Below the pieces are notes generated by a model. It had not been told where the DNA came from and did no database searches. It saw nothing but the letters and a program-made list of their open reading frames with translations. 64,000 nt of DNA, taken from the NCBI GenBank assembly GCA_029858505.1, contig JAOUEW010000004.1, positions 131,779-195,778 of the forward strand, written 5' to 3'. The stretch is from Deltaproteobacteria bacterium. GTDB taxonomy: Bacteria; SAR324; JACQKK01. Shown one piece after another: positions 1 to 64,000 of this stretch (within the stretch, counting starts at the first letter, position 1; every line of letters begins with the position of its first letter). A program made the translations under genes and the position numbers.

Positions 1-219
1 GGCGGTGGCGGCCAAAAAATCCAGGGCGGTCATGTCATCCAGCGTCCAGGGAATGAACACGGCGTCCATCAGCCGTTCGGCCAGCACCAGCAGGGCTTCA
101 CGGCCGGTTTCGGTTTCCTCCACCATTTGCACCCCGGCCCGGCGCAGGGCCAGGGCCGTGCGGCGGCGGGCCAGCATGTCCGGCCCCGCCACCAGGGCCC
201 GGGGTTTTCCAGCGGTCAT
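1..219 (-). CDS. Partial (N-terminal ~73 aa only) receiver-like domain protein; remainder lies outside the window
   Basis: ATG at 219 overlaps the plsC stop (tcATGa); reverse-strand translation MTAGKPRALVAGPDMLARRRTALALRRAGVQMVEETETGREALLVLAERLMDAVFIPWTLDDMTALDFL resembles a CheY-like REC fold but lacks the N-terminal DD pair. Confidence 0.3.
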   Translation of the reverse strand, partial: MTAGKPRALVAGPDMLARRRTALALRRAGVQMVEETETGREALLVLAERLMDAVFIPWTLDDMTALDFLAATA

Positions 220-1001
220 GCCTTTTGCTCCGGAACTGGCCAGGTGACCCGGATTTCCTCCCACGTTTTGATCATATCCTCCCGCAGGGTTTCCATGAAG
301 GCCTTGGCTTCTGGGGCGGGCATGGGCTTGGGGTGGCGGGGGGGCATGATTTTCATCCGCACCACCCGGCGGCCCAGGGGGGCCGCCCGCCAAGCCGCCG
401 GCTGGGTCAGCAGCCGGGTGCCGTCCAGCACCACGGGAACCAGGGGAATGTTGTGCTCTTCCGATACCCGCAGGCTTCCCCGCCGGAAGACCCCAAATTT
501 TCCCTCCGGGTCCTTGGTGCGGGTGCCTTCGGGGAACACAATCAACCCCTGTTGGCGGAGAATCAGGTGGTCGGCCCAATCCTTCATCCGGTTGAGGGCT
601 TTGCGGTTGTCTTCCCGGTCCAACGATACGCAGCCCAACCGCCGCATCCAAAAGGTGAGCACGGGGATGTAAAACAGCTGCTTCTTAGCCACGAAAGCCA
701 CCGGGCGGGGGAGAGTGACCAGCAGGGGAATGTCTAAATTCGACTGATGGTTGGCCATCAACAGAAAGGGGCCGCTGGTGGGCAGGTTTTCCAGGCCCAG
801 AATTTCAATCCGGGTTCCCAAGTTGGCCATCAATTCTTTTCCCCACAGGTTAAAACGGTTTTCCAAGAACCGCCACACGGTCAGGTTCCCCCAGAACCAT
901 TCCATGGGGTACAAAAATGGGGCATAGAACACCATCAGGATAAAAATCTTCATGAACTGAAATCCCCCCAGCACGGTCATTTGTACGATGGTCCACATCA
1001 T
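216..1001 (-). CDS. plsC: 1-acyl-sn-glycerol-3-phosphate acyltransferase (PlsC/LPLAT family)
   Basis: 261 aa; acyltransferase motif I NHQSNLD (H-x4-D) and motif III FPEGTR present in the translation; N-terminal TM segment. Confidence 0.8.
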   Translation of the reverse strand: MMWTIVQMTVLGGFQFMKIFILMVFYAPFLYPMEWFWGNLTVWRFLENRFNLWGKELMANLGTRIEILGLENLPTSGPFLLMANHQSNLDIPLLVTLPRPVAFVAKKQLFYIPVLTFWMRRLGCVSLDREDNRKALNRMKDWADHLILRQQGLIVFPEGTRTKDPEGKFGVFRRGSLRVSEEHNIPLVPVVLDGTRLLTQPAAWRAAPLGRRVVRMKIMPPRHPKPMPAPEAKAFMETLREDMIKTWEEIRVTWPVPEQKA

Positions 1002-1059
1002 GCGGTATCCTGGCTTGCGCGGTGAAAGAGAAAAGGGTGTTGGGCCATTATTTCTTCCT

Positions 1060-1800
1060 TCAGTCTACATCATCTACGCCCCACGAGTCTGAATGCCGAT
1101 AGGTTTTCCAGGCCACGGGCAGCAGGGCCATGGCCCCCAGGGCCATGAACAACACCAGCAGCCGGGGGGTGAAAATATCCTCTGGGCGGCTGACCCGGCC
1201 CAACTCTTGCCCCGCCGTGACCAGCACCCAGGTGATGGGCAGCATGCCCACCATGGTTCCAACCATGAATACCCGGTATGGCAAGGGGGTGACCCCCATG
1301 GTCAGGTTCACCAGAAAAAACGGAACCACCGACACCATGCGAAGAAACAACAGAAACGACAACCCATGGCGAGACACCTGAAGGTTCACTTTGTCCAGGC
1401 GGGTTCCCATCCGCCGGGCCACCCACCCCCCAAATAAATACCGCGCGGAAAAAAAACCCAACGAGGCCCCGCCGGTGGCGGCCAGCACGCACAACACCAA
1501 CCCCCAAACCCACCCAAACAAAATTCCCGCCAGCATGGTCATGCCTGCCGCCAGCGGGGGGGGCAGGGCACAGGCCAGGGCGTACAACGAGAAAAATACC
1601 AGGCTAAACCCCCAGGGTTGGCGGTGATAGAGGTTGATGAGGCGCTCTTTTTGGGCCTCTAGGGCCTGATGGGTGACCAGGGCGGGAAGATCCAGCCCGT
1701 ACACCAGCAAAATTCCAGCGGCAATGGCCAGAGCCGCCACCACCCGGAGCAGGGGAACCCGGGCGCGGTCGGGGGAAAGATGGCGTGGGGCAGAGGTCAT
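1060..1800 (-). CDS. TVP38/TMEM64 (DedA-related, SNARE-associated) family membrane protein
   Basis: 246 aa, multiple TM helices, conserved G-rich stretch (GILFGWVWG...GASLGFFSARYLFG) typical of YdjX/TVP38 proteins; start overlaps the hsp20 stop (ATGA). Confidence 0.7.
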   Translation of the reverse strand: MTSAPRHLSPDRARVPLLRVVAALAIAAGILLVYGLDLPALVTHQALEAQKERLINLYHRQPWGFSLVFFSLYALACALPPPLAAGMTMLAGILFGWVWGLVLCVLAATGGASLGFFSARYLFGGWVARRMGTRLDKVNLQVSRHGLSFLLFLRMVSVVPFFLVNLTMGVTPLPYRVFMVGTMVGMLPITWVLVTAGQELGRVSRPEDIFTPRLLVLFMALGAMALLPVAWKTYRHSDSWGVDDVD

Positions 1801-2300
1801 GAGCCGGTGGTGGGGGTTTTTCCGGGAGTAGCCCGGCCCAACTTGATTTTCAGGTGCAGCACACCGTGTTCCAAGCGCTGTTCCATTCCCCGTAACAAGG
1901 TGCCTTCCGGCAGGGTAAACTGGCTGGCAAAAGGGCCAAAAGCCCGGTTACGTTCCTTTCCTTCGGGGTTTTGGATCTGAATGGGAACGGGTTTGTGACC
2001 TTCCACGGAGACCATCCGCCCCCCGGGGGAGGTGACCTGGATGGAGGAGGCCGGAACCCCTGGAACTTCCAAATCAATATACAGATATCGCCCCAACCGG
2101 TACAGATCGAAGGTGGGAGACCAGCCTTTTTCCCGCCCTTCCCGGCGTTCCAGATGGCGGCCCTTCTCGGCCAACTGCTGGATGGCGTCATCCAGGTGGA
2201 CTGCCTTTTGCATTATTTGGGATACATCGTCTGGCAAGTTACCAGCCAGATCGTGCTCAGACAGGGTGTTGGGCGTTGGAGGGGGGGTTGCTCTGGGCAT
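1797..2300 (-). CDS. Hsp20/alpha-crystallin family small heat-shock protein
   Basis: 167 aa; alpha-crystallin core (WSPTFDLY..YLYIDLEVPGV..IQVT..LHLKI) recognisable; 4-bp overlap with the downstream gene suggests an operon. Confidence 0.75.
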   Translation of the reverse strand: MPRATPPPTPNTLSEHDLAGNLPDDVSQIMQKAVHLDDAIQQLAEKGRHLERREGREKGWSPTFDLYRLGRYLYIDLEVPGVPASSIQVTSPGGRMVSVEGHKPVPIQIQNPEGKERNRAFGPFASQFTLPEGTLLRGMEQRLEHGVLHLKIKLGRATPGKTPTTGS

Positions 2301-2336
2301 GGGCGGCCCTGCCGTGAAAGAAACTGGAGCGGTGAA

Positions 2337-2363
2337 AATTGGTCTTCCTTAGAGAAACCAATT
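2337..2363. promoter_or_regulatory. Perfect 7-bp inverted repeat aattggt-N13-accaatt 37-63 nt upstream of the hsp20 start; candidate operator
   Basis: Seen directly in the sequence; not a CIRCE or HAIR consensus. Confidence 0.3.
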
Positions 2364-2535
2364 ACTTGCAAAGTCTGGTGAAAACGCATCTTTGGCAAAA
2401 CGGGTCAAAAGGCCCAACATGCAGTAAAATATCAATAGAACCATTGAAATTTGAACGTATCGAGAATATCTAACGTAAACCATTGTATTCAAAACCATCG
2501 TTTGTTTCAACGATCCCTTTGTTTACACAGCCTAC

Positions 2536-3120
2536 GTGAACCCGCTTATGTTTGCAAAAAAAACCATCTCTGTGTTGATGTCTTTCGCCCTGATCACCGC
2601 CATGATGGCGCCGCCGCTGTTGGCCCAAGAGGAAGACTTCTATGATTCGGATTCTCTGACCGAGGATGCCGATGGCGGGGATTACTCTTTTGAGCCCGCC
2701 GCCCAGGACCCCATGGGTGAGGGTTCCGAAGGGGGAGCTTACTCCGAAGAACTTCCCATGATGGCTCCCGATGAATTCGGCGATTCCACCGCTCCGCGGA
2801 AAAAATTCCGGCTGAAAATGGGGGCGGAACGAGATTTGGTTCCCCTGAACGCCGCCTGGGGGGCGGCCACGGGCCTGCTGCTGGGCAGCTGGCTGGCTTT
2901 GATTTCCAACAGCGACAGCCGAACGACCCAGCGGTCGGTGGGGCTGGGCATTGTGTTGGGGTCGGCCATGGGGGTTGCCGTGGGAATGCGCTCCATCATC
3001 CGACCGGACATTCAACCGGGAACCGCCATGGAAGATGAAGACAGTTCGGAAAATTCGTTTACCCCGCGGTTGGCCTTGGGAGACAACCAAGTGTCTGTGG
3101 GGGTGGGGTTCCAGTTTTAG
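2536..3120 (+). CDS. Hypothetical exported/membrane protein (signal peptide, acidic low-complexity region, two Gly-rich hydrophobic segments)
   Basis: 194-aa ORF with N-terminal hydrophobic leader ending AQEE; no recognisable catalytic motif. Confidence 0.45.
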   Translation: MNPLMFAKKTISVLMSFALITAMMAPPLLAQEEDFYDSDSLTEDADGGDYSFEPAAQDPMGEGSEGGAYSEELPMMAPDEFGDSTAPRKKFRLKMGAERDLVPLNAAWGAATGLLLGSWLALISNSDSRTTQRSVGLGIVLGSAMGVAVGMRSIIRPDIQPGTAMEDEDSSENSFTPRLALGDNQVSVGVGFQF

Positions 3121-3160
3121 TCATGGTTTTCAATCCAAGCGAGACCTTTGATTCATTAAT

Positions 3161-3270
3161 TTCCCCCTTCCCCCTTCCTCCAGGGAAGGGGGTTGATTTT
3201 AGGGGGAGGTTTCACCCCCCACTCCCCCCTTTCACGGCAAAAACCCTGGGGATGCAGAGGTTTTGGAGTT
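3161..3270 (+). repeat. Dispersed intergenic repeat family A, copy 1 (G/C-tract hairpin element)
   Basis: ~110 bp sharing ccttcc..gggaaggggg(t/a)tgatttta..gggg..cccc..ccccctttcacggcaaaaa(c/t)cc..g..t(g/a)(c/t)agaggttt with copies at 44375-44480 (same orientation) and 40425-40530 (reverse complement). Confidence 0.6.
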
Positions 3271-3317
3271 TTAAATCTGAGCTGGTTACTTTTTATTTAG
3301 GAATAAATATTTAGGGT

Positions 3318-3364
3318 AAAACAACAAAGCCCCCTTCGCTTGACTGCGAAGGGGGCTTTGTTGT
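3318..3364 (-). terminator. Intrinsic terminator of rpoC (perfect 19-bp stem acaacaaagcccccttcgc / gcgaagggggctttgttgt, 6-nt loop, T-rich tail on the minus strand)
   Basis: Perfect inverted repeat 24 nt downstream of the rpoC stop; A-tract/T-tract on both sides, so it may act bidirectionally. Confidence 0.8.
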
Positions 3365-3390
3365 TTAGGGGGTATAAGGGGGGCAGGCGC

Positions 3391-7575
<4,185 letters not shown>

Positions 7576-7945
7576 TCAATCTGTTTGGTGAATCCGTTTT
7601 GCAAATATGTTCTGTACATCTGTTCTTTTTACCTGCCTGTAAATTCCGCCTGTTTACTTTTTTCTGTTTTGCTTTCCGTGACGATCTCGTGTTTCGTTTA
7701 CCGCAGAAAGGCAAAGGCGGACTTCATTTTGCCCCCAGTGACGGGGGATACATCAACCAGCATTTCTTTCCGCCAACGCGGCTGGTTTTTCCTTGGCTGT
7801 ATCCCGATGCCCTTCCCCTCCCCGATTATCCATTGGCAAATTTTTGATCAAAACCACCGGTGATTCCATAGGGCCCAAATTCGGGATTTACCGGCAGAGA
7901 TCACCGGCTTCCTGTTCAAGTCAAATCCCAGGAGGACGGTTCCGA

Positions 7946-10900
7946 CTATTCAGCCTGGGGGGGCAATTCTTTCAGTAGCCGCACGTCGAGGCACAAGCTT
8001 TTCAGCTCGTTGGTCAGCACCTTGAAGGCTTCGGGGATGCCCGATTCCAACACGTAGTTGCCCTTCACGATGGCCTCGTAAATGCGGTTCCGGCCCATGA
8101 TGTCGTCGGACTTCACGGTGAGCAGTTCTTGCAGGGTATAGCTGGAACCGTAGGCCTGCAGGGCCCAAACCTCCATTTCCCCGAAGCGCTGCCCGCCGAA
8201 CTGGGCCTTGCCGCCCAGGGGCTGCTGGGTAACCAGCGAATAGGGCCCAATGGAGCGGGCGTGGATTTTGTCGTCGACCAAGTGGTGCAGTTTCAGCATG
8301 TAAATATAGCCCACGGTGACCTTCTGCTCGAAGGAGTCTCCGGTCAGGCCGTCATACAGGGTCACCTGGCCGTCTTCCGGCAGGCCCGCCAGCCGGAACA
8401 GGCGGTGCACGTCGTCTTCCCGGGCGCCGTCGAACACGGGCGTGGCCAGGGTAAACCCGGTGATGTAGCGCTGGGCAAAGGTCATCATCTGGTGGTCGTC
8501 CAGCGAATCCAGGTATTCGCTCACCATCTTCGAATCGTAAATATTTTTAATGAAGTCGCGAATTTTGTTCACCGGGTGGTTGCGGGCGATCATGTCGTCC
8601 AGCTGGCTGCCCAGGGCTTTGGCGGCCCAACCCAGGTGGGTTTCCAGCACCTGGCCCACGTTCATGCGGCTGGGCACCCCCAGGGGGTTCAGCACGATGT
8701 CCAGGGGGCGGCCGTCTTTCATGTAGGGCATGTTTTCCACCGGCTCGATGCGAGACACCACGCCCTTGTTGCCGTGGCGGCCGGCCATTTTGTCGCCCAC
8801 GGAAAGCTTGCGCTTGATGGCGATGTACACCTTGACCATCCGGATGACCCCAGGGGGCAGTTCATCGCCGCGCATCAGTTTGTCGCAGCGGTCCTGGTAA
8901 ATCGACTCCAGCAGGTCCATCTGGGTCAGGGCGTTGTTGATGATCTGGGTGATTTTGGGGTTAATCTTCTCGTCACCCACGGTCACGTCTTTCCAGCTTT
9001 TGTTGGGGATGTCTTCCAGCATGGCCGCGGTGATTTTGGCGCCAGCCTTGAACAACACCTCGTTCGAGTCGGGGCGCACCACGTCGTAGAGCAACTTGTT
9101 GCCCACCAGAATGTCGCGCACGATTTTGATCAGGTTGCTGCGAACGATACGGATTTCGTCGTTGTAGTCTTTTTCGTAGCGCGCCAACAGTTCTTCTTCG
9201 ATTTGGCGGGTACGGGCGTCTTTTTCAACCCCTTTGCGGTTGAAGATCACCACGTTGGTCACCACGCCTTCAATGCCTTGAGACACCCGCAGGGAGGTAT
9301 CGCGGACGTCTCCGGCTTTCTCGCCGAAAATGGCCCGCAGCAGTTTTTCTTCGGGGTTCAGCTGGGTTTCACCCTTGGGGGTCACCTTACCCACCAGCAC
9401 GTCGCCCGGCTTTACGTAAGTGCCGATGCGGACGATGCCGGAGTCGTCCAGGTTGCGCAGGGCTTCTTCGCTAACGTTGGGGATGTCGCGGGTGATGTCT
9501 TCTTTGCCCAGCTTGGTGTCGCGGGCCACCACTTCAAATTCTTCGATGTGGATGGAAGTGAACAGGTCCTCCCGCACCACCCGCTCGGAAATCAGGATGG
9601 AGTCTTCGAAGTTGTAGCCATTCCAGGGCATGAAGGCCACCAGCAGGTTTTGGCCCAGGGCCAACTCGCCTTGGTCGCAGGAGGGGCCGTCGGCGATGAT
9701 GTCGCCCTTTTCCACCCGCTGGCCCAGGTTCACGATGGGCCGCTGGTTGATGCAGGTATTCTGGTTCGAGCGGCGGTACTTGGCCAGGTGGTAGATATCC
9801 ACGTTGGCTGGCACCACCACTTCATCGGAAGACAAGTCCACGTCGGCCTGGATGACCACCCGGCCTGAATCAATGCGGTCCACCACGCCAGAGCGCTTGG
9901 AGGCCACCAGGGCGCCGGAGTCTTTGGCAATCCGGGCTTCCATGCCGGTGCCCACCAGGGGGGCCTGGGGGCGGATCAGCGGCACGGCTTGGCGCTGCAT
10001 GTTCGATCCCATCAGGGCGCGGTTGGCGTCGTCGTGCTCCAGGAAGGGAATGAGCGACGCGGCGGCGGACACGATTTGCTTGGGCGAGACGTCCATGAAC
10101 TCAATCTCGGCCCGGTTCATCATGGTGAACTCGCCGTGATGGCGGGAGGACACCAATTCGTTGGTTAAGTGGCCCTTGGCGTCGAAGGGGGCGTTGGCCT
10201 GGGCAATTTTGAACAGGTCTTCCTCGATGGCCGACAAAAACCGGATTTCATCGCTCACGTTGCCGTCCGCCACCTTGCGGTAGGGAGATTCGATAAATCC
10301 AAAGTCGTTGATGCGGGCATAGGTGGCCAGAGAGGCGATCAGGCCGATGTTCGGGCCTTCCGGGGTTTCCACCGGGCAAATGCGGCCGTAATGGGAAGAG
10401 TGCACGTCGCGCACGTCGAAGCCCGCCCGCTCCCGGGTTAAGCCGCCTGGCCCCAGGGCGCTGAGGCGCCGCTTGTGGGTGACTTCCGACAGGGGGTTGG
10501 TTTGGTCCATGAACTGCGACAACTGGGAAGACCCGAAGAACTCGTTGATGACCGCCGCCACCGGCTTGGCGTTCACGATGTCGTGCAGCATCATGGATTC
10601 GGTTTCTTGCAGGCTCATGCGTTCTTTCACGGCCCGCTCCATGCGCACCAGCCCAATGCGGAACTGGTTTTCCAGCAGCTCGCCCACCCCGCGAATGCGG
10701 CGGTTGCCCAGGTGGTCAATGTCGTCCACAAAGCCGTCTACCCCTTCTTTCAGGGTCAGCAGATAGCCCACCGTGCGCAGAATGTCTTCTTTGGTCAGCA
10801 CGGTGTTTTCCAGGGGTTCTTCCAGCCCCAGCTTCTTGTTGATTTTCAGGCGGCCCACTTTCGACAGGCTGTAACGGTCCTCGTTGAAGAACATGTTGAA

Positions 10901-12094
10901 CAGCAGCAGCTTGGCGGTTTCCAGGGTGGGGGGGTCGCCCGGCTTCAATTTTTTGTAAAACTCAATCAGCGCTTCCGAGGTGGTGCGGGTGGTGTCCAGG
11001 GCCAGGGTTTCCCGCAGGGAATGGCCGATGGTGGAGTCGCCGATGTACATCAGGTCAATGGTTTCTTTGCCCGCTTTCAATACCTGCTCCAGCCCGTCGG
11101 GGGTTACGGGGGTGTTGGCGGGAATAAGCACGTCGCCGTTCGGGGCGGTAATGGCCCGGATGGGGTAGCGCCCCAGGATGTCATCGGTGGTGATGGGAAT
11201 GTGGGTCAGGCCCGCCTGCTGAATTTTGCGCAGGGCCAGCCGGGTGATCTTGCGCTCGGCGTGGACCAACACCTCTTTCGAGGCCGGATCCACGATGTCG
11301 TTCTGGGCCCGCTGATTGATGGTGACGTCGGGGTGCACCAGTTTGCGGAAGGTGCGCTCGGCCGGGTCTTTGTTCAAAGCACCGGTCAGGTCAATGGTTT
11401 CGCCCTTGTAGTAACGGCCCAGAATGTCTTCTTCGCTTAAGCCCAGGGCCCGCAAAAACACCGTGGCGTGGAATTTCCGTTTGCGGTCAATCCGCACGAA
11501 CAGCAGGTCTTTGGTGTCAAACTCCAGGTCAATCCACGAACCCCGCTGGGGAATGATCCGGGCGGAATAAATGTGCTTGCCGGTGGTGGTCAGCCGAGAG
11601 CGGTCGAAGAACACCCCGGGGCTTTTGTGCATCTGGCTGACGATGACCCGCTCGGTTCCGTTGATGATGAAGGAACCGGTTTCGGTCATTAGGGGCAGTT
11701 CGCCCAAGTAGATGTCTTGCTCTTTAATATCGTGAATGTGCTTGGCATCGCCCTCGCCCTCTTTTTCCCACACGATCAACCGCAGAGAGACCCGCAGGGG
11801 GGCGGAGTAGGTCACCCCCCGGATGCGGCACTCGTCGACCGTGTATTGGGGGTCGCCCAGCCGGTAGTGCACATACTCCAGGGTAGAAGAGCCGGAAAAA
11901 TCGGAAATGGGGAAAATCGAGCGAAACACCGCCTCCAACCCCTCGTTTTTGCGCTGGTCGGGGGGCAATTCTTTCTGCAAGAAGCGGTCATAGCTGTCGA
12001 CCTGGATTTCCAGCAGGTTGGGGGGGTCTACCGGGGTTTGAATCTTACCGAAGGAGTGGCGGAACCGGGAGTTGGTGAGCGTGCTCTTCTGCAT
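7946..12094 (-). CDS. rpoB: DNA-directed RNA polymerase subunit beta
   Basis: 1382 aa; conserved RpoB blocks throughout (e.g. [15 protein letters not shown], rifampicin-cluster region [30 protein letters not shown]). Confidence 0.97.
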
Positions 12095-12137
12095 GGATCT
12101 CTTTCGGGCTGGCGGTGGCCCGGCGGCGGGCCGGGTG

Positions 12138-12184
12138 TCAGAAAAAAGAAAACTCCCGCGCCCGGAATGCTCCGGGCCGGGAGG
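12138..12184 (-). terminator. GC-rich hairpin plus U-tract inside the rpoB 5' leader (attenuator-like intrinsic terminator) ~45-90 nt upstream of the rpoB ATG
   Basis: Minus strand reads cctcccggcccgga-gcat-tccgggcgcgggag followed by ttttcttttttctg; no upstream minus-strand gene that it could terminate. Confidence 0.5.
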
Positions 12185-12588
12185 GGGGTTACCCCAAAAC
12201 GGTCCTGTTTTGAATCCTGTGGGCCCCTGCGTTGCGCAATGCCGGACCTCTTAGATTACGGGGACTGAAAGCTTCAAACCGAACATCAAACCGAAATTTA
12301 AGTACAGTTCAAGTGCAAATTGATTACAGATTAGTCAGCAGCAATCAAAGATCAGATTGGATACGGGAATTCATCCCCCCGAGGAATCCCCAGGAAATCC
12401 GGGCCGCGCCGGAACGTATTTTCTGCAATATTCCAGTTAACCAGAAAATCCCCAGAACGCAAGGATTATTTTTAGGGTTTTTTGAAGCCGGGCGAGAATT
12501 CGTCAGAATTTGGTGTTATCCGACGTTTTTTGCTAGTTTTAGCGAAAGGGGGATACATATTACCCCAAAATAATAATAGGAGAGCCCG

Positions 12589-13080
12589 ATGAAAACCAAG
12601 ATCATGCGATGGCCAGTGTTGGGTGTGGCGTTCGGAATAGGTCTGCTGATGGCCTGGGAGCCCCACCCCGCTGTGGCCATGGGGGAAGGGGAGGCCTTAG
12701 GAGGGCTGATTGAACTATCGTTTGATTTGTCCTCGACCACGACTGAAATCATGCTATGGAAAGACAAACAGGATGAAGAAAAAGAAAGGGATGAGAAAAA
12801 GAAGGGGGCGGAAACCCCCTCCGCCACCCAGCGGGAATACTTGAGACGAGAGGGAGAAAATCTGGCTCAGGAAGCCGCCCAGGGGGGCGGAGAGCGCTTG
12901 GTGGTGGTGGCCGAATGGATGGGCTGCCCGGCAAAAATTCACCCGGCGTTTTTCCGGGCAATACAGGCCAAGCAGCCGGGTCTGTTCTTTTCCGGCGCCA
13001 ACCCAGACGCCACCTGGGCGGGCATTCGTGAAACCGTGCGCCAAACCCCGGAACTGGCTGCCCGGTGCCAGGCGCCTTGA
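12589..13080 (+). CDS. Hypothetical secreted protein
   Basis: 163-aa ORF with N-terminal signal-like hydrophobic segment and a Lys/Glu-rich low-complexity stretch; plausible RBS (aggagag) upstream. Confidence 0.45.
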   Translation: MKTKIMRWPVLGVAFGIGLLMAWEPHPAVAMGEGEALGGLIELSFDLSSTTTEIMLWKDKQDEEKERDEKKKGAETPSATQREYLRREGENLAQEAAQGGGERLVVVAEWMGCPAKIHPAFFRAIQAKQPGLFFSGANPDATWAGIRETVRQTPELAARCQAP

Positions 13081-13220
13081 GTTGGAAGCGTATTGTGGAT
13101 GAATTGGCTGTAAGGTTTACTTAGGGGGCTTGCCGGGGGGGAGGGAAACAGCGTAGGTTTTTCTGGAACCCCTGTTTTTTTCCACTTCCTATCGTTTCTC
13201 CATCTTCCGGCCAAGATTCC

Positions 13221-14144
13221 ATGCAGGTCCATTCCTTCCGTCCTGTGTTCTTCCCCCGTCCGGCGGTGCTGACCCTGGGGAATTTCGACGGCATGCATCT
13301 GGGCCACCAAGCCTTGGCCCGGCGGGTGGCAGAGGAAGCCCATCGTCTGGGGGGGGTGTCTACCCTGGTGACCTTTCACCCCCACCCCCAAAACGTGCTG
13401 GGGGCCCACCCGGAGCCCCAGATTACCCCCCTGGCCATGCGGTTGAGTTTGCTGGGGCCCTTGGGGCTGGACCGGGCGGTGGTGATTGGCTTCAGCCGCG
13501 ACATGGCCCGGCTGACCCCCGCCGAGTTTATCGAGGAATATCTGCTGAAGCGCTTTCCTTTGGTGAAGCTGATCGTGGGGTACGACTTTGCCTTTGGGGC
13601 TGGGCGTCAGGGCACCCACTTTCGCCTGGAAGAGTTGGGCCGCCGCCATGGATTTGAGGTGGAGGTTTTCCCCGAAGTGCGGGTGGAGGGAGAAGTGGTG
13701 AAATCCACCGCCATCCGCAAGTTGTTGGAGGCCTGTCGCTTTCACGAGGCGGCCCGGCTGTTGGGCCGTCCGTTTTCCCTGGCGGCACCGGTGGCGCGGG
13801 GCGATGGCCGGGGCAGTCAGCTGGGCTTTCCCACTCTGAATCAGCCCCTGGAAGAACCCCTGCCCCTGCAAAAGGGGGTGTACGTAACCACGGTGCGGCT
13901 GGCGGGGCAGACCTATCCCGCCGTGAGCAACTATGGCCGCCGCCCCACCGTGGGGGGGCACCAACTGGTGATGGAATCTCACCTGCTGGATTTTGACCGA
14001 AAGGTGTACGGGGCCATGGCGGAAGTTACCCCCCACACCATGCTGCGAAGCGAGCAGGCCTTCCCCTCGTTGCAGGCCCTGGCCCAGCAAATTGACCAGG
14101 ACCGGCTCCAAGCCCGTGCTTGGCACCAGGCCCAAAGCCGCTGA
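13221..14144 (+). CDS. ribF: Bifunctional riboflavin kinase / FMN adenylyltransferase
   Basis: 307 aa; N-terminal nucleotidyltransferase motif GNFDGMHLGHQ, C-terminal riboflavin-kinase motifs (RGDGRGSQLGFPTLN, E.HLLDF). Confidence 0.9.
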   Translation: MQVHSFRPVFFPRPAVLTLGNFDGMHLGHQALARRVAEEAHRLGGVSTLVTFHPHPQNVLGAHPEPQITPLAMRLSLLGPLGLDRAVVIGFSRDMARLTPAEFIEEYLLKRFPLVKLIVGYDFAFGAGRQGTHFRLEELGRRHGFEVEVFPEVRVEGEVVKSTAIRKLLEACRFHEAARLLGRPFSLAAPVARGDGRGSQLGFPTLNQPLEEPLPLQKGVYVTTVRLAGQTYPAVSNYGRRPTVGGHQLVMESHLLDFDRKVYGAMAEVTPHTMLRSEQAFPSLQALAQQIDQDRLQARAWHQAQSR

Positions 14145-14533
14145 TCCATGATAGATAACGGGCGGATTGTGTTTCAGGGGATGCCCAACCATTGAGACGC
14201 CCCAAGACCCCCAGCGCCTCCTATTTTGTTCCCTAGATCAACCCTCGTTCTTGGGGGGGGCGCTGTCCAGTGGAGCAAAGCTCAGCCTTTTGCGCCAGTG
14301 GGTTGATTTTATTGGGCGAACCCCCACGCCATATTTTTCATAAGAAAAGTCCTGCCTTATGTGCCTGATGAAGTAGAATTCGCCCCCCTGATTCTCCCAT
14401 TCATTTCTTAATGTCTTGCTTTTTAACGCCCATTATAATATTGCAATGGTTAGCGGGGGTGGCTTTTTCCCCCGCAAGAAAGACCTGGCTTAAATAAGGG
14501 CCGGTATTTCAATTCAATCTCTAGGAGATCATC

Positions 14534-15016
14534 ATGATGAAAAAGATGGCTGTTATTTCCATGGTGTTTGGCTTGGCTTTGGCCGGCAACGCCATGGCCA
14601 CTGCCGACGGCGCCGGTTGCGGTGTGGGTCAGCAACTTTTCAAAGGTAAAACCGGATTGGTCAACCATGTGTTGGCCTTCTCTGTCAACGGAACCTTTTC
14701 TGGCACTTCTTCCATTACCTCTGGCACCTCTGGCTGCCATGCCAACGACTCCACCCTGATGCGCGAAAAAGAGCAGCGCGAGTTCATTTCCCTGAACCAG
14801 GACAACCTGTCTTTGGATATGGCCCAAGGCCGCGGTGAGTATCTCTCCACGCTGACTGGCCTGATGGGCTGCTCGGTGGAAGCCCAAGGCGACTTCGCCC
14901 GGATGACCCAGTCCAAGTACGCTGAATTGGCTGGTTCTTCCGACATGCTGAACGCCATCAAAAGCGAACTGGCTGCCGATCCTAAACTGGCCAAAGCTTG
15001 CAGCCGGATTTCCTAA
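14534..15016 (+). CDS. Small secreted four-cysteine protein, DUF3015-like (family assignment from memory)
   Basis: 160 aa, signal peptide, four Cys at conserved spacing (GAGCGVG, TSGCHAND, LMGCSVEA, KACSRIS); paralog of the next gene. Confidence 0.6.
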   Translation: MMKKMAVISMVFGLALAGNAMATADGAGCGVGQQLFKGKTGLVNHVLAFSVNGTFSGTSSITSGTSGCHANDSTLMREKEQREFISLNQDNLSLDMAQGRGEYLSTLTGLMGCSVEAQGDFARMTQSKYAELAGSSDMLNAIKSELAADPKLAKACSRIS

Positions 15017-15071
15017 TCATTTTCCGGGCCGGAGGACGTTCCCCCGGACGGTTTAAACATCCAGATTCATC

Positions 15072-15578
15072 ATGGAGAATACAATGAAAAAACTCATCGG
15101 ATTGGTGATTGCCCTGGGGCTGTTTGCCCCCATGGCCATGGCCGACAACGGCGGTGCTGCCTGCGGTATTGGTGCCACCCTGTTGCGGGGCAAAAGCGGC
15201 GTGGGCCCCCACCTGTCGGCAACCTTTACGGACAGCTTTGTGGAGTACGGTAACTTGCTGTCTTTGACCACCGGAAACTTTAAGCCTGGGTTCTTGGGCT
15301 GCGACCCCAAAAACTCCGTGATCCAACGGGATATGGAGCGCCGGGACTTCGCCAAAGCCAACCAAGAAAACCTCTCCCGCGACATGGCCGCTGGACAGGG
15401 CGAATACCTGAGCACTTTCTCCGGCATGATGGGCTGCTCTCCTGAAGCCCAAGCTCAGTTTGCCCGGGTGATGCAGGCCAAATACAGCAAAATTTCCGCC
15501 AACGCCGACATGGTGGAAGCGGTGAAACTGGAAATGGCCGCCGATCCTCGGTTGGCTTCCGCTTGCAGCCTGTCTTAA
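15072..15578 (+). CDS. Small secreted four-cysteine protein, DUF3015-like paralog
   Basis: 168 aa; collinear with the previous ORF incl. all four Cys (AACGIG, FLGCDPKN, MMGCSPEA, SACSLS) and the shared block GEYLST..GMMGCS.EAQ..FAR..Q.KY. Confidence 0.6.
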   Translation: MENTMKKLIGLVIALGLFAPMAMADNGGAACGIGATLLRGKSGVGPHLSATFTDSFVEYGNLLSLTTGNFKPGFLGCDPKNSVIQRDMERRDFAKANQENLSRDMAAGQGEYLSTFSGMMGCSPEAQAQFARVMQAKYSKISANADMVEAVKLEMAADPRLASACSLS

Positions 15579-15602
15579 TTTGTCTTTTTTTGGCTGAAAC
15601 GA

Positions 15603-15637
15603 ACCGCCCTTCACGCAAGTGGAGGGCGGTTTTTTTA
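15603..15637 (+). terminator. Rho-independent terminator after the DUF3015 pair (ccgcccttcac-gcaa-gtggagggcgg + T7)
   Basis: 11-bp stem with a GCAA tetraloop followed by ttttttt. Confidence 0.8.
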
Positions 15638-15759
15638 TGGGGTTTTATTTCCCGGTGAATACCCGGTAAGATTTTTGGGTTACGTCTTTTTTGGCGTTCG
15701 GTTTTTCCTCCAATCATTCGGCTACGGCTGTCTGCCCAATCAACTTTCTTCATTTCCCT

Positions 15760-17784
15760 ATGCGCAAAATTTATTTACTTCCTTTGTTCTTGATGGCCTG
15801 GGGGTTGGCGGCCCTTCCGGCGCTGGCCCAGCAATCCGAGGAACCCAAACCAATTATCGCTACCTATGTTCCCCGGAACCCTCAAGAGGGATTGACCCCG
15901 ATTCAATTGGAGCGACTGGCCCAGTTGATGAAAAAGGCCGAGGAAAAAGACCTGTGGAACAACTCGTACTGGCACACGCTGCTGCGATACCAAAAGGGCT
16001 GGTTTGGCGGGGTGAAAAGCCAGGCAGATTCGCCGGTTTTCTTCTTCTCTCCGCAGGGCAAGACCAACCCTAAGGCCGAATTGGAGGCCAATGTGGCGGC
16101 GTTCTTCATGGACAAGCCAGGTTGGAACCGGATGGCGGTTACACCTCAATGTGCGTTTCCTGCCCGCTACCGCTGGCTAAAGGAACAACTGGAATTTAAC
16201 CCCATTTGGATACCCGAACAGACATGCCCAGAGTTTGAATATTGGCGGAAGCAAATTGATATCCAATCCGTGACCTTCATTTACAGCTCTTTTTACATCA
16301 ACAGCCCGGTTTCTGCTTTTGGCCATACCTTCGTTCGGTTGGACAACAAAAAACACACCGATGACCAACGGCTGATGGACCGTGCCATCAATTTTGCCGC
16401 GGCCATCCCCGAGGAAGATACCCATGGGGTCATGTGGGTTTTTTACGGGCTGTTTGGCGGCTACCCCGGGGTGTTCAGCCAGTCACCCTATTACATGAAA
16501 GTGTTGGAATACAGCGACTCTGAAAAACGGGATTTGTGGGAATACCGATTAAACTTTACGCAGGAGGAAAACGACCGGGTGGTAGCTCACCTGTGGGAAA
16601 TGCAATGGGTGTATTTTGATTATTACTTCTTTGATGAAAATTGCTCGTACCATATGCTGCCGGTTTTGGAGGCAGCCCGGCCCGGCCTGAACATGAGGGA
16701 TCATTACCTGCTGTTTACTTTGCCCACCGACACCGTGAGAGATGTGGCCACGGAACCTGGTTTGGTGAGTAAGGTCACCTACCGACCCAGCCGCCTTTCT
16801 CAGATGAAAAAACGGGTGGACATGGTTCCCCCCGCGTTGCGGAGCTTGGCGGATGATCTGGCGGAAAATCCAGCCCTGTATGAAACCCCCGAAGTCAAGG
16901 GGTTAGATGATCCCAGCCGAATCGCCATGCTCGACGCGGCTGTGGAGCGGATCAGGATTCACCTGGATGTAGGGGAACAGACCCCCAACACCGAGCAAAC
17001 TGCGCTTCGCCAGAAACTGAGCCAATTGTTGCTGTTTCGCTCGCAGATACCGGTAGCCAGCCCGCCCATGGACTTTACCCCCTGGCCCCCCAAGGTGGAA
17101 GAAGGTCATAAACCCAGCCGACTGGCGTTGTCGGGTGGGGGCTGGGAGGTTCCGGGGGTGCCCGGAATCCCCACGAGGTTTACTCGGGTGAGCCTGATGC
17201 CGGTGTTTCAAGAGATGCTGTCGGATGATCGGGGGTATGCCGAAAACAGCCAAGTGATCATGTTTCATCTGCAAGGCCGCTATGATGAAGAGACGAAACA
17301 GGGATATTTTGAAAAATTTGACGTGCTAGACGTCATATCCCTGGTGCCATTGTCCAGCGTGCAAAAAACCATGTCCTGGCAGTTTTCTGGGGGTTGGCAT
17401 GATTACGTGGAAACCCCCTGCCCCAACTGTTTGCAGGCTTATTTAAAGGCAGGTTTTGGTTACGCCTTGCAATCTCACGCCTGGGAGCGGGAAACCTTTG
17501 CCCTGATGGGGGGTGCCACCCTGAATGCTGGGCCCATGTTTGATCAGGGCCGGCGGGCGGATGCGTGGGTGGAGGGCTCGTTTTACCTGAACTTGGCGCC
17601 ATGGTGGCGCATGGGTTTTGTGGGGTCCCGCATTGCCCGGGGCAACAACACCCCCGACCCGATGGTGAACGAAGGGTCCTTCCGCCAGCGGTTGACCCTA
17701 AGCCAAAACTGGGAGCTACGCACCGATGTGACCCTGCGTACCGGTCGGCAAGAAGCTTCTGCCGGGCTGGGGTGGTGGTTTTAA
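15760..17784 (+). CDS. DUF4105 (Lnb N-terminal periplasmic domain-like) protein with C-terminal outer-membrane beta-barrel-type ending
   Basis: ~675 aa from MRKIYLLPLFLMAWGLAALPALA (signal peptide); N-terminal region matches the DUF4105 pattern as I recall it; protein ends ...GLGWWF (aromatic C-terminal residue typical of OMPs). The ORF track starts 23 codons earlier at 15691. Confidence 0.55.
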   Translation: MRKIYLLPLFLMAWGLAALPALAQQSEEPKPIIATYVPRNPQEGLTPIQLERLAQLMKKAEEKDLWNNSYWHTLLRYQKGWFGGVKSQADSPVFFFSPQGKTNPKAELEANVAAFFMDKPGWNRMAVTPQCAFPARYRWLKEQLEFNPIWIPEQTCPEFEYWRKQIDIQSVTFIYSSFYINSPVSAFGHTFVRLDNKKHTDDQRLMDRAINFAAAIPEEDTHGVMWVFYGLFGGYPGVFSQSPYYMKVLEYSDSEKRDLWEYRLNFTQEENDRVVAHLWEMQWVYFDYYFFDENCSYHMLPVLEAARPGLNMRDHYLLFTLPTDTVRDVATEPGLVSKVTYRPSRLSQMKKRVDMVPPALRSLADDLAENPALYETPEVKGLDDPSRIAMLDAAVERIRIHLDVGEQTPNTEQTALRQKLSQLLLFRSQIPVASPPMDFTPWPPKVEEGHKPSRLALSGGGWEVPGVPGIPTRFTRVSLMPVFQEMLSDDRGYAENSQVIMFHLQGRYDEETKQGYFEKFDVLDVISLVPLSSVQKTMSWQFSGGWHDYVETPCPNCLQAYLKAGFGYALQSHAWERETFALMGGATLNAGPMFDQGRRADAWVEGSFYLNLAPWWRMGFVGSRIARGNNTPDPMVNEGSFRQRLTLSQNWELRTDVTLRTGRQEASAGLGWWF

Positions 17785-17844
17785 GGGAGGCTTTGAGGGA
17801 CGCCGCCTGAAAGGTGGCAGGGAGGGGTAACGTTGTAAACATCC

Positions 17845-18726
17845 ATGTCTGGGGCTTTCATGACGACTCGGATGACGATGGGGCTGGCCGGGGTGTTGGC
17901 CGGACTGCTGGCCATGATGCTCGGCGGCTGCGATTCGCTGTTCTATCAACCCAGCCGGGCCATGACCGCCACCCCGGAGAATATCCATCTGGCCTACTCT
18001 GACCTGTGGCTGGAAAGCCCAGGTCAGCCCAAGCTCCACGGCTGGCTGCTGCCCGCCAAGGGCCCCCGCAAGGGGTGGGTGGTGGTGTTCCACGGCAACG
18101 CGGCCAATATTTCGAATCACATGTATGGGGTGCATTGGCTCCCTGGCGAAGGCTACTCGGTGATGGTTTGGGATTACCGGGGCTATGGCCGCAGCGCGGG
18201 AGAGCCCGACCGGGAAGGCTTGGTGAACGATGGAGAGCGGGCCCTGGCCAAGGCCCGTGAACTGGCGGGCAACGAACCCCTGTTTGTTTATGGCCAAAGC
18301 CTGGGGGGGGCCGTGGCCCTGGCCACCTTGGGTAAAACCGGCATCACGGGCCTGAACGGGCTGATTCTGGAATCCACCTTTGGCTCTTACCGGGCGATGG
18401 CCAGGGAAAAAATGAGCGAGCTGTGGCCCCTGTGGCCGATTCAATACCCCTTGTCTTGGCTGCTGATCTCTGAGGAGTGGAACGGCGAAGACCCTCTTCC
18501 CAAGCTGGCGGCCCTTCCTCTGCTGGTGGCTCACCAGGTGGATGACCCGGTGGTGTCATTCGACAATGGGAAGCGCCTGTTTGATTCCTTCCCTGGCGCC
18601 GACAAAACCTTCCTCCCCTTGGATGAGGACGGGCATATCAGCGTGTTTGCCCCCAAATACAGCCCCTACCGCAAGCCATTGCTCGATTGGATGGACAAAC
18701 GGCGGCAGAGAACCCCAGCCCCCTAA
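17845..18726 (+). CDS. Alpha/beta-hydrolase fold lipoprotein (esterase/peptidase-like)
   Basis: 293 aa; lipobox LGGC; nucleophile elbow GQSLGG, conserved HGNAAN oxyanion region, Asp and His downstream. Confidence 0.7.
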   Translation: MSGAFMTTRMTMGLAGVLAGLLAMMLGGCDSLFYQPSRAMTATPENIHLAYSDLWLESPGQPKLHGWLLPAKGPRKGWVVVFHGNAANISNHMYGVHWLPGEGYSVMVWDYRGYGRSAGEPDREGLVNDGERALAKARELAGNEPLFVYGQSLGGAVALATLGKTGITGLNGLILESTFGSYRAMAREKMSELWPLWPIQYPLSWLLISEEWNGEDPLPKLAALPLLVAHQVDDPVVSFDNGKRLFDSFPGADKTFLPLDEDGHISVFAPKYSPYRKPLLDWMDKRRQRTPAP

Positions 18727-18879
18727 AACCCGCTGCCCTGCTTTCCCTCTTCCTTCCCCCCTTCCCCCTTCCCCCCACTCTATTCTCGCCCTTCCCCTCA
18801 CTCCAAAACGCTTGGTTTTTTGTTGTGCCACCCACCTGAGGGTTGGATGTCTCGGTGCTGACTAGAAATATTCCCTGGT

Positions 18880-19420
18880 CTTTCGCAATTTCATAAAAAG
18901 GGAGTTATTTGGACATTTCTCGTTTAACCGAATAGAACAAAGCACAGGCATATTTCCGCAAAGTCACATGGAGATGGATGAAAAGAATAACTTATATAAG
19001 TAAAAATACATAATAATTAGTATTTTTAGGTGAAACAACGGACCGTGTTATTATAAGTAATATATACTTAAATGAATATATTCACATGGGCCATCTGTTC
19101 ATATTTTCATTGATTATTTTTACATATACGCTTAAAAGGAACGTTAGACAGATAGAATACCAAACAGAGATATAGTTCAGTAATATATACTCATTCTTGT
19201 TCTCAATAAAAAAACTTTTCGTTATAAGTGGTAAATTAACTTATTTTCGTATATTTACTTGGAGCTGTGTTTTGTGGAAAGGCATTGGCAGGAAAAAACC
19301 GGAATAGGTTCCAATAAAAACAAAACATATCAATTTGATATGAATAGATAGGCCCAAGTAAGCCAGGGACGGGAAACGTCATCCATCCGCCTTGGATTCT
19401 GAAACGGTTGAAGTTTGATC
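18880..19420. other. AT-rich (~30% GC) non-coding island in a ~60% GC genome, with short repeated motifs (ttataagt x3, gtaatatatact x2)
   Basis: Composition shift visible directly; no ORF >15 codons with a plausible start; sits immediately upstream of the CI-like regulator gene. Confidence 0.7.
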
Positions 19421-19487
19421 CGTGAAAGGGTGGGGAAGGATCGAATTGGATGGTTTCCCTACAATCTTTTTTCGAAAGATCAACATC

Positions 19488-19934
19488 ATGGCTACTCCCC
19501 AAACGCTTCATGACATTATTGAGCGTGTTGAATATTTGCGGACGTTTTTGGGGTTAAACAAAAGCCGATTTTCCGGGGAAATTGGCCTGAAACCCCAAAC
19601 CTACAATAATTTTATTGGGGCCCAGGGCAGCAAGCCCAGCATTGAATTGGTGATGGGGGTGGTGCAGCGGTTTGGGGTCAACCCCACTTGGGTGCTGACC
19701 GGGGGTGGGGGTATGTTTCAGGACGAGGTCAGTGAGAAACGAGCCCTGGAAACCCTGCGGGGGGGGAGTTATGATTCTGTGGTGGCCGATTCGTACCAGC
19801 GGGAAAAAGACAGCAAACGCCGGGAGGATGTGATGGAGAACTTGCTTAAAAAAATGGAAACCTTTGAAGAGACCCTGCGGCAGATGGACCAGCGCCTTCA
19901 GCAGATGGGAAACCCGCAAGATACGAAACGATAA
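19488..19934 (+). CDS. Phage CI-repressor-type HTH transcriptional regulator (N-terminal HTH, C-terminal charged coiled-coil; no peptidase S24 domain)
   Basis: 148 aa from MATPQTL; LNKSRFSGEIGLKPQTYNNF HTH followed by GVNPTWVLTG, which is the NP.W(L/V)L.G signature of the Phage_CI_repr family; GC lower than flanking genes. The ORF track starts at 19422. Confidence 0.6.
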   Translation: MATPQTLHDIIERVEYLRTFLGLNKSRFSGEIGLKPQTYNNFIGAQGSKPSIELVMGVVQRFGVNPTWVLTGGGGMFQDEVSEKRALETLRGGSYDSVVADSYQREKDSKRREDVMENLLKKMETFEETLRQMDQRLQQMGNPQDTKR

Positions 19935-20159
19935 CAGGAATTCCTCTCGGCAGGCCCTTTTTTTACGCCCTTTACGTTTATTTTCCCCCGATTTTTCTCG
20001 GGATTTTTTTTCCCCTTTTGGGGGAGAATAGGATTTGCCTTTGACGGAGACTTCCCGCAAGAATATAGGAAATTGTTAGCCCTTCCGCTGAGGATAGCAG
20101 GGCGGAATTTCGCCCCAGGGAACCAAAACAGGGGGGGGTGATAAAACCAAGGATCGGCC

Positions 20160-21317
20160 ATGGCTTTCGCCACGGGACAACCCATCAGCCCCATGCTGGG
20201 GGCTTTGTCTCAATATCAAATTCTGTTGGTGGACGATGACCCCACCAACTTGCAGGTGTTGTCGAACTGCTTAATGCCCCAGGGATACCGTCTGCTGCAT
20301 GCCACCCATGGCGAGCGGGCCCTTTCCATTTGCCAAAACACCACCCCCGACTTGGTGCTGCTGGACGTTGGACTGCCCGGCATGGATGGGTTCGAGGTCT
20401 GCCGTCAGTTAAAAGCCCTTCGAAGTTTGGCCGATACTCCGGTGGTGTTTTTGTCGGCGTTTAAAGACTCGGCCAGCAAGGTGAAGGGGTTTCAGGCCGG
20501 GGGGGTGGACTATGTGGATAAACCGTTTAACTACGATGAACTGTTGGCCCGGGTGGAAACCCACCTCACCCTGAAAATCGCCCGGCAAAAACTGGCCCGC
20601 CAAAACGAAGAAATTGAAAGCCTGCTGCACGTGCTTTCCCACGATTTGTCGAACCCCCTTTCGGCCATCATGGGGTTCTGCCAGCTGGCTTCCATTCTGC
20701 CCACCTATCAAGACCCCGACACCCAAGAATTGTGGCGCAACGTGCATCTGGCCCTGGCCCAGCAAGAGGAAATTATCGAGCACGTGCGCGAAATGCGGGC
20801 GTTGGAAATGGGCAAGAAGACCATCGAGCTTACGCCGGTGAACCTGGGAGATTCGCTGCTGACCGTGGCGAAAATTTTTCATCATAAGCTGAGCGAAAAG
20901 CAAATCCATCTCGATTTACAACTGACTCCTGAAAAGGAAAACTGGAAGGTAATGGCGGAGTACACCAGCCTGACCCACAACGTGATGAGCAATCTGGTGT
21001 CGAACGCCATCAAGTTTTCCGACCGGGGAAAGACCGTGTCCATTTCTCTGGAGGAAGAACCTGTGGGGAAGATTCACCTGTCGGTGGCCGACCAGGGGAT
21101 TGGCATTCCTGATGATCTGTTGAAAACCATCTTTTCCAACGACCAGCCCACCAGCCGGCCCGGCACCGAAATGGAACTGGGCACCGGGTTTGGCATGCCC
21201 CTGGTGAAAAAATACGTGGAGATTTACGGGGGAGAGATCGAAGTGGAAAGCATGTCTCGGGTGAGCGGAGGGGGCACCAGCGGCACCACCATTCATCTGC
21301 GCTTGAAGCGGGCCTAA
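20160..21317 (+). CDS. Hybrid response-regulator receiver / histidine kinase (REC-HisKA-HATPase_c), soluble, no sensor domain
   Basis: 385 aa; REC with phospho-acceptor context LLDVGLPGMDG; H-box LSHDLSNPLSAI; N, G1 (DQGIGIP) and G2 (GTGFGMPLV) boxes. Confidence 0.85.
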   Translation: MAFATGQPISPMLGALSQYQILLVDDDPTNLQVLSNCLMPQGYRLLHATHGERALSICQNTTPDLVLLDVGLPGMDGFEVCRQLKALRSLADTPVVFLSAFKDSASKVKGFQAGGVDYVDKPFNYDELLARVETHLTLKIARQKLARQNEEIESLLHVLSHDLSNPLSAIMGFCQLASILPTYQDPDTQELWRNVHLALAQQEEIIEHVREMRALEMGKKTIELTPVNLGDSLLTVAKIFHHKLSEKQIHLDLQLTPEKENWKVMAEYTSLTHNVMSNLVSNAIKFSDRGKTVSISLEEEPVGKIHLSVADQGIGIPDDLLKTIFSNDQPTSRPGTEMELGTGFGMPLVKKYVEIYGGEIEVESMSRVSGGGTSGTTIHLRLKRA

Positions 21318-21414
21318 ATAAAAGGGGCTCCGGGCTGGAAGACAGGCAAAAAAGGAGGAAAAACCTGTCTAGGGGGTTCCAGTCCGGAGCTTTCCGGGGG
21401 CAGGGGATGCCCTG

Positions 21415-21591
21415 CTAATTCTCGAACATTTCGCTGTTTCCCCAACGGTGGCCCACATGGGAATGGGCCACGCTTTTTTGATCGGGCAGCTTTTGAATCA
21501 TCCCGCCTTCTTTTAGAAAACGCTGGATGGCCCGCTGTAGTTCCTGATGCGAGATGGTTTGTTTTTCTTTTCCCTTCCGGTGTGAGATCAC
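21415..21591 (-). CDS. Possible small ORF (59 codons from a GTG) with no ATG start; uncertain
   Basis: Open frame of 101 codons on the minus strand ending ...KEKQTISHQELQRAIQRFLKEGGMIQKLPDQKSVAHSHVGHRWGNSEMFEN*; protein-like composition but no recognisable family and no canonical start. Confidence 0.2.
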   Translation of the reverse strand: MISHRKGKEKQTISHQELQRAIQRFLKEGGMIQKLPDQKSVAHSHVGHRWGNSEMFEN

Positions 21592-21805
21592 GGCAGACTC
21601 CCGCTGCGAGGGTGGGTAGAATGTCCATGGGCCCCTGGAATGGCTAGGCGCGCCATGGACGGGGGTCTTCTTCCATGTTAAACGTTCTAACCATATAGAG
21701 GTTTGATCTCCCCAAAAGGTTCAAATGGGACCCGCATGGAGGGAAATCAACCCATCTACCCGTGTACGCACTGAAATCGCTCACCCTTTTTCTTTGGTAT
21801 CTCGC

Positions 21806-22846
21806 ATGTTTCCCGTTCCCCCTTTGAAAAACGATCTGTTCTTCCGGGCCTTGAATCACCAGCCGGTGCCCCGGGTGCCGGTGTGGATGATGCGCCAAGC
21901 GGGCCGCTCTGACCCTGAATACAACGCCTACAAAGAAAAAAGCGGCCTGACCCTGCACCAATTGTTTCGCAGCCCAGAACACGCCGCTGAAATTTCTTTG
22001 CTGCCCCGCCGGTTTGGGGTGGACGCCATCATTTTTTTTCAAGATATTCTGACCCCCCTGGAACCCATGGGGGCCGACTTTCACTTTGTTCCCGGCCCCA
22101 AGCTGGCCGCCCCCCTGCGCCACGTGGATCAGGTGCAGAACCTGACGACCTTTGACCCGGCCGAAGGGCTGCCCTTTGTGGCCCAAACCCTGGCCGAGGT
22201 CAACCGCCGGCTGGCGGGGGAACTGCCCCTGCTGGGGTTTGCCGGCGCCCCGTTTACCCTGGCGGCTTTTTTGATTGAAGGGGGCAGCCCCATGAAGGGC
22301 ATGCCCCACACCCTGGCCTTTGCCGCCGAGCAGCCCAGGGCTTTTATGCAGCTGCTGGATAAACTGGCCGAAGTGACCACCCTGTATTTAAACCACCAGT
22401 TGGCCTCTGGCGCCCATGCCGTGCAGTTGTTCGAGTCGGCGGGAGATTTGATCCCCGAGGAACTCTACAAGCGTTACGCCCAGCCCATTCACCAGGCCAT
22501 TCTGGAGTCGGTGCGGGGGCCTTCCATTTTGTTCGTGAAGGATTCTCCCTTCCCCGATTTAATGGCCCAAACCCCGGCGGCGGTGTTGAGCCTGGGTCAC
22601 CAGGTGAACCTGAAAGACATGCTGGCCCGTGGCCAGGGGCGCTATGCCGTTCAGGGCAACGTCAGCAATCAATTGCTGGCGACCGGAACCCCCGACCAGG
22701 TGGCCCAGGCCGTGGCCAACTGCATTCGCTCCACCGGGGGCCGGGGGCATATTCTCAACCTGGACCACGGCCTAAAGGCCGAAACCCCCTTCCAAAATGT
22801 GCTGGCCTTTGTGCAGGCGGCCAAAAATACCCCCCTGGGGGCCTAA
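21806..22846 (+). CDS. hemE: Uroporphyrinogen decarboxylase
   Basis: Signature PVWMMRQAGR near the N-terminus; start placed at MFPVPPLKNDLFFRAL (the ORF track extends 27 codons upstream). Confidence 0.9.
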   Translation: MFPVPPLKNDLFFRALNHQPVPRVPVWMMRQAGRSDPEYNAYKEKSGLTLHQLFRSPEHAAEISLLPRRFGVDAIIFFQDILTPLEPMGADFHFVPGPKLAAPLRHVDQVQNLTTFDPAEGLPFVAQTLAEVNRRLAGELPLLGFAGAPFTLAAFLIEGGSPMKGMPHTLAFAAEQPRAFMQLLDKLAEVTTLYLNHQLASGAHAVQLFESAGDLIPEELYKRYAQPIHQAILESVRGPSILFVKDSPFPDLMAQTPAAVLSLGHQVNLKDMLARGQGRYAVQGNVSNQLLATGTPDQVAQAVANCIRSTGGRGHILNLDHGLKAETPFQNVLAFVQAAKNTPLGA

Positions 22847-22951
22847 CGGCCCCCCGGCGGTCTGCCGCTTGTGCGAACCCCCCAGGTTGGTTAGGATAAT
22901 GGGATATCTTCCCGTAAGCGTCTGAACTTCGGCGGGGCACATTTTATATCT

Positions 22952-23434
22952 ATGAATGATTCCAGGGTGATGGATCTGGCGATTCCCAAGTCCTTGTTGG
23001 ATGAGTGCTACGGCCACGGGGGAGAAACCTACCCGGAGGAAGCCTGTGGCGTGTTGTCCGGCCCCCAGGGAGAGCCCCGGGTAGATGCCCGGCACCCCTT
23101 TGAAAACCGGATGACCCGGCTCCATCAGTTGGATCCCGTCCAATATCCCCGCACGGGGAAAGACGGCTATCACATGGACCCCCTGGCGTTTCTCAAGCTG
23201 GAAAAAAAACTGCGGGAGGATGGCCGGGAGGTCAAAGCCATCTACCATTCTCATCCCGACTGCGGGGCGTATTTTTCTCAAGAAGACACCGATCAGGCCC
23301 TGTGGGAGGGCCAACCCCGGCATCCAGGCATTGTGTATTTGGTGTGCGGGGTAAAACAACAACGGCCAGATGGGGCCATTCTGGCTTGGTTTAATCCCGC
23401 GACCGGGGGGTTTAACACCAAACCGGTGGAGTAG
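22952..23434 (+). CDS. JAMM/MPN+ (Mov34) family metallo-isopeptidase
   Basis: 160 aa; EACGVLSG (E..CG) and HSHPDCGAYFSQED (H.H...S..D) zinc-binding JAMM motif. Confidence 0.75.
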   Translation: MNDSRVMDLAIPKSLLDECYGHGGETYPEEACGVLSGPQGEPRVDARHPFENRMTRLHQLDPVQYPRTGKDGYHMDPLAFLKLEKKLREDGREVKAIYHSHPDCGAYFSQEDTDQALWEGQPRHPGIVYLVCGVKQQRPDGAILAWFNPATGGFNTKPVE

Positions 23435-23666
23435 GGGGGTAAAAAATCGCGTAGGGGATATGGACGGGGAATAGGGGAATGAATAGCGGATCCAAGATGC
23501 CTAAATATTGGCCCCGCTGGACAGCGCTTTCTCCCAGGGCAGGGGGATGGGGAAAAATAGGTTATGCAAAGGTCTCAAAGAGATTTTAAGAAATCGTCAT
23601 GAAAAGTGAATTTTCTAATCCAAAAATTTTACTGACGCCGCAGACATCCACAGCACCAGGAGACAA

Positions 23667-24449
23667 ATGATTAGCTTCAAGGGAAAAAAAGGGCTGGTGG
23701 TGGGCATCGCCAACCAGAAGAGCATTGCCTACGCCGTGGCCAAACGCCTGCACGAGTGCGGCGCCGAAATGGCCTTTACCTACGGCCCCGACCCCAAGGA
23801 GCGGTTTAAGGGCAACGTGCAAGAAGTGGCCGACGAAATGGGCGTGAAGGTGGTGCTGCCCCTGGACGTGCGCGACGACGCCATGAACCAAGCGGTGTTC
23901 GCCGAACTGGACCGCCAGTGGGGCGGCCTCGACTTCTTGGTGCATTCCGTGGCCTTTGCCGACCGGGGCGACCTGGAGAAACCCTTCTCCAGCACCGGGC
24001 GGGAAGGCTGGCGCATGGCCCTGGAAATCTCGGCCTATTCCCTGCTGCCCATGGTGCAGCAGGCGGCCCCGTTGTTTAAGAAGAACGGCGGGGGGTCGGT
24101 GGTCAGCATGTCGTTCATTGGCAGCGTGCTGGCCGTGCCCAACTACAACGTGATGGGGCCGGCCAAAGCCGCCCTAGAGTCTGCCAACCGCTACCTGGCC
24201 CGGGAACTGGGCCCGGACAACATCCGCTGCAACGTGGTGTCGGCTGGGGCCCTGCGCACCCTGTCGTCCTCCGGCATCAAGTCCTTCGGCGACATGCTGA
24301 AGGTGGCGGGCGATCACTCGGCCCTGGGCCGCACCGTGACCCAAGACGAAGTGGCCACGGCCACCACGTTTCTGCTGTCAGATTGGGCCAGCGGCATCAC
24401 CGGCCAAACGATTTACGTGGATTCTGGTTTTAACATCATGGCCAACTGA
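23667..24449 (+). CDS. fabI: Enoyl-[acyl-carrier-protein] reductase (NADH), FabI
   Basis: 260 aa; GKKGLVVGIANQKSIAYAVAK dinucleotide-binding N-terminus, catalytic Y..K context (YNVMGPAKAALE). Confidence 0.9.
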   Translation: MISFKGKKGLVVGIANQKSIAYAVAKRLHECGAEMAFTYGPDPKERFKGNVQEVADEMGVKVVLPLDVRDDAMNQAVFAELDRQWGGLDFLVHSVAFADRGDLEKPFSSTGREGWRMALEISAYSLLPMVQQAAPLFKKNGGGSVVSMSFIGSVLAVPNYNVMGPAKAALESANRYLARELGPDNIRCNVVSAGALRTLSSSGIKSFGDMLKVAGDHSALGRTVTQDEVATATTFLLSDWASGITGQTIYVDSGFNIMAN

Positions 24450-24455
24450 TTCCCC

Positions 24456-24860
24456 ATGGATATTACCGATCCCTCCTACGCCGAAGGCCGCGTCTATGAT
24501 TTTCAGGGGGAGGACAAAATCGCCTCCCACCTGCTGCAAACCTTTCCCTACCAGGGAGAGCTTCAAAAGATTACCTACGAGACCAAAGAGTTCTCCGCCG
24601 TCTGCCCGTTTTCCGGCTTGCCCGACATCGCCTATGTTTCCATCGTGTACATTCCCGCCCAAAAAATCGTCGAATTGAAATCGCTGAAATACTATTTCGT
24701 GTCGTACCGCAACGTTGGCATTTATCAAGAACACGCCACCAACCGAATTTACCGGGACCTGAAAAAGGTGCTGGAACCCAAGCGGCTGGTGGTGAAGACC
24801 ATCTACAACACCCGAGGCGGCATTGACGCCGCCTGCGAGATAGACTCGGATCAAACCTGA
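24456..24860 (+). CDS. queF: NADPH-dependent 7-cyano-7-deazaguanine (preQ0) reductase, type I QueF
   Basis: 134 aa; catalytic Cys in EFSAVCPFSGLPD and the QueF motif ELKSLKYYF. Confidence 0.85.
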   Translation: MDITDPSYAEGRVYDFQGEDKIASHLLQTFPYQGELQKITYETKEFSAVCPFSGLPDIAYVSIVYIPAQKIVELKSLKYYFVSYRNVGIYQEHATNRIYRDLKKVLEPKRLVVKTIYNTRGGIDAACEIDSDQT

Positions 24861-24872
24861 ACCGCCAGCCGA

Positions 24873-25703
24873 TCAGGATTTCAGCAGGTCTTGAAACTCC
24901 TTTTCGTCACGGACGGCATCGTAGTCGTGGTCTTCTTTGAGTTCCTTCAGCCGATGTTGTTTGTTGACGGTGATGGCCAGCGACTTTTTGGCCCAGCGAA
25001 TGGCTTCTTTTTTGTTGCCCAGCAAGCTGTTCAGCGCCCCAATGTTATAAGCCCGGGCTTCTTTTTCCATGGGTGCTTTGGTTACGCTTTCCGAGTCAAC
25101 CACGAACATTAACGCCTCTTTGTAATTTTTCTGGGTGTAGGCGCAAATCATCATCATCTGATAGTCATCAAAATCTTTTTTAAAGCCTTTGGCGAGTTTG
25201 GGGGATTGGGGGTAATAGGTTTTTTTAAAGTAAACCAGCGCTTGGCTGTACTCATTTTTGTGGAAATAGAGTTTCCCCAGCAGCTCGTTCAACAGATAAT
25301 ACATGTCAGCCAGGGCTGGAATGGCTTTTTTGGTGTTGCGGTCTGCCGTTCCGTCGGCAATCTGTTTCTCTCCTTGTTCAAAATAATCCATAAATTTGCT
25401 GTACGAGTTTGCCTCGGCGATGGCCTCATCGAGTTTTTTATCGTGGCCCAGCAGGTGGATGTTCAACAAACTCCATTGAAGCTTATGGCTCCCCTTCTTG
25501 TCCTTTAAGACAGCTCTGAGTTCTTCAAATTGGTTTGTTTCAAAAAGATGGATGGCGTGGAGCATCTCATCGGATTCTTGTTGATCCGATAAGAGAACCA
25601 AAATATCGGGGTCGATGTCGATTCTTTCCTTTTCTGCGTGAACTTGGGGAACGCCGAAGATCAGGCCGACCCCCAACACCAGAGCGAGTGCGAGATGTTT
25701 CAT
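24873..25703 (-). CDS. Secreted tetratricopeptide-repeat (TPR) protein
   Basis: Signal peptide MKHLALALVLGVGLIFGVPQVHA followed by several TPR-like 34-aa repeats (W/Y..A..YF motifs); markedly lower GC than neighbours. The ORF track starts at 25742. Confidence 0.6.
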   Translation of the reverse strand: MKHLALALVLGVGLIFGVPQVHAEKERIDIDPDILVLLSDQQESDEMLHAIHLFETNQFEELRAVLKDKKGSHKLQWSLLNIHLLGHDKKLDEAIAEANSYSKFMDYFEQGEKQIADGTADRNTKKAIPALADMYYLLNELLGKLYFHKNEYSQALVYFKKTYYPQSPKLAKGFKKDFDDYQMMMICAYTQKNYKEALMFVVDSESVTKAPMEKEARAYNIGALNSLLGNKKEAIRWAKKSLAITVNKQHRLKELKEDHDYDAVRDEKEFQDLLKS

Positions 25704-25874
25704 GGGATTCCAGGATTCGGGTTGAAGATAGAAAGAGAGCAAAAAGCCCTCTTCCGCTCGCGGGAAAAATCAAATAGGCTATTTTTTCAACCAACGGGAT
25801 GGGAAGAACGCGGAATGACCCCCACTTCCCCCCAGATGTCGTGAAATTAACACAGTCTTTTTCGAAAAAAAACC

Positions 25875-26612
25875 ATGACCATTCGGGTATTGGTGAACGG
25901 CGCCAAGGGGCGCATGGGAAGCGAAGCGGTGAAAGCCGTGGAGGCCGACCCCGAACTGACCCTGGCCGGTGCCGCCGACCAGGGAGACGACCTGCCCAGG
26001 GCCATTGCCCAGGCCCAGGCCCAGGTGGTGGTGGATTTCACCACCCCCCAGGCGGCCTTCCCCAACGCCCAGGCCATTGTGCTGGCCGGGGCTAGGCCGG
26101 TGATTGGCACCACGGGCTTTAGCGAGGCGGAGATTGCCCGGCTGGAAGCCATGACGGCGGAGCGGGGGCTGGGGGGGGTGATTGCCCCCAACTTTGCCAT
26201 TGGGGCTGTGCTGATGATGCGCTTTGCCGCCGAGGCCGCCCGCCACCTGCCCCACGTGGAGATCATCGAGATTCACCACGACCACAAGGCCGATGCCCCC
26301 AGCGGCACGGCGGTGAAAACCGCCCAGCTCATTTCTCAAGCCAGGGGCCGGGCCCCCGCCCCCAAGGTGAACGAAACCGAGCTGAACCCCGGCGCCCGGG
26401 GCACCAAAGACACGGGGGTGCCCATTCACTCGGTGCGGCTGCCGGGCCATGTGGCCCACCAAATGGTGGTGTTCGGGGGAACGGGGGAGTCTCTCACCCT
26501 GCGCCACGACACCATTCACCGGGAGTGCTTTATGCCCGGCGTGGTGCTGGCCTGCAAAAAAGTGATGACCCTGGACCGGCTGGTGTATGGGCTGGAACGG
26601 CTGCTGTTTTGA
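25875..26612 (+). CDS. dapB: 4-hydroxy-tetrahydrodipicolinate reductase
   Basis: 245 aa; NAD(P)-binding VLVNGAKGRMG, catalytic block EIIEIHHDHKADAPSGTA. Confidence 0.9.
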   Translation: MTIRVLVNGAKGRMGSEAVKAVEADPELTLAGAADQGDDLPRAIAQAQAQVVVDFTTPQAAFPNAQAIVLAGARPVIGTTGFSEAEIARLEAMTAERGLGGVIAPNFAIGAVLMMRFAAEAARHLPHVEIIEIHHDHKADAPSGTAVKTAQLISQARGRAPAPKVNETELNPGARGTKDTGVPIHSVRLPGHVAHQMVVFGGTGESLTLRHDTIHRECFMPGVVLACKKVMTLDRLVYGLERLLF

Positions 26613-26664
26613 GAGAGGGAGAGAACCCGCAGGTTAGGCTTACAATACAACTTCCTGCTCATGC

Positions 26665-27111
26665 CTAGCGACCCCGTGACTTTGGGGATTTGCGCTGGAT
26701 ATTTTCTGCCACCGCCGCAAGGATCAAATCCTGAAAGGCCTTGGTGTTGATGGCTTCACCCTCCCGGATGTCGATGGCCCGGCGCGTGTTCCCCTCAAGG
26801 CTGGCATTGAAGAGCCCCTGGGGGTCCGCCAAGGAAGCACCCCGGCTGAAGGTGAGCTTGACCACCTGTTTGTAGACCTCTCCGGTGCAGACGATCCCCG
26901 CGTGGGACCATACGGGTACCCCCAGCGGGTTGCCGGGTTTGACCCATTTGCACTCCTCTACGATGTCTGGGTCCGCCTCATGGATGAGGAGGCGGACCCG
27001 CGCCAGGGTTTCGCCGCGCCAGCCGCCCAGAGACCGGATCCGCTCGTCAATTTGGTGCGAAGGCGCCATGGCGGCAGTCTTTGGGCTATTATTTTTGGAT
27101 TTGGGTGCCAC
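26665..27111 (-). CDS. DUF1801-type (YdhG/YdeI-like) small protein
   Basis: 148 aa; overall pattern resembles DUF1801 family proteins (from memory); start may be the internal Met (MAPSHQ) at 27069. Confidence 0.45.
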   Translation of the reverse strand: MAPKSKNNSPKTAAMAPSHQIDERIRSLGGWRGETLARVRLLIHEADPDIVEECKWVKPGNPLGVPVWSHAGIVCTGEVYKQVVKLTFSRGASLADPQGLFNASLEGNTRRAIDIREGEAINTKAFQDLILAAVAENIQRKSPKSRGR

Positions 27112-27167
27112 GGTTTGTTCTCCAATTTGAATACCCCATTATATTTTACGCCTTTTCCTCTTGAAGT

Positions 27168-28268
27168 TTACCCTCCCATCTCCTCCAGGGTTGCGATCAA
27201 CCCCCCTGTTTTCTCAAGCCACACGTCTGGCGGGGCTTCCACCCGCAGGGGCTTTCCGGTGAAGGGGTGAATGAATTCCAGCGATTGACAGTGGAGGGCT
27301 TGGCGGGGCAGCAGCAACTGGGCTTGCAGCCGGGAGAAGTCGCGGTGTTCCAGCCAGTCTAAAAACACGCCGGGGTCCGGGTGGTATTTTTTATCCCCCA
27401 CGATGGGGTGCCCCAGGTGGGCCAAGTGAGCGCGCAATTGGTTGGTGCGGCCAGTCACGGGCTCCAGCTCCAGCTCGGTGAAGGCGCCGCCCGCGGAACG
27501 CACCACCCGCCTGCCATGGATGCGGGTGTGGGATGCCCCGGCGGTACCAGCGCCTGGGGCACGGGGAGCGTTGGGGGCACGGGCGCCCGGAAGTACTTCC
27601 GTGGGTCTATCTATTCGTTTTTCTGTGATCTCTTTTTTAGGCTCGGTCACCCGGCGGCGGGTGTGAATGGGCGAATGGGGATCGTCTTCCAGCACGCCGT
27701 GGATGTCTTGAACCCCCCCGGGGAATTCTCCGTGCACCAGGGCCCGATAGCGCTTGGCCAGGGTCTTGGCGGTGAACAACTCCTGAAACCGAGAGATGTG
27801 TTTTTTTTGCCGGGCGAACAGCAGGGGGCCGCTGGTTTCCAGGTCCAGCCGGTGAACGGGGGTCAGCTCTGGCTCGGCCAGGGCCTCTCGGGCCCACACC
27901 GCCAGGGCGGAAAAGTAATAGGCCCCGCTGGGGCTCACCGGCACGTTGTCCGGCTTCAGCAGCACTCGCAGCCAGTCGTCTTGGTGCAGCACCTGGGGGG
28001 CCGGGGGCGGGGCTCCGATAAACGGGGGTTCCTCCCGCCGCAAATGCAGGTAGTCTACCCGGTCGCCGGGTCGGGCCAGGGTGCCCAGGTCCACCGGCTG
28101 CCCGTTCAACCGCACCCGCTGGGGGTAAAACGTGTCGGCCCATTCGGCGGGGCGGCCCCAGCGGTAGCGCTCTCGCAGATAGGGCCCCAGGGGCACGGGC
28201 TCTCCCTGGTAAATAAAGTGAAACACGTGGGCCTGGGGGCTGTTTTCAAAGGGGGGCAGGGCATTCAT
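27168..28268 (-). CDS. RluA-family pseudouridine synthase with an unusual internal insertion
   Basis: 366 aa; catalytic motif HRLDLETSGPLLFA and C-terminal GRTNQLRAHLAHLGHPIVGDKKY; ~45-aa Lys/Pro/Ala-rich insert (TRRRVTEPKKEITEKRIDRPTEV...APGAGTAGAS) encoded in part by a locally AT-rich stretch. Confidence 0.8.
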   Translation of the reverse strand: MNALPPFENSPQAHVFHFIYQGEPVPLGPYLRERYRWGRPAEWADTFYPQRVRLNGQPVDLGTLARPGDRVDYLHLRREEPPFIGAPPPAPQVLHQDDWLRVLLKPDNVPVSPSGAYYFSALAVWAREALAEPELTPVHRLDLETSGPLLFARQKKHISRFQELFTAKTLAKRYRALVHGEFPGGVQDIHGVLEDDPHSPIHTRRRVTEPKKEITEKRIDRPTEVLPGARAPNAPRAPGAGTAGASHTRIHGRRVVRSAGGAFTELELEPVTGRTNQLRAHLAHLGHPIVGDKKYHPDPGVFLDWLEHRDFSRLQAQLLLPRQALHCQSLEFIHPFTGKPLRVEAPPDVWLEKTGGLIATLEEMGG

Positions 28269-28380
28269 GGGGGGCCAGGAAGAAATCGCTTTCCCCGCCG
28301 GATTCGACGCATGGCCGGAGGGATGCCGGGAGACATGAAATCAATCTACCCGGCCCTCACGAAAAACGCACTTTCCTCCT

Positions 28381-29205
28381 TTGGGGGAGAAGGCTACAAT
28401 ACGAAAAATTTCAGATCCACCCCAAGGTCTCTGCCGGATGCCCTTCCAGCCCCCTCCACACAAAGAAATTCAGGCTCCCACCGCGGCCATGGTGGTGATT
28501 GGCAACGAAATACTCTCTGGCAAGGTGGTGGATAAAAACTCACCCCTGCTGGCCAAGTTGTTGCGGGCGGTGGGGGTGGACCTGCGGATGATCGTGACGG
28601 TGCCCGACCACATGGCCGAGATAGGCCGCTGGACGGCCGAATGCGCGGGGCGGTTCGATTGGGTGTTTACCTCTGGCGGGGTGGGCCCCACCCACGATGA
28701 CATCACCTATCAGGCCATCGCCCAGGGGTTTGGGGTTCCGCTGGCGGCCCATCCCAGGGTGATTGATATCTTGAAGGCCCATTATCCAGACCCCCTGTCT
28801 CAGGCCCACCTGCAAATGGCCGAACTGCCCCAGGGGGCCGACGTGGTGGAACTGCCCGGCCAGCGCTTCCCCACCGTGCGCTTTCGCAACGTGTATATTC
28901 TGCCGGGGGTTCCCGAGTTGTTTCAGGACCGCATTCAGGCCATCCAGAAAACCCTCACCGGGGTGCCCCTGGTGTTGAAGCAGGTGTATCTCAACGTTCG
29001 AGAGGTAGACATTGCCCAGCCCCTGCGCCGGGTGGATGAAAACCACCCCGCGGTGGTGATTGGCTCCTACCCCCAAAGCGAGTCTGGCAAGCCCCGGTTG
29101 AAGCTTACCCTGGAAGCCACCCAGGCCGCCCAGGTGCAGGCGGCGCTGGACGATCTGCTGGCCGCGTTTGCCGCCCAGGGCGTTCAGCCGGTGGACGTGG
29201 TTTAA
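28381..29205 (+). CDS. CinA N-terminal / MoaB-MogA-like molybdopterin-binding domain protein
   Basis: Block VVIGNEILSGKVVDKNSPLLAKLL...VFTSGGVGPTHDDITYQAIAQGFG matches the CinA-N/MogA fold; true start may be 28438 or 28492. Confidence 0.7.
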   Translation: MGEKATIRKISDPPQGLCRMPFQPPPHKEIQAPTAAMVVIGNEILSGKVVDKNSPLLAKLLRAVGVDLRMIVTVPDHMAEIGRWTAECAGRFDWVFTSGGVGPTHDDITYQAIAQGFGVPLAAHPRVIDILKAHYPDPLSQAHLQMAELPQGADVVELPGQRFPTVRFRNVYILPGVPELFQDRIQAIQKTLTGVPLVLKQVYLNVREVDIAQPLRRVDENHPAVVIGSYPQSESGKPRLKLTLEATQAAQVQAALDDLLAAFAAQGVQPVDVV

Positions 29206-29214
29206 AAAAAGGGC

Positions 29215-29365
29215 GTGGGAGAGGGACAATACTCGAACCCATCGGCATACTTTTCAACCGTTCGGTTAGTGAAAACTGGACGGAAGCAAATAATTAACCC
29301 ACCGGATTGGAGTTGTTCCCCCCTCCCTGGTTGTGGAGGGGGCGAGGGGGGAATGGTACTGTTGG
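29215..29365 (+). repeat. Dispersed intergenic repeat family B, copy 1
   Basis: Core actcgaacccatcggcatacttttcaaccgttcggttagtgaaaactggacggaagca shared with 35285-35345, 45018-45080, 50945-51010, 51125-51190, followed by a G/C hairpin. Confidence 0.55.
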
Positions 29366-29494
29366 GGTGCCAGGGGATGAGGGGATTGTGCAACCCCTAA
29401 AAAAAGGGCTGGAATAGATGGACAGGAAAACCTCGGTTAGAATACGCTGTTTTTGTTTGCCCCGTGATCTTGATCTCTAACAAGGAACAAAAAA

Positions 29495-30898
29495 ATGGCC
29501 GCCACAGTCAGCACTGTCAGCATGGATCAACTGGTTTCCCTGGCCAAACGCCGGGGGTTTGTGTTTCCGGGTTCGGAGATTTACGGGGGGCTGGCCAACG
29601 CCTGGGACTACGGCCCCATGGGGGTGGAACTGAAGAACAACATTAAGCAGGCGTGGTGGAAGCACTTTGTGCAAGACCGCCCCGACGTGGTGGGGCTGGA
29701 TTCGGCCATTCTGATGAACCCCAAGGTGTGGGAGGCCTCTGGCCACTTGGCGGGGTTCTCCGACCCCCTCACCGACTGCCGGGTGTGCAAGACCCGCCAC
29801 CGGGCCGACAAACTGGTGGAAGACCACATGACCAAAAAGGGGCAAGACCCCTCCCAGGCCGCCGGGTTGGGCGAAGCCGGGCTGATGGCCTACATGACCG
29901 ACCACGGCATGAAGTGCCCCAACTGCGGCAACGCCGACTTCACCCCCATCCGCCAGTTCAACCTGATGTTCAAGACCTTCCAGGGGGTCACCGAAGACAC
30001 CGCCTCGGCCATTTTTCTGCGGCCAGAGACCGCCCAGGGAATTTTCGTCAATTTCAAAAACGTGCAAACCACCAGCCGCCGCCGGGTGCCCTTTGGCATC
30101 GGCCAAATCGGCAAGTCCTTCCGCAACGAGATTACCCCCGGAAACTTTATTTTCCGCACCCGGGAGTTTGAACAGATGGAGCTGGAGTTCTTTTGCCATC
30201 CCGACCAATCGAAAGATTGGTTCGACCACTGGAAGCAATATTGCCTAAACTGGCTGACGGCCCTGGGAATGCGACCGGACAACCTGCGGGTGCGGGACCA
30301 CGACCAAAAGGAATTGTCTCATTACAGTCAGGCCACCAGCGACATCGAATTCCGCTTTCCGTTTGGCTGGGGAGAACTGTGGGGCATTGCCCACCGGGGA
30401 GACTTTGACCTGACCCAACACCAGACCCATTCCAAAAAAGAACTGTTGTATGTGGACCCCGCCACCCAGGAGAAATACCTGCCCCACGTGGTGGAACCGG
30501 CCCTGGGGGTGGACCGCTTGGCCCTGGCCGTGCTGGCCAACGCCTACCGAGAAGAAGACGTGAAGGGCGAAACCCGCACCGTGCTGGGGTTTCATCCGGC
30601 CCTGGCCCCAGTGAAGGTGGCGGTGCTGCCCCTTTCGGCCAAGCTGGAAGAGCCCGCCACCAAACTCTACCAAAGCATCAAGCATTTGTTTCACGCCGAG
30701 TACGACGAGACCGGTTCCATCGGTAAGCGTTACCGACGGCAAGACGAAATAGGCACCCCGTATTGCGTGACCCTCGACTTCGACAGCCTGAATGACCAGG
30801 CCGTGACCGTGCGGGAGCGGGATGCCATGACCCAAGAGCGCGTGCCCATGGAGCGCCTGGGGCAATACCTGACCGACCACCTGGCGGTTGTGAAGTAG
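29495..30898 (+). CDS. glyQS: Glycine--tRNA ligase (alpha2 homodimeric type)
   Basis: 467 aa; class II aaRS motifs, typical alpha2-GlyRS N-terminus [28 protein letters not shown] and Cys cluster C..C..C..C. Confidence 0.92.
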
Positions 30899-31101
30899 GT
30901 CTTCCGGCTGCCGAGGAACACGAAGCGCACTTGCGAAGCTGGGAGGTTTCTGCTGGAATATCCTCTCCATGCTCAACACATGGGCCTTGGAAACCTACCG
31001 TGGGGGTCTATCCAGAGAATTTGATGTTTTTGTAAAAACCCGCGGTAGGTATGGGAAGCAAATGATTTTCTGGTATTCAACCTCACACGAACGAATGAAC
31101 C

Positions 31102-31611
31102 ATGAAAAAATATCTTGTTGTGTTTCTTTTTATGATGGCCATTTTGGCGGCGGGAACCTCTAGTGCCCTGGCCAGGGGCTCGGCTTATGCCGATGGCGTG
31201 GGAACCAATGGGGAGAATCGCTTGCGGGGAGATGTTGGGTTTATTTTCCTGGGTATTGGCGGTGATCTGGAATATCAATTCCATCGGAACATTAGCGCTG
31301 GAGGGGGAGTTTACATGGCGAATTATGGTTGGGCCGGATCCTCTCTGACCATCACCGACATTCCCATTTATGGGAAATACTATTTTGATGACCCCAACGG
31401 GTTGTACCTGAAGGGCGGGATTACACTGGTTTCGTTTACCTATAGTTCAGCTCTGGGCCAGAAAGCCCCGCTCGCGTCAGGGGCGTGGCCTTTGCTGGGC
31501 GTCGGGTACCAAATCCCCATGGGAGACGGCTGGTATGTGGATGGGTCCGTTGAATATTGGCCAGTGGGGGCCTTCCTGCCCCTTGTTGGGCGGATCGGCA
31601 AAACGTTTTAA
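31102..31611 (+). CDS. Small outer-membrane beta-barrel protein (OmpW/opacity-like)
   Basis: 169 aa; signal peptide, alternating-hydrophobic beta-strand pattern, C-terminal ...IGKTF. Confidence 0.55.
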   Translation: MKKYLVVFLFMMAILAAGTSSALARGSAYADGVGTNGENRLRGDVGFIFLGIGGDLEYQFHRNISAGGGVYMANYGWAGSSLTITDIPIYGKYYFDDPNGLYLKGGITLVSFTYSSALGQKAPLASGAWPLLGVGYQIPMGDGWYVDGSVEYWPVGAFLPLVGRIGKTF

Positions 31612-31634
31612 GGCCTGAAGGTTGATTGGGAACG

Positions 31635-31675
31635 CACGGGGACAGGCCGCAGGGCTTGTCCCCGTGTTTATTTGG
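31635..31675 (+). terminator. Rho-independent terminator after the OMP gene
   Basis: cacggggacag-gccgcagggc-ttgtccccgtg followed by tttattt. Confidence 0.7.
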
Positions 31676-31868
31676 GTTCTCGAACGTCTCAATACAAGGT
31701 CGATGTTATTCGCCTATTCATTTGATATGTTATGCGATTAATCAATATTCCAAAATAACGCAACAATTGTTTGCTTATTTCCAAACTCCCTCACATCCGT
31801 CGTGATATTCCCCCCTCCCCCACGCTTCCCGTTCTGGTGTATTCTAAGGGTCTGTCTCCTCCCTTTTT

Positions 31869-33914
31869 TTGGCACGGATGCCCATGCAACTGGACCTGTC
31901 TAACTTAAACCCTGAGCAGCACTCTGCCGTGACCACCACGGAAGGGCCGGTGCTCGTGCTGGCGGGGGCTGGCTCGGGGAAGACCCGGGTGATTACCACC
32001 CGGGCGGCATACATCATCGCGGCAGGTTTGGCCAAGGCCGACCAGGTTCTGGCCCTGACGTTTACCAACAAGGCCGCCGGAGAAATGGCCCAACGGGCGG
32101 CAGCCCTGACCCAGGCCAAGACCCGGCCCCTTACCGCTACCTTTCACGCTTTTGGGGTGCGGATGCTGCGGGCCCACATTCAGAAGCTGGGGTTTCACCC
32201 GGATTTTGTGATTTACGATGAACACGACCAGCAGGCCGTGGTAAAAGATTTGGCCGACCACCACCCCCTGGACCCGTTCTTTACCCCCCAAACCGCCCAC
32301 TATGCCATTCAATCGGCCAAAAGCCGGGGCTTGAAGCCGGAAGACCTGCTGCGCAACGAATCCCCCGCCGACCGCACCTTGGGAGAAATCTACCGGCGCT
32401 ACCAAGAGACCCTCAAGGGGATGAACGCGGTGGATTTTGAAGACATATTGTGGCTGCCCCTGGAACTGGCCGAGCGGTTTCCCGAGGAAACCAAACTTTA
32501 CTTTGCCCGCTGGCGGTATGTGATGGTGGACGAGTATCAAGACACCAACACCGTGCAGTACAAGCTGCTGGGGCACCTGGCGGCGGGCCACAGAAACCTG
32601 TGCGTGGTGGGCGACGATGACCAATCAATTTACGGCTGGCGGGGGGCAAGGCCGGAAAACATGGCCCAGTTTTTAACCGACCGGCCCGAAGCCAAGGTCA
32701 TTCGGCTGGAGAGGAACTACCGCTCGACCGAAACCATTTTGACCGCCGCCAACCAGGTGATTGCCCACAACCCCGGTCGCCAGCCCAAGACCCTGCGGGG
32801 GCTGGGCAAGCAGGGAGACCCCCTGGTGTGGATTGAGGGAGAGGAAGAGCGGGATGAGTTGGAACAGGTGGCGGCCCACCTGCGGATCACCCGCATGAAG
32901 ACCGGTGCCCCCCTCAACGATTTCGGCTTGTTGTTCCGCTCTAATCATCAGTCGCGCCTGTTGGAGGAAGTGCTGCGAGAGGAAGGCATTCCCTACCGGC
33001 TGGTGGGGGTGACCAGCTTCTACGAGCGCAAAGAAGTGAAAGACGCCCTGGCCTATCTGCGGCTGCTGCACAACCCGGCCGATGAGGTGAGCTTGTTCCG
33101 GGTGATCAACTTTCCTCGGCGCAACATTGGCAAAACGTCTCAGGTGAAACTGATGGAGTATGCCCGCCACCAGCGCCGACCGGTGATGGACATTCTGCGA
33201 GTGGCCGACCAATACCCTGAGTTTACCGGCCCCCAGGCCCAGTCCATGGTTCATCTGGCCCAGTTGCTGGACCGGTTTCGCTTGCGGTTTCAGTCCGAGC
33301 CCTTGGGCGAGGTCTTTCGGGCGTTTCTGGCCGATTTGAAATTCCACGCGGCGGTAGAGCTGGAAAAAAAGGAGCCCAAGGCCCGTGCCCAGGCCCTGGG
33401 GCTGGTGGCCGAGCTGGAATCGGCCACCGATCACTTTGCCCGGAACAACCCCCAGGCTGCCCTGCGGGACTACCTGGAGCGCATCGCCTTGTACACCCGG
33501 GCCGACCAGGGAGAAGACCCCAGAGATCAGGTGACCCTTCTTACGGTGCATTCAGCCAAGGGTCTGGAGTTCCCCTTTGTGTACCTGGTGGGCATGGCCG
33601 ATGACCAGTTCCCTCACAAGCGGGCCTTGGAAGAAAACGGGGTGGAGGAAGAGCGGCGGTTGGCCTATGTGGCCTTTACCCGCGCCATGAAGCAGCTGGT
33701 GTTTTCCATGGCCAAGGTGCGCCGCCGTTACGGCGAAACCGTCCGCCAGCAACCCTCTCGTTTTTTGCTGGATATTCCGGCCCACCTGTTTCAGGGGGCG
33801 GCGCCCCATGGCGAGGGCGCCGCGCAGCTTTCCAAAGAACAGTTGGAAACGCGCAAGCAAGAAGCCAAAAGCCGATTTTTCGAGCAAATGCGTCGGCTGC
33901 AGCCCCCCAGCTAA
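31869..33914 (+). CDS. uvrD: UvrD/PcrA/Rep-type ATP-dependent DNA helicase (superfamily 1)
   Basis: 681 aa; Walker A AGAGSGKTRVIT, motif II VDEYQDTN, motifs III-VI (e.g. VGDDDQSIYGWRGA, TVHSAKGLEFP, YVAFTRA). Confidence 0.9.
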   Translation: MARMPMQLDLSNLNPEQHSAVTTTEGPVLVLAGAGSGKTRVITTRAAYIIAAGLAKADQVLALTFTNKAAGEMAQRAAALTQAKTRPLTATFHAFGVRMLRAHIQKLGFHPDFVIYDEHDQQAVVKDLADHHPLDPFFTPQTAHYAIQSAKSRGLKPEDLLRNESPADRTLGEIYRRYQETLKGMNAVDFEDILWLPLELAERFPEETKLYFARWRYVMVDEYQDTNTVQYKLLGHLAAGHRNLCVVGDDDQSIYGWRGARPENMAQFLTDRPEAKVIRLERNYRSTETILTAANQVIAHNPGRQPKTLRGLGKQGDPLVWIEGEEERDELEQVAAHLRITRMKTGAPLNDFGLLFRSNHQSRLLEEVLREEGIPYRLVGVTSFYERKEVKDALAYLRLLHNPADEVSLFRVINFPRRNIGKTSQVKLMEYARHQRRPVMDILRVADQYPEFTGPQAQSMVHLAQLLDRFRLRFQSEPLGEVFRAFLADLKFHAAVELEKKEPKARAQALGLVAELESATDHFARNNPQAALRDYLERIALYTRADQGEDPRDQVTLLTVHSAKGLEFPFVYLVGMADDQFPHKRALEENGVEEERRLAYVAFTRAMKQLVFSMAKVRRRYGETVRQQPSRFLLDIPAHLFQGAAPHGEGAAQLSKEQLETRKQEAKSRFFEQMRRLQPPS

Positions 33915-33977
33915 AGGTCCAGGCCCCAGGCGGTATCTTTCGCGCACTTTTCTGGGGTAAAATCAAGGGGGCAGGGT

Positions 33978-34775
33978 TTGTCTGGGGCACGGGTACACTC
34001 ACCGAAACAAGCCGAGGAGACGATGAGACGACCGGTTGCGATGGGACTGGCCGGAGGAATCCTCCTGACACTATGGGCGGGGGCAGCCTGGGGCCGCTCC
34101 GATGAAACCAACCGCATGGAAAGCCATGTGTTGGTGCTGGTGTCTCCATTGGGTTTTCAGGCCTCCAACCTGGCGGTCTCTCCCCTGCTCAAAGGAAACA
34201 TTACTCCGGTGGAGTCTACGGGTGGAGAGGGAAACTGGAAAGTGGGCTATGTGTTGCAGGGTGGGCACTGGGTGGTGGGGCTGGAACGGGGGAACAGTTT
34301 TTTTCGAATCACTTCCCCCCTCACCAGCGACAAAGCGTCTCTTTCGGCGCTGAACGTGGGGGCTTTTGCCCGGTATTACATGGGGAATTCGTTTTACCTG
34401 AACCTGATGATGAACGAGCGCACCCATACCGGCGACAGCACGTTTTCCTACACCAACACGGGCACCGGGGTGCTGGTGAGCAGCCAGGGCCATTTCAAGG
34501 CCCAAGCCCAATCGGTTTCGGTGGGGTTCGGCAACCAATGGATCATGGACAACGGGCTGATTCTGGATATGGAGTGGGTGGTGTTGTCGAAGGCCGTGGG
34601 CAAAAGGGCTCTCTCCAGCATTCAAACCACCGGCACCTACAATGGGGTCACCACCCCCTTAACCGCAGCGGACCTGGCCACCCTGGAAGGGTACAGCGCC
34701 ACCTTAACCCAGACCATCAACCATTTTGCCGCCCAGGGGGGGCTGTTTATTTTCTCGGCGGGATGGGCGTTTTAG
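33978..34775 (+). CDS. Hypothetical secreted protein, possibly an outer-membrane beta-barrel
   Basis: Signal peptide (MRRPVAMGLAGGILLTLWAGAAWG, likely start 34023), beta-rich composition, ends ...SAGWAF. Confidence 0.4.
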   Translation: MSGARVHSPKQAEETMRRPVAMGLAGGILLTLWAGAAWGRSDETNRMESHVLVLVSPLGFQASNLAVSPLLKGNITPVESTGGEGNWKVGYVLQGGHWVVGLERGNSFFRITSPLTSDKASLSALNVGAFARYYMGNSFYLNLMMNERTHTGDSTFSYTNTGTGVLVSSQGHFKAQAQSVSVGFGNQWIMDNGLILDMEWVVLSKAVGKRALSSIQTTGTYNGVTTPLTAADLATLEGYSATLTQTINHFAAQGGLFIFSAGWAF

Positions 34776-34886
34776 AAAACGAGCCGGACAGAGGACCTGA
34801 GGGAAAGGGGAGGAAGGATGGGGGCAGGGCGAGGATAGCACCCACAGGAAGCGAAACGCGCCTGAATTCAACAGAGGGACACCGCC

Positions 34887-35144
34887 ATGGATGTGTTGAA
34901 AGCCCACCGCGATAAAATCGCCGCCACCCGCCAGGGCATGGACGAAATGGCCGATTTAAACCACCGCTTGTTTGAAAAACGGAAGGCCCTGGCCTTGTTC
35001 CGCAAGCAGCAAAAAGGGCTGGAGGGTGAAGAGACCGCCTTGGCGTTGATCCGTGAAATTGAAGACCTGCAAGTGGCCCACGACCGGGTGAAAGCCTCGT
35101 TGTTTTCCGCTTCTTCCTCCCGGGTGCTGCCCACCGAGCCCTAA
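34887..35144 (+). CDS. Small hypothetical helical protein (85 aa)
   Basis: ORF with charged coiled-coil-like composition; no family recognised. Confidence 0.3.
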   Translation: MDVLKAHRDKIAATRQGMDEMADLNHRLFEKRKALALFRKQQKGLEGEETALALIREIEDLQVAHDRVKASLFSASSSRVLPTEP

Positions 35145-35189
35145 GGGGCCGCTCTCCGCGGCGTTTCATTCCCCGGGATTTTCACCTGT

Positions 35190-35480
35190 CTTGTGACTCG
35201 AATCCATCGGCTTCGATTTGCTTCCCAATAGCACCTCACCCCGCCAGCCGAACGGCTGGCTGCCCCTCTCCCGAAGAGAGGGGCCATGCTCGAATCCACC
35301 GGCTATTCTTTTCATCCGTTCGGTTGGTAAAAACTGGACGGAAGCAAGTGCGTAACTTGTCGGATTCGAGTTTAGGGATGCCCGTAGGGCAGGGGTGGGG
35401 TGTTGTTGATTCAGCCGGAAGGAAGCAAGCGCATAACCTTTCGGCTTCGAGTAGAACTGCCTTTGGAGCAGGGGAGATGG
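35190..35480 (+). repeat. Dispersed intergenic repeat family B, copy 2 (one full unit plus partial units)
   Basis: Contains cacctcacc / ccgccagccgaacggctggctg / cccctctcccgaagagagggg / ccatgctcgaatccaccggctattcttttcatccgttcgg...actggacggaagca, then two gcgyataacyttkcgg(a/c)ttcgag motifs. Confidence 0.55.
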
Positions 35481-35484
35481 AGTT

Positions 35485-36090
35485 TTAGGCCGCGGTGGGC
35501 AGCATGTCGGCCAGCGACAGCACCAAGTCGTTGAGGGCTTTGGGCAGGGGCTCCCCCAGGAACAACCGGCCAAAGGCCGCGTCATAGGGAATGGGCCGGC
35601 CAAACAGGGGAATGCCCAGCCGCAGGCTTTCCCGCTCTAGGGAGGAGATGTCTTCGCCCTGGTGTTGGTTTACGGCGATGAGGGGGTCCATTACATGGCG
35701 GTCCCGCTTCATTTTGCGAATGACCGCCGCCAGCCAGTGCAGGGCCCACAGGTCTGGCTCGGCGGGCCGCACGGGGATAATCAGCCGCCCGCCGGTTTGA
35801 ATCACCGACTCGGTCATGGTGGACAGGGAGGGGGGGGAGTCCACCACCACCCAGTCATACTTTTGGGCCAGCTGGGGGACTTCGCGGTGCACCACCGGCT
35901 GCACCTGAGAGTGCAACTCTACCTGAAAGGCCGAGCCGAACCGGTTCACCCAGTCGCCCGCGGTGCCCTGGGGGTCCGCGTCATACAGCAGCACGCGGTT
36001 GCCCAACTGGGCCAGCCCGGCGGCCAGGGCGATGGCCAGGGTGCTTTTTCCGGTGCCGCCCTTTTGATGGAGAAACGAAAGGATGGGCAT
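35485..36090 (-). CDS. ParA/MinD-family P-loop ATPase (small ~200-aa type), orphan (no ParB in the window)
   Basis: Deviant Walker A HQKGGTGKST, DADPQG motif, Walker B VVVDSPP. Confidence 0.8.
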   Translation of the reverse strand: MPILSFLHQKGGTGKSTLAIALAAGLAQLGNRVLLYDADPQGTAGDWVNRFGSAFQVELHSQVQPVVHREVPQLAQKYDWVVVDSPPSLSTMTESVIQTGGRLIIPVRPAEPDLWALHWLAAVIRKMKRDRHVMDPLIAVNQHQGEDISSLERESLRLGIPLFGRPIPYDAAFGRLFLGEPLPKALNDLVLSLADMLPTAA

Positions 36091-36107
36091 GGGTCGTCCC
36101 GTGGATG

Positions 36108-36368
36108 TCAGGCGTCTGCCAGGGGAAGGAGGATGGCTTCCTCCGTCAGCATCACGGGAATGTCATCCCGGATGGGGTAAAACCGCTTGCCGTCTTGCCG
36201 GACCAGCCCGCCGTCCACCGGTTCGGTGACGGGCTGGCCCCCCTTGGATTTCAGGGTTCCCCGGCCAATGGCTTCGTTGACCCGGGCCACCAGGGCCTTG
36301 TCGGCCAGGCTGACTGGCTCTTTGGTTTCGGGGCAGACCAGAATTTCCAGCAATTGCTCATCCATCAT
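36108..36368 (-). CDS. Trm112/YcaR (UPF0434) family small protein
   Basis: Start at MMDEQLLEILVCPETKEPVSL, the Trm112p-like signature; ~86 aa. The ORF track extends to 36428. Confidence 0.6.
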   Translation of the reverse strand: MMDEQLLEILVCPETKEPVSLADKALVARVNEAIGRGTLKSKGGQPVTEPVDGGLVRQDGKRFYPIRDDIPVMLTEEAILLPLADA

Positions 36369-36517
36369 GAAATACCTGGCGAAAAAAGGGGTTAGGGTTT
36401 TCTGTGGGTTGCGCCAACGCTGTCTCATGTTATAAGGGACGGATGGGGGAACACAAGCACGGGGGGGCCATGGCCCACCCCCATCCCCCCGCCCCCCTCG
36501 TTCCCCCTGGGGTTTCC

Positions 36518-37636
36518 ATGATGTCCAAACGATCAGAACACCAGGAATGGACCCCTACCGTGGCCTTGGTGGCGGGGAAAACCCCGTTACGCGCCCGTTT
36601 GACCGGCATTTTGGGGAAAAAATACCGGTTGCTCCGATTTTCCAGCCAAGAAGAAGCCCTGCAGGGCCTGCCCAGCCAGCCGATAGATATCCTCATTTCC
36701 GATTATGCCCTGGCGGGAAAGGAGGGGGTGGGGTTTTTCGTGGAGGCGGCCCGTATTTCTCCCGGAGCCAAACAAATCATCACCGGCCCGGAAAATGTAT
36801 CCGATCGGGAGCGCCAACAGTTGTTGTCCCTGGCCCATCAGGCCCAGATTGACCTGTTTTTGTTTCAGCCCTTTCACCCGGTGGAGCTGGTGCAGGCCGT
36901 GGAACGGCTGTGGCGGGTGAGAATGCTGGAAATGGAGCGGGACATGCTGATTCAGCAAAACCGGGTGCTGGTGGGGGAACTGGAACAGCTGGAAAAACAA
37001 ATGAATGAGAAGGTGTCGGAACAGGTGGAGGAAGTGACCCGGGTGAACAGCCACCTGCAAGAAACCCTGGAAAACGTGCGGAACAGGAACCGGGAACTTT
37101 CCCGCATGAACGAAATGTTGAATACCCTGGCCACCATTGACCACCTGACCGGGCTGCCCAACCGCCGGGAGTTTCACGCCCACCTGGTTCAGGAGTGGGC
37201 CAATTACCAGCGTTACGGGCAAACCTTCTCGGTCATCATGGTGGATATTGACCACTTTAAGCAGATCAATGACCAGCATGGCCACGAATGCGGTGATCAA
37301 ATCTTAAAGAAACTGGGCATTTTGTTCCGGGCCAGCCAGCGCCGCCAAGACATCACCTGCCGCTATGGGGGAGAGGAATTTGTCCTCATCCTTCCCCGTA
37401 CCACCCAGGCCGATGCGTTTATCGTGGCCGAAAACTTGCGCCAACGGGTGGCCGAGCAGGGGTTTTCCTGCAAAACAGCCCGGGTGCCGGTGCACATTAG
37501 CTTGGGGGTGGCGGGGGTGGAAGAAACCGGGGTTCCGCGGGGCGAGGTGCTGGTGCACTTGGCCGACCAAGCCTTGTATCGGGCCAAGGAGGGCGGCCGC
37601 AACCGCACGGAACCGGCCCGGCGGGAAGCCGTCTAA
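36518..37636 (+). CDS. Diguanylate cyclase (GGDEF) with N-terminal degenerate receiver-like domain
   Basis: GGDEF domain with active-site RYGGEEF and I-site RRQD five residues upstream; N-terminal REC-like fold has ISD acceptor Asp but lacks the acidic DD pair; coiled-coil linker. The ORF track starts at 36404. Confidence 0.85.
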   Translation: MMSKRSEHQEWTPTVALVAGKTPLRARLTGILGKKYRLLRFSSQEEALQGLPSQPIDILISDYALAGKEGVGFFVEAARISPGAKQIITGPENVSDRERQQLLSLAHQAQIDLFLFQPFHPVELVQAVERLWRVRMLEMERDMLIQQNRVLVGELEQLEKQMNEKVSEQVEEVTRVNSHLQETLENVRNRNRELSRMNEMLNTLATIDHLTGLPNRREFHAHLVQEWANYQRYGQTFSVIMVDIDHFKQINDQHGHECGDQILKKLGILFRASQRRQDITCRYGGEEFVLILPRTTQADAFIVAENLRQRVAEQGFSCKTARVPVHISLGVAGVEETGVPRGEVLVHLADQALYRAKEGGRNRTEPARREAV

Positions 37637-37759
37637 ACATGGGGTTGGGCGGGGCCGTGCTGTTTATTGTGTTGCGGGGGAAGAATAGCGATAATGAACG
37701 AAACCACGCCTTCGGCAGTGTTGGCCGGGGGATTTTGTTTCTTCTTTGGAAAGGATGCC

Positions 37760-39796
37760 ATGCGCCGTTCTCCGGTTATTCTGCTGTTGGCGGCCCTGGT
37801 GGCCTTTTCTCCCGCCCTGCGGGCCGAACAACCCACCCCCCCGCCGCAGTTAAAGGGCGCCCACGCGGCGGTGATTGTCCGCTCGTTTCTGTCGAACCAT
37901 TACGCCCAAGAGCCGCTGGATAAAGTGCATTCCCAGAGAATGCTGGCCCAATACCTGGCGGGCTTCGACCCGGAACACTATTATTTTACCTCCGCAGACT
38001 TGCGGGGGTTTCAAAAGTTTGGCCCCCACCTGGGAGACATGCTGCTGAAGGGAGACATTTCTCCGGCCTTCACCATTTTTGACATTTACAAACAGCGGGT
38101 GGATGAACGCACCGCCCAGGCCCTCAAAATTTTGGGAGAGTCGTTTGATTTTAAGGGGAACGACACGCTATTGACCGACCGGAAGAAAGCCCCCTACCCG
38201 GCCAATTCCGAGGCGGCGATTCCCATTCTGCGAAATCGAATTAAATTCGAACTCTACGAAATGATTTTGTCGGGCAAAACCGAAAAAGAAGCCCGGGATA
38301 TTCTTTCCAAACGCTACCGAAACCAAAAACTTCGGCTGGCCCAGATTAACAACAACGATTTGGTAAGCGCCTACATCAACGCGGTCACCGCCGCTTACGA
38401 CCCCCATTCGACGTACCTGCCCCCGGACGAACTGGAAAACTTCCAGATCAACATGCGGTTGTCGTTGGAGGGCATCGGGGCCACCCTGCGCTGGGAAGAC
38501 GGCTTCACCATTGTCACGGCCATTGTGCCTGGGGGGGCCGCCTCCCGAGAAGGCACCTTGCAGCCGGAAGACAAAATCGTGGCGGTGGGTCAGGGATCGT
38601 CTGGCCCCATGGAAGACGTGCGCAACCTGCGCTTGAGCGACGTGGTGAAGTTGATCCGCGGAGAAAAAGGTTCCAGCGTGCGCATCGAGTTTCTGCGCCG
38701 GGGAGAAGGCAAGGTGGAAACCCGCCGGGCGGTTACCATCATCCGCGATACCATTGTGCTGAAAGAGGGCGAGGCCCACGGCAGCGTGCAAGAAATTCCC
38801 CGGGAAGGCGGCAAACCATACCGGGTGGGGGTGATTGTGCTGCCGTCTTTTTACGCAGACTTTAACGGCATGCGGGAAAACCCCAAGAACTATAAAAGCT
38901 CGGCCCGAGACGTGGAAAACCTGCTGAAGGGGTTCCAAAAACAAAACGTAGACGGCGTGGTGCTGGACCTGCGCAACAACGGGGGGGGGTCTTTGGATGA
39001 AGTGGTGAACATGGCGGGGCTGTTTCTGCCCCCCGGCCCCGTGGTGCTGTGGAAAGACAACACCGGGCGGGTGAACGCATTCAAAAACCCCTACGACCAG
39101 CCCCTGTACAAAGGCCCCCTGGTGGTGCTGACCAACCGCAACAGCGCTTCGGCTTCAGAAATTCTGGCCGGGGTGATTCAAGATTACGGCCGGGGGCTGA
39201 TCGTGGGAGAGGTGACCACCTTTGGCAAAGGAACGGTGCAGAATATCTTTTATTTAGACGGCAACCTGGGGGCACTGAAAACCACCGTGGCCAAGTTTTA
39301 CCGCCCCAGCTCCAGTTCTACCCAAAACAAAGGGGTGCCCTCCGACATTGTGTTCCCCTCGGTGTACAACCACATGGACATCGGCGAGTCGTCCATGGAC
39401 AACGCCATGTCTTGGGATGCCATTCAGCCCTCTCGGTTTACCCCCGCGGGAGACTTGTCGGCTTACATTCCGGTGCTGGTCAACCGCTCTCGCGGCAGGG
39501 TGAAAGACAACCCGGCTTTCAAAGACGTTCGAGAAGCCGTGGCCGCCTATCTGAAAAACCGCAAGGGCCGGGACCGCATCACCATGGCCGAACTGCGGGA
39601 GGAACACCACCGGTTGAAAGGGAAGGCCCTTCCCACAGATGGTGAAGAACCAGAATCCAGCGGCAAGCCTAAGGACAAGAAAGACGATATTTACCTCAAG
39701 GAAACCCTGGCGGTGATGGGTGACCTGTTGTCTCTTTCCGAGGGCAAGCCCGCCGGGCGGCAAACCAAAGCCGGTCAAAAATCCAGCCAGCGGTAA
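37760..39796 (+). CDS. ctpA: Carboxyl-terminal processing protease (peptidase S41, PDZ-containing; Prc/CtpA-like)
   Basis: Signal peptide MRRSPVILLLAALVAFSPALRA; PDZ region; catalytic Ser in NRNSASASEILAGV and downstream Lys (TFGKGTVQ). The ORF track starts at 37667. Confidence 0.85.
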   Translation: MRRSPVILLLAALVAFSPALRAEQPTPPPQLKGAHAAVIVRSFLSNHYAQEPLDKVHSQRMLAQYLAGFDPEHYYFTSADLRGFQKFGPHLGDMLLKGDISPAFTIFDIYKQRVDERTAQALKILGESFDFKGNDTLLTDRKKAPYPANSEAAIPILRNRIKFELYEMILSGKTEKEARDILSKRYRNQKLRLAQINNNDLVSAYINAVTAAYDPHSTYLPPDELENFQINMRLSLEGIGATLRWEDGFTIVTAIVPGGAASREGTLQPEDKIVAVGQGSSGPMEDVRNLRLSDVVKLIRGEKGSSVRIEFLRRGEGKVETRRAVTIIRDTIVLKEGEAHGSVQEIPREGGKPYRVGVIVLPSFYADFNGMRENPKNYKSSARDVENLLKGFQKQNVDGVVLDLRNNGGGSLDEVVNMAGLFLPPGPVVLWKDNTGRVNAFKNPYDQPLYKGPLVVLTNRNSASASEILAGVIQDYGRGLIVGEVTTFGKGTVQNIFYLDGNLGALKTTVAKFYRPSSSSTQNKGVPSDIVFPSVYNHMDIGESSMDNAMSWDAIQPSRFTPAGDLSAYIPVLVNRSRGRVKDNPAFKDVREAVAAYLKNRKGRDRITMAELREEHHRLKGKALPTDGEEPESSGKPKDKKDDIYLKETLAVMGDLLSLSEGKPAGRQTKAGQKSSQR

Positions 39797-39808
39797 ACGG
39801 AGGGCCCC

Positions 39809-40387
39809 ATGGAGAACGACCCCCTGGATATCCTGACCCCCCAGGGTTATCTCAGCCGCATCCAGGCCAATCCGGGGCTAGATGTGGTGATGAACCTGTT
39901 TCGCATCCCCCGGGCCTTTGCCGTGTCGGGCTTTGGCGACTGGAACGTGGGCCAACACAGTTTTTGCGCGGCCTTTCTGGCCCTGTACTGGGCGCGCCAC
40001 CGGGGCTACCCGCTGGAAACCCGGGACCGGTTGATGGTGCTGGGGCTGACCCACGACCTGCACGAATCGGCCACCGGAGATATCCTCCCCGGCTTGAAGG
40101 TGCCCGCCCTGCGGGAGCGGCTGGATGACGTTCAGCGCCGGTTCTTAAACGGGCTGGGGGTGGCCCAGGCCGCCGGGCTGGAGGGGGACCTGAAATTGTT
40201 GGACCGGGTGGCTTTCCTCTACGAAATCCGCCAGGCCGCTTGGCGAGACAACGAACAACGCCGCCGCCTGGCCGATTTTTTTCAGCTCCAAAAAACCCAA
40301 TTGCTGGAATTTGCCGCCGGGCAGGGGTTTGACACGGTGGAGGCCTTTCTGCGGGAAATCGGCTTGGAGAAACTGGAAGACAAGTAG
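39809..40387 (+). CDS. HD-domain phosphohydrolase (YfbR-like 5'-deoxynucleotidase family)
   Basis: 192 aa; H..(x)..HD motif HSF...LTHDLHESATGDILP. Confidence 0.7.
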   Translation: MENDPLDILTPQGYLSRIQANPGLDVVMNLFRIPRAFAVSGFGDWNVGQHSFCAAFLALYWARHRGYPLETRDRLMVLGLTHDLHESATGDILPGLKVPALRERLDDVQRRFLNGLGVAQAAGLEGDLKLLDRVAFLYEIRQAAWRDNEQRRRLADFFQLQKTQLLEFAAGQGFDTVEAFLREIGLEKLEDK

Positions 40388-40424
40388 GGGGCATTTGGAA
40401 CGCAGGGAAGAGAGATATATGCTA

Positions 40425-40530
40425 CACCGTCCGAGACCCCTGCATAACCATGGTTTTTGCTGTGAAAAGGGGGAATGGGGGGAGAAGCCCCCCCCTAAAA
40501 TCATCAGATTTGTGAGGGGAGAACGAAACG
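40425..40530 (-). repeat. Dispersed repeat family A, copy 3 (reverse orientation)
   Basis: Reverse complement aligns to 3161-3270 (..ccctgcataaccatggtttttgctgtgaaaagggggaatggggggagaagcccccccctaaaatca..). Confidence 0.55.
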
Positions 40531-40906
40531 AAGGGTGGCAGTACAAGGGGCGAAAAGAAAGGCGCTGAGAAACGAGGGACCAGAAGAATCAGAGAAAGTT
40601 GAAACAGAGAAAACAAAACAGGGAAGATTGAGTGAAACGGCGGCAGGCCAACGGCAATGATTCACAGGGTTCGCTCGCGTGCTCTCAGGACGGATGTTCA
40701 CTTAATGAATCCATCACCGATGGCCCTTGCCTGAGAGCATATATTTCACGGAATGTGCCAGGCGGGAAAATTAAGCAAGTATTTGATATTGCAAAATAAT
40801 TTAAAGATATTCCCAGGCTTTGACCGTTCGCAATGCCTAATATTTAGGCAACCAGCCCTTACTCTGCATGAAATTTAAGCACGCCCCCCACGTAGAACCA
40901 GGACCC

Positions 40907-41578
40907 ATGTCTGCTCCGGCTTCTCCAAACCATTGGGCTTCCCGCCTGGGTGGAAAACTGTTGACCCTGGAAGGCATTGACGGCACGGGCAAGACCACCC
41001 AAAGCCGCCTGCTGGCCCAACGCCTGCGGGAGGCGGGCCTGACGGTGTTGGAAACCCGGGAACCGGGGGGCACCCCCGCTGGCCAAACCCTGCGCAAGGT
41101 GTTGCTGGACCCCGCCAGCGGGGCCCTGGCCCCCCAAGCCGAGCTGCTGCTGTTTTTGGCCGACCGGGTGCAGCACCTGACCGAGCGGATTTTGCCCGCC
41201 CTGGCGGCGGGGCAAGTGGTGGTGTGCGACCGCTTTCACGATGCCACCCTGGCCTATCAGGCCCATGGCCGGGGGTTGGACCTGGCCCCCCTGGCGCCCT
41301 TTATGGCCCAGCACATCGAGCCCCATTTGCCCTTCTTTACCCTTTGGATTGACCTGCCGGTGGAGGAAGCCCTGGGCCGAGTTTCATCTCGCCAACCAGG
41401 CCCCCGGGAAACCCGGCTGGAGGATGAAGGGGCCGCCTACATGGAGCGGGTGCGGAAGGGCTATCGGGCCTTGGCCCTGGCCCACCCAGGGCGCATGGTG
41501 CGGATTGACGGCATGGGCACCCCCGAACAGGTGGCGGAAGACATTTGGCGGCGGGTGCAAGCCCGCTGCGGAGAATAA
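40907..41578 (+). CDS. tmk: Thymidylate kinase
   Basis: P-loop LEGIDGTGKTTQ, LID/DRF region (VVCDRFHDATLAYQ); the ORF track starts at 40868, an internal Met at 40907 is the more likely start. Confidence 0.88.
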   Translation: MSAPASPNHWASRLGGKLLTLEGIDGTGKTTQSRLLAQRLREAGLTVLETREPGGTPAGQTLRKVLLDPASGALAPQAELLLFLADRVQHLTERILPALAAGQVVVCDRFHDATLAYQAHGRGLDLAPLAPFMAQHIEPHLPFFTLWIDLPVEEALGRVSSRQPGPRETRLEDEGAAYMERVRKGYRALALAHPGRMVRIDGMGTPEQVAEDIWRRVQARCGE

Positions 41579-41594
41579 ATCCAGGAGATCAGGA

Positions 41595-42572
41595 ATGCCG
41601 TTTCAACACATTGCCGGGCAAGAGGACGCCATTGGGTTTCTGCGGGAGATGGCCGCCCGGGAGCGGGTGCCTTCGGCCCTGCTGTTTCACGGCCCCCCCC
41701 AGGTGGGCAAACGCCGGGTGGCCCTGGCCCTGGCCCAGTGGCTGAACTGCCTGGCCCCCCAGCCCGCGGATGCCTGCGGCCAATGCCCCTCTTGCCGCAA
41801 AATTGAGGAAGGCCTGCACCCGGACGTGCTGCTGGTGGAGCCGGAGGGCCAGTTCATTAAAATTGACCAAGTGCGGGAGATTTCTCGGCGGCTGAACATG
41901 ATTCCCTTCGAGGCCCGCCGCCGGGTGGTGGTGCTGGCCGAGGCGGAGCGGATGAACCCCCAGGCGGCCAACGCCTTTCTGAAAACCCTGGAGGAACCCC
42001 CCCTGGATACGTTGATCGTGCTGGTGTCGGGCAACGCCAGCCGCCTGCCCGACACCATTCTCTCCCGCTGCATGGGGGTGCGCTTTGGCCTGCTGGGGGG
42101 AGACCTGGTGGCCCAGGCCCTGGCGGGTGGGTTGTCGGGGGAGGAACTGGCCTTTGCCGTGCGGTTCTCTCAGGGGCGGGTGAAGCCCGGCTTGAGAGAA
42201 AACGCTGGGCGGCTGATGGCCCTGCGGGACGACCTGATCCACGGGCTGGAGAAACCCTCGGGGGCGGCCTTTGAGGTGATGGCCGATCGGCTGGCCCAGT
42301 GGGCCGCGGGGGGAGACTTGGATTTTGTGCTGGAGTGGCTGGAGACTTGGTTCCACGACCTGGCCCTGCTGGGGGCCGGCGCCCGGGAGGAATGGCTGAT
42401 CAACGCCGACCGGATGCCCCAACTGAACCACTGGCTGGGCCGCACCACCCCAGAGCGGGCGGCTCGTTGCCACCGTGACGTGCTGGCCACCCGGGCCGAC
42501 CTTGCTTTGAACAACAACAAAACCCTGGCCCTGGAAGCCCTGTGGTTCTCGCTGAAGCGAGAAGTGAACTGA
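41595..42572 (+). CDS. holB: DNA polymerase III delta-prime subunit
   Basis: Starts MPFQHIAGQEDAIGFL; Walker-like HGPPQVGKRRVA, zinc module C..C..C..C (CLAPQPADACGQCPSCRKI), SRC motif (LSRC); 16 nt after tmk. The ORF track reading frame extends upstream to 41241. Confidence 0.8.
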   Translation: MPFQHIAGQEDAIGFLREMAARERVPSALLFHGPPQVGKRRVALALAQWLNCLAPQPADACGQCPSCRKIEEGLHPDVLLVEPEGQFIKIDQVREISRRLNMIPFEARRRVVVLAEAERMNPQAANAFLKTLEEPPLDTLIVLVSGNASRLPDTILSRCMGVRFGLLGGDLVAQALAGGLSGEELAFAVRFSQGRVKPGLRENAGRLMALRDDLIHGLEKPSGAAFEVMADRLAQWAAGGDLDFVLEWLETWFHDLALLGAGAREEWLINADRMPQLNHWLGRTTPERAARCHRDVLATRADLALNNNKTLALEALWFSLKREVN

Positions 42573-42574
42573 TG

Positions 42575-43465
42575 TTACAGCGCCATGCCGCTCTTCAGCC
42601 GCTGGATGCGGTCTTCCAGGGGCGGATGGGTGGCGAGCAGCGCCCAGAACCCGCCGCCGCCGGAAATTTTCATGCTGGCCATGGAGGCGTGCTGGGTGTC
42701 GATCAACTGGGTGGTGCTCATCAACGATTGCAGGGCCCCCACCATTTTTTCGCGGCCCGCCAAGCGGGCGCCGCCGGCGTCGGCCCGGTATTCGCGAATG
42801 CGAGAGAAGTAGGCCACCACCATCGAACCCAAAATCCCAAGCAATATATCCAGCACGATGGTGACCGCGAAGCGCACCATGTAGCGCATGTCTTCCCGCA
42901 CGTTTTGGGCAATGGCGAAGGCGATGATGCGGGCAAAGAACATGACGAAGGCGTTGACCACCCCTTGAATCAGGGTCAGGGTAACCATGTCTCCGTTGGA
43001 GATGTGGGTGATTTCATGGGCCAGCACACCCTCTAATTGGTTGCGGTCCATGCGGTTCAGAATGCCGGTCGACACCGCCACCAGAGAACGGTTTTTGCTG
43101 GGGCCGGTGGCAAAGGCGTTGACTTCGGGGCTTTCATACCAGCCCACCTGGGGCATGGTAGACAACCCAGCCCGGCGGGCCAGGGAGTGAACGGTGTTCA
43201 CCAGCCAGCGGGTGTTTTCCTCTTGGGTGTCTGGGGCAATCAGTTTCACGCCCATCATCCACTTGGCCATCATGCGAGACAAGGCCAGGGAAATAAACGC
43301 CCCGGTAAAACCCCAGATCAAGCAGAAAATCATCAGGTTGGTGTAATGGATGCCATTCTGGGTGAGATAGGGCTGCACGTTAAATACCGCCATTACAATG
43401 GAAATGGTGGCCAGCACCAAAATGTTCACCAGCAAAAACAAGACAATGCGTTTTGCGAAGGCCAT
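42575..43465 (-). CDS. htpX: Zinc metalloprotease HtpX (peptidase M48)
   Basis: 296 aa; four TM segments; HEITH zinc motif (HEITHISNGD). Confidence 0.88.
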   Translation of the reverse strand: MAFAKRIVLFLLVNILVLATISIVMAVFNVQPYLTQNGIHYTNLMIFCLIWGFTGAFISLALSRMMAKWMMGVKLIAPDTQEENTRWLVNTVHSLARRAGLSTMPQVGWYESPEVNAFATGPSKNRSLVAVSTGILNRMDRNQLEGVLAHEITHISNGDMVTLTLIQGVVNAFVMFFARIIAFAIAQNVREDMRYMVRFAVTIVLDILLGILGSMVVAYFSRIREYRADAGGARLAGREKMVGALQSLMSTTQLIDTQHASMASMKISGGGGFWALLATHPPLEDRIQRLKSGMAL

Positions 43466-43626
43466 GGGGAGATTCTCCGTAAAGGTGAATAATCAGCGGC
43501 TTTCCAAACCGTTAGATCAGCCCCGCCCCCGAAAGGTTCAACCGGGCAAGCCGGATGGGAGCGGGCTTTGCGTAGAGGAATTTTAGCACGGATCACAGGT
43601 TTGGGAAGCGGGTCTTGGCCCCGCCC

Positions 43627-44301
43627 TTACAGGTCTTCTTTTTTCAGGTCGGGGGGCGGGGGAGTTTGGTTCATGGGGAAACTTTCCAAAGAGACCCAAG
43701 GCGTGAACCCAAAAAACCGAGCCAGCGGAATAAACGGAAGGGTTTTCAGCGTTTGATTGTATTGGCTGACCGACTGGTTGTAGCTCTCCCGATGGGTGCT
43801 CATTTTTTCTTCCAGGGTTTCCAGCCGGGCCAGAATATGTTCCCATTCCTCCCCCAGAGAATCACGATGGGCCGAGACCTGGGGGATTAACCCAGACAGG
43901 GCATAGGAAATCAGGTTGTCGGTTTCCATCCGCCGGTCGGGGGTAAGGTCCATGCCCAGGGCCTTGGCGCACAACATAGCGATTTCTTTTAGCTGGGGGT
44001 CCCCCGGCCCCATGGTTTGTTCCATCTGGGGCAAAATGCCATAGACCAGCCGGGCTCTCTCCCGCAGCAGCACGGTAAGCCCCCAAAAGTGCCCCCGCAA
44101 TTCGTTGCGCAGGCTGTTCAGGCGGTCATACATAAAAATATGCGCCAACAGCGAAATCATTAAAAAGGCGAACAACAGCCCCATGGCTTCGGGGTTGCGG
44201 TGTTCTCCGGCTTCTGGATTGAGCGGCATGGCGTGGACGGCATGGGTGAAGGGATTGGATGGCAAACAGAATAATATCTCCCGGTCTGGCTGGGGGGTCA
44301 A
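43627..44301 (-). CDS. lemA: LemA family protein
   Basis: Y(D/N)RLNSLR...LTVLLRER and C-terminal YNQSVSQYNQTLKTLPFIPLARFFGF match the LemA family; probable start at MGLLFAFLM (44184); sits immediately upstream of htpX. Confidence 0.7.
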   Translation of the reverse strand: MTPQPDREILFCLPSNPFTHAVHAMPLNPEAGEHRNPEAMGLLFAFLMISLLAHIFMYDRLNSLRNELRGHFWGLTVLLRERARLVYGILPQMEQTMGPGDPQLKEIAMLCAKALGMDLTPDRRMETDNLISYALSGLIPQVSAHRDSLGEEWEHILARLETLEEKMSTHRESYNQSVSQYNQTLKTLPFIPLARFFGFTPWVSLESFPMNQTPPPPDLKKEDL

Positions 44302-44374
44302 GCAAAAAGGACGTGATCAAAAACCTAGAAAACCGGCGGAAAGACCAACTGAGATCTCCGCATAACCTATTTTT

Positions 44375-44480
44375 CCCCATCCCACTGGCCCCTTCCCTGG
44401 GGGAAGGGGGATGATTTTATTGGGGGGCTTCCCCCATTCCCCCTTTACGGCAAAAATCCGGGTTATGTAGAGGTTTCAAA
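44375..44480 (+). repeat. Dispersed repeat family A, copy 2
   Basis: ccttccctgggggaagggggatgattttattggggggcttcccccattccccctttacggcaaaaatccgggttatgtagaggtttc aligns with 3161-3270. Confidence 0.55.
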
Positions 44481-44593
44481 CCTGTCAAACAGGTGAACCG
44501 GAATCTTGCGATCAAGAGAAAGAAAAATAACGCAGAAAAAGATAAATAAAAGATAATGGAAAGAAACGAATAGGGAAGAGAAAAAGCCGGGCA

Positions 44594-44923
44594 TTACATG
44601 CCCATGCCGCCTTCTCCGCTGTCGTCTCCGCTGTCATCGGGTACCGGGGCCACGATGCCGTCATCTCCCCCATCCATGCCGGGCTCTCCGGGGGAGTCTC
44701 CCGAATAGGTGTCCCCAGCGTCTCCCCCTTCGCTCCCTCCCTCGTCTCCGCCCATGCCGCCCATGGCCCCCTGCATGGGCTTCAGGGGGTCGGGGGAATC
44801 TGTGAAAAGGGTGCTTGCCCAGGTTGTGCTGGCGGCCAGGGCCAATGCCATCATGCTTAGAAAGATGGGTTTGAATGGGCGCGGCATGGGTGTGTTAGGG
44901 TTTGGGCGGGGGGAAGGCAACAA
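44594..44923 (-). CDS. Small secreted Gly/Asp/Glu-rich acidic protein
   Basis: Signal peptide (MPRPFKPIFLSMMALALAASTTWAS) then GGMGGDEGGSEGGDAGD... low-complexity acidic tail; likely start 44888. Confidence 0.4.
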   Translation of the reverse strand: MLPSPRPNPNTPMPRPFKPIFLSMMALALAASTTWASTLFTDSPDPLKPMQGAMGGMGGDEGGSEGGDAGDTYSGDSPGEPGMDGGDDGIVAPVPDDSGDDSGEGGMGM

Positions 44924-45002
44924 GGTTTTATTCTTCGAATGTTATTTCCCTCCCCATTCCAATATCCTACGCCGTTTTCAAAATAAATTCATCTCAGGCG
45001 TT

Positions 45003-45150
45003 TTTTTGCTTCCATGCTCGAAGCCATCGGCGATTCTTTTCAACCATTCGGGAAGCATAGACTGGAAGGAAGCCATTACTTCACCCATCGGATTCGATTT
45101 ATTTCCCCTTCCCGTCGGGAAGGGGATGCTCCGTCAGGAGCAGGGGAGGA
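45003..45150 (+). repeat. Dispersed repeat family B, copy 3
   Basis: ccatgctcgaagccatcggcgattcttttcaaccattcgggaagcatagactggaaggaagcc...cacccatcggattcgat then hairpin ttccccttcccgtcgggaagggga. Confidence 0.5.
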
Positions 45151-45185
45151 GTGCTGTTGGAAGGGACAAGGTGGGTATCCAGCGG

Positions 45186-46208
45186 TTAAACGCTTGAGCC
45201 TGTTTGATTGACCCGCCGGTAACGCAGGGGGGTGGTGCCATACCAGCGAATGAACGCCCGGTGAAACGAGGTGGGGTCTTGAAACCCGGTGCGCTCGGCC
45301 ACCACTTCCAGCGGCAGTTTGGTTTCTGCCAGCATGCTTCCAGCCTGTTCACGGCGCAGAGAATCTTGCAGATCATGAAAGGTGGTGGCTTCTTCTTTCA
45401 GCCGATATTGCAAGGTGCGGACGGAAACACCCAGGCGGCCGCTGACCCACTTAACATCGCGGGAAAGATGGTTGGAATCCTCTTGGCGCAGCAGGTCGAG
45501 CACGGTGTGGGCCATGCTGGTTGGTGGATGAGCCGGCAGCAGGCGCTCCAATTGACCCAGCAATTCCGAGGACAGCGTGGGGTTCGACTGGGGAGAAGTC
45601 TGTTCAATCAGGCTGGCGGGGAACAGCACTTCGTTCACGGGTTGGTGAAACTTCACCGGGCACTGAAAAAGGTTTGCGTAAAACGAAGCCTCTGCCAGGG
45701 GGCCGTGCTGAAAGCGGACTTCTAAGGGGCTGCCGTCCTTCAGGCCCAGGCTGGCAAAATAGGCCAGGTTACTGGCCACGATATATTCAAAGCTCAGGGG
45801 CAGGTCATCGGCGCTGACATGCAGGGCATCTAACCGGCAGCGGTACACGTTGCCGTCTTTGCGGGTGCTGGGGCGAATATGATAATTCGCCCGCTGGATA
45901 AACATTTCGGCCAGTTCAATACCCACCCGGGCGTTGGGCATGCTGGCCATGGCATTTCCCATCAGGCCCATGTCGGCGGGGGTCATGGCCCGACCGGTTT
46001 CCAAAACCAAGTGAGACCCCCCGGCGTGCTGAAAGAGTTTTTGCTGCACGGCCTGTTGGATGGCGGGGGATACGGGCTGGAAAGGGTTGATTTGAATGGC
46101 CCGAACCAGGGCATCGTTGCCCACAAATGGGCCGGGGTCTAGGCCCAGCCGTTCGGTTGCCCGCAGCAACGGGCGCAAAAACATCGCCGGTTCAAGGGTG
46201 ATCATCAA
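45186..46208 (-). CDS. AraC/XylS-family transcriptional regulator
   Basis: 340 aa; C-terminal dual HTH (VAERTGFQDPTSFHRAFIRWYGTTPLRYR). Confidence 0.85.
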   Translation of the reverse strand: MMITLEPAMFLRPLLRATERLGLDPGPFVGNDALVRAIQINPFQPVSPAIQQAVQQKLFQHAGGSHLVLETGRAMTPADMGLMGNAMASMPNARVGIELAEMFIQRANYHIRPSTRKDGNVYRCRLDALHVSADDLPLSFEYIVASNLAYFASLGLKDGSPLEVRFQHGPLAEASFYANLFQCPVKFHQPVNEVLFPASLIEQTSPQSNPTLSSELLGQLERLLPAHPPTSMAHTVLDLLRQEDSNHLSRDVKWVSGRLGVSVRTLQYRLKEEATTFHDLQDSLRREQAGSMLAETKLPLEVVAERTGFQDPTSFHRAFIRWYGTTPLRYRRVNQTGSSV

Positions 46209-46769
46209 AAGGCCTTGGGGATAATCCCAGAATAAGTGGGAATATTATGTAAAATAATGGCGTTATTTTTATTACCCCCAGTGATTTGATTCTTATCGTT
46301 TTTAGTCGCCCAATGTCAATAAAATTGCGCGAAATGCTAATTTCTTGCGCCTAGGGCTAATGCTTTTGCACATTTAACCAGGATATTCTGGCCGCAATAG
46401 TTGTTGGGCAGGGAAAGAGTCAGCCGATAGTGGGTCTGGGCCCTCCCTCCAGGCTTGATTATCGGCTGGCTTTTTTTATCTCAAGTTCTCTTCATCAGAG
46501 ACGCTATATGAACCTCGGCCAAAGGACCTGGGGCAATCCGCTTATAAATTCGATGTTAAATATTTGGGAGACATCTGGGTCATCGAAACAGCATCGGGGT
46601 ATAAGCGGTAAATAAGGGCATGGACCGGGTGTAGGGGTCTTTTTATTTTTTAGGAACCGTTGTATATTTCTGGTACTGTTTCTTAATCATGAGCCAAAAA
46701 ATAAGCTGAAAAGCCAGTGATAGGTCACTTTCGTGTGGGGGGCACACAAAGTTCTCGGAGGGTTCTCCC

Positions 46770-49700
46770 ATGTCGTTTATGCACAAAATTTCTTGGGTGG
46801 GGTTGTTGTTTTTGACCAGCGTGCTGTCTGGCTGCGATATTCCCAAAGTGTACCGGGGAATTGACCACCTGCTGCCCACCTGCTTGTACTGCCCGTTTGT
46901 GCAGGCCACCCCACAGACGGTGGCGGAAGACCAAGCGAACGCTCCCATCACGTTGACCGTTACCGACTCCGACTCAACGGCGGTGACCCTGGCTGTGAAG
47001 GCCACCACCGCCAACGGCACCCTGACCTGCCCGGTGAATCCGAACACCACGGCGGGGAACCTGACCTCCGGGTTTACCTTCACCTTTAACTGCACCTATA
47101 CCCCGAACCTAAATTATAACGGTGCGGATAGTTTCGACGTGGTGGCCACCGACAACGCTTTGCCCACGGCCAGCGCTTCCACCACCACCACCATTCCCAT
47201 TACCGTTACGCCGGTGAACGATGCCCCGGTGTGGGGCACCAACCCGGCCACCATGACCTTTAACGAGGACACCCCCACCACCTTCACCGTGACCGCCACG
47301 GACGTGGACGGCCCGGCCCTGACCTTTGCGTCCTTTTCCACCCCCGCCAAGGGTGGGATTGGCTGCTCGGCTCCCAGCCTGGTGGGAATCACCTATACGA
47401 CGACGTGTACGTACATCCCCGGCTTGAACAAGAACGGCGCTGACACTTTCTCCATGCAGGCATCGGATGGCACCCTCACCTCTGCCGCATCCGCCCTGAT
47501 CGGAGTGACCATCAACCCGGTGAACGACTCGCCGGTGATTAACTCTGCCCCGGCCATCAACACCCCGGAAGACACCGCGGCCACCACTACCGTGAACGTG
47601 ACCGATGTGGACGGCGTGGCCCCCACGGTGAGCGTGACCGGGGCCCCAGCCAATGGGGCGGTGGGTTGCGGCGCGGCCACCATGGTGAATGCCACCACCT
47701 GGACCTACGTTTGCACCTTCACCCCCAACTTGAATTGGAATGGAACCGACAGCTTTATTGTGCAGGCCAGCGACGGCTTGGCGTTTGTGAGCACCACCGT
47801 GGGGGTCACCGTGACCCCGGTGAACGATGCCCCGGTGATTACCGCCGCCCCGGCGCTGACCACCAATGAAGACACGGCGGGCACCACCACCGTTACCGTT
47901 ACCGACGTGGACGGCCCCACGCCCACCTTAACCGTAAGCACGGTCCCAACAAAGGGCAGTGCCGCTTGCGGCACGGCCACCGTGGTGAATGCCACCACCT
48001 GGACCTATGTGTGCACGTTGACCCCCACCTTGAACCTGAACGGGGCCGACAGCTTCGCGGTGCGGGCCTCCGACGGCACCCTCACCTCCGCGCCGTCAAC
48101 CATAACGGTGACCATCAACCCGGTAAACGACCCGCCGGTGATTAACTCTGCCCCGGCCATTACCACCCTGGAAGACACGGCAGGAACCACCACCTTGAAC
48201 GTAACCGACGTGGACGGCGTGGCCCCCACGATCACCATTACCACCGCCCCTGCCCTGGGGGGGGTGACCTGCGGCGCGGCCACCGTGGTGAATGCCACCA
48301 CCTGGACTTACCTTTGTACCTTTACCCCCACCCTGAACCTGAACGGGGCCGATAGCTTTATTGTGCAGGCCAGCGACGGGTTGGCGTTTGTGACTTCCAA
48401 CGTGGGTGTGACCATTACCCCGGTGAACGATGCCCCGGTGTGGGGCACCAACCCGGCCACCATGACCTTTAACGAGGACACCCCCACCACCTTCACCGTA
48501 ACCGCAACCGACGTGGACGGCCCGGCCCTGACTTTTGCGTCTGTGGCTGCCCCGACCAAGGGTGCCATCACCTGCGCGGCTTCCTCGGTTGTGGGTACCA
48601 CCTATACTTCAGTGTGTACGTTTACCCCCACCCTAAATCTGAACGGGGCCGACAGCTTCACCATGCGGGCGACGGATGGCACCCTCACCACGGCCACTAC
48701 CGCCGCGATAACGGTGACCATTACCCCGGTGAACGATGCCCCGGTGTGGGGCACCAACCCGGCCTCGATGACCTTTAACGAGGACACCGCCGGGAACTTT
48801 ACGGTGACCGCCACGGACGTGGACGGCCCGGCCCTGACCTTTGCGTCCTTTTCCACCCCCGCCAAGGGTGGGATTGGCTGCTCGGCTCCCAGCCTGGTGG
48901 GAATCACCTATACGGCGACGTGTACGCACAACCCTGGCTTGAACATGAACGGCGCTGACACTTTCTCCATGCAGGCATCGGATGGCACCCTCACCTCTGC
49001 CGCATCCGCCCTGATCGGGGTGACCATCAACCCGGTGAACGACCCGCCGGTGATTACCGGGACCCCGGTGAGCCAGGCCTTCAACAGCGGCGTGGCCCAG
49101 AACCTCACCCTGGCCAATATGGGAATCACCGGCGTGACCGACCCCGACATTGCCACCAATGGCGATGTGCTGACCTATTCCATTGCCGGGCAGCCCACGG
49201 GCGCCCTGGCCTCGGTTCCCTTTGCGGTTGGGGCCACCACCGGCACCATCACGGGTACGGCCTCGGGAGAGGGAACGGTTTCCCCCGAACCCTACACCGT
49301 CACCCTCACGGTGACCGACAGCGGGGGCGGGCAGGGTGCCGGATTCAATATGTCGGCGTCTGCCAACGTGCCGTTCTCGGTGACCGACGTGACCCCGCCC
49401 GTGGTGCCCGTCGTGCATGTGAATCGGTCCACCGCGGGTCTGAATGTCCTTGAAGTCACCTTTTCTCCAGGCTCGGCCGATCAATCTGGAGTGATTATAT
49501 GCCAGCACGTGAAAGGAACACCGGTTCCCACGGCAACCCTCGTGGCGGGGACGGGTGCTTGCAGTTCCGGAGTTTTAACACAGGCGGCAGCCTGGGCCGG
49601 GACCAGTTTCATCCCGGCGATCGCGGGAGGGCCTAATGATTTTGCCGTCTACGCCTATGATGAAGTGATGCTGCTGGGCCCCGGCGTGAACATTACCCTG

Positions 49701-50759
49701 ACCCCGAAAACCGTGTTTGCCGGCGGTGGTTATCAAGCCTCTTTCATGACGCCCATCACTGGAGCGTTGGGTACCTTTGCCTTGGCTTCTGGGGCAAGCT
49801 CGGCTGGGGGTGCTGTCACCGACCCCGCCGGACGGTTTGTATTCACTTCTGATTTTGCGTCCAACACCGTGAGCGCCTACAGCATTGACCAAGTCACCGG
49901 TCTGGTCACCTCCGTGGGGGTGCCCATCGCCAAAACAACCACCGGGATGACCCTTTCCCGACAAATGGCCATTGACCCTGCCGGGCGCTATTTATATGTG
50001 GTGGGTCAAACTTCCAACAGCGTGGCGTCGTTTGCCATCGGCGGTACGGGCATCCTGACTGCGGTGACCGGTTCTCCGTACTCAACGATGGATGCGACAG
50101 CCGTGGCCACGTCTCCCCAATCCCTGGCTGTCCATCCCTCCGGGCAGCTCCTGTTTGTCAACAACAGCGGAGACAAGACGATGGCGGCGTTTGCCGTTGG
50201 CGGAGGAGGGGTGCTGACCCAATTAGATTTAAATCTGGGGGTAGGCGGGCTCCAAAACTTCGCTTTGACGCCCGCTCCGATGGCTTCCCTTTCGGTGGCG
50301 GTGACCCCGGGTGGTAACTGTGCTTATGTGGGAACGCAAACCGGGGTCGGCCAATACGGCATTTATGCCTACACGGTTAACATGGCGGCCACCCCCCCCT
50401 TTACCGCCGTCACGGGCTCTCCTTTCGTCAGTGCGACTCCTCCGAATCACATGACCACCAATTTAACTGGGTCGGTTCTCTATGCGGCGGGCGGCACCAG
50501 CTTGCAGGCATTTACGGTGGACCAAGTTACGGTCCCCTGTGCCCTGACCAGTGCCGCTACTTTGGCGAACGCGACCACTTCTCCGGAAGGCTTGACCCTA
50601 GACCCCACGGGCCAATACCTGTACATTCCGAACAATCAGTATAATATTGGCGTGGACGCGTTTTCGGTGGGTGCTACCGGAACGACCCTGAGCAAAATCG
50701 CCAATTATCCCATTCTCACCAATACCATGGATATCGCGGTGATCGGGTTGTGGCAGTAA
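46770..50759 (+). CDS. Giant surface lipoprotein adhesin: ~9 tandem cadherin/Ig-like ~97-aa repeats plus C-terminal lactonase-type 7-bladed beta-propeller
   Basis: 1329 aa; lipobox LSGC; repeats punctuated by PVND(A/S/P)PV and a conserved Cys pair; C-terminal blades with recurring ..S..V.AF.I....G.LT.V motif. Confidence 0.85.
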   Translation: MSFMHKISWVGLLFLTSVLSGCDIPKVYRGIDHLLPTCLYCPFVQATPQTVAEDQANAPITLTVTDSDSTAVTLAVKATTANGTLTCPVNPNTTAGNLTSGFTFTFNCTYTPNLNYNGADSFDVVATDNALPTASASTTTTIPITVTPVNDAPVWGTNPATMTFNEDTPTTFTVTATDVDGPALTFASFSTPAKGGIGCSAPSLVGITYTTTCTYIPGLNKNGADTFSMQASDGTLTSAASALIGVTINPVNDSPVINSAPAINTPEDTAATTTVNVTDVDGVAPTVSVTGAPANGAVGCGAATMVNATTWTYVCTFTPNLNWNGTDSFIVQASDGLAFVSTTVGVTVTPVNDAPVITAAPALTTNEDTAGTTTVTVTDVDGPTPTLTVSTVPTKGSAACGTATVVNATTWTYVCTLTPTLNLNGADSFAVRASDGTLTSAPSTITVTINPVNDPPVINSAPAITTLEDTAGTTTLNVTDVDGVAPTITITTAPALGGVTCGAATVVNATTWTYLCTFTPTLNLNGADSFIVQASDGLAFVTSNVGVTITPVNDAPVWGTNPATMTFNEDTPTTFTVTATDVDGPALTFASVAAPTKGAITCAASSVVGTTYTSVCTFTPTLNLNGADSFTMRATDGTLTTATTAAITVTITPVNDAPVWGTNPASMTFNEDTAGNFTVTATDVDGPALTFASFSTPAKGGIGCSAPSLVGITYTATCTHNPGLNMNGADTFSMQASDGTLTSAASALIGVTINPVNDPPVITGTPVSQAFNSGVAQNLTLANMGITGVTDPDIATNGDVLTYSIAGQPTGALASVPFAVGATTGTITGTASGEGTVSPEPYTVTLTVTDSGGGQGAGFNMSASANVPFSVTDVTPPVVPVVHVNRSTAGLNVLEVTFSPGSADQSGVIICQHVKGTPVPTATLVAGTGACSSGVLTQAAAWAGTSFIPAIAGGPNDFAVYAYDEVMLLGPGVNITLTPKTVFAGGGYQASFMTPITGALGTFALASGASSAGGAVTDPAGRFVFTSDFASNTVSAYSIDQVTGLVTSVGVPIAKTTTGMTLSRQMAIDPAGRYLYVVGQTSNSVASFAIGGTGILTAVTGSPYSTMDATAVATSPQSLAVHPSGQLLFVNNSGDKTMAAFAVGGGGVLTQLDLNLGVGGLQNFALTPAPMASLSVAVTPGGNCAYVGTQTGVGQYGIYAYTVNMAATPPFTAVTGSPFVSATPPNHMTTNLTGSVLYAAGGTSLQAFTVDQVTVPCALTSAATLANATTSPEGLTLDPTGQYLYIPNNQYNIGVDAFSVGATGTTLSKIANYPILTNTMDIAVIGLWQ
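47130..49070 (+). repeat. Intragenic tandem repeats (~290 bp unit) with several near-identical copies
   Basis: e.g. 47215-47520 vs 48730-49035 and 48425-48530 share long runs of identical nucleotides (gatgccccggtgtggggcaccaacccggcc...gacggcccggccctgac...). Confidence 0.8.
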
Positions 50760-50785
50760 GTCGGGTGAACGGTTCTTTCTAACAA

Positions 50786-50819
50786 CACCTCTCCCCTTTG
50801 GGGAGGGGTGTTTTTTTTT
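50786..50819 (+). terminator. Rho-independent terminator after the adhesin gene
   Basis: cacctctcccc-tttg-gggaggggtg followed by T9. Confidence 0.85.
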
Positions 50820-50859
50820 GCATAGTCTCTACCCCGTACAACACCCCACCCTGGCGGCT

Positions 50860-51295
50860 TTCAGGGGGTGAGGTTTCATCAAGCGGAGAATGGACCTCAC
50901 CCCACCCGCTGGCGCGGGCTGCCCCTCTCCCGATGGAGAGGGGCAATGCTCGAATCCATCGGTTATTCTTTTCAAGCGTTCGGAAAACAAACCCTGGACG
51001 GAAGCAGGCCATGCCCAAACGCCATTAAACTCCCCCTCTCTTCGGGAATGGGGGCGGTGAGGTTTCATCAAGCGGAGAATGGACCTCACCCCGCCCGCTG
51101 GCGCGGGCTGCCCCTCTCCCGATGGAGAGGGGCAATGCTCGAATCCATCGGTTATTTTATTCAAGCGTTCGGAAAACAAACATTGGACGGAAGCAGGCCA
51201 TGCCCAAACGCCATTAAACTCCCCCTCTCTTCGGGAATGGGGGGGTGAGGTCCAAATACGGAAATCAGCGTGTAACTTGTCGGACTTAGGCAGAG
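50860..51295 (+). repeat. Dispersed repeat family B, tandem copies 4 and 5 (~180-bp units) plus a partial third unit
   Basis: Two ~95%-identical units (50868-51057, 51050-51240), each = ggtgaggt..acctcacc hairpin + cccgc-tggc-gcggg hairpin + cccctctcc-cgatg-gagagggg hairpin + core ctcgaatccatcgg..ttcggaaaacaaac..tggacggaagca. Confidence 0.7.
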
Positions 51296-51301
51296 GCTTT
51301 G

Positions 51302-52372
51302 CTAGTCTTGAATGTGATGCTGGATGGGGTGGCCGTGTTCATCCAGGTCATAGGGCCTGCCGCAGGCGCGGCAATGGGTGCGGTGTTCGTGCTTGCGGCG
51401 CAGCTTGGCTTGGTGGGCCCGCTCGCGGTTGATTTCATCCATGAACGACGAGCCCAGCAAACCGGCGGGCAGGGCAAACAAAATCACCCCGGCCACCTGG
51501 GTAAACCCCCCCACAAACCGCCCAAAGGTGGTGATGGGCACCACGTCGCCATAGCCCACGGTGGTCAGGGTGGTGACCACATACCAAAAGGACATGGGGA
51601 TGGAGCCAAACTTATCGGGCTGGGCGTGGCGCTCGGCGTAGTACATCAGGGTGCCGGACAGGGTGAGGGCGATGACCCCCAGCATGAAGGTGAGCATCAA
51701 TTCCTCTTTATGAGAGGAAATGCCCCGGCCAAGGGTGCGAAGGGCTTTGGAGTAGCGCCCAATTTTGGCCAGCCGCATAAACCGGAAAATCCGGGCCAGC
51801 CGGGCCATCCGCAGGTCGATCCCCAACAAAGATTGAATGCCAAACAGGCCCAGGTAAAACGGCAAAACGGAGATGAGGTCTATCAGCGCCATGGGGGTGA
51901 GGGCATAGGCGATTCTGCCCCCAAAGGGCCCATAGCCTTTTTCCACCGCGCACCACATCCGCATTCCGTATTCTACTGAAAATACAATTACAGAGATCAG
52001 GTCGAAGTAATGCAGCCAGGTGTGATAGCCGTGCCAGTACCCCTCGATGGTTTCCAAAATGGCCACAACCCCGTTGGCCACGATGAGCAGCAGCAGCAGC
52101 ACGTCCACCCAGGTGGTGTAGCCATGGCCCCGCTCGCCCGGTTCCAGTTGAATATACACCCAGCGGCGCATGGAGGAGATTTCCTCCTGCAGCATTTCAG
52201 GGTGAGAAAGCCCCTTCAGCAGGCGGGGCACGTTCAGGGGGATGGGCGAAGTGGAAAAGGCGGGCAGCGACGGCATGGCGGCCATGCCGGGCAATCCTTT
52301 CCGTTTTGGCGGAACGGGCGCGGGGGCCAGGGCTTTAGACCCCGTGGGTTTCTTTTTTCCCGGCTTGGCCAT
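51302..52372 (-). CDS. Voltage-gated (Kv-type, 6-TM) potassium channel with Cys/His-rich C-terminal tail
   Basis: 356 aa; S4 with Arg every third residue (RMARLARIFRFMRLAKIGR); selectivity filter TLTTVGYGDV; tail HEHRTHCRACGRPYDLDEHGHPIQHHIQD. Confidence 0.85.
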   Translation of the reverse strand: MAKPGKKKPTGSKALAPAPVPPKRKGLPGMAAMPSLPAFSTSPIPLNVPRLLKGLSHPEMLQEEISSMRRWVYIQLEPGERGHGYTTWVDVLLLLLIVANGVVAILETIEGYWHGYHTWLHYFDLISVIVFSVEYGMRMWCAVEKGYGPFGGRIAYALTPMALIDLISVLPFYLGLFGIQSLLGIDLRMARLARIFRFMRLAKIGRYSKALRTLGRGISSHKEELMLTFMLGVIALTLSGTLMYYAERHAQPDKFGSIPMSFWYVVTTLTTVGYGDVVPITTFGRFVGGFTQVAGVILFALPAGLLGSSFMDEINRERAHQAKLRRKHEHRTHCRACGRPYDLDEHGHPIQHHIQD

Positions 52373-52482
52373 CCGGTCCTCTCAACGTTGGCAAAAGGGG
52401 CTCCCTTGATTCAAATCTACCCAAATTTATTTCTACCAAACCCAACCCATCTCGTCCCCATTGGTCGCATCCAGTGCTGGGC

Positions 52483-53970
52483 CTAGTCTTTTTTCCAGCG
52501 CAACACCGGCTGGCGGGCGGCCCGGGTTTCGTCCAGCCGCCGCCGGGGGGCGGTGTGGGGGGCCGAATGCACGGTGTCTGGGTCGGTCTCGGCTTCGGCC
52601 AGCACGGCCTTCACCGCCATTACAAACCGGTCCAGTTCCTCCCTGGGCTCCGACTCGGTGGGTTCCACCATGAAGGCCCCCTTCACCGTCAGGGGAAAGT
52701 ACACGGTGGGGGGGTGGAAACCATGGTCAATCAGCCGCTTGGCCAGGTCTAGGGTGGTGATGTTCCGCTCGGCCAGCCCCGCGTCGGTAAACACCACCTC
52801 GTGCAGGGTGGGGGTGGGGTGGGCGGGGGTCAGCACTCCCTCCAGTTCTTTCCGCAGGTAATTGGCGTTCAGCACGGCGGTGTCGGTCATCTCTCGCAGG
52901 CCCGGCCCCCCCATGGCCAGCAGGTAACTCCAGGCCCGCACCAGCACCCCCACGTTGCCGTGAAAGGCATGCAGGCGGCCGATGGATGTGGCCCCCAGGT
53001 CCTTCATCCGGTAGTTCGGCCCAGATTTTTCCACCACCGGTCCCGGTAAAAAGGGTGCCAGTTCCGCCGTGCAATGCACGGGTCCCGCCCCAGGGCCGCC
53101 CCCGCCGTGGGGGGTGGAGAAGGTTTTGTGCAGGTTCAGGTGCAGCACGTCCATGCCGTAGTCGGCGGGGCGGGCCACCCCCACCTGGGCGTTCATGTTG
53201 GCTCCATCGCAATACACATAACCCCCGTGCTGGTGCACCACCTTGGCGATTTCGGTGATGTTCTTTTCAAAAATGCCCAGGGTGTTGGGGTTGGTCAGCA
53301 TCAGCCCGGCGGTTTGCCGGTCCATCTTGGCGGTCAGGTCGGCCATGTCAATGCAGCCATCGGGGCCGCTTTTCACTTCTTTCACCTGAAAGCCCGCCAG
53401 GGCGGCGGAGGCCGGGTTGGTGCCATGGGCCGAGTCCGGTACCAAAATCACCGGGCGTTGTTCGCCCCTGGCTTCTAGGGCGGCCCGAATCATCAGCACC
53501 CCGGCCAGTTCCCCATGGGCCCCGGCGGCGGGCTGCAGGCTAACCCCCGGAAAGCCCGTAATCTCGCTCAGCCATTCCTGCAGCTGATGCATCAAGGCCA
53601 GGGTGCCCTGGGTCAGGGGTTCGTTCATCAGAGGGTGAATTTGGTTGAAACCAACCAGGGCCGCCGCCCATTCGTTTAGGCGGGGGTTGTATTTCATGGT
53701 GCAACTGCCCAGGGGATACATGCCCTGGTCCACCGAGTAATTGGCCCGGGACAGCCGGGTGAAATGCCGCACCGCGTCGAACTCCGACAGGCGGGGCAGG
53801 CCCTCCAGGTTGTCCTCTCGCAGGGGCACCCCCGGAAGGGATTGTTCCACCGGGGGCAGCGGTACCGGCGCTTGCCGCAGGCTAACCCCTTGGCGATCCG
53901 AGGGGGGGTACTCAAACGACAACCGTTCGTCTTGAATGAATCCCATGGGTTTTACGGGCGTGTGGCTCAT
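52483..53970 (-). CDS. gcvPB: Glycine dehydrogenase (decarboxylating) subunit 2
   Basis: PLP-dependent GcvPB blocks (GSCTMKYNP, lysine-containing HLNLHKTF); start MSHTPVKP at 53970 overlaps the gcvPA stop (tcATGa). The ORF track extends to 54147. Confidence 0.9.
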   Translation of the reverse strand: MSHTPVKPMGFIQDERLSFEYPPSDRQGVSLRQAPVPLPPVEQSLPGVPLREDNLEGLPRLSEFDAVRHFTRLSRANYSVDQGMYPLGSCTMKYNPRLNEWAAALVGFNQIHPLMNEPLTQGTLALMHQLQEWLSEITGFPGVSLQPAAGAHGELAGVLMIRAALEARGEQRPVILVPDSAHGTNPASAALAGFQVKEVKSGPDGCIDMADLTAKMDRQTAGLMLTNPNTLGIFEKNITEIAKVVHQHGGYVYCDGANMNAQVGVARPADYGMDVLHLNLHKTFSTPHGGGGPGAGPVHCTAELAPFLPGPVVEKSGPNYRMKDLGATSIGRLHAFHGNVGVLVRAWSYLLAMGGPGLREMTDTAVLNANYLRKELEGVLTPAHPTPTLHEVVFTDAGLAERNITTLDLAKRLIDHGFHPPTVYFPLTVKGAFMVEPTESEPREELDRFVMAVKAVLAEAETDPDTVHSAPHTAPRRRLDETRAARQPVLRWKKD

Positions 53971-55325
53971 TGGGCGGCCTCCTTCAGCAGGGCGATGAGA
54001 TTTTGCGCCTGGGCCAGGGTGTTGTTTTCGGTAAAGGCCGCCAGCAGGGTGTGGTCTTCGCCGGGAATCAACCGCCCCAGGTCCAGCCCCGGCACCAAGC
54101 CCTGGGCCTCTCCCAAGGCCACGATGTTTTGGGCCGGCACGGGGCACACCAGGGCCGTTTCGTTAAAGCGGGGCCCGGTATATCGCAGTTTGTAGCCCTT
54201 TATTTTCAGCGCTTCGCTCTCGAACCAGCGGGCCAAGCCCGCCGACTGCCGGGCAGCTTCTTTCAAACCCTCCGGGCCCATCAGGGTCAGGTGAATCACC
54301 GCCCGCAGCATCATCAAGCTTTGGTTGGTGCAAATGTTCGACGTGGCCTTTTCGCGGCGGATGTGTTGCTCGCGGGTGGACAGGGTGAGCACGAACCCCC
54401 GCCGTCCGTCGGCGTCTACCGTTTGCCCGCAAATGCGCCCCGGCATCTGCCGCAGAAATTCTTCCCGGGCCGCCATGAACCCTAGGTGGGGGCCCCCAAA
54501 GCCCATGGGAATGCCGAAGGCCTGGGCTTCTCCCGCCACGATGTCGAACCCCAGTTTACCGGGGGGTTGCAGCAGGGCCAAACTGTAAGGCTCGTTCACC
54601 ACCGCCACGGCCAGGGCCCCTGCCCCATGGGCCGCCGCCGACTGACCAGACAGGTCCTCCACCACCCCGAACACGTTGGGGCTTTGCACCACCAAGCAGG
54701 CGGTGTCGGGGCCCAGCTTGGCCAGGGCCGCTTGGTCTACCCGCCCGGTCTTGGGGTCGGCGGGCAGGGTTTCCAGCTCCACGTCTAGGTAACGGGTGTA
54801 GGTCTCTACCACCTGCCGGTAATGGGGGTGCAGGGTGGCGGCCAGGGCCACTTTGCGGCGGCCCTTTTTAATGCGTAGGGCCATCAGCACGGCCTCTGCC
54901 GTGGCCGAGGCCCCGCAGTACAGGCTGGCGTTGGCCACGTCCATCCCCGTCAGCAGACAGGTGAAGGTTTGAAACTCGAAGGTGGCCTGGAGGGTGCCCT
55001 GGGCAATCTCTGGCTGATAGGGCGTGTAGGCGGTGAAGAACTCGGCCCGGCTGGTGAGGGTGCTGATGGTGAGGGGGATGAAATGGTTGTAGCACCCGGC
55101 GCCCAAGAAGCTGGTCATCCCGGCCCCCCGGTTGGCCTCCGCCACGGCGGCCATGTGGTCCATTTGGTCCGGTTCAGACATTCCCGGCGGCAGGTTCAGG
55201 GGGCGGTTCAGCCGGGCCTGGGGGGGAATGGACTCGAACAGGCTGTCTACGGAAGGAACGCCCATGGCCGTTAACATTTGACGACGGATGGCGTTGCTGT
55301 TGGGAATGTAGCGCATACCAAACAA
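53967..55325 (-). CDS. gcvPA: Glycine dehydrogenase (decarboxylating) subunit 1
   Basis: 452 aa; typical GcvPA N-terminus MFGMRYIPNSNAIRRQMLTAMGV and conserved blocks throughout. Confidence 0.9.
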   Translation of the reverse strand: MFGMRYIPNSNAIRRQMLTAMGVPSVDSLFESIPPQARLNRPLNLPPGMSEPDQMDHMAAVAEANRGAGMTSFLGAGCYNHFIPLTISTLTSRAEFFTAYTPYQPEIAQGTLQATFEFQTFTCLLTGMDVANASLYCGASATAEAVLMALRIKKGRRKVALAATLHPHYRQVVETYTRYLDVELETLPADPKTGRVDQAALAKLGPDTACLVVQSPNVFGVVEDLSGQSAAAHGAGALAVAVVNEPYSLALLQPPGKLGFDIVAGEAQAFGIPMGFGGPHLGFMAAREEFLRQMPGRICGQTVDADGRRGFVLTLSTREQHIRREKATSNICTNQSLMMLRAVIHLTLMGPEGLKEAARQSAGLARWFESEALKIKGYKLRYTGPRFNETALVCPVPAQNIVALGEAQGLVPGLDLGRLIPGEDHTLLAAFTENNTLAQAQNLIALLKEAAQ

Positions 55326-55466
55326 ACCCGAAATGAAGGGTGATGGAATAGAATCGCGGGAAAAATGAATGAAACAGCTTAGGCTAACATGGGAAAAACA
55401 GCGTGGGAATAGATGGAAAGAATAGGCGCCAAGGAAGAAGAATTTGGGCTGATGGAGAGCCTTTCA

Positions 55467-55499
55467 CAAAAAACCGCCCTGTATTTCCAGCGGTTTTTT
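55467..55499. terminator. A-tract/hairpin/T-tract element (bidirectional-terminator-like) in the divergent intergenic region, i.e. within the gcvPA leader
   Basis: aaaaaaccgccctg-tatttc-cagcggtttttt; ~140 nt upstream of the gcvPA ATG on the minus strand. Confidence 0.45.
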
Positions 55500-55798
55500 G
55501 TATAGAAAAGGGAGATCAAGTGAGCCTAGGAGAATGGGTAAAAACAGTTATTCAGGGGGTCGCCTTGCGTTTCGTGATAATACGAAACCCATACCTTGAT
55601 AGAGCCATGGGGATTGGACTATAACCAAGTCAGACCCCCACGGGGGGGATTCTCTGCTTGCCACGGGAAAACCACATGGGGGCAGGTCACCAAAAAGGAG
55701 GAACCGACATGAGGAAGCACGTCCAACCCGCGCAGACCAGGGGTGTGTTTGTGGGGGTCTTCAAAACGAAAGCCCATAAGAACGCCCAAAGGAAAACC

Positions 55799-56836
55799 AT
55801 GGTTGCGTTGCGAAACCTATTCACCGGAATGTTGCTGCTGGGGGTTTTCAGTTCAACCGCGTTGGCCCTAGACCCCGCGGCGGCGAAAAAATGGAGCGGA
55901 CACTGGGACGCCATGGAAGACCCCCCGGAAAGCCCGGAGGTCTATTTTAACTATCACATCGAATTGACCAAAAATGGGTTCAAATGGACCAGTGCCCATC
56001 AGGAAGAACCTTATGGCCCAAATGAAACGCTTGATGAGGGCGAAGGAGTGTTTGTGGATGAACACCACGCCACAGACACTTCTAAAAATCTTCTTTTTAC
56101 CCTGGTGGAAGGCGCCACCCCGCGTCAGAAGCGGCTGGTGGTGAAAGCGTTGAAAGAACCCCAGGGCTCGCTTGAAAATACAGGAGTAGACTATACTTTT
56201 TTCTTCATCCCAGACACCTTTCAGGCCGGGTTTGACTGCGAGAAGGCTTCTACCCCCATCGAAAACACCCTGTGCCATGACAGGCGGCTGGCCCAGGCCG
56301 ACAAAGAAATGGGCGGGTTGTTCAAGGAGGCCAAAGGCAAATTATCTAAAGATGCCGTGGCGGGTCTGGTGGCGGACCAAAAACAGTGGGTGACCCAACG
56401 CAATGCCTGCATGAAGGGGAAAGAGGTGAATGCATCCTGCCTCAGGCGGTCTTATGCCCACCGGTTGGCTGCCCTGGAAAAAATCATAGACCCCTCCTTG
56501 GGAAAAGGCCCATTGTTCGACGCGGAATTCCTGGCGGGCTTGTATAAAAAAGGAGGCCATCTGGGGGCAAACACCATCATTCAATTGCTGCTGTTGGATT
56601 TTGAAGGGGGCAAAGAAACAGCGGTGGAGTTAACCCAAAGACAGAGTACCTACAAAGCTGAAATCACCCCAGCAAAAACAACTATAACCGGGTCTTATTC
56701 CTTCTCCTATGTTTGCTATCCAGCGGATTGCGAGAAGGAAGTGACGTTCCACTTGACCGCGGATAAAAACGGGAACATTCAATTTGACCGTCAAGAAAAA
56801 TCAAATGAGGAGGCCGGAAGCTCAGAAGATCAATAA
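55799..56836 (+). CDS. Secreted protein containing a DUF1311 (LprI lysozyme-inhibitor-like) domain
   Basis: Signal peptide MVALRNLFTGMLLLGVFSSTALA; domain with C..D..L...D..L...QR.W...R...C pattern (CHDRRLAQADKEMGGLF...QKQWVTQRNAC); lower GC. The ORF track starts at 55658. Confidence 0.6.
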   Translation: MVALRNLFTGMLLLGVFSSTALALDPAAAKKWSGHWDAMEDPPESPEVYFNYHIELTKNGFKWTSAHQEEPYGPNETLDEGEGVFVDEHHATDTSKNLLFTLVEGATPRQKRLVVKALKEPQGSLENTGVDYTFFFIPDTFQAGFDCEKASTPIENTLCHDRRLAQADKEMGGLFKEAKGKLSKDAVAGLVADQKQWVTQRNACMKGKEVNASCLRRSYAHRLAALEKIIDPSLGKGPLFDAEFLAGLYKKGGHLGANTIIQLLLLDFEGGKETAVELTQRQSTYKAEITPAKTTITGSYSFSYVCYPADCEKEVTFHLTADKNGNIQFDRQEKSNEEAGSSEDQ

Positions 56837-56870
56837 AATATTTTCAGTGGCAGGCCCTTCCTCTTTCTGG

Positions 56871-56925
56871 CATCGTGGAAAACCACCTGCGTTCTTCCGG
56901 GGGTTTCCACGATGCTTGTTTTTTC
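56871..56925 (+). terminator. Rho-independent terminator after the DUF1311 gene
   Basis: 13-bp perfect stem catcgtggaaaacc / ggtttccacgatg, 17-nt loop, then cttgttttttc. Confidence 0.7.
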
Positions 56926-57011
56926 TTACCCGGAAATAAATAATCACATGGATGTATGATTCTGTACCGCCATATCACCCTGCACCCTCATTCATTCTCT
57001 TAGCGGCACCC

Positions 57012-57980
57012 ATGGCCAAGAAGGTATCTACCAAGGAAATTGGGCTGATTTTGGCCCCCCACCTGCTGAAAACCGAAGACCTGCATTATGGCTATTGGAA
57101 GGGGCTGGCGGTCAACCTGACCAACCTGCCCAAGGCCCAAGAGGCTTACACGCAGCACCTGATCAGCCACATTCCCCAGGGGGTGAAAACCATATTAGAC
57201 GTGGGGTGCGGCACGGGGCACTTGGCCCAGCGGCTGCTGGCCAAAAAATACCGGGTGGAGGGCGTGTCGCCCTCGCCGGTGCTGTCGGACATGGTGGAAA
57301 AGCGGCTGGGGAAGGCCTTTCCCCTGCACCGCACCACCATGGAGGGGCTGAACCTGGACCGCACGTTTGACCTGGTGATGTTTTCGGAAAGTTTCCAGTA
57401 CATTCCCCCCCAAGCCAGCCTGCCCATGTGCCGCACCCTGCTCAAGCCCGGCGGGCACGTGTTGATCTGCGATTTTTTCCAGAAGGAAGGCACGGGAGAC
57501 AGCGCCCTGAAAGGCGGCCACCTGCTGAAGGGGTTTTATGATTACCTGGCTACCCAGCCCTTTACCGTGGTGAAGGACCTGGACATTACCCCCCACACCG
57601 CCCCCAACCTGCAACTGGTGGATGACATGCTGACCCAGTGGGGCCTGCCGGTGTGGGACACCTTTGGCTATTACTTCAAAAGCAATCACCCTTGGCTGAG
57701 CGCCCTGTTTACCCGCATGTTCCGCCGCAAGCTGGAAAAAGTGCGCTTCAAGTATTTTTCGCACCAGCGCAACGCCAAAACCTTTGCCCAGCACAAAAGT
57801 TACCGGCTGCTGCTGCTGCAATTGAAATCCAACGGCGATCAAACCACGGCAGACCCGCGCCCGAAACTTTCCCCAGCAAAAAAAACCACGGTTCGGCCGG
57901 GGAAACCGGCCCGCAAGCCTGCTATGAAATCAGCAGGGAAATCAGGGGGGAAGTCAGGGGGAAAACCCCGCCCGCGGTGA
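57012..57980 (+). CDS. Class I SAM-dependent methyltransferase with Lys/Gly-rich C-terminal tail
   Basis: Motif I ILDVGCGTGHLAQRL; tail KPARKPAMKSAGKSGGKSGGKPRPR. The ORF track starts at 56952. Confidence 0.8.
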   Translation: MAKKVSTKEIGLILAPHLLKTEDLHYGYWKGLAVNLTNLPKAQEAYTQHLISHIPQGVKTILDVGCGTGHLAQRLLAKKYRVEGVSPSPVLSDMVEKRLGKAFPLHRTTMEGLNLDRTFDLVMFSESFQYIPPQASLPMCRTLLKPGGHVLICDFFQKEGTGDSALKGGHLLKGFYDYLATQPFTVVKDLDITPHTAPNLQLVDDMLTQWGLPVWDTFGYYFKSNHPWLSALFTRMFRRKLEKVRFKYFSHQRNAKTFAQHKSYRLLLLQLKSNGDQTTADPRPKLSPAKKTTVRPGKPARKPAMKSAGKSGGKSGGKPRPR

Positions 57981-57981
57981 A

Positions 57982-58054
<73 letters not shown>

Positions 58055-58278
58055 AATGGCGGTAGGAAAAGCGAAATGTTGGAAAGCCTGGGGGTGATAG
58101 GCCCCTGGTCATCCAACATAAAGGCGGTGGGGGGGGCTGTCAACGGAAGGGCTTTCCCCGTCGGGCCTGCCCGATGGCTGGCAGATTGGCTTCGAACAGG
58201 GGGGTCTTTCTATCGGGTCTTTTTCTATCTGGCCGGTTGCTCCCTGTGTTTCTTGCTCACCCCCAAATCTCCCTCGTC

Positions 58279-58728
58279 ATGGCGCCATCCTCCCCCAGCT
58301 CTCTCATCCGTGTGTGGTGCGATGGTTCCTGCTCCCCCAATCCCGGTCCTGGGGGGTGGGGGGCCATCATCGAGCAAAACGGCACCCGCCGGGAAATTTC
58401 CGGGGCTGCCCCCAACGCCACCAACAACATCATGGAAATGACGGCGGCCCTGGAGGCCCTGAAGCAAACCCCCCCTGGGGCCCAGGTGGAGGTGACCACC
58501 GACAGCCAGTACCTGGTGAAGGGCATGACCCAGTGGCTGGCGGGGTGGAAGCGGAAAAACTGGCGCAAGGCCGATGGCCAGCCAGTGATGAATCAAACGG
58601 TGTGGATGGCCCTGGATGAAGCCGCCCGCGCCCGGCAGGTGACCTGGGTGTGGGTCGAGGGCCACAACGGCCACCCGGAAAACGAACGCTGCGATGAACT
58701 GGCCAATCAGGCCCGCAGGGCAACTTGA
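58279..58728 (+). CDS. rnhA: Ribonuclease HI
   Basis: Start MAPSSPSSLIRVWCDGSC; catalytic DEDD residues in conserved RNase H blocks (CDGSC, TNNIMEMTAALEAL, TDSQY, GHNGHPENERCDELA). The ORF track starts at 58174. Confidence 0.85.
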   Translation: MAPSSPSSLIRVWCDGSCSPNPGPGGWGAIIEQNGTRREISGAAPNATNNIMEMTAALEALKQTPPGAQVEVTTDSQYLVKGMTQWLAGWKRKNWRKADGQPVMNQTVWMALDEAARARQVTWVWVEGHNGHPENERCDELANQARRAT

Positions 58729-58800
58729 TGAGAGCCACAAAAAAAATCCCCCCTCCCCGGTGACACCGGAAAGGGGGGACGGGCGGCATCCTGCCAACCC

Positions 58801-59226
58801 CTAATTGGCAAAAATTCGGTTGCCCCCCGAATGGCAGCCCATGGCGTTGCACGAGCCCCCGGATTGTTGCGAGACCATGGCCGTGTCCACGGTTTTATGG
58901 ACTTTGGCACTGTAAGTCCCAGGGGTTCCAAAGCCACTCCACCAGAAATTTCCCAGTTTGTCGGTCATCAGGGTGTAGGGCATTCCAACCACGGGGGTGA
59001 TGGTTACGGTGGCCCCCTGAACGGCGTTGGTTCCCGTGGTGCTGTCATACACCGTTCCAGCGATGATAAAGGCGTGCTCACCCATGTTGTGGCACCCGGC
59101 GGTCATGCAGTCGGTCCCCGGGTTATGGGACCCTTCCCCATCTCCTCCTCCGCAGCCAGCCAGGGCCAGCAGTCCGGCCGTCATTCCCGCCATCCACACT
59201 CCGCGCATCGTCATCCAGGCACCCAT
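58801..59226 (-). CDS. Lipoprotein with two C-x4-CH motifs flanking a carboxypeptidase-regulatory-like beta-sandwich segment
   Basis: Lipobox LAGC; DCMTAGCH and SCNAMGCH; middle GTVYDSTTGTNAVQGATVTI resembles a CarboxypepD_reg-type fold. Confidence 0.5.
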   Translation of the reverse strand: MGAWMTMRGVWMAGMTAGLLALAGCGGGDGEGSHNPGTDCMTAGCHNMGEHAFIIAGTVYDSTTGTNAVQGATVTITPVVGMPYTLMTDKLGNFWWSGFGTPGTYSAKVHKTVDTAMVSQQSGGSCNAMGCHSGGNRIFAN

Positions 59227-59565
59227 CCGTTCTTTCCTTTCCTAGACACAACCTTGGCCGCCACCCGGAACGTTACCAATTCCGGCCCTGTTGATGGGGT
59301 TTTCTGGTGGAAGCTCTAGGGTAGTGTTGCGTTTTTGTTGAGGGTTCAAGTTGAACTCACAAACCTAGCCTTGGCTTAAGCCCAATTGGCCATGGATGTA
59401 GATTTGTTAGGTTTATGTTAGCACCGGTTTTGGTGGGATGCAACATTGTCATAAAATACACATTAATCGGGCAGATGTTTGTATAGTTTGCCCCTGAAAT
59501 GCCGATACACCCTTAGGACAATCCAATCACCAACCCAAGAATTCACCCATTTCAAGCCAAATCCC

Positions 59566-59991
59566 ATGGGAAAACGCGCAAATTTACTTCGTTATTTGGC
59601 TGGAATGCTGACAGGCCCATGGGCCTTTGCCGTGTTGCTGGGGAGTCTTGCCAGTTGCGCCGGATCGGAACCCCAGGGGGCCAAATGGCCCACCGTGCGG
59701 GAGGAACTGGCGGTGTATGACCAGCAGATGAACTGGGGGCTGATTTATTATCAAAGCTGGATCAAGGAGAAAAACCCCCGCTATTTGGTGCTGTCCAGGG
59801 AGCATATCTTCACGGCGGTGAATCACTATCATTACCTGCAGCGGGAGATGGGCACCGGATTCCCCGACTATTACATTGTGAACCGCCGGCGGAGGATTGG
59901 CTGCACCTACCTGAAAGAGCTGGACGCCGCCGCCCTGCGCTATCAGGTGGACCTGCCCAATACCAGCGATTCTGGCTGCTGGCCAGACTGA
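59566..59991 (+). CDS. Hypothetical lipoprotein
   Basis: Start MGKRANLLRYLAGMLTGPWAFAVLLGSLASC (lipobox LASC); Trp/Tyr-rich, no family recognised. The ORF track starts at 59479. Confidence 0.4.
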   Translation: MGKRANLLRYLAGMLTGPWAFAVLLGSLASCAGSEPQGAKWPTVREELAVYDQQMNWGLIYYQSWIKEKNPRYLVLSREHIFTAVNHYHYLQREMGTGFPDYYIVNRRRRIGCTYLKELDAAALRYQVDLPNTSDSGCWPD

Positions 59992-60014
59992 CCCCGTGAC
60001 CTGGGGGGCCAGCC

Positions 60015-61484
60015 GTGATACAGGAAAAGGGAAGCTTAACGAATGCTCCCCCTTTCCCTTTTCGGTTATCCATGAACCTGGGTTTTGTGTTCCGCGTGTT
60101 GTTTTCCCTGGCGCTTTTTTTCGGGGGGCTGCTGTGGGTCTTTCCCCTGGAGGTGGTGGGCTGGTCGGCGGCGGCCTTGGCGCTGGCCACGGGTTGGGCG
60201 GTGGTGTTTCGCCGCAGCCTGCGGGTGGTGGTGAAACCCCCGCCAGGCCTGAACCCGGCCTTGGCCCAGTTGCTGCGGGCCGCCCGTGCCAAAGCCCAGG
60301 CCAAAGAGTCCTCCCCAGCGGCCGCCCAGGTGCTCTCAACCCCACTCTCCCGGTTGCCCGCCGAGCCCGCCGAGCCGGGCCAAATCCCCAGCGGGGTCTT
60401 TGGCGGGTTTCAACAGCACCTGAACGCGCTGGAAGGCAAGCCCGCCGCCCCGGCCGCCAAATCACGGGTCAGCGGCAAGCCCGCCCGGTCTCCTGTGCCC
60501 CCCGCCGAGGAAGACGAACCCACCGTGGAAATCTCCAAGGCGGGCCGTAAACTGGCCGAAAAGAAACCCAGGGAAGCCAGGATGGGAGGCTATCCCGCGC
60601 CCGGCACGCCCATTCATCCCGCGGGTGCTCCCCCCAAAACGGCCGCCAGCCCAGGTGCTGCGAATCGAGCGAATCTCGAAGCGCCCCAGCCCCAACCTAC
60701 ATCCGTCGAATCGAAGGAGTCTAACCTGGGGGAGCCCCTGCTGCCCCCCGGCCAAGATCTGTTCAGCGACCTGCGGCCCTCTCTAGACGAAGTCTCTGCC
60801 GCCAAGCCTGCCGCCAAATCTGGGCGGCTAGACCCAGCCCGCCCGGAGAAAATCCGGCAGGCCCTGGGCACCGGCGCCGGCCCCGCCGCCGAGGATGCCG
60901 CCGCCCTGCTGGATGCCTTTGACCGGGCGGTGCTGCGCCGGGACGCCCAGGCGGCCAGGGAATCCTATGAAAAGTTTGAGAGCCTGGCCGCCAAAGACGC
61001 CCTGCTGGGCCGGGGGGCCCTGGGCCGCCGCGGCGAGGAAGCCCGGGTGCGGCTGGCGGTAACCGAGGGCGACCCCAGCGAAGCCGCCGCCATGCTGGAA
61101 ACGCTGCTGGAAGACTGGCCCGCCCCGGAACCCGCTGAATTGGAGGAGTTGATGGGGCGCCTGACCGAAGGGGCCGACCCCGCCCAGCGGCCAGCCCTGC
61201 GGGTGAACCTGCTGCTGAAGGTGTTGGCTATCCACCGGAAATCCGCCAACCAGGGGGCCATGGACCAAGTGTATGGCCTAATTGTGGGGGCCCAGGAGCA
61301 GGCGGGGGACCCCAAGCGGCTGGTGCAGTTCCTGAAAAATCAGCTGGCCCTGAAGAAAGCCCTGGGCGACACCCAGGGGCAAACCGCCCTGGCCGACCGC
61401 CTGGGCAAAGAATTGTTCCGCCTGGGAGACAACGAAGGCGCCAAGGAATATTATGAAATGGCCATTGGTTTGAAGGAGAAGTAA
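60015..61484 (+). CDS. Hypothetical membrane-anchored Pro/Ala-rich protein with C-terminal TPR-like helical domain
   Basis: 489-aa ORF; N-terminal TM (LFSLALFFGGLLWVFPL), long PA-rich low-complexity linker, helical C-terminus (..KEYYEMAIGLKEK); start may be 60072. Confidence 0.45.
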   Translation: MIQEKGSLTNAPPFPFRLSMNLGFVFRVLFSLALFFGGLLWVFPLEVVGWSAAALALATGWAVVFRRSLRVVVKPPPGLNPALAQLLRAARAKAQAKESSPAAAQVLSTPLSRLPAEPAEPGQIPSGVFGGFQQHLNALEGKPAAPAAKSRVSGKPARSPVPPAEEDEPTVEISKAGRKLAEKKPREARMGGYPAPGTPIHPAGAPPKTAASPGAANRANLEAPQPQPTSVESKESNLGEPLLPPGQDLFSDLRPSLDEVSAAKPAAKSGRLDPARPEKIRQALGTGAGPAAEDAAALLDAFDRAVLRRDAQAARESYEKFESLAAKDALLGRGALGRRGEEARVRLAVTEGDPSEAAAMLETLLEDWPAPEPAELEELMGRLTEGADPAQRPALRVNLLLKVLAIHRKSANQGAMDQVYGLIVGAQEQAGDPKRLVQFLKNQLALKKALGDTQGQTALADRLGKELFRLGDNEGAKEYYEMAIGLKEK

Positions 61485-61722
61485 AACAAGAGCAGGAAAT
61501 CGGGCACGAATTATTAGGGTATTCCCATGCGAATTGAAAATGGTCTAGGGCCAAAGAAATTCTCCCCCAGAAAAATGCCCGACTGGGAATCGGATACAAT
61601 GCAAAACTGTGCAAATTTGTTCGTGAGGCATGGTCTTTAGAGGCGGCCATAAAAAAAATCAAAAAGTTTAGAAAAAGCTCACTTACGCATCCGCGAAATC
61701 TTTTCAAGATAGATCAAATTCC

Positions 61723-63162
61723 ATGACCTCTCCTCCCAATTCCTCTAAATCAACCTCCCCCTTTCTGGCCTCCAGTCTTCTCCGCACCCCCATTCAGCGG
61801 GTGCTTGCCCGGGGGCAAGCGGGGGAGAAGGTGCGGGTGCAGGGCTGGGTGCGCACCCGGCGCGACAGCAAGGGGGTCACGTTTTTAGAGCTGAACGACG
61901 GCTCGTGCCTGGCCCATTTGCAGGTGGTGGCCGAGGCCGGGCACCCGGCCCTGAGGGAGCTGGCCCCGGTGACCACCGGCTCGGGGGTGGCCCTGGAGGG
62001 CCTGCTGGTGCAAAGCCCCGGCGCCGGGCAGGCGGTGGAACTGCGGTTGGAGCGGGTGCTGCTGGCCACGCCCTCTCACCCGGAATATCCCCTGCAAAAG
62101 AAGCGGCATACCCTGGAATACCTGCGCACCATTGCCCACCTGCGCATGCGCTCCAACACCCTGGGGGCGGTGTTCCGGGTGCGGGACCGGCTGTTCCACG
62201 CCATCCATGGGTTCTTTCGGGAGCGGGGGTTTTTGTTTCTGGCGGCGCCCATCATCACCGCCAGCGATGCCGAGGGAGCGGGGGCCATGTTTCGGGTGAC
62301 CACCCTGGATGTGGAAACCCCCCCCCGGTCTTCCTCCGGGTCGGTGGATTGGTCGAAAGATTTCTTTGGCAAGGGGGCCCACCTCACCGTGTCGGGCCAG
62401 TTGGAGGGCGAAGCCTTTGCCTTGGCCTATCACGACGTGTATACCTTTGGCCCCACCTTTCGGGCGGAGAACTCCAACACCGCCCGCCACGCGGCGGAGT
62501 TTTGGATGGTGGAGCCGGAAATGGCCTTTGCCGACCTGGCCGCCGACCGGGCCCTGGCCGAGGCCTTTGTGCGGGAGGTGCTGGGCCAGGTGCTGGAGCA
62601 ATGCCGAGAGGATTTCGCTTTGTTTGAGAAACACTGGGAGCCAGGGCTGTTGGCCAAGCTGGACCACGTGGTGAAGTCATCCTTCGAGGTGATGGATTAC
62701 GGCGAGGCGGTGGGCCATTTGGAAACATCCGGCGAGGCGTTTCAGTTCCCCGTGAGTTGGGGGGCCGACCTGCAAACCGAACACGAACGCTGGCTGACCG
62801 AAAAGAAAGTGGGCCGGCCCCTGTTTGTGGTGAACTACCCCAAGGCCATCAAAGCGTTTTACATGCGGGCCAACGATGACGGCCGGACGGTGGCGGCCAT
62901 GGACCTGCTGGTGCCAGGGGTGGGAGAAATCATTGGGGGCAGCCAGCGGGAAGACCGGGAAGACGTGCTGAGGGAGCGGATGAGAGAAATGGGCCTGCCC
63001 CTGGAAGACTATCAATGGTATTTAGACCTGCGGCGCTATGGGGGGGTTCCCCACGCGGGGTTTGGCATGGGGTTCGACCGGCTGTTGATGTACATCACCG
63101 GCATGAGCAACATTCGCGACGTGATTCCCTTCCCCCGGGTGCCGGGGTATGTGGAATTTTAA
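61723..63162 (+). CDS. asnS: Asparagine--tRNA ligase
   Basis: Class IIb aaRS; N-terminal OB-fold (VRVQGWVRTRRDSKGVTFLELNDGS); AsnRS-type motif FRAENSNTARHAAEFWMVEPEMAF; motif 3 GFGMGFDRLLMYITG. Confidence 0.85.
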   Translation: MTSPPNSSKSTSPFLASSLLRTPIQRVLARGQAGEKVRVQGWVRTRRDSKGVTFLELNDGSCLAHLQVVAEAGHPALRELAPVTTGSGVALEGLLVQSPGAGQAVELRLERVLLATPSHPEYPLQKKRHTLEYLRTIAHLRMRSNTLGAVFRVRDRLFHAIHGFFRERGFLFLAAPIITASDAEGAGAMFRVTTLDVETPPRSSSGSVDWSKDFFGKGAHLTVSGQLEGEAFALAYHDVYTFGPTFRAENSNTARHAAEFWMVEPEMAFADLAADRALAEAFVREVLGQVLEQCREDFALFEKHWEPGLLAKLDHVVKSSFEVMDYGEAVGHLETSGEAFQFPVSWGADLQTEHERWLTEKKVGRPLFVVNYPKAIKAFYMRANDDGRTVAAMDLLVPGVGEIIGGSQREDREDVLRERMREMGLPLEDYQWYLDLRRYGGVPHAGFGMGFDRLLMYITGMSNIRDVIPFPRVPGYVEF

Positions 63163-63219
63163 CCGGCTGGCTTCCGATTTTTTGCTTTCACCCGCCGTTC
63201 CTGTGGCGCGCCGTTGGCC

Positions 63220-63510
63220 TTAAGTGTGGGTGGGGTGGGCCGCGATGCGGCGGATCATCTGTTGGATGATGTGATCCAACTCGGCATCGCTGGGGTTGGG
63301 GTCTAAAATCACCGAACCCTCCTGGGCGTAATGGGCGGGCACCGCGTTCATGGTGGCGGCGAACAAATCCTCCACGCAAATGCGGCAGCCGCAAAACCCC
63401 TGGGCTTTTTGCAGGGCTTCCCGCATGCGCTTCACCACCCGCAGTTTGTTGCGGTTTTGAATGGTGCTCAGGTTGTAACCGTTTACCACCAAAGGTTCAG
63501 GAATTTTCAT
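63220..63510 (-). CDS. comFB: ComFB-family (late competence development protein-like) small Cys-cluster protein
   Basis: 96 aa; GFCGCRICVEDLFAATMNAVPAHY matches the ComFB Cys motif as recalled. Confidence 0.55.
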   Translation of the reverse strand: MKIPEPLVVNGYNLSTIQNRNKLRVVKRMREALQKAQGFCGCRICVEDLFAATMNAVPAHYAQEGSVILDPNPSDAELDHIIQQMIRRIAAHPTHT

Positions 63511-63632
63511 AAGAACCTGTTTGATTTGGGGGAAATAAATAAAATGGGATATTTTTCTGTCAACCTAAGGCCATCATAATCCAATTCCACTGAAAAAAAT
63601 AAGCCCCCCATGGAATTTAGCCCCAACCGCCC

Positions 63633-64000
63633 GTGAATATTCTCCGCTCTGAAGCCATTGTGCTGCGCCGCCGTGACTTCAAGGAGCGGGACCTGCTGGT
63701 GACCCTGCTCACCCGGGACCGGGGGCGGCTGGACGGGGTGGCCAAGGGGGCCCGGGCCCTCACCGGGCGGGGGGCCGCCTCCTTTCAGGCCCTTACCCAT
63801 GGCATGGTGTTTTTTGGGGAGAAACCCGCTGGCGGGCTGGTGTCCATCCGCAAGTTAGACCCCCTTCCCCCCCATTTTACCCTGCAGCCCGACTACGACG
63901 GCTTTCTGCTGGCCAGTTACTTCAGCGAATGGCTGATGCTGTGCGAGGTGTCTCCCGCCGACGCGGAGCGGTGGTTTCTGCTGCTGCTGGGGGGGTTAGA
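63633..64000 (+). CDS. recO: DNA repair protein RecO (N-terminal part; truncated by the window end; GTG start)
   Basis: VNILRSEAIVLRRRDFKERDLLVTLLTRDRGRLDGVAKGAR... matches the RecO N-terminal OB-fold region; the upstream ATG at 63611 is followed by a stop after 8 codons. Confidence 0.6.
   Translation, partial: MNILRSEAIVLRRRDFKERDLLVTLLTRDRGRLDGVAKGARALTGRGAASFQALTHGMVFFGEKPAGGLVSIRKLDPLPPHFTLQPDYDGFLLASYFSEWLMLCEVSPADAERWFLLLLGGL

Follow-up and report, generated by a model that had tools for sequence, protein, structure and literature searches.

A lineage-specific family of nested palindromic intergenic repeats in an uncultivated bacterium related to SAR324 and Lambdaproteobacteria

A real, previously uncatalogued and lineage-specific family of nested palindromic intergenic repeats was identified in a 64,000-nt stretch of bacterial chromosome (hereafter, the window). 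The members were probably non-coding repeats of the REPIN/BIME/MITE kind. A core of approximately 85 nt lay in the middle of a larger unit, mostly 200-203 bp long, in which two mutually inverted arms of G/C hairpins flanked the core and outer inverted repeats of approximately 16 nt (ACAACACCCCTCCC / GGGAGGGGTGTTGT) closed the unit. An earlier note on this DNA had proposed a novel dispersed and structured repeat. This proposal was borne out by copies beyond the window and by the Rfam search, in which no family reached threshold in the window or in the other loci that carried the units.

Core copies and unit architecture

The core was present in the window in five copies, all of which were intergenic and on the + strand, together with 5' and 3' fragments (Table 1). 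The five dispersed copies that the earlier note had listed were all found within a few bases of where they had been placed. A BLASTN search of 50860-51295 against the window returned the tandem copy (E = 2e-91) and + strand matches at 35233-35346 (E 5e-24), 29218-29288 (E 1e-12) and 45014-45073 (E 5e-11). A 35-nt core pattern had 0 matches in 100 shuffles. The nhmmer profile built from the five copies gave E values of 2e-26 to 7e-20 for those copies and, in the window search, added two core fragments, a 3' one at 35415-35450 (E 1e-4) and a 5' one at 35197-35212. The mean column identity of the 85-nt core alignment (A2) was 81%. The core was conserved and was not palindromic as a whole, with 9-nt inverted ends of its own (CTCGAATCC/GGATTCGAG), which were 100% complementary at 35289-35297/35362-35370. 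A weak match (E 0.14) to the core 3' arm (CCGCCGGATTCGAC) was also seen at 28278-28307, in the spacer of two divergent genes, and may be a decayed core fragment or a chance match.

Table 1. Positions of units, cores and partial units. Coordinates refer to the window unless a metagenome locus (L) is named.
Feature	Position	Strand	Evidence and remarks
Left-arm hairpin remnant, locus A	29218-29231	+	3' strand GGGAGAGGGACAAT; compared with other left arms
Core copy A	29232-29312	+	nhmmer E 3e-24; alignment A2; 3' arm degenerate (GGATTGGAG)
Right-arm C-rich/G-rich hairpin, copy A	29316-29353	+	Inverted repeat TTCCCCCCTC/GAGGGGGGAA, 100% complementary
5' fragment of a host core, interrupted by unit B	35196-35227	+	ACTCGAATCCATCGGCT...; nhmmer fragment
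Complete unit B, 179 nt	35228-35406	+	Outer inverted repeats ATAGCACCTCACCCC / GGGGTGGGGTGTTGT; paired-repeat scan
Core copy B	35289-35370	+	nhmmer E 2e-26; perfect 9-nt arms, best-preserved copy
3' fragment of the host core	35407-35452	+	TGATTCAGCCGGAAGGAAGCAAGCGCATAACCTTTCGGCTTCGAG; nhmmer E 1e-4
Core copy C	45017-45098	+	nhmmer E 2e-25; without left arm
Right arm of copy C	45104-45159	+	Hairpins TCCCCTTCCCG/CGGGAAGGGGA and GCTCC-GTCA-GGAGC; outer repeat AGGGGAGGAGTGCTGTTG; sequence, inverted repeats
Empty unit, outer repeats abutting, then T9	50782-50814	+	ACAACACCTCTCCCC-TTT-GGGGAGGGGTGTT; paired-repeat scan
Second short outer-repeat pair, leading into the tandem array	50838-50876	+	ACAACACCCCACCC ... 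GGGGGTGAGGT; sequence, fold
Tandem array of type-2 units, 189-bp period, 96% identical	50864-51251	+	TRF; BLASTN 96.5% over 200 nt
Unit D	50893-51063	+	Core 50949-51006 without 3' arm; type-2 tail
Unit E, make-up as unit D	51082-51252	+	Core 51138-51195
Degenerate core 3' arm closing the tandem array	51270-51289	+	GTGTAACTTGTCGGACTTAG; weak nhmmer match 51258-51286
Third unit type, 5' core half replaced by CGGCTTAGGCCGARRRGTGGAGAATAGAATC	L004 5362-5392; L007 5513-5545, 5728-5760, 6775-6809		

The unit boundaries were delimited by the outer repeats. Read in the core orientation, the left side of the full unit comprised the outer repeat ACA[AG]CACCCCTCCC, a variable G/C hairpin, the hairpin GTCCCTCCCC-loop-GGAGAGGGAC and AAT[AG], followed by the core. 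The right side comprised the hairpin CCCCTCC-ACGA-AGGGGAGGGG, a second variable G/C hairpin and the outer repeat GGGAGGGGTG[CT]TGT. Each arm was composed of a variable G/C hairpin and a CCCTCCCC/GGGGAGGG hairpin, and the left arm was an inverted copy of the right arm (25 nt, 84% complementary). The outer repeats were 16-19 nt long and 95-100% complementary (16 nt at 100% in L005 and 19 nt at 95% in L007). In the pattern scan, paired outer repeats were 200-203 bp apart in 10 units and 179 bp apart in unit B of the window. The flanking G/C hairpins that had been described earlier were recovered by sequence and by the inverted-repeat search. The core of 60-70 nt described with them does recur, but the true repeat unit is larger.

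The units differed in their make-up. The tandem pair at 50864-51251 (TRF period of 189 bp, 2.1 copies, 96% matches) was of a second type, without the core 3' arm, and agreed with the tandem pair claimed earlier at 50860-51295. The hairpin ggtgaggt...acctcacc was formed at the junction of two type-2 units, from the right outer repeat of the first and the left outer repeat of the second. The 5' part of unit D consisted, in order, of ACCTCACCCC, CCCGC-TGGC-GCGGG and CCCCTCTCC-CGAT-GGAGAGGGG, then the core; after the type-2 tail came CCCCCTCTC-TTCG-GGAATGGGGG and GGTGAGGT. In a third type, the 5' core half was replaced by a segment whose reverse complement aligned with the normal segment with a score of 21, which was reached by 1 of 500 shuffles. 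This type may be a local inversion, as far as the alignment indicates. 'Empty' units, in which the outer repeats abutted, were found in L002 (5922-5961, 40 nt) and in the window (33 nt). Units were hence found empty, full, truncated, tandemly duplicated and nested in the loop region of another core, and the arrays held 2-5 units.

Nesting was clearest at locus B. Unit B, which held a CCAGCC-GAAC-GGCTGG hairpin, a CCCCTCTC-CCGAA-GAGAGGGG hairpin, the core and a GCCC-GTA-GGGC hairpin, had a minimum free energy of -103.6 kcal/mol. This complete unit was placed between the 5' and 3' fragments of another core. The arm of the 5' fragment was able to pair with both 35362-35371 and 35443-35452. The junction of TGTTGT with TGATTCAGCCGGA recurred at L004 5506/5507, and the same junctions were present in L003, L004 and L008; a unit was thus nested in the same core region at four loci. 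Because a complete unit sat inside a split core and these junctions recurred, the units were taken to be nested palindromes. The nested copies could be one composite that was later duplicated.

Dispersal and genomic setting

The core pattern was found in JGI metagenomes at nine loci (L001-L009), all of them in one assembly, Ga0224495, and spread over six of its contigs. Copies outside the window had been proposed as a check on the family, and the nhmmer profile returned 32 further copies and fragments in these nine loci, which brought the number to more than 35 copies in the approximately 150 kb sampled. The earlier statement that the copies are always on the + strand held inside the window, but copies elsewhere were also on the - strand, and both strands were used in the Ga0224495 loci. 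The tetranucleotide composition of the pooled Ga0224495 loci correlated with that of the window at r 0.986, for which the yardsticks were 0.978 between the window halves and 0.61-0.89 for other relatives. The window RpoB was 100% identical to MDH4121813.1 of the MAG contig (208 kb), with a next best match of 80%, and no second close rpoB was found in the protein collection. Because the composition matched and the protein collection held no second close rpoB, the Ga0224495 loci are most likely other parts of the window's own genome, and all copies probably come from one genome. The candidate reading of a family conserved in two genomes was rejected, as L001-L009 were compositionally identical to the window and RpoB relatives did not exceed 80%; there was therefore no evidence of cross-genome conservation. 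The 5.9-kb contig of L006 ended inside a unit array (5628-5944), where the repeats appear to break the assembly. L006 fitted the window composition less well (r 0.785) and may represent a different population.

The repeat family is dispersed genome-wide in one lineage. Two patterns, a strict core pattern and an independent one, had 0 matches in 185,579 species-representative genomes. A phage or plasmid origin was rejected, given 0 matches in viral contigs and plasmids. The window GlyRS was at most 77% identical to proteins of MAGs labelled SAR324, Lambdaproteobacteria or 'Deltaproteobacteria', and the loci of relatives with 74-77% GlyRS identity carried no copies. The orthologous mog-glyS spacer in L016, a fairly distant relative with 76% GlyRS identity, was 122 nt long and had no element, whereas that of the window was 289 nt long with copy A.

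According to its gene content (rpoB, rpoC, ribF, hemE, fabI, dapB, glyS, uvrD and others), the window was ordinary chromosome. Three adjacent same-strand genes at 12589-15578 all encoded DUF3015 proteins. A 12-nt tandem repeat (GAAATCAGGGGG, 3.3 copies) at 57926-57965 adjoined the tRNA-Arg(CCT) gene at 57981-58055 (-). Moreover, tandem repeats of approximately 300 bp, 69-78% identical, were located at 47505-49042 inside a 1329-aa gene, where they encoded repeated bacterial Ig/cadherin-like domains (Big_9, Cadherin_4).

All window copies lay between called genes, as the earlier note had claimed. It had also seen no credible ORF in them, and none was found over the copies: the apparent ATG was A/G polymorphic and the copies differed by 1-nt indels, on which grounds a coding role was rejected. 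The genes adjoining the units were unrelated to one another. Integron attC sites were rejected because the intervening genes were housekeeping genes on both strands. The 16 classifiable clusters, based on our own ORF calls, comprised eight in convergent spacers, eight in tandem spacers and none in a divergent spacer. Convergent spacers were uninformative on orientation, because either orientation is co-directional with one neighbour. In tandem spacers, 5-6 clusters were co-directional versus 2 antisense (copy C and the L003 array), which was not significant. An apparent link of orientation to the upstream gene (14 of 16 clusters) was rejected on these counts. Two clusters, copy C among them, were antisense to both neighbouring genes, and within arrays all units shared one orientation.

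Several arrays began directly past the canonical terminator of the upstream gene. Other copies began 3-23 nt past a stop codon without another terminator, and those starting within a few bases of the stop codon are probably co-transcribed. The left-arm remnant of locus A began 13 nt past the stop codon of the mog-like gene. The promoter scan returned no promoter-like site at the units, and a promoter in the core was rejected, as there was no consensus site and the relevant segment varied. The empty unit at 50782-50814 lay directly after the 1329-aa cadherin-like gene (46770-50759). In the terminator scan, 50784-50812 gave the best intrinsic terminator of the region, with a 13-bp stem, 8 GC pairs and a T-run, so that the empty unit looks like the predicted terminator of this gene. 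Host selection of the units as terminator or insulator modules at gene ends was considered on the basis of this unit, of the location of half of the clusters between convergent genes and none in a divergent spacer, and of the copies that follow a stop codon without another terminator. Full units, however, were not followed by a T-run, several arrays were downstream of an unrelated canonical terminator, two clusters were antisense to both neighbours and relatives do without the units. Selection for this function is thus very improbable as the origin of the family, and it is compatible with the REPIN/BIME/MITE reading as a secondary, co-opted role.

The setting of the units was also compared with that expected for a classical MITE, i.e., an element that arose from an insertion sequence by deletion and is mobilised in trans, through its terminal inverted repeats, by the transposase of that insertion sequence. 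The uniform length of 200-203 bp, the 16-19-nt terminal inverted repeats, the many dispersed copies, the nested insertions and the empty orthologous site in the relative all suited such an element. Nevertheless, the target-site duplications that the earlier note had suggested looking for failed to appear: there was no consistent direct repeat in the printed flanks of at least 15 units, with one possible TTCTC pair in L005, and target-site duplication at the unit ends was rejected. No transposase, REP-associated transposase or Y1_Tnp domain was present among the approximately 50 window ORFs or in the fetched loci examined, and neither the window nor L001-L009 showed an autonomous parent element with matching ends. 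Furthermore, the 33-40-nt empty versions, the cores lacking arms (A and C) and the shared junction hairpins were atypical of cut-and-paste transposition. A classical MITE was considered unlikely on this balance. One gene for a DUF559 protein (Vsr-like endonuclease; Pfam E 2e-32) was located at L007 6100-6474 (-), exactly between a + array (5412-6084) and a - array (6505-7353). It was the only gene flanked by inverted arrays and the sole DUF559 gene in the sequence examined.

Folding and relation to known families

The conservation of hairpin stems with changing loops, which had been noted earlier, was correct, and the stems themselves also varied in a compensated way. When 16 distinct left arms were aligned, 91.9% of the cells were paired and both-side changes occurred in 7 of 15 pairs, as in GCCGCC/GGCGGC, GGCACC/GGTGCC and CCAGCC/GGCTGG. 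The covariation score was 0.327; shuffles gave 0.124, and sliding the partners gave no more than 0.157. Because all copies probably come from one genome, these changes are changes among paralogues and not independent events. The core gave a different result. RNAalifold detected 0 compensatory pairs among 19 distinct cores, with a covariation term of -0.22. The check for covariation suggested in the earlier note was hence positive for the arms and negative for the core. Position 7 of the outer 9-bp stem was mismatched in 12 of 19 copies (alignment A2), and the variants were, if anything, anti-correlated. The 3' motif that had been described as a rough reverse complement of the 5' core was present as inverted 9-mers, but the long-range stem proposed for it was often mismatched and did not covary; this stem, together with the inner hairpin, was rejected as a selected RNA fold for lack of compensatory changes. 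The inner hairpin of the core (CCGTTCGG/CYGGAMGG) had an invariant U-G pair and a G-Y pair, which fit the + strand only, with 52 G-U cells versus 5 A-C cells on that strand. These features are inherited among paralogues and are not independent events.

The folding energies were evaluated on both strands. Core copy B folded at -36.3 kcal/mol (z -3.7). The 458-nt array folded at -196 kcal/mol (z -4.1 against shuffles) on the + strand and at -210.6 kcal/mol (z -6.2) on the - strand. Of 17 units, 10 folded more stably as the sense strand and 7 as the antisense strand. The more stable strand varied among units, and therefore no consistent strand of function was indicated. Strand-variable folding fits palindromic DNA better than strand-specific RNA.

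A structured RNA family, in which the hairpins and core act as RNA in stand-alone sRNAs or 3'-UTR elements related to whalefall-1, would draw on the compensatory changes of the flanking hairpins, the UUCG or GCAA loops of some of them, the G-U bias of the inner hairpin, the probable co-transcription of copies near stop codons and the whalefall-1 likeness described below. On the other side, the core lacked compensatory pairs and had a mismatched outer stem, the units had no consistent folding strand and no promoter-like site, and many arrays lay beyond a canonical terminator. Truncated, nested and rearranged copies were common, and the orientation bias in tandem spacers was not significant. The units had no fixed position by a regulated gene either, as the neighbours were unrelated and the glyS gene of the relative was without the element. 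From the folding, the lack of a promoter and the many truncated, nested or rearranged copies, the small-RNA reading is disfavoured, and a structured RNA family seems a doubtful account of the units. The earlier note had offered a MITE, a REP/BIME-like element or a small-RNA family; the first two of these options were favoured and the third was not.

Known RNA families were rejected, since nothing reached the Rfam threshold and the search for tRNA-like genes was negative. Fragments of group II introns at the terminators were likewise rejected, as Rfam gave no intron matches. The only recurrent weak match was whalefall-1 (RF01762), at 21-32 bits against a gathering score of 37 bits, which no unit sequence reached. 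The scores in the window were 23.3 and 21.2 bits, and the best score (31.9 bits, E 2e-4) was that of L007 9233-9285. That match was part of a spacer (L007 9200-9340) with arm-type hairpins and no core. The whalefall-1-like matches were always on the arm hairpins, on the strand antisense to the core, and the cmscan alignments showed both hairpins and the GGGGUGAGG tail; this strand is opposite to the G-U-compatible strand of the core, which speaks against a structured RNA family. Whalefall-1 consists of two hairpins, the first being CUCYCC/GGRGAG, followed by a tail rich in purines. The 16 known sequences all come from whale-fall metagenomes, and its status as an RNA was rated certain (PMC2864571), a rating in favour of the structured RNA explanation. 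Weinberg et al. (2010; PMC2864571) presented it as a stand-alone RNA rather than as one component of a repeat.

The published alignment, flanks included, showed a hairpin CUGUCCCUCCCC-loop-GGAGGGACA in the whale-fall contigs, on the same strand and 50-70 nt upstream; over 13-20 nt, this hairpin was identical to the one in the arms of the units. The two families were thus alike in the pattern of two hairpins and a purine tail and had one flanking hairpin module in common. They differed in that the units scored below 37 bits, the 85-nt core was without a whale-fall counterpart (the core profile found nothing in the whale-fall sequences) and the whale-fall organisms were AT-rich outside the motif. 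On present sequence comparison, whalefall-1 is the nearest known relative of the units, at a sub-threshold level. The arms may belong to a wider class of modules, with scores that place them outside RF01762 proper.

REPINs are REP doublets that form hairpins and are mobilised by RAYT transposases. The BIMEs of E. coli, which bind IHF or gyrase, the RIMEs of rhizobia and the BOX elements of pneumococcus are mosaic intergenic repeats. Like REP sequences and REPINs, the units were extragenic, multi-copy, single or clustered and specific to one lineage, and, as in REPINs, two inverted hairpin-bearing modules were arranged around a spacer and the whole unit folded as one long hairpin. In contrast to REPINs, the unit was approximately twice as long with two hairpins per arm, the spacer (the 85-nt core) was conserved with its own 9-nt inverted ends, no RAYT was found among the approximately 50 window ORFs and the units had no conserved GTAG-type head. 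The likeness to BIMEs, RIMEs and BOX elements lay in the hairpin and linker modules, the variable number of modules, the arrays and the location at gene ends and between convergent genes. The mosaic character of BIMEs was found here in three unit types plus empty and partial units and in arrays of 2-5. However, the module order was fixed in a symmetric unit, whereas BIME palindromic units alternate in orientation, and the units were nested inside one another, unlike BIME, RIME and BOX elements. MITEs of the Correia/NEMIS, ERIC and RUP types resembled the units in length (approximately 200 bp), terminal inverted repeats, non-coding nature, dispersal, foldability and frequent co-transcription with adjacent genes; the difference was that no target-site duplication or parent insertion sequence was found and that empty and half units occurred. 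The family departs from REPINs, from BIME/BOX elements and from MITEs in at least one defining feature each.

Proposed mechanism and significance

Under the reading of lineage-specific nested palindromic repeats, the basic element would be a hairpin of the two inverted repeats of approximately 16 nt, ACA[AG]CACCCCTCCC and GGGAGGGGTG[CT]TGT. In full units, the loop of this hairpin would carry the two mutually inverted arms around the core of approximately 85 nt. Mobility of the units is suggested by the nesting, the dispersal and the single orthologous site found empty, which belongs to a rather distant relative. The units may have spread within the genome by hairpin-directed insertion or recombination, with a mobilising enzyme that would be encoded outside the window. 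The sequences themselves show the dispersal, nesting and duplication of the units, their boundaries and the compensated hairpins, whereas this enzyme and any role of the units in RNA are inferred. A non-autonomous element of this type would be copied into hairpin loops, its own loops included, and would accumulate in promoter-free spacers. Local expansion may have occurred by unequal recombination or slippage between the C-rich and G-rich arms. Physically, the units would mainly introduce very stable stem-loops into the spacer DNA and into any transcript that reads through it. Such stem-loops may assist in terminating or protecting transcripts, which one empty unit seems to do. The conserved non-palindromic core and its strand-specific inner U-G pair are unexplained by a purely DNA-level model.

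A more specific mechanism was also considered, namely a self-targeting palindromic mobile element that inserts into its own hairpin loops. The units would be moved by a nuclease of the host or the element, for which the DUF559 protein would be a candidate, and the arms would be homologous to whalefall-1. This mechanism is tentative and has a low probability in our estimation. If it were true, RF01762 would be a fragment of a widespread nested palindromic family and not a small-RNA gene. The module that the units have in common with whalefall-1 suggests in any case that at least one 'orphan RNA' of Rfam may be part of a repeat element.

The family is new and of the REP/BIME/MITE kind, and is not a new kind of biological system. 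In practical terms, the arrays appear to break assemblies, as in the contig of L006, and they create spurious ORFs. The finding contributes a repeat family with well-defined limits from an uncultivated, little-known lineage that is related to SAR324 and Lambdaproteobacteria. Its nested, doll-within-doll architecture is unusually clear, which makes it a useful case for the growth and spread of hairpin repeats without an evident transposase.
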